A stretch of 63,753 nucleotides of DNA, filler included, from Octopus bimaculoides (lineage: Eukaryota): NCBI RefSeq assembly GCF_001194135.2. It is 4 parts of 4 records of this genome, joined end to end, with 100 filler letters (N's around TTAATTAATTAA, not from the genome) between each part and the next. Parts side by side here need not be neighbours in the genome. Positions count along the whole stretch, not along the records: positions 31,197 to 39,453 come from NC_068991.1; 3 more parts are not named here. One strand, given 5' to 3'. A program made the translations under genes and the position numbers. The stretch's first letter is position 1. Each line of letters starts with the position of its first letter. Positions 1 through 63,753 of the stretch are shown here, piece after piece. Under the pieces are notes generated by a model. The model was not told the origin of the DNA. It did not search any database and saw only the letters and a program-made list of their open reading frames with translations.

Positions 1-29806: not shown

Positions 29807-30095
29807 GGGGTGGGGATATGTATGTATAGATATGTATGTATGTCTATATATATGCGTATGTGTGTGTGCGTGTGAATATGGTTGTGTGTAAATATTGACA
29901 GAAAGAAAGAGAGATACATATGCTTAAAATAAACGTATGCATACATGTAGATACATGCATATCCATACACACACACACACACACACATCCACACATGCAC
30001 ATATATACGTAGGTAGATGTAAATAGTCACAGGTAGGTACACAGAGACACACATACACACACACACACATATAGAGCCGCACACAGAGACTGACA

Positions 30096-30127
<32 letters not shown>

Positions 30128-30679
30128 TTCTAACTCTCCTGTCAGAAGTTGCAGGAAAATGAAATCCAACGAAGCAGCATGTGAGATCGAACACGGCATG
30201 TCGTAAACTGGTTCTGCTTGAATTTCGCTTCATCTTACCTCACAGCTGATACTACTATTACTACTACTACTACCGCTGCTGCTACTACTACTACACCTGC
30301 TGCTGCTGCTGTCACCGGAATTTACGAAACACGTGACAGCTCTCTTTCTCCAAACCTGATCTTGTCACGTGACACATTCAAGTCGCACGACTTTCATGAA
30401 GTGATTGATTTTCTTCCTGCATTCTTTTTGTATTTCTTTGTTCTTTTCTTTCGTCTTTTTTATTTATTTAGTTATTTTGTTTTGTTTTGTTTAGACTAAC
30501 ATGAATTATGGAATGTCTGGTCTTGTAGCATACGTGACCTTCATGCTGTATCGCTGTGACACCTGATCTTTGCATGTGTGTGTGTGTGTATACATATATT
30601 TATTTAAATATGTATACACACACAAACACACCAACACAGCCATACGTACACACAAACAACCACAGGCACACACACATTT

Positions 30680-30865
30680 TCCTTTACTTGTTTCAGTCAT
30701 TTGACTGCGGCCTTGCTGGAGCATCGCTCTAGTCGAACAAATCGACCCCAGGACTTATTCTTTGTAAACTTAGTACTTATTCTATCAGATCTTTGGCCGA
30801 ATCGCTACGTCACGAGGACGTAAACACACCGAGATCGGTTGTCAAACGACGGTGGGCGACAATCA

Positions 30866-30901
<36 letters not shown>

Positions 30902-31030
30902 GGGCTTCTTTCAGTTTCCGTCTACCAAATCCACCCACAAGGCTTTGGTTGGCCCGAGGCTATAGCGGAAAATTTGCCCAAGTTGCCACGCAGTGGGACT
31001 GAACCCAGAACCATTTGGTTTGGAAGCAAT
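30680..31030 (-). mobile_element. SINE family B, near full length, with internal (TA)n
   Basis: Minus strand: ggtaagaagattgcttcc...gggttcagtcccactgcgtggc...ggatttggtagacggaaactgaaagaagcccg-(TA)n-...gaataagtcctggggtcgatttgttcgactag...ccgcagtcaaatgactgaaac. Confidence 0.8.
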
Positions 31031-31196
31031 CTTCTTACCATACAGCACATCTGTATATATTATATACGCTAATGACGAGTATGATATTATATATATNNNN
31101 NNNNNNNNNNNNNNNNNNNNNNNNNNNNNNNNNNNNNNNNTTAATTAATTAANNNNNNNNNNNNNNNNNNNNNNNNNNNNNNNNNNNNNNNNNNNN

Positions 31197-31400
31197 CCTG
31201 GAGACAGTCTCTTTACGTGTTTAGCTGTCTCTCTCCATCTTTCGGACTTACACTCGACAGCTCGCTCACATCTACATAACAACGTCCCAACAACTATGCT
31301 CACACACATAGAAGCTGTAACAACAAGAGCTAAAGATGTATATATTTACCACCTGAATAAAATGTTGTTTAAGTTGATAGTCTGGAGTTCAGCGTTCCGT
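31197..31400 (+). mobile_element. Possible LTR remnant upstream of the Gypsy fragment
   Basis: Non-microsatellite segment with AATAAA near its 3' end, next to the pol fragment; left end lost in a gap. No second LTR is visible to confirm it. Confidence 0.3.
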
Positions 31401-31518
31401 TATATTCTTAATTTTATATAGGAAAGTCAGGTATACATCTAATGATGTATAACCCACTTTCCTATAGATACAATGAAACATATTTTAAAGAAGAGGATCC
31501 ACCATGTTAAGAACTTGA

Positions 31519-32010
31519 TGGGGGCTGCGCTCAATCGAGATCCGGATGGATTCGGCCACCGTGGTCGGCTGGGTAGGAACAGTGGTTACCAGTGAGAAGA
31601 GAGTCCGGACGAAAGGTGCCGCGGAGATGTTGGTGAAACGCCGCCTAGGAGTTCTGGGAGAGCTGATCGCCGAGTTCGGACTGAAGCTGAACGTGGTTTT
31701 TGTACCTTCGGAGAGAAACAGGGCGGACACACTGACCAGGGTGAAAAGGGCGTGTCGGCTGGGTGACTCCGAACTGAAGAAGCTACATGCTATGCACCAC
31801 TTGGGGGTGGATAGGACCCTGTATCTAGCGAAGATGATTGATGCTGACGTCACTAGGAGAAGCATCAAGAAAGTGGTCGGGAACTGTGACAGATGCCAGC
31901 CCATTGACCCCGACCCGGGTGGGCATGAGCAAGGGAACCTCTCAATAGAGCGAAACTGGAGGAGACTAGCTGTGGATGTGACGCACTACCGTCAGGGAAT
32001 GTATCTCACC
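31519..32010 (+). mobile_element. Ty3/Gypsy-like LTR retrotransposon pol fragment (RNase H C-terminus, HHCC zinc finger, start of integrase core)
   Basis: In-frame WGLRSIEIRMDSATV...SERNRADTLTR (RNase H end), LHAMHHLGVDRT...CDRC (integrase Zn finger), WRRLAVDVTHY (first catalytic Asp). RNaseH-then-integrase order fits Gypsy. GC-rich island, truncated at both ends. Confidence 0.85.
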
Positions 32011-32130
32011 AAGAAATATATTTTGTATTTTCAAGTTATATTTTTTATTAAAATACCTAGTTATATAAATAAATCGGTCAGTTATCTTAGTTTTTGCTGT
32101 TCTGTATTCATTTATCTATAACTGAAATAC

Positions 32131-32825
32131 TTGAGAAGACCCGGCAAGCCAAGTGAGACCAAAATCCAAGGCCTCTGCCAGGGGTGTAGCCAGCCCACTT
32201 ATGCGTACCTTTCCTTCATTGGACACTAAACTCCGCTTGCGAAGACCTGTTGAGTCAAGTGAAATCGAAATCGAACTAAATTCGATGACTGGCACCCATG
32301 CCAACGTCTCCTTCATTGGACACTAAACTCAGCTTGCAAAGACCTGTTGGGACAAGCGAAATCGTGATGGCACCTGTACCAGTGGAGCGCTAAGAGCACC
32401 GTTCAAGTGTGATCGTTGCCAGAGCAGCTGTCTGGCTTCCGTGCCAGTGACACGTAAATAGCACCATTTGAGCGTAATCGTTACCAGCGTCGCCTTGCTG
32501 GCACTTGTGCCGGTGGCACGTGAAAAGACATTCGAGCAAGATCGTTGCCAGTGCCGCTGGACTGGCTCCTGTGCAGGTGGCACGTAAAATACAGCATTTT
32601 GAGCGTGGCTGTTGCCAGTACCGCCTGACTGGCCTTCATGCCGGTGGCAATTAAAAGCACCCACTACACTCTCGGAGTGGTTGGCGTTGGGAAGGGCATC
32701 CAGCTGTTGAAACTCTGCCAGATCAGACTGGAGCCTAGTGCAGCCATCTGGTTCACCAGTCCTCAGTCAAATCGTCCAACCCATGCTAGCATGGAAAGCG
32801 GACGTTAAACGATGATGATGATGAT
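32131..32825 (+). mobile_element. Non-LTR retroposon fragment with RTE-like 3' tail
   Basis: GC-richer segment with an internal repeat (ccttcattggacactaaactc twice) ending cccatgctagcatggaaagcggacgttaaac(gat)n. A related inverted tail lies at about 37550-37650. RTE assignment is from recalled family features. Confidence 0.55.
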
Positions 32826-33351
32826 ATTTCAACAAGCCACGCAAGTCTGAAAAGCAGGCGTAAAATGATGATGATGATGAACAGCAACATAATTTTAATC
32901 TAATACAAGTAAACTTTCTCATGTTAGATAATAACAACAACAACGACAACAAACTTGAATTGTCCCTTATCACAAACAAGCGACCCGCAGTACACCTTAA
33001 AAAAAGTCTCCGACTGCTGTCATGAAAGCTTACAAGAAACTGAAATGGCACGTTAAACTCAAACATCACCTCCAGTTCTTATACGCAGGCTGCAGAAAAG
33101 AAATGCTTGTCTTACTAGCTGTGAGACTCACAAAAATAGAAATGAAAACATGAAAATTTCTCTTGTTCGTTATAAAGATGAAATTACTCATTAGCACGTG
33201 AGCTTACGATGCGCCGACCATCGGGAAATACATGTTGTGAGATGTTTATGTAGTTCTTACGCACCTTCGTTCGACAAACGTCAGAACTGTATAAATCTGT
33301 GTTGTGAAAAGCTGTGTCAGTCCTGGTTCCTGTTGAAATCTCAGTATATTA

Positions 33352-34546
33352 ATGATGTTATTGACAATTTTGGCAGGTGTAGCCATCACAATTATTTTAC
33401 CATTATCGATTCGCTACTATATGAAAGGAGCCACCTGCACCAGCCCTGTTAAACTGGAAGGCAAAACAGTTATTATTACTGGAGCTAACTGTGGAATTGG
33501 ATTCGAAACAGCCCGTAATTTATTACAACGAGGGGCTCGAGTGATCCTCGCATGTCGGGACGTAAATAAGGCAAAATCGGCTGCGAAACAATTAAGTGAA
33601 TTAGGTTCAGGTGTTGTACTTGTTGAAAAACTTGATCTCTCAAGCTTCGATTCCATCCGGACATTCTGCAAGAATATTAAGCAACATATAACCTCTTTGG
33701 ATATCCTTATAAACAATGCGGGTGTTTATTTCCACCCGTATGCTAAGACAGAGGATGGCCTGGAAATGCATATGGGGGTCAATTATTTTGGTCCTTTCCT
33801 TTTGACACATCTTCTACTGGAGTTATTTAAAAACTCTGATTCACCCCGCGTCATTTTTGTCGGGAGTATGCTTTACAAAAACGGGAAAATCGATTTTAAC
33901 AACATGAATAGACAGGAGTTTTTTCATCAACACGGTGCCTACTGTGACAGNNNNNNNNNNNNNNNNNNNNNNNNNNNNNNNNNNNNNNNNNNNNNNNNNN
34001 NNNNNNNNNNNNNNNNNNNNNNNNNNNNNNNNNNNNNNNNNNNNNNNNNNNNNNNNNNNNNNNNNNNNNNNNNNNNNNNNNNNNNNNNNNNNNNNNNNNN
34101 NNNNNNNNNNNNNNNNNNNNNNNNNNNNNNNNNNNNNNNNNNNNNNNNNNNNNNNNNNNNNNNNNNNNNNNNNNNNNNNNNNNNNNNNNNNNNNNNNNNN
34201 NNNNNNNNNNNNNNNNNNNNNNNNNNNNNNNNNNNNNNNNNNNNNNNNNNNNNNNNNNNNNNNNNNNNNNNNNNNNNNNNNNNNNNNNNNNNNNNNNNNN
34301 NNNNNNNNNNNNNNNNNNNNNNNNNNNNNNNNNNNNNNNNNNNNNNNNNNNNNNNNNNNNNNNNNNNNNNNNNNNNNNNNNNNNNNNNNNNNNNNNNNNN
34401 NNNNNNNNNNNNNNNNNNNNNNNAACCAATCTGGTTACTACTACAGTGAATGCCGGAGACACGAATGGGCAAAGCAGGCACTGGATAAACAACTTGCTAA
34501 AAAGTTGTGGAACTTCAGCGAAAAAGTTACTGGATTAACCGAATGA
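33352..34546 (+). CDS. Retinol dehydrogenase 11/12/13/14-like classical SDR, copy 1 (interrupted by assembly gap 33951-34423)
   Basis: ATG at 33352; hydrophobic N-terminal anchor; TGANCGIG (TGxxxGxG), ACRD (basic residue typical of NADP(H) preference), NNAG, GVNYFG, catalytic S172 and Y197 (AYCDS before the gap). After the gap, NQSGYYYSEC...KLWNFSEKVTGLTE* is identical to copy 2. Confidence 0.9.
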
Positions 34547-35809
34547 AAATCTTAACAATTGATCTCTCATCAAATTATAATGTAACGCTACCCTTCTTTT
34601 CTGTGGAATAATTAAAAAAAAATAATAACGAAAGAAGAAAGACCTCAGATGCAATTAATATAAAAATCTTGTTCGTCAGGAAATTAAAGAATTCGATAAC
34701 AGTTTAGTTTTTAAGAAATACTGATTCGATCTTGGAAGGTGTGAAGTATCATTCATTTAATACAACAGAACCCTTGCAGGGAACAAAGAAAGTATCTTGT
34801 ATTTTAACGTATGTTTCCTTTTCTGAATGAAATCAACGGCGACTTAATTGTTGATGTTACATGACGGTTATGGAAATATTTATTTGTTTGTTTATTATCG
34901 ATCATGATCAGTGATATTGGAATATCCAAGACTGGCTTTACTAATTGAATGAGAACATTTTCAAACCAAATATTTGACAGTCCGTGCTGAGGTAATGTTC
35001 ATACGAATGTGTTGAATTTTAACATCTTTCTAGTTGTTTTTGTTTCGTCGTGCTTTTAAGAAATCAGAATTTTCTGTATTTAATTAGTATAAAGAAAAGC
35101 ATTCCTGCCGGGACCAAAAGCTAAGCCTAATAACTCTTAACGAATCATACGTTTCGGTAATTGTATTAAATGCAGTTAAATACTGCCGAATGAAGAAAAG
35201 GCAAACCTAAATGTGACCGTCAAGTATTTGTTTTGAAAAGTTTTCGTGTTGGACTTTAAATCCAGGAGTCTCTGATTTATTTAATGAGGGTTCCGCGTAG
35301 GAAGATCACTGATCCCAAATTGTAACACAAATATATGGTTTAATGAACATCATTTTCAAAACTTTCTTACACGACTTTGGAAGTTAGGTATAACAGTTTT
35401 TAGNNNNNNNNNNNNNNNNNNNNNNNNNNNNNNNNNNNNNNNNNNNNNNNNNNNNNNNNNNNNNNNNNNNNNNNNNNNNNNNNNNNNNNNNNNNNNNNNN
35501 NNNNNNNNNNNNNNNNNNNNNNNNNNNNNNNNNNNNNNNNNNNNNNNNNNNNNAATATCGTGTCTATATGGTTTTATACCATGTCGTTCTATATGATGTG
35601 TGTATTATTACGATGGAATTCAGTTGTTGAAATGTTTCAAGCTCGGATTCAGTATCTTAAATTTGCTATGTTCCAGGGCAAAAATACAAAATCAATTACC
35701 TTAGAAATTTCAATCGACTTTTTATTCTGCCAATAAAATCCTTTTTTTTTTTTAAACGATGGTATTTTCTAAGTGTCTTTTTATGAAAGGCATACCTTTC
35801 ATCTTTTAC

Positions 35810-36190
35810 TTGAGTGAGTCATTGGACTCTGGCCATGCTGGGGCACTACCCTCAAGGATAGAGTTGAACAAATCAACCTACACACTTATTTATTTTTTTG
35901 TGCCTGGTACTTATTCTATCAGTTTCTTTTGCCATATTGTTAAGTTATGGAGAAGTAAACAAACCAACACTGGTTGTTAAGAGATGGGCAGAAACAAATA
36001 CAATGGTACACTTGCACACGCATATATGACAGGCTTCCACACAGTTTCTGTCTGCCAAATACCTTCACAGGCATAGCTTGGCCTGAGGCTATAGTAGAAG
36101 ACAATAGCCCAAAGTACCGTGCCATGCGACTGAACCTGAAACCGCGAGGTTACAAACCAAGCTTCTTAACTATACAGCCATACCTGCACC
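35810..36190 (-). mobile_element. SINE family B, minus strand, between the SDR copies
   Basis: ggccatgctggggcac...tacttattctatcagtttc...aagcttcttaactatacagccat. Confidence 0.65.
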
Positions 36191-36644
36191 TAATTGTATA
36201 TGACTTGTAAATAATGATTTCTGAAATAAGAGCGAACTTTTAGAGGAAGAAAAGAACTGAATTCATTGATTAATATATATTTGACTGACAGTGGAAAAAG
36301 GAAAAGCTAAGTCAACTTTGGTAGGGTATGAACTGGCAAATTACCATATATTCAGGCAAATAAGGTGCACCTCCATTTTGGCAGGCCTGACCTGTGGAGG
36401 AGAAAAAAACTGCACCTGACCCCGAATTGCCAAGCTGAATATCTCACATTTTCATGTATAGGAACACTGAAAATTTAAACTGATGCCCTTTCGGTGAGCT
36501 ATTGTGGTAGGTTAAGTTCCAATACTTACCTTAACACAATCGAATTTCACCTCTGTCCTCCACTGTCACCTGTATTGTCTATTAATAACAGGAACCAAGT
36601 CTACTCAGAGCCTGACCTTCAGTATGTAAGGTGCAGGGGTTCTT

Positions 36645-36974
36645 TTGGAATGTATTTTGGAGGGAAAATATGTGCCAAATATGTCCAGTGCCAATACATC
36701 CAATTCGATACCAGACTTGGATGAAGATGAGATTTTTCAGCATGACGGAGCTCCATGCCACAGATTGCATGCAACACAACAGAGTCTGGCTGATGAAGGT
36801 GTTACCGTATTGAAAAATTGGCCAATTCAAAGCCCTGATTTAAATATCATCTAGTAAATTTGGACAGAACTAAAGAGAACAGTTTGTCAGAAGAATCCAC
36901 GCAATTCGTACGCGTCTCTTCCCAGGCGCATTGAAACAATTATTGAGGCTAAGGGAAGCCACACAAAATGTTAA
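36645..36974 (+). mobile_element. Tc1-family DDE transposase C-terminal remnant (pseudogenised)
   Basis: IFQHDGAPCH...WPIQSPDLNII* then IWTELKR...SLPRRIETIIEAKGSHTKC*, matching Tc1 motifs FQQDNAPCH, WPxQSPDLNPIE and MPRR...KGGHTKY. Catalytic Glu position is TAG; internal deletion after KNPRNS. TIR-like end gatttgtacggtactgta near 37278-37295. Confidence 0.85.
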
Positions 36975-37740
36975 CAATGTACAGTAACTTCTTAAAACGA
37001 ACATTATGTAATAAATTTTCATTATAGACATTTTTCTGTTTGAAAACGCTGTATCTTGATTGGTTTATGTGAGGCAGCCCCAAATTGTTGCACGGTCATT
37101 TTTGGTTGTCGTCTCACATCTTTCCGTTTCATTCAGAACACCTACTACAAAATATAAAGATTGAGTATGGACACGGCTCCAGCAGGGCCAATGTTTTAAA
37201 CTATAAAAATCACAATACGAAACATCCACTTATAAGTTGGCTATTAGTAGAAATTTACAGTAGTCTAAAGTGACTGAGATTTGTACGGTACTGTATTATA
37301 GTGGTTGAATAAATATAGATCGATAAAATGAGTACTAGACTGAAATGAATACTGGGGTTGAACTGCTTAACTTAAATTTATTGATATGTTACTGTAGCTT
37401 ACTTCCAATGATTGAAGTTAGTAAAAAAGTTCTGATACATAGTACAAGAAATTTACTTTTGGTACATAACCATATTATATACATTAGCCGCACACTCTTA
37501 AATATACCTTAATATAGTAAATTAATACTTGTATTTATTTGAAGTACATTTATTCTCCACGCTTGCATGGGTCAGACAGAATTTGTTGAGGCAGATTTTC
37601 TATAGCTGAATAGTCTTCCTTTTGTCAACCCTCACCTGTTTCTAAGTGAGGTAATGAAAAGCAGGCGTATGATGATGATGATGCTGAACAACATAATTTT
37701 TATCTAATACAATTAAACTTTCTCATGTTCAATAATAACA

Positions 37741-37883
37741 TGAAGAAGTCTCCCTTCCATACACATGCAAGCATGTATCTGACTCATACACTGTTCACTT
37801 TCCAGATATTTGTACAATACTACATATGCTTTATACGCACTTTTGACAAGTTGTAGTGCACCTGAGCACTGTATACAATAATT

Positions 37884-37915
<32 letters not shown>
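37741..37915 (+). mobile_element. 5'-truncated LINE 3' end inserted upstream of SDR copy 2
   Basis: About 175 bp absent from the homologous position upstream of copy 1; ends in (ATT)n; flanked by ATAACA at 37735-37740 and 37916-37921 (candidate TSD). Confidence 0.65.
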
Positions 37916-37918
<3 letters not shown>

Positions 37919-38342
37919 ACAACAAACTTGAATTGTCCCCTATCACAAACAAGCGGGCCTCAGTACACTGTAAAAAAAAAGTCTCCGACTGCTGTCAAGC
38001 ACGCTGGTAGCAAATAAATTACGAGAAACCTAAATGTTAAACCCAAACATCGCCTGCAGTTCTTATGCGCAGGCTGCGGAAAATAAATGCTTGTCCTTCC
38101 AGCTGAGTGTGAGATTCAGAAAAATGGAGATGAAAATATTTAAATTTGTCTTGTTCATTATAAAGATGAACTTACACGTTTCCACGTGAGCTTACTTACA
38201 ATGCGCCGATTGTGAAGAAGTACATGTTGTGAGATCATTATGTAGTTCTCACGCACCTTTGTACTATAAACGTCAGAACTGTAAAATCTGTGCCGTGAAA
38301 AGGTGTGTTAGTCCTAGTTTCTATCGAAATCTCAGTATATTA

Positions 38343-39290
38343 ATGATGTTGTTGACAATTTTGGCAGGTGTAGCCATAACAATTATTTTACCATTATCGA
38401 TTCGCTACTATATGAAAGGAGCCACCTGCACCAGCCCTGTTAAACTGGAAGGCAAAACAGTTATTGTTACTGGAGCTAACTGTGGAATCGGATTCGAAAC
38501 AGCCCGTAATTTATTACAACGAGGGGCTCGAGTGATCCTCGCATGTCGGGACGTAAATAAGGCAAAATCGGCTGCGAAACAATTAAGTGAATTAGGTTCA
38601 GGTGTTGTACTTGTTGAAAAACTTGATCTCTCAAGCTTCGATTCCATCCGGACATTCTGCAAGAATATTAAACAACATATAACCTCTTTGGATATCCTTA
38701 TAAACAACGCGGGTGTTTATTTCCACCCGTATGCTAAGACAGAGGATGGCCTAGAAATGCATATGGGGGTCAATTATTTTGGTCCTTTCCTTTTGACACA
38801 TCTTCTACTGGAGTTATTAAAAAAGTCTGATTCACCCCGCGTCATTTTTGTTGGGAGTGCGATTTACAAATACGGGAAAATCGATTTTAACAACACGAAC
38901 AGACAAACGTTTTACCAAAAACACAGTGCCTACAGTGACAGTAAGTTAGCATGTGCTTTATTTTGCCGTGAATTTCGCAATCGAATGTCAAACACTAATA
39001 TCAACATATATTATGTTCACCCAGGTGTAGTTAATACAGATATAAGTAGAAACCTTTTAAATTCATCTCTTTTGAAATCACTGGTCGATGTTTTCAAATT
39101 ACTTATAAAGAATTGCCAAGAAGGTTGTCAAACTGTTATATATTGTGCTGTTAGTGAAGAGACGAAAAACCAATCTGGTTACTACTACAGTGAATGCCGG
39201 AGACACGAATGGGCAAAGCAGGCACTGGATAAACAACTTGCTAAAAAGTTGTGGAACTTCAGCGAAAAAGTTACTGGATTAACCGAATGA
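38343..39290 (+). CDS. Retinol dehydrogenase 11/12/13/14-like classical SDR, copy 2, complete single-exon ORF of 315 aa
   Basis: Uninterrupted ORF from ATG 38343 (the track's 38229 start is a GTG). Motifs TGANCGIG, ACRD, LDLSSFDSIR, NNAG, catalytic N144/S172/YSDSK, HPGVVNT, EGCQTVIYCA, SGYYYSEC and AKKLWNFSE are characteristic of the RDH12-like SDR clade. The specific orthologue cannot be assigned by eye. Confidence 0.95.
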   Translation: MMLLTILAGVAITIILPLSIRYYMKGATCTSPVKLEGKTVIVTGANCGIGFETARNLLQRGARVILACRDVNKAKSAAKQLSELGSGVVLVEKLDLSSFDSIRTFCKNIKQHITSLDILINNAGVYFHPYAKTEDGLEMHMGVNYFGPFLLTHLLLELLKKSDSPRVIFVGSAIYKYGKIDFNNTNRQTFYQKHSAYSDSKLACALFCREFRNRMSNTNINIYYVHPGVVNTDISRNLLNSSLLKSLVDVFKLLIKNCQEGCQTVIYCAVSEETKNQSGYYYSECRRHEWAKQALDKQLAKKLWNFSEKVTGLTE

Positions 39291-40164
39291 AAATCTTAAC
39301 AATTGTTCTCTCAACAAATTATTTCTGTGGAATAATTAAAAAATAATAATAACGAAAGAAGAAAGACCTTATACTTCTCGGATGCAATTAATATAAAAAT
39401 TTTGTTCATCAGGAAATTAAAGAAATTCGATAACAGTTTAGTTTTTAAGAATTNNNNNNNNNNNNNNNNNNNNNNNNNNNNNNNNNNNNNNNNNNNNTTA
39501 ATTAATTAANNNNNNNNNNNNNNNNNNNNNNNNNNNNNNNNNNNNNNNNNNNNGTATGTATAGGTGTGTCGATACAAATTTTACAATACATTGGTGAATA
39601 TATACTGTTCATGAGCATTTAAACATCTGCCTGTATTTAAAATTTGAAACTGATATTTTTTCTTTTTTTTTTTTTTAAATATACTTCTAGTTCCTTGTCT
39701 TTATATAATTTCTTTCATTCTCTCGCAGACATTGAAACAAAGAATATTTTCTGGGCTTCCTTCCTTTTTCTATATTTTAGTCAATTTGGAAATAAATGAT
39801 TGAAATTAAACAATTGCAGAAGCTAAAAACAAAGAAAATATAATAATAATAATAATAATAATAATTAAAAAATGCGGATCAATAAATTTCTGTTCTTTAA
39901 CTTAATTGAATTTAGCAAATATAATTAACATTGTAATTAAAATGGGATGTATGAAAGTAAAAAGTTCAGTGGATGGTGATTGGAAGGAAACTCAAACGTT
40001 TGAAATTAATCATATCCGGCAAATTTGGTCATGCAAATTTGGTTCATTCAATTTCATAGGAAGAAATCATCTGTACAACACAATTGCAGAGTTCTTCAGA
40101 TTTTTTATATTCATGTTTTTTGCATTTACACTGTCTTCTTCTTCTTTTGCTATACATACTCATG

Positions 40165-53983: not shown

Positions 53984-56884
53984 TGAATATTTCATTTTTG
54001 GAATGTTGGATCTTGAAGCAGACAAACTATAAAACAACAGCATGTGAATATTCAGTTTAAAAATCCTCGTGGTATATGAATCCACATCTTCAATAGGCTA
54101 CCGGCTTCAATAACTGGGTCTCTGTCGATTTCGACAATAAGGGTTCCACTTGATCCGATCGACAGAACAGTCTCCTCATGAAATTAATGTGCAAGTGGCT
54201 GAGCACTCCACAAACACATGTGCCCTTAATGTAGTTCTCAGGGAGATTGAGTGAGACAGTATGTGGCAAGGCTGACCCTTTGAAATACAGGTAAACTCAT
54301 TTTTGCCAGCTAAGTGGACTGGAGCAACATGAAAATAAAGTGTCTTTCCCAGGGATACAATGCATAGCTGGGAATTGATCTCATGACCATGTGACCATAA
54401 GCTGAATACCCCAACTACTAAGTCATATGCCATATATATAAAAATGCAGAGAGAGAAAGAGCTATCTGTGTATCATACTTAATGTATACACGTTAATTGG
54501 GCAGTTACTGTGATATTTCTTCTTGTATAACATCTCTTATGAATCTGCTTTGTTAAAGATTCCGTAAATATCAATTAGAAAGAGTCGAAAAATTCATCCC
54601 ATTGTGAATGCCAGGTGCAATTTGGCACTACAACATTGTTTGGGGCCTTTTCAAAGGCATGTGCTCACAGCCAGTTAAATGCTCAAGCAAGAATTTGTTG
54701 CATCTGATATAGGAAAAAGAAATATGAATAAAACATTCCCTGATGTTACAAAGGATTTTTAGCCAATGTAAAAATTTTTTAGCCAATTTTTAGCATTGTA
54801 AACTGCTTAATAGAGAAATTCTTATTACTCCCCTAACAACTTCCTCCTGACATTAGCAGGTATTTACAATCAACATTTTTCTGCACAAAATAATGTTCAA
54901 ACAATATGTAATTGCTTCAATCCAATCAGCATTCCTCTTATATTGGAAAATGCTTAGCCAAAGAACTTGCTAACTTTGCTATTGTCCATGCTAACTCCTG
55001 AACACTAGCATCTATTGGTTTCTACAAAAGCATTTAAATACTGATTTTATGACCACACACATTTGTTCTGCAATTTCAATATAACTAATGACACCACCCT
55101 ATCACAATATATCTGGTCACCAAGAGAAAAGATTACCCTTTAAAAAAAGTGGAAGATATGATTCTCCAAAACCCTATTCCAGTAACAATAAACCTTGTGA
55201 ATTACATACCACAGAAATATGAAGAATTAACCTTTTCCACAAAAAGTTACAGCACAAAAATTAATTCTCCATATGTTTACACGAAATCTATGAGCCACTT
55301 ATGTTCTTCCCCAGTTAAAAACCATATCTAATAGACAACCATTATATGTTTCTGCATTGAATGAGAAATCACATGTGCGTGAATGTGTGCGTAATTTTTT
55401 GTACGTAACTTTATATGTAATGCGGTACAGTTGACCTCTAGTACTTAACTGATATTTTATTTTGTCAAGTCCCTGGAGGATGAAAGGCAAAAGTTAACCT
55501 TGACGGGGTTTTTGAAGTCAGATCATAAAGGTCCATAGCTAAATGCTCTCATGGTAACGTTGACAACAACAACAACTGCTACAAAATTGCTGTTCTTACA
55601 AACGTAAAAAAGCATGGCAGTGGGTGGAGGATAATTGAACTATCCTTTAGCCCCCCACCCACCTCCCCTTCAAAGATTTTGTTTGGGTGTGTGTATGGGT
55701 TCTCTTTAAACTCTCTATCTCTTGCTCTTTCTTTATCTCTTTACTTTTCACATTTTCTGACTGTCTCTTTCGATATATCTCTACCCATCTCCCACTTTCT
55801 CTCAAGTCTATCTCTCTCTCTTTTCTTATATTCTTTCATTCTTTTACTTGCTTCATTCATTGGACTGCAGCCATGCTAGGGTGCCTATTTCTTTCCNNNN
55901 NNNNNNNNNNNNNNNNNNNNNNNNNNNNNNNNNNNNNNNNNNNNNNNNNNNNNNNNNNNNNNNNNNNNNNNNNNNNNNNNNNNNNNNNNNNNNNNNNNNN
56001 NNNNNNNNNNNNNNNNNNNNNNNNNNNNNNNNNNNNNNNNNNNNNNNNNNNNNNNNNNNNNNNNNNNNNNNNNNNNNNNNNNNNNNNNNNNNNNNNNNNN
56101 NNNNNNNNNNNNNNNNNNNNNNNNNNNNNNNNNNNNNNNNNNNNNNNNNNNNNNNNNNNNNNNNNNNNNNNNNNNNNNNNNNNNNNNNNTATATATGTAT
56201 GTATTTCTATGTATGTATCTAACCTTCACCATCTTTCTGTTTCTCTGTCTATCTCTCTCTCCCTCCCCCTTTCCCCTCATGCTTATAAATCATTCTATTT
56301 ATTACTCCTTCCACTATCTACCAACCATTCTTTCTCTTTCTTTCTTCCTTCCTCTATTTCCCTATAATTCCTCCATCACATTCTGCTAGCCTTTCTTTCT
56401 CACAATCTCATTCTTCCATCCCTTTCCCCGCACCCCATATCTCTCCCACTCTTTGAATATGGAAGGCTCAAGGCATTTATTCCTTTCCATCTTTTCCTCG
56501 CTTGTTCCTCCACTTTTGAAGTTTATATGTTGTTGGGTGGTGGTTGTGTTACTAATTATTTATATTTTTTTCTTCTTCGAGCCTCCACCCAGCCCTTATA
56601 CCCTTTCTGATTTTTCTTTTGTATATATGTATGTGTGTGAGTATGTGCCATATTTTGCTGAAGCTAAAAGACTTTCCTTGTAAATTAGATTAGCATGGTT
56701 GTCTTGTTTATCTTGTTTGTATTTATTCTTTATTTTCATGTCACTTGTCTTACTTTCATATGTTTGTTATCTATCTTCTTCCATCCTTTACAATATAACC
56801 CAAAGTCATATTCTTTCCCTTAAGACTATTTAGGGAATTTTATATTCATACTTACTGTATTGCAAAGGCTTATATATATGTGTG

Positions 56885-56924
<40 letters not shown>

Positions 56925-57399
56925 CGCGCGTGTGTGTATATACGTGTGTGTGTGTGTGTGTGTATATACGTGTGTGTGTATATGTCTGTGTATATATGTG
57001 TATGTATATACGTGTGTGTATATATATATGTGTGTGTGTATATACGTGTGTGTGTGTGTATGTCTATGTATATATATATATATATATGTGTGTGTGTATA
57101 TATATGTGTGTGTGTATGTATATGAGTATATAGATGGATGTATGCACATAGATAAAACATACACATACACACACAATCACAGATACATATGTATCTAGAG
57201 GGTTCTATCAATTCACTCATGCACATTTACTCACGCATACACGCGTGTGTGTGTGTGTGAGTATAAATATATATATATATATATATATACACATACAGAC
57301 ACACACGTGTATGTTTGTATGTGTATACACACACACTCACACACACACAATCATATTGCAGGGTAAGAGAGACACACACATATGTCTGTGTATATATAT

Positions 57400-57434
<35 letters not shown>

Positions 57435-58057
57435 ATGTGTGTATATATGTGTGTGTGTGTATATGCACAGACCCATATTCACAGCCATATAATGTGTACT
57501 CACAATAACAACAACAGTCACCATCAGCACAAACAAACTAGCACCCACACCCACACACCCACACATACACAGTTAATTGTATTGATATATTACAAGAATC
57601 ATACCCCCACCCACCCACAACGTTCCTTAGAACTCNNNNNNNNNNNNNNNNNNNNNNNNNNNNNNNCTCTCTCTCTCTCCCCCTCTGTTTCCCCCCTTTT
57701 CTTTTCCTTCTCTACTGACTGACCCATTTCAGAAAAAAAAAACACACACGCACATATATATGTATATATATATGTGTATATATATATGTGAACCTTTTTC
57801 CTCTTCCTAGCCCTGATGACTTCCACATGCTATCTTTTACATGATGACAAAGGCCTGGCCAATTATCTTAGCTGCTAGGAACCACCGTTCTGGTGCCCCC
57901 AATACTTCCATTCCACTGACAAACATAATAACGAAAAAAGAAAAAGATGAAAAAATGTTGTCATTAGTTTGTTGCAGTATTCACACAGTTATGGTGTTAT
58001 GGTCACATACATATAGAGGAGCCATGAGGATATGTTGTTTTTTTTTTATTATTCTTT

Positions 58058-58260
58058 TACTTGTTTCAGTCATTTGACTGTGGCCATGCTGAAGCACCAC
58101 CTTGAAAGATTTTAGCCCAACTAATCAGCCCCAGGCTTTATTTCTTAAGCCAAGTACTTATTTCATCAGTCTCTTTGGCTGAACTACTAGGTTACGGTAA
58201 TGTTAACACAAAAACTCGTGCACATAGATATATACATACATATGTGTTTGTGTGTGTGTG

Positions 58261-58314
<54 letters not shown>

Positions 58315-58575
58315 TAGGCATGGCTGTGTGGTAAGTAGCCAACTAAAACTTTGAGTGGATTTGGTAGATGGAAACTGAAAGAAGCCCGTCGTAGATATAT
58401 CTGAGTGTGTGTATGTGTGTTTGTGTGTGTATGTTTGTGTGTCTGTGTTTGTCCCGTCTTGACAACCTATGTTGGTATGTTTATGTCCCTGTAAGTTAGC
58501 GGTTCGGCAAAAGAGACCAATAGAATAAGTGCTAGGCTTAAAGAGAATAATTCCTGAGGTCAATTTGTTCGACTA
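58058..58575. mobile_element. Two SINE family B pieces in opposite orientation (minus 3' half 58058-58200; plus copy 58317-58575)
   Basis: cagtcatttgactgtggccatgctg (minus tail), then ggcatggctgtgtggtaag...ggatttggtagatggaaactgaaagaagcccgtc...gttcggcaaaagagacc. Confidence 0.7.
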
Positions 58576-59496
58576 TATATGAGAGAGAGAGAGAGAGAGT
58601 TGAATATATATAGACATAGACATATGTACAGATTGCATGCTTGTGTGTATGATGTGGGTGTGTGTACCTTAGTTACCATCCCAAAGGTCAGTGTGAAGGT
58701 TGTTTTCTATGACAGATTACATTTCTTTCAAATGCAGGAATGATCTTACCGAAAGACTTCCACACAGTTTCCTTGCACTGAATTTCTCTCGTAAGCAATG
58801 TTTCTTTGAAGCATTGTATGATCGCATTTTGATCTTTATCGCTAAACATTTCTCACCCCCCACAACAGCCCCATTGTACATGTTGTACACATCCTTAGAA
58901 AAAAATCACTGGGCTCCTATATATACTGCACACATATATATTCACATTGACATATACATACATATCCATATTTTTCTCCTTTCCCTTCCTCATATCCAAT
59001 ACAAAAATCGAACCATCATCTCTCTCCTCTTTACCTTTCCTCTGCCCCTCTCTCCTGTTCAAGTATCTGTCTCCTTCCACTCCTCTTCCTCCTCCTCCAC
59101 ATCTACATATTTTTTTAATTTATTCCACCCACCCCTTATTTTCCATCTATCATGCTTGTTTCTGCAGCAGTGAATTTCTTCCCTAATTACACTTGGATCC
59201 CATTCAAGGACCTTCTATTATTATCCAAGTCACTTCTCCATCAGCTCCCTAACCTCTACTTATGTTTTCCAAACCCCTTTAAAATCGTTTTAATTTCACA
59301 AAGGTTACTTCTGCATTCTTCCCACTTCTACTTAATATTTTATGTTTAAATTTCCATTACTAGATCCCACTTTGTCTATTACATTTATTTTTTTTTTAGG
59401 GTTTCTCAATATTGTATGTTTTTAAAGAAAGCACCACCACCATCATCATCATCACCAGCAATATTTTTTCCCCTCAAACTCTAATCTTCAGCTACC

Positions 59497-59531
<35 letters not shown>

Positions 59532-60378
59532 ATTTATCACTTGTTAATTAATTAATTCTACTTAATGGATTTTTTTTCTCTAATCTCCGTTTATGCAAAG
59601 TGCTCTGCAGATTATTGAATCATAGGAAGGTGCATTATAAATGCAATCAGAGGTTGGTAAAATTGGCACAGACTGATTAAGCAAGGCTAGATTGCTCATG
59701 TGTTGGAAATTCTATACTGTTGTTTTTTTTTAAAACATGTGCCTCAATTCAGTCTTCAACAGCAGCAATGATGATGGTGGCATCAATTATAATGACAATA
59801 ATAATGATAATAATAAGACAGATAATGATGGTGATGTTACAGATATAATTTCTTAATGAGGCTGACACAATAGATGTTGGTTGTCAGTCGATATGCATTA
59901 TTCATCACTCATTTGATAGCGCTTAAGTCATTGTTCATGGTTCAAATTTCACTGGATTGTGAACTCTTGTTTGTGCGCCAGTGTCGAAATTGTCATAGTT
60001 AATTAGGAAAGCAATATATATACCAGTTATCTACATGGGGGCTACTGACAGACTACATTACTAGCCTGGGAAAAGGCAATAAATAGCTTACTGCATGATC
60101 AGTAAAAGACCTAAGTATTAATTTAATCATAAGAAACTCTAAAGATCATTGGTTCATCTTTTGTTTTCTTATTCCAATTGTTAGATTGTGGCCATTCTGG
60201 GGCACTTTGAAGACTTTTTTAGTCGAATGAATTTTTTTTCTTCTTTTTTTTGAAATTCTAATATCAGTCTCTTGTTCCCAAGTTTGAAATCAGTATTCTT
60301 GTAGAACAGCCACAACCAAAAACACAGTTTTTTAAAAAAAAACTTAGTTGGCAGAGAAGGAAAGTCATTGTAATTTGT

Positions 60379-60410
<32 letters not shown>

Positions 60411-61275
60411 CATATATTTTTGTGATTCTTTTGAAATTATATTAATCTTGAATTATTATTATGCTATTCAGCTGGTGAAACTTTTAGTAGCAACTAAGAC
60501 CTTCCTGTAAATTATATATGAGAGAGAGAGAAGGGGAAATGCTACAATGACATTGTGGCATCTCATGTCAATGCAGCTTATAAAACATTCATTACTGCTC
60601 CAAAAGAAACAAAATATTCTTGTTCCTTATTGACTTTTCCTTTTTCCATTTGTAAAACCAAACTTTTATCCTTTATCCTTCACTTGTTTCAGTCATTAGA
60701 CTGCGGCCATGCTGGGGCACCACATTGAAGAATTATTTAGCAGTTTCGTTTGTCAAACTGCTAAGTTGTGGGGATATAGACACACCAACACTGATTGTCA
60801 AATACCAGGCTAGGGGAGAAAAAGAAGTACTGGGGTCAATTCATTTAACTAAAATTCTTCAAGGTGGTGCTCCAGCATGGTCGCAGTCTAAGGACTGAAA
60901 CAAGTAGAAGGTATATAATTCTAAAATCTGCCTTAGCTTTTCTGTCTACTCATTTCTCACAATTAGTTAACTTTCTTTTCTCTCTCTCTCTTTCTAACCA
61001 TTTGTTTTCCCTCCTTCTCTTTATCCTTGTTCTTCCTCCTCTGTCTGTCTGTCTCTCTTTCTGTCTGTCTCTCTCTCTCTCTGTCTCTGTCTGTCTCTAT
61101 CTCTCTCTCGTATATCATTGATCTATTTTTCTAAACCTTTTATTCAATTACATTTTTTTTCTTTCCCAATTTATTATGTGTATATTAACGAGTTTAGTAT
61201 TTACCCAGTTCATATAGATCTTGATATTTAATATTACTGGAAAATAAAAACAAACCCCACCCACCATAAACATAA

Positions 61276-61315
<40 letters not shown>

Positions 61316-61861
61316 ACACATACACACTCATATTCAATCAGTATGCAGAATTATACACATCCAACTGCAAACTCACTCAATCTCACAATCACACTCAATG
61401 ATCACACTCAGCTTCAAGCGTAACTAACTACATACACAGCCACACAGTCATATATGCAATCATACACATACACACACACACTCACACATACACTTGCACG
61501 TGCAATTGCACCCGATCATACCAGTATAAGCACACAAAAAACACATATATTAGTAATATGTACACACTCTCATATATAGTTACACATACTTTTTCACAAA
61601 CAATTATGCACAATCATATATGCTTATATATATATATATATATATNNNNNNNNNNNNNNNNNNNNNNNNNNNNNNNNNNNNNNNNNNNNTTAATTAATTA
61701 ANNNNNNNNNNNNNNNNNNNNNNNNNNNNNNNNNNNNNNNNNNNNTTGTACAAATGCAAAGCAAAAGTCAAACATAAAATGATAATAATAATGATGATAA
61801 TAATAATAATAATAACAATAATGGTAATAATAATAATAATAATAATGGTAAAAATAATCTT

Positions 61862-61983
61862 TTCTGCTCTAGGCACAAAGCCTGAAATATTTTGGGGAAG
61901 GGGGCTAGTCGATTAGATCGACCCCAGCATGCAACTGGTAATTAATTTATCGACCCTGAAAGGATGAAAGGCAAAGTCAACCT
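61862..61983 (-). mobile_element. SINE family A 3' half, minus strand
   Basis: ctaggcacaaagcctgaaa...tttatcgaccctgaaaggatgaaaggcaaagtcaacc. Confidence 0.7.
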
Positions 61984-61999
61984 TTTTTCTTTTTTTTTT

Positions 62000-62200
62000 T
62001 TTTACTTCTTTCAGTCATTTGACTGCGGCCATGCTGGAGCACCGCCTTTGGTCGAGCAAATCGACCCCAGGACTTATTCTTTGTAAGCCTAGTACTTATT
62101 CTATCAGTCTCCTTTTGCCGAACCGCTAGGTTACGGGGGACATAAACACATCAGCATCGGTTGTCAAGAGATGGTGGGGGGGACAAACACAGACACAATA
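62000..62200 (-). mobile_element. SINE family B 3' half, minus strand
   Basis: cagtcatttgactgcggccatgctggagcaccgcc...ttttgccgaaccgctagg. Further family B pieces at about 6055-6240, 11108-11222, 15685-15860, 24775-24925, 47335-47500, 48893-49045 and 60680-60905. Confidence 0.75.
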
Positions 62201-62239
<39 letters not shown>

Positions 62240-62803
62240 CTGTTGTGTCTGGGGAGAGTCATTTTCTTATTGTGCCTTAAAATTTAACACACTCACCGGT
62301 AAAANNNNNNNNNNNNNNNNNNNNNNNNNNNNNNNNNNNNNNNNNNNNNNNNNNNNNNNNNNNNNNNNNNNNNNNNNNNNNNNNNNNNNNNNNNNNNNNN
62401 NNNNNNNNNNNNNNNNNNNNNNNNNNNNNNNNNNNNNNNNNNNNNNNNNNNNNNNNNNNNNNNNNNNNNNNNNNNNNNNNNNNNNNNNNNNNNNNNNNNN
62501 NNNNNNNNNNNNNNNNNNNNNNNNNNNNNNNNNNNNNNNNNNNNNNNNNNNNNNNNNNNNNNNNNNNNNNNNNNNNNNNNNNNNNNNNNNNNNNNNNNNN
62601 NNNNNNNNNNNNNNNNNNNNNNNNNNNNNNNNNNNNNNNNNNNNNNNNNNNNNNNNNNNNNNNNNNNNNNNNNNNNNNNNNNNNNNNNNNNNNNNNNNNN
62701 NNNNNNNNNNNNNNNNNNNNNNNNNNNNNNNNNNNNNNNNNNNNNNNNNNNNNNNNNNNNNNNNNNNNNNNNNNNNNNNNNNNNNNNNNNNNNNTATTCA
62801 GGG

Positions 62804-62982
62804 ACCTTTTGAGTGGGATGGGCTACTCGACCTGAAGAAAATTCTAACTGGGCCCCACCTGCGAGGTCATGTGATGCATGTGCCTGGTGTACCCTTATCA
62901 GACGGGTAGTCATGATGGGTATACTGGGCTTTGTATATTTTACCCCAGTGTCACTTTGATGGCATGCACTGCTCTTTCACTC

Positions 62983-63015
<33 letters not shown>
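62804..63015 (+). mobile_element. Retroposon 3' end with (AAT)n tail, probably continuing from about 62240 across the gap
   Basis: GC-richer segment ending gcactgctctttcactc(aat)n; left end in the N gap. Confidence 0.5.
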
Positions 63016-63017
<2 letters not shown>

Positions 63018-63250
63018 TTAATTCTGGTTTTATTGGCCACAAGGGCTGATATAAATCAAAAACATGTAAGGACAAACACAGGACAGAAAGTACAAAGGGT
63101 TTTGTGGAGAAGAAAGGTCCGTGTAAGCATTAGAAAAACAGCGAAAAATATAACAAAACTCCCAATAGGGGGGAGGCGCTTTGAAAGGTTACTCAGGGAA
63201 AAACCCATAAAAGCCATGGGAGCTTGGTCAAACGGGGAGAGAGCCCCTTC
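63016..63250 (-). mobile_element. Retroposon 3' UTR fragment with AATAAA and (ATT)n tail, tail-to-tail with the preceding element
   Basis: Minus strand reads ...cagcccttgtggccAATAAAaccagaattaatc(att)n. Confidence 0.5.
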
Positions 63251-63753
63251 AATAATAGTAATAATAATAATATAGTAATGATGATGATACTGATAATAAT
63301 GATCCATGTAGGAGATGGAAGTCTATAACATTGACTGCCTTCATGTTATGAGGACACACCCATCACTGGAACTTCCCACTGCAACCCCTGGTTTCACCCA
63401 CCTACCCACATATCTATGGCTCTCTCTACCTCTTCCTCTCACTCCCTCTCCCTCTCTGTTCCTCTCTCGCTCCCCCCCCCCGCGCCTTGCCTGTTTGGAG
63501 TCAAGGCTTATCTTAACTGGAAATACATTCCAGAAAGATCTGTAAGATAGCAAGGGATGTGGCTTTCTGCAATTAACTAAGATATATATACATATACATA
63601 CATATATACACATACATACATGTATATATATACATATATATACATGCATATACATGCATATGTGTGTGTGTGTGTGTATTTAATGATATTTATATATATG
63701 TGTGTGGCACTCCGTCACTTACGACGTCGAGGGTTCCAGTTGATCCGATCAAC

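What the first reader, a model, noticed from the sequence alone, without database searches (positions are those of the whole stretch)
33826..38936. Tandem SDR paralogs identical almost everywhere except the active-site segment: conversion-homogenised scaffold with a diversified substrate loop
Hand alignment of the two CDSs. Codons 1-158 (474 nt) have 7 substitutions, 6 synonymous and 1 replacement (I42V). Codons 159-198 (120 nt; 33826-33945 vs 38817-38936) have 18 substitutions giving 12 amino-acid changes (F159L, N161K, M173A, L174I, N177Y, M185T, E189T, F191Y, H192Q, Q193K, G195S, C198S) and only 3 purely synonymous changes. The last 123 nt are identical. Upstream non-coding DNA differs by roughly 15-20% by eye. 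Ten of the 12 changes fall between catalytic S172 and the YxxxK motif, a segment that helps shape the substrate pocket in classical SDRs (established). Inference: an older duplication whose Rossmann fold and C-terminus were homogenised by gene conversion while the substrate-facing segment escaped, possibly under diversifying selection, giving two enzymes with the same cofactor handling but different substrates (retinoid isomers, other aldehydes or steroids). A link to cephalopod retinoid or visual chemistry is speculation. Counts are small, so relaxed constraint cannot be separated from positive selection here.
Basis: partly seen in the sequence, partly recalled or inferred. Interest (0 to 1): 0.8.

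Follow-up and report, generated by a model that had tools for sequence, protein, structure and literature searches.

The report
Octopus dehydrogenase twins kept alike
Two neighbouring retinol-dehydrogenase-like genes of the octopus Octopus bimaculoides are an old gene pair that keeps being copied onto itself (gene conversion), except for a 40-base stretch next to the catalytic tyrosine that has stayed different since before this octopus split from Octopus vulgaris; this is a clean new example of a well-known process.

Summary

**Gaps.** RNA contigs bridge both assembly gaps. Gap 1 is really 226 nt, in frame, with 1-3 differences from copy B. Gap 2 is really 140 nt.

**Paralogs, not alleles.** Six O. 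bimaculoides individuals and a sister species carry both block versions, about 1:1. Separate full-length mRNA contigs confirm the phasing of each copy.

**Gene conversion.** O. vulgaris has an intact orthologue of each copy.
- In CDS nt 54-502 and 826-941, all 24 informative sites group the paralogs by species.
- In nt 554-583, all 7 informative sites group them by paralog type (Fisher p = 4e-7).
- The promoters also group by paralog type (13:1).
- So this is an old pair homogenised independently in each species.

**The block is composite.**
- Codons 185-198 are an ancient unconverted core covering the loop and the start of helix αF, which carries Y197.
- F159, N161, M173, L174 and N177 are changes private to copy A; F159 and N161 are absent from the sister species' copy A.

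**Selection is not shown.** Core dN/dS is about 0.4, the loop is variable across the family, and the canonical substrate lid is identical in the two copies.

This is a new member of a known kind, of modest interest.

The parts
33352..34546 (+). Copy A: intronless RDH11-14-like SDR gene (315 codons plus stop; 226 nt of it hidden in gap 33951-34423). It corresponds to XP_014786541.1 'retinol dehydrogenase 12-like' of Octopus bimaculoides.
   Evidence: ORF and translation. P0001 matches the visible parts. RNA contigs X1 and X2 run through it and bridge the gap.
38343..39290 (+). Copy B: intact intronless paralogue, 315 codons plus stop. Motifs: TGANCGIG at 43, NNAG at 121, catalytic N144, S172, Y197, K201.
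   Evidence: Pfam adh_short E = 3.7e-37. Full-length B mRNA contigs X26 (1175 nt, 1 difference) and X29.
33826..33945 (+). It carries 18 nt and 12 aa differences from B 38817-38936.
   Evidence: It forms a separate 176-nt unitig at single-copy depth in six individuals.
38817..38936 (+).
   Evidence: B-specific 176-nt unitig 38789-38964 in DNA and RNA runs.
33905..33943 (+). Ancient unconverted core of copy A (CDS nt 554-592, codons 185-198). It carries the A-type, ancestral states that are also held by the O. vulgaris A orthologue, a third octopod and largely Argonauta.
   Evidence: All 7 paralog-type informative sites lie at 554-583, plus the three-state site 592. A-type cores differ by only 3-4 of 41 nt among three species.
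38896..38934 (+). Ancient core of copy B. Its derived states M185T, E189T, H192Q, Q193K, G195S and C198S are shared in kind with O. vulgaris B and arose before the species split.
   Evidence: B orthologues differ at 8/41, A versus B at 11-16/41. Tandem multi-nucleotide changes at 564-566 and 576-577.
33828..33880 (+). Cluster of replacements private to copy A, around catalytic S172: F159, N161, M173, L174, N177. F159 and N161 hit residues that are invariant or nearly invariant in the family. They are absent from the sister species' copy A.
   Evidence: 5 singletons in 79 nt versus 2 in 474 nt, p = 9e-4. L159 is found in 20/20 and K161 in 15/20 other family members. X20 shows 33828 T>A and 33834 C>G.
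33388..33827 (+). Homogenised 5' coding segment of A (partner: B 38379-38818). It has 5 differences, and its informative sites group the copies by species.
   Evidence: It collapses into one double-depth contig in DNA graphs.
33944..34561 (+). Homogenised 3' coding segment plus the first 15 nt of the 3'UTR of A (partner: B 38935-39305). It has 0-3 differences, and contains gap 1, whose true length is 226 nt.
   Evidence: A double-depth contig of 455 nt spans it in X11.
33951..34423 (.). Assembly gap 1: 473 N standing for 226 real bases. The flanks are continuous and in frame.
   Evidence: Joints in RNA contigs X1 and X2: 'skips 473, 226 letters between'.
35404..35553 (.). Assembly gap 2, in copy A's 3'UTR: 150 N standing for 140 real bases. 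The flanks are continuous and colinear with both O. vulgaris loci.
   Evidence: Joints in RNA contigs X2 and X6. Colinearity with L001 and L002.
32848..33387 (+). Promoter, 5'UTR and first 12 codons of copy A. This part is unconverted and is orthologous to the O. vulgaris A locus (L002).
   Evidence: 13 paralog-type sites against 1 species-type site at 32939-33235. RNA contigs start at 33185-33295.
37655..38378 (+). Promoter and 5'UTR of copy B, with a repeat insertion at about 37741-37918. This part is unconverted and is orthologous to the O. vulgaris B locus (L001).
   Evidence: B mRNA contigs start at 38214-38283.
34547..35731 (+). 3'UTR of copy A. The proximal part 34562-35053 is diverged from B (88%, single-copy depth). 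The distal part from 35054 on is identical to B's (double depth).
   Evidence: X2 mRNA contig ends at 35731. Depths are 32-34 against 50-60 in X11. Alignment.
39291..39453 (+). Start of copy B's 3'UTR, cut off by the end of the piece.
   Evidence: B-type 3'UTR contigs in X26-X29. Continuation seen in L007.

Best explanation
The window holds two head-to-tail, intronless genes of Octopus bimaculoides (chromosome CM046611.1). Their start codons are about 4.7 kb apart once the gap lengths are corrected.

**The enzymes.** They encode membrane-anchored classical short-chain dehydrogenases of the RDH11/12/13/14-like group. An NADP(H)-type cofactor site is inferred.

**An old pair.** Each copy has its own orthologue in O. 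vulgaris, and the promoters are diverged and orthology-consistent.

**Homogenisation.** Interlocus gene conversion has repeatedly overwritten most of the coding region and parts of the 3'UTR, independently in each species.

1. A 39-nt core, CDS nt 554-592 (codons 185-198).
   - It covers the end of the family-specific loop between catalytic S172 and Y197, plus the first turn and a half of helix αF.
   - It has not been converted since before the species split.
   - Copy A keeps the ancestral version. The B lineage acquired M185T, E189T, H192Q, Q193K, G195S/N and C198S/G.
2. Five amino-acid replacements private to copy A: F159, N161, M173, L174 and N177.

**Expression.** Both genes are transcribed with their own UTRs, at different ratios in different samples.

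**Shown:** the paralogy, the conversion mosaic, the age of the core, the expression and the continuity across the gaps.

**Inferred:** the enzyme class from motifs and fold. It is not settled why the core persists. Selection against converted alleles and a conversion barrier in a low-constraint, mismatch-dense loop are about equally likely.
For:
- The clustering of differences gives a permutation p <= 1e-5.
- RNA contigs bridge the gaps: 226 nt for gap 1 and 140 nt for gap 2.
- Both block unitigs are present at about 1:1, each about half the depth of the shared flanks and equal to the unique intergenic depth. This holds in X7, X10, X11, X12, X15 and X17.
- Both blocks are also present in a sister species, X20.
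- Phased full-length transcripts exist for A (X2, 33247-35731) and for B (X26, 38214-39388, 1 difference).
- O. vulgaris has intact 315-codon orthologues at L001 and L002.
- Four-taxon site patterns: 24 species-type sites at nt 54-502 and 826-941 against 7 paralog-type sites at 554-583, Fisher p = 3.8e-7. Eleven of the 24 species-type sites are synonymous.
- The 3'UTR at 34424-34720 has 15 species-type and 0 paralog-type sites. The promoter has 13 paralog-type and 1 species-type.
- Derived states shared by both copies occur in each species, so conversion happened after the split in both lineages.
- A runs test for the O. vulgaris pair gives p = 1.5e-4.
- Downstream of B is syntenic with the O. 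vulgaris B locus.
- Pfam adh_short hit and the sequence motifs.
- AF2 model with pLDDT 90.7 and its secondary structure.
- Closest solved folds are LPOR and 3rd5.
- Different RNA runs hold the A block and the B block.
Against: - The runs test for the O. bimaculoides pair alone, with the gap excluded, is not significant (p = 0.11).
- All read evidence comes from short de Bruijn contigs. No long read shows A and B on one molecule.
  - The tandem order rests on an ungapped assembly contig (35554-39453) that begins in sequence shared by both copies.
  - It also rests on synteny of B's downstream flank.
- RNA contigs of X14 and X6 join A-type 5' and proximal 3'UTR variants to a B-type block. This is most simply graph chimerism, but polymorphic conversion tracts are not excluded.
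- The O. vulgaris orthologues are on different chromosomes. That requires either inter-chromosomal conversion there or an assembly or relocation issue.
- Nothing here measures enzyme activity.
Confidence: 0.85

Rival explanations
1. Selection keeps the core apart. The two versions of the loop/αF-start (codons 185-198) give the enzymes different properties, so alleles in which conversion erases the difference are removed. The copy-A-private changes around S172 are adaptive fine-tuning.
For: - The core has stayed paralog-specific in O. bimaculoides, its sister species and O. vulgaris while both flanks were converted after the split.
- The A-type core is strongly conserved across three species, 3-4 differences in 41 nt.
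- The B stem carries about 7 replacement changes against 1 silent change.
- Copy A has 5 replacement and 0 clearly silent private changes within 53 nt next to the catalytic serine.
- The two genes are expressed in different samples from diverged promoters.
Against: - Core dN/dS is below 1 (0.27/0.72 and 0.46/0.61).
- Residues 187-196 and 198 are the most variable in the family.
- Several changes are tandem multi-nucleotide events (564-566, 576-577), which inflate apparent replacement bursts.
- The unconverted part of O. vulgaris is about 310 nt, so its overlap with the 116-nt remnant here is not improbable by chance or common inheritance.
- F159 and N161 replace invariant or nearly invariant residues, which fits relaxed constraint as well as adaptation.
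- The canonical substrate lid is identical in A and B.
Confidence: 0.4
2. Neutral remnant. The core is simply the piece that conversion tracts have not yet crossed. It lies in a low-constraint loop, and its mismatch density (27-37%) itself blocks heteroduplex formation, so tracts stop at its edges. No functional difference is implied.
For: - The mosaic is patchy and differs between species. O. vulgaris also keeps nt ~517-830 unconverted, and O. bimaculoides keeps the proximal 3'UTR unconverted.
- The block's edges differ in the sister species, where the unitigs are 156 nt rather than 176 nt.
- Synonymous divergence in the core is as high as replacement divergence.
- The loop is variable across the family.
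Against: - The A-type core is well conserved among three species, so the loop is not unconstrained in that copy.
- The remnant has persisted through repeated conversions on both sides in at least three species.
Confidence: 0.45
3. Artefact. The two 'copies' are haplotypes or a chimeric assembly around the gaps, and the block next to the gap is a mis-join.
For: - The block abuts an assembly gap.
- The assembly is short-read based.
- The shared parts collapse in de Bruijn graphs.
Against: - Six individuals and a sister species all carry both versions at equal, single-copy depth.
- The intergenic DNA has the same depth as each block.
- Homology between the units has defined ends.
- Independent mRNA contigs reproduce each copy end to end.
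- O. vulgaris has both types as separate intact genes.
Confidence: 0.02
4. A recent duplication without gene conversion, followed by a local burst of mutation or positive selection in the block.
For: The coding flanks are almost identical.
Against: - Promoters differ by 14-16% and group with their O. vulgaris orthologues.
- The core states are shared with O. vulgaris by paralog type.
- Paralog divergence in the 3' coding part (0%) is lower than the species divergence (8%).
Confidence: 0.03

Closest known systems
Interlocus gene conversion with mosaic divergence in duplicated genes. Examples from my own knowledge: primate L/M opsins, RHD/RHCE, and the Teshima-Innan conversion-selection models. 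In the held library: 'Interlocus gene conversion causes mosaic divergence in tandem paralogues' (bioRxiv 10.1101/2025.10.29.685298) and conversion in Caenorhabditis paralogs (PMC3966223); both appear in the listing.
   Same: - Paralogs group by species over most of their length but by paralog type in a short segment.
- Silent and UTR sites are homogenised too.
- Tract boundaries differ between lineages.
- The promoters stay distinct.
   Different: - This is a new locus and a new taxon: a cephalopod SDR pair.
- In O. vulgaris the partners are on different chromosomes.
- Unlike the opsin case, no functional role of the surviving segment is known.
Vertebrate RDH11/RDH12/RDH13/RDH14 (SDR7C), microsomal or mitochondrial NADPH-dependent retinal and aldehyde reductases.
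   Same: - 45-49% identity over the full length.
- adh_short domain.
- TGxxxGIG, NNAG and the N-S-Y-K tetrad.
- N-terminal hydrophobic helix.
- 25-residue Ser-to-Tyr spacing.
   Different: - The octopod genes are intronless (also in Argonauta).
- They form a lineage-specific clade. The nearest non-octopod hit is 52% identical, from Lottia.
- Substrate and cofactor are untested, and no RDH11-14 structure was found among the PDB hits.
Light-dependent protochlorophyllide oxidoreductase (LPOR; 7jk9, 6r48, 6l1g) and the mycobacterial SDR 3rd5, the closest solved structures.
   Same: - Same fold, TM-score 0.74-0.80.
- 3rd5 aligns through the Ser-Tyr insertion without length change.
   Different: - Only 28-31% identity.
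- LPOR has a longer, non-alignable insertion at this place and a different substrate and mechanism.
- There is no basis here for transferring function.

Membership tests
Classical SDR (Pfam adh_short, PF00106) | Significant match to the family profile above the curated cut-off | tested here: met
   128.1 bits against a cut-off of 26.6, E = 3.7e-37, residues 38-238.
Classical SDR (Pfam adh_short, PF00106) | Glycine-rich cofactor motif TGxxxGxG and the NNAG motif | tested here: met
   TGANCGIG at 43-50 and NNAG at 121-124 in both copies. Both are invariant in the family alignment.
Classical SDR (Pfam adh_short, PF00106) | Catalytic tetrad Asn-Ser-Tyr-Lys | tested here: met
   N144, S172, Y197 and K201 in copy B. 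Copy A shows N144, S172 and Y197 in the window; K201 lies in the gap and is present in P0001 and in the bridging RNA contigs.
RDH11-14-like subgroup (SDR7C) | Closest full-length relatives are RDH11/12/13/14-type proteins, with the extended Ser-Tyr spacing | tested here: met
   The top 120 hits that carry a source name are almost all named retinol dehydrogenase 11/12/13/14(-like), at 43-52% identity and 90-100% coverage. The S172-Y197 spacing of 25 residues is conserved in the alignment.
RDH11-14-like subgroup (SDR7C) | NADPH-dependent reduction of retinal or other aldehydes | not testable with these tools
The names in databases are predictions.
RDH11-14-like subgroup (SDR7C) | N-terminal membrane anchor | tested here: inconclusive
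   The AF2 model has a hydrophobic helix at residues 2-25. No membrane-topology predictor was run.
Interlocus gene conversion (concerted evolution) between paralogs | Paralogs within a species are more alike than orthologues between species, including at silent and non-coding sites | tested here: met
   - 5' CDS: 7 and 14 differences within species against 23-29 between species.
- 3' CDS: 0 and 3 against 10.
- 24 species-type informative sites, 11 of them synonymous.
- 15 species-type sites at 34424-34720, spanning the end of the CDS and the start of the 3'UTR.
Interlocus gene conversion (concerted evolution) between paralogs | Evidence that the duplication predates the species split, meaning similarity is not just youth | tested here: met
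   - 7 paralog-type sites in the core.
- 13 paralog-type against 1 species-type in the promoter.
- Synteny of B with L001.
- Both blocks present in the sister species.
Interlocus gene conversion (concerted evolution) between paralogs | Statistically non-random mosaic of identical and diverged tracts | tested here: met
   - Window permutation p <= 1e-5.
- Partition of the site patterns p = 3.8e-7.
- Runs test p = 1.5e-4 for the O. vulgaris pair, but p = 0.11 for the O. bimaculoides pair with the gap excluded.
Conversion-selection balance (segment kept apart by selection) | Excess of replacement change, or a functional difference mapped to the unconverted segment | tested here: not met
   Core dN/dS is 0.37 and 0.75, both below 1. 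The segment is variable across the family. Function was not assayed. This row tests the strong claim only and does not exclude it.

The most novel reading that the evidence does not exclude
A 14-codon loop next to the catalytic tyrosine is held apart by selection in a conversion-selection balance. That balance has lasted across at least three octopus species, and in O. vulgaris it operates between different chromosomes. The B-type loop marks a neofunctionalised reductase with a separately regulated promoter, while copy A of O. bimaculoides is now shifting again around the catalytic serine.
Probability: 0.35. Interest if true: 0.5.

Novelty: new member of a known kind. Interest (0 to 1): 0.33.

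Why it matters
- It is a compact, well-controlled natural example of how gene conversion and divergence partition a small enzyme gene. It has orthologues, outgroups, several individuals and transcripts to back it.
- The surviving differences point to a defined, testable set of residues next to the active site: 185-198, plus 159, 161, 173, 174 and 177.
- It has a practical lesson. The assembly gaps, the truncated and fused gene models in O. bimaculoides and the mis-spliced model in O. vulgaris all stem from the paralogs being identical over hundreds of bases. Trees built from whole-gene alignments of this family would wrongly date the duplication as species-specific.
- It does not open a new kind of biology.

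Tried and rejected
1. First alignment with a wrong offset. Corrected to +4991.
2. Allelic or misassembly explanation. Rejected from depths in six individuals, a sister species and phased mRNA contigs.
3. Scaffold misjoin at gap 2. Rejected because both sides are colinear with both O. vulgaris loci and RNA contigs bridge the gap.
4. RNA- or cDNA-templated conversion limited to the transcribed region.
   - Considered because the switch from paralog-type to species-type sites (33219 to 33235) lies near the RNA contig starts.
   - Set aside because the 5'UTR and first 12 codons (33258-33387) are still diverged between A and B, and near-identity runs past the mRNA end.
5. A third paralogue as donor of the copy-A-private changes. 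No third block variant was seen at 93% or more likeness, and the protein search found only A and B above 90% identity in O. bimaculoides. A more distant donor is not excluded.
6. Raw 2026 RNA-seq reads (X42, X43, X52) at 100% likeness, to phase the block with flanking SNPs. No reads were laid, so the gene was not sampled.
7. The look-up of encoding contigs for P0001: not on record.
It was repeated with A2.
9. Mapping the 12 sites onto a pocket. Only secondary structure and confidence are returned, so contacts could not be measured.
10. Pfam scans of the two transposon-like ORFs gave no hit at E <= 0.01.
11. Literature search for this gene pair or for octopus RDH gene conversion found nothing specific.

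Full report
**What is there.**
- The piece (31197-39453) holds two intronless ORFs on the + strand. Copy A is 33352-34546, interrupted by the N-run 33951-34423. Copy B is 38343-39290, 315 codons plus stop.
- Copy B matches Pfam adh_short (E = 3.7e-37). It carries TGANCGIG (43-50), NNAG (121-124) and the catalytic N144, S172, Y197 and K201.
- The protein search identifies the organism and the family. The best hit, P0001, is XP_014786541.1 'retinol dehydrogenase 12-like' of Octopus bimaculoides and equals copy A. More distant hits that carry a name are mostly RDH11/12/13/14-like proteins at 43-52% identity.
- The window equals GCA_001194135.2 chromosome CM046611.1, with locus L007 plus 28342 giving window coordinates.

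**Check of the observation.**
There are 7 differences in nt 1-474 (6 silent plus I42V), 18 differences in nt 475-594 with the 12 listed amino-acid changes, and none in the last 123 nt.
- Eighteen of 26 differences fall in one 120-nt window. This was never reached in 100,000 permutations.
- Upstream DNA is homologous from 32848/37655 at about 89% with indels.

**Gaps, tested first.**
- RNA-derived contigs of two runs (X1, 1178 nt; X2, 2228 nt) join 33950 to 34424 with exactly 226 letters between them. That is the length of the corresponding part of copy B (38942-39167). Copy A is therefore 948 nt, continuous and in frame, and the 473 N overestimate the gap.
- Laid on copy B, these A-type transcripts differ in that stretch only at 38991 (N217D) and at 39105/39110. 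All three sites vary among runs.
- In DNA graphs the A-specific unitig runs from 33798 to 23 nt past 33950. That is what k = 31 predicts if the copies become identical right after 33943, so the gap is a collapse of identical paralogous sequence.
- The second gap (35404-35553) lies in copy A's 3'UTR. RNA contigs bridge it with 140 letters, and both sides are colinear with the O. vulgaris loci.

**Paralogs, not alleles or a chimera.**
- In six O. bimaculoides DNA runs from different samples (X7, X10, X11, X12, X15, X17), both 176-nt block unitigs are present at about equal depth.
- Each is about half the depth of the collapsed flanks and equal to the unique intergenic DNA. In X11, for example, A is 31.5, B is 32.1, intergenic is 31.6-34 and shared is 52-54.
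- A sister species (X20) also has both.
- Full-length mRNA contigs reproduce each copy with its own UTRs: A in X2 (33247-35731) and B in X26 (38214-39388, one difference) and X29.
- The tandem order follows from two things. The ungapped assembly contig 35554-39453 links a unit tail to B's promoter. B's own tail is followed by DNA syntenic with the O. vulgaris B locus. No long read confirms the order.

**Cross-species test.**
- O. vulgaris has two intact 315-codon orthologues, at L001 (B-like, chromosome OX597824.1) and L002 (A-like, OX597827.1). The 213-aa database protein P0005 is a mis-spliced model.
- Differences per region:

| Region | Within O. bimaculoides | Within O. vulgaris | Between species |
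|---|---|---|---|
| 5' CDS (474 nt) | 7 | 14 | 23-29 |
| Last 123 nt | 0 | 3 | 10 |
| Block (120 nt), paralogs | 18 | 18 | |
| Block (120 nt), orthologues | | | 12 |

- Site patterns are clean. All 24 informative sites at nt 54-502 and 826-941 group by species. All 7 at nt 554-583 group by paralog type, and site 592 agrees with them. Fisher p = 3.8e-7, and 11 of the 24 species-type sites are silent.
- Outside the CDS, the promoter (32939-33219) gives 13 paralog-type sites against 1 species-type site. The stretch 34424-34720, which covers the end of the CDS and the start of the 3'UTR, gives 15 species-type and none paralog-type.
- With a third octopod (L003) and Argonauta (L006) as outgroups, states derived and shared by both copies occur in each species: 7 in O. 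bimaculoides and 14 in O. vulgaris. Conversion therefore acted after the split in both lineages.
- This is the standard signature of interlocus gene conversion on an old duplicate pair.

**Anatomy of the block.** It has two layers.
1. The core, nt 554-592 (codons 185-198; A 33905-33943, B 38896-38934).
   - It is the only coding segment with demonstrable pre-speciation divergence.
   - A-type cores differ by 3-4 of 41 nt among three species. B orthologues differ at 8 of 41, and A versus B at 11-16 of 41.
   - The outgroups carry A-type states, so the B lineage acquired M185T, E189T, H192Q, Q193K, G195S/N and C198S/G. Part of this came through tandem multi-nucleotide changes at 564-566 and 576-577.
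2. The changes at codons 159, 161, 173, 174 and 177.
   - They are private to O. bimaculoides copy A: 5 singletons in 79 nt against 2 in 474 nt, p = 9e-4.
   - F159 replaces a residue invariant in 20 of 20 other family members, and N161 one found in 15 of 20.
   - The sister species' copy A still has L159 and K161.
   - The block unitigs of the sister species are 156 nt instead of 176 nt, so the block's edges differ even between close relatives.

**Structure.**
- An AlphaFold2 model (pLDDT 90.7) has an N-terminal helix at 2-25, strand β5 at 166-170, a short helix at 173-177, a loop at 178-192 and helix αF at 193-214, which carries Y197 and K201.
- The core is therefore the end of the family-specific Ser-Tyr insertion loop plus the start of αF.
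- The classical SDR substrate lid (β6-αG, about 229-258, low confidence) is identical at the protein level in O. bimaculoides A and B. It is strongly diverged between the O. vulgaris paralogs, 32 differences in 231 nt.
- The closest solved folds are LPOR (TM 0.80) and the mycobacterial SDR 3rd5. No RDH11-14 structure was found. Residue contacts could not be measured with the tools at hand.

**Selection or not.**
- dN/dS between A and B, with the O. vulgaris pair for the core:

| Codons | Pair | dN | dS |
|---|---|---|---|
| 1-158 | A vs B | 0.003 | 0.056 |
| 159-184 | A vs B | 0.10 | 0.07 |
| 185-198 (core) | A vs B | 0.27 | 0.72 |
| 185-198 (core) | O. vulgaris pair | 0.46 | 0.61 |

- The core thus looks old rather than merely fast at replacement sites.
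- It lies in the most variable stretch of the family.
- O. vulgaris keeps about 310 nt unconverted, so the overlap of the remnants is not by itself improbable.
- Conservation of the A-type core, and persistence of the difference in three species, are compatible with selection against converted alleles.
- I rate selection (0.4) and a neutral remnant or mismatch barrier (0.45) as about equally likely.

**Expression.**
- Different RNA runs hold the two blocks. X1 and X2 hold only A. In X28, B is far above A (89 against 12). X27 and X6 hold both.
- This fits the diverged promoters. Tissue names were not available.
- One oddity remains. Contigs of X14 and X6 join A-type 5' and proximal 3'UTR variants to a B-type block. 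Graph chimerism through the identical stretches is the simplest reading, but polymorphic conversion tracts are possible.

**Comparison with what is known.**
- The mechanism is ordinary interlocus gene conversion with a mosaic of converted and unconverted tracts. It has been described for many duplicate pairs: L/M opsins and RHD/RHCE from my own knowledge, and bioRxiv 10.1101/2025.10.29.685298 and PMC3966223 in the listing.
- No paper on this octopus pair turned up.
- The genes are members of the RDH11-14-like SDR group by sequence features. Their enzymatic activity is untested.

**Verdict.**
- The gene-conversion reading is supported.
- The 'diversified substrate loop under selection' reading is not shown.
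- This is a new member of a known kind, of modest interest.

Noticed in passing
L001 9932-10879 (O. vulgaris OX597824.1) and L002 10001-10948 (OX597827.1): The orthologues of the two tandem O. bimaculoides genes sit on different chromosomes in the O. vulgaris assembly. Even so, they share species-specific substitutions over about 2.2 kb of a 2.7-kb unit. This means either inter-chromosomal gene conversion, or a relocation or assembly issue.
   Followed up: partly
L007 14415-19094 versus L001 1-6600: DNA lying upstream of the B-like gene in O. vulgaris is found inverted downstream of copy B in O. bimaculoides. This is either an inversion between the species or a scaffold orientation error (there are gaps nearby).
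   Followed up: no
P0005 / L002; P0122 and P0123 / window 33352-39290: Gene models are damaged by the paralogy. The O. vulgaris A-like gene is annotated as a 213-aa protein spliced to distant exons, although an intact 315-codon ORF is present. O. bimaculoides copy A is annotated as a 199-aa fragment. A 504-aa UniProt entry in the same cluster is too long for either gene.
   Followed up: partly
window 35919-36418: A 501-nt insertion in the tail of unit A is absent from the otherwise 92-98% identical tail of unit B (L007 12117-12650). DNA contigs of three individuals show the uninterrupted form as a joint 35917->36419.
   Followed up: partly
window 35660-36260, 37460-37860, 37885-37917: Very high-copy repeats, with contig word depth from 5,000 up to above 1,000,000. 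They include an (ATT)n microsatellite just upstream of unit B, and a repeat insertion (~37741-37918) that splits B's upstream homology.
   Followed up: no
window 36645-36960: A remnant ORF whose motifs (HDGAPCH ... NWPIQSPDLNII) look, from memory, like the C-terminal part of a Tc1/mariner transposase. It gave no Pfam hit at E <= 0.01.
   Followed up: partly
window 31546-32020 and 32370-32830: An ORF with a His/Cys pattern reminiscent of a retroelement integrase zinc finger (no Pfam hit). It is followed by a SINE-like element with internal repeats that has dozens of copies in the O. vulgaris loci.
   Followed up: no
window 38900, 38991, 39105, 39110, 33891: Polymorphic sites inside or next to the block. 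Many of the other DNA and RNA runs carry T (the copy A state) where the reference copy B has C at 38900. 38991 A/G changes N217D, and G is the state of all other octopods examined.
   Followed up: partly
window 38286-38934 and 34600-35403 as seen in run X14 (also X6): RNA contigs combine A-type 5' variants, a B-type block, an A-type proximal 3'UTR and a B-type distal 3'UTR. This is either assembly-graph chimerism through identical stretches or conversion tracts that are polymorphic among animals.
   Followed up: partly
L006 10001-10945 (Argonauta hians), L003 799-1746: The whole octopod clade of this SDR is intronless, including the single Argonauta gene, which is 65% identical. This suggests an old retrogene origin for the family.
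   Followed up: no
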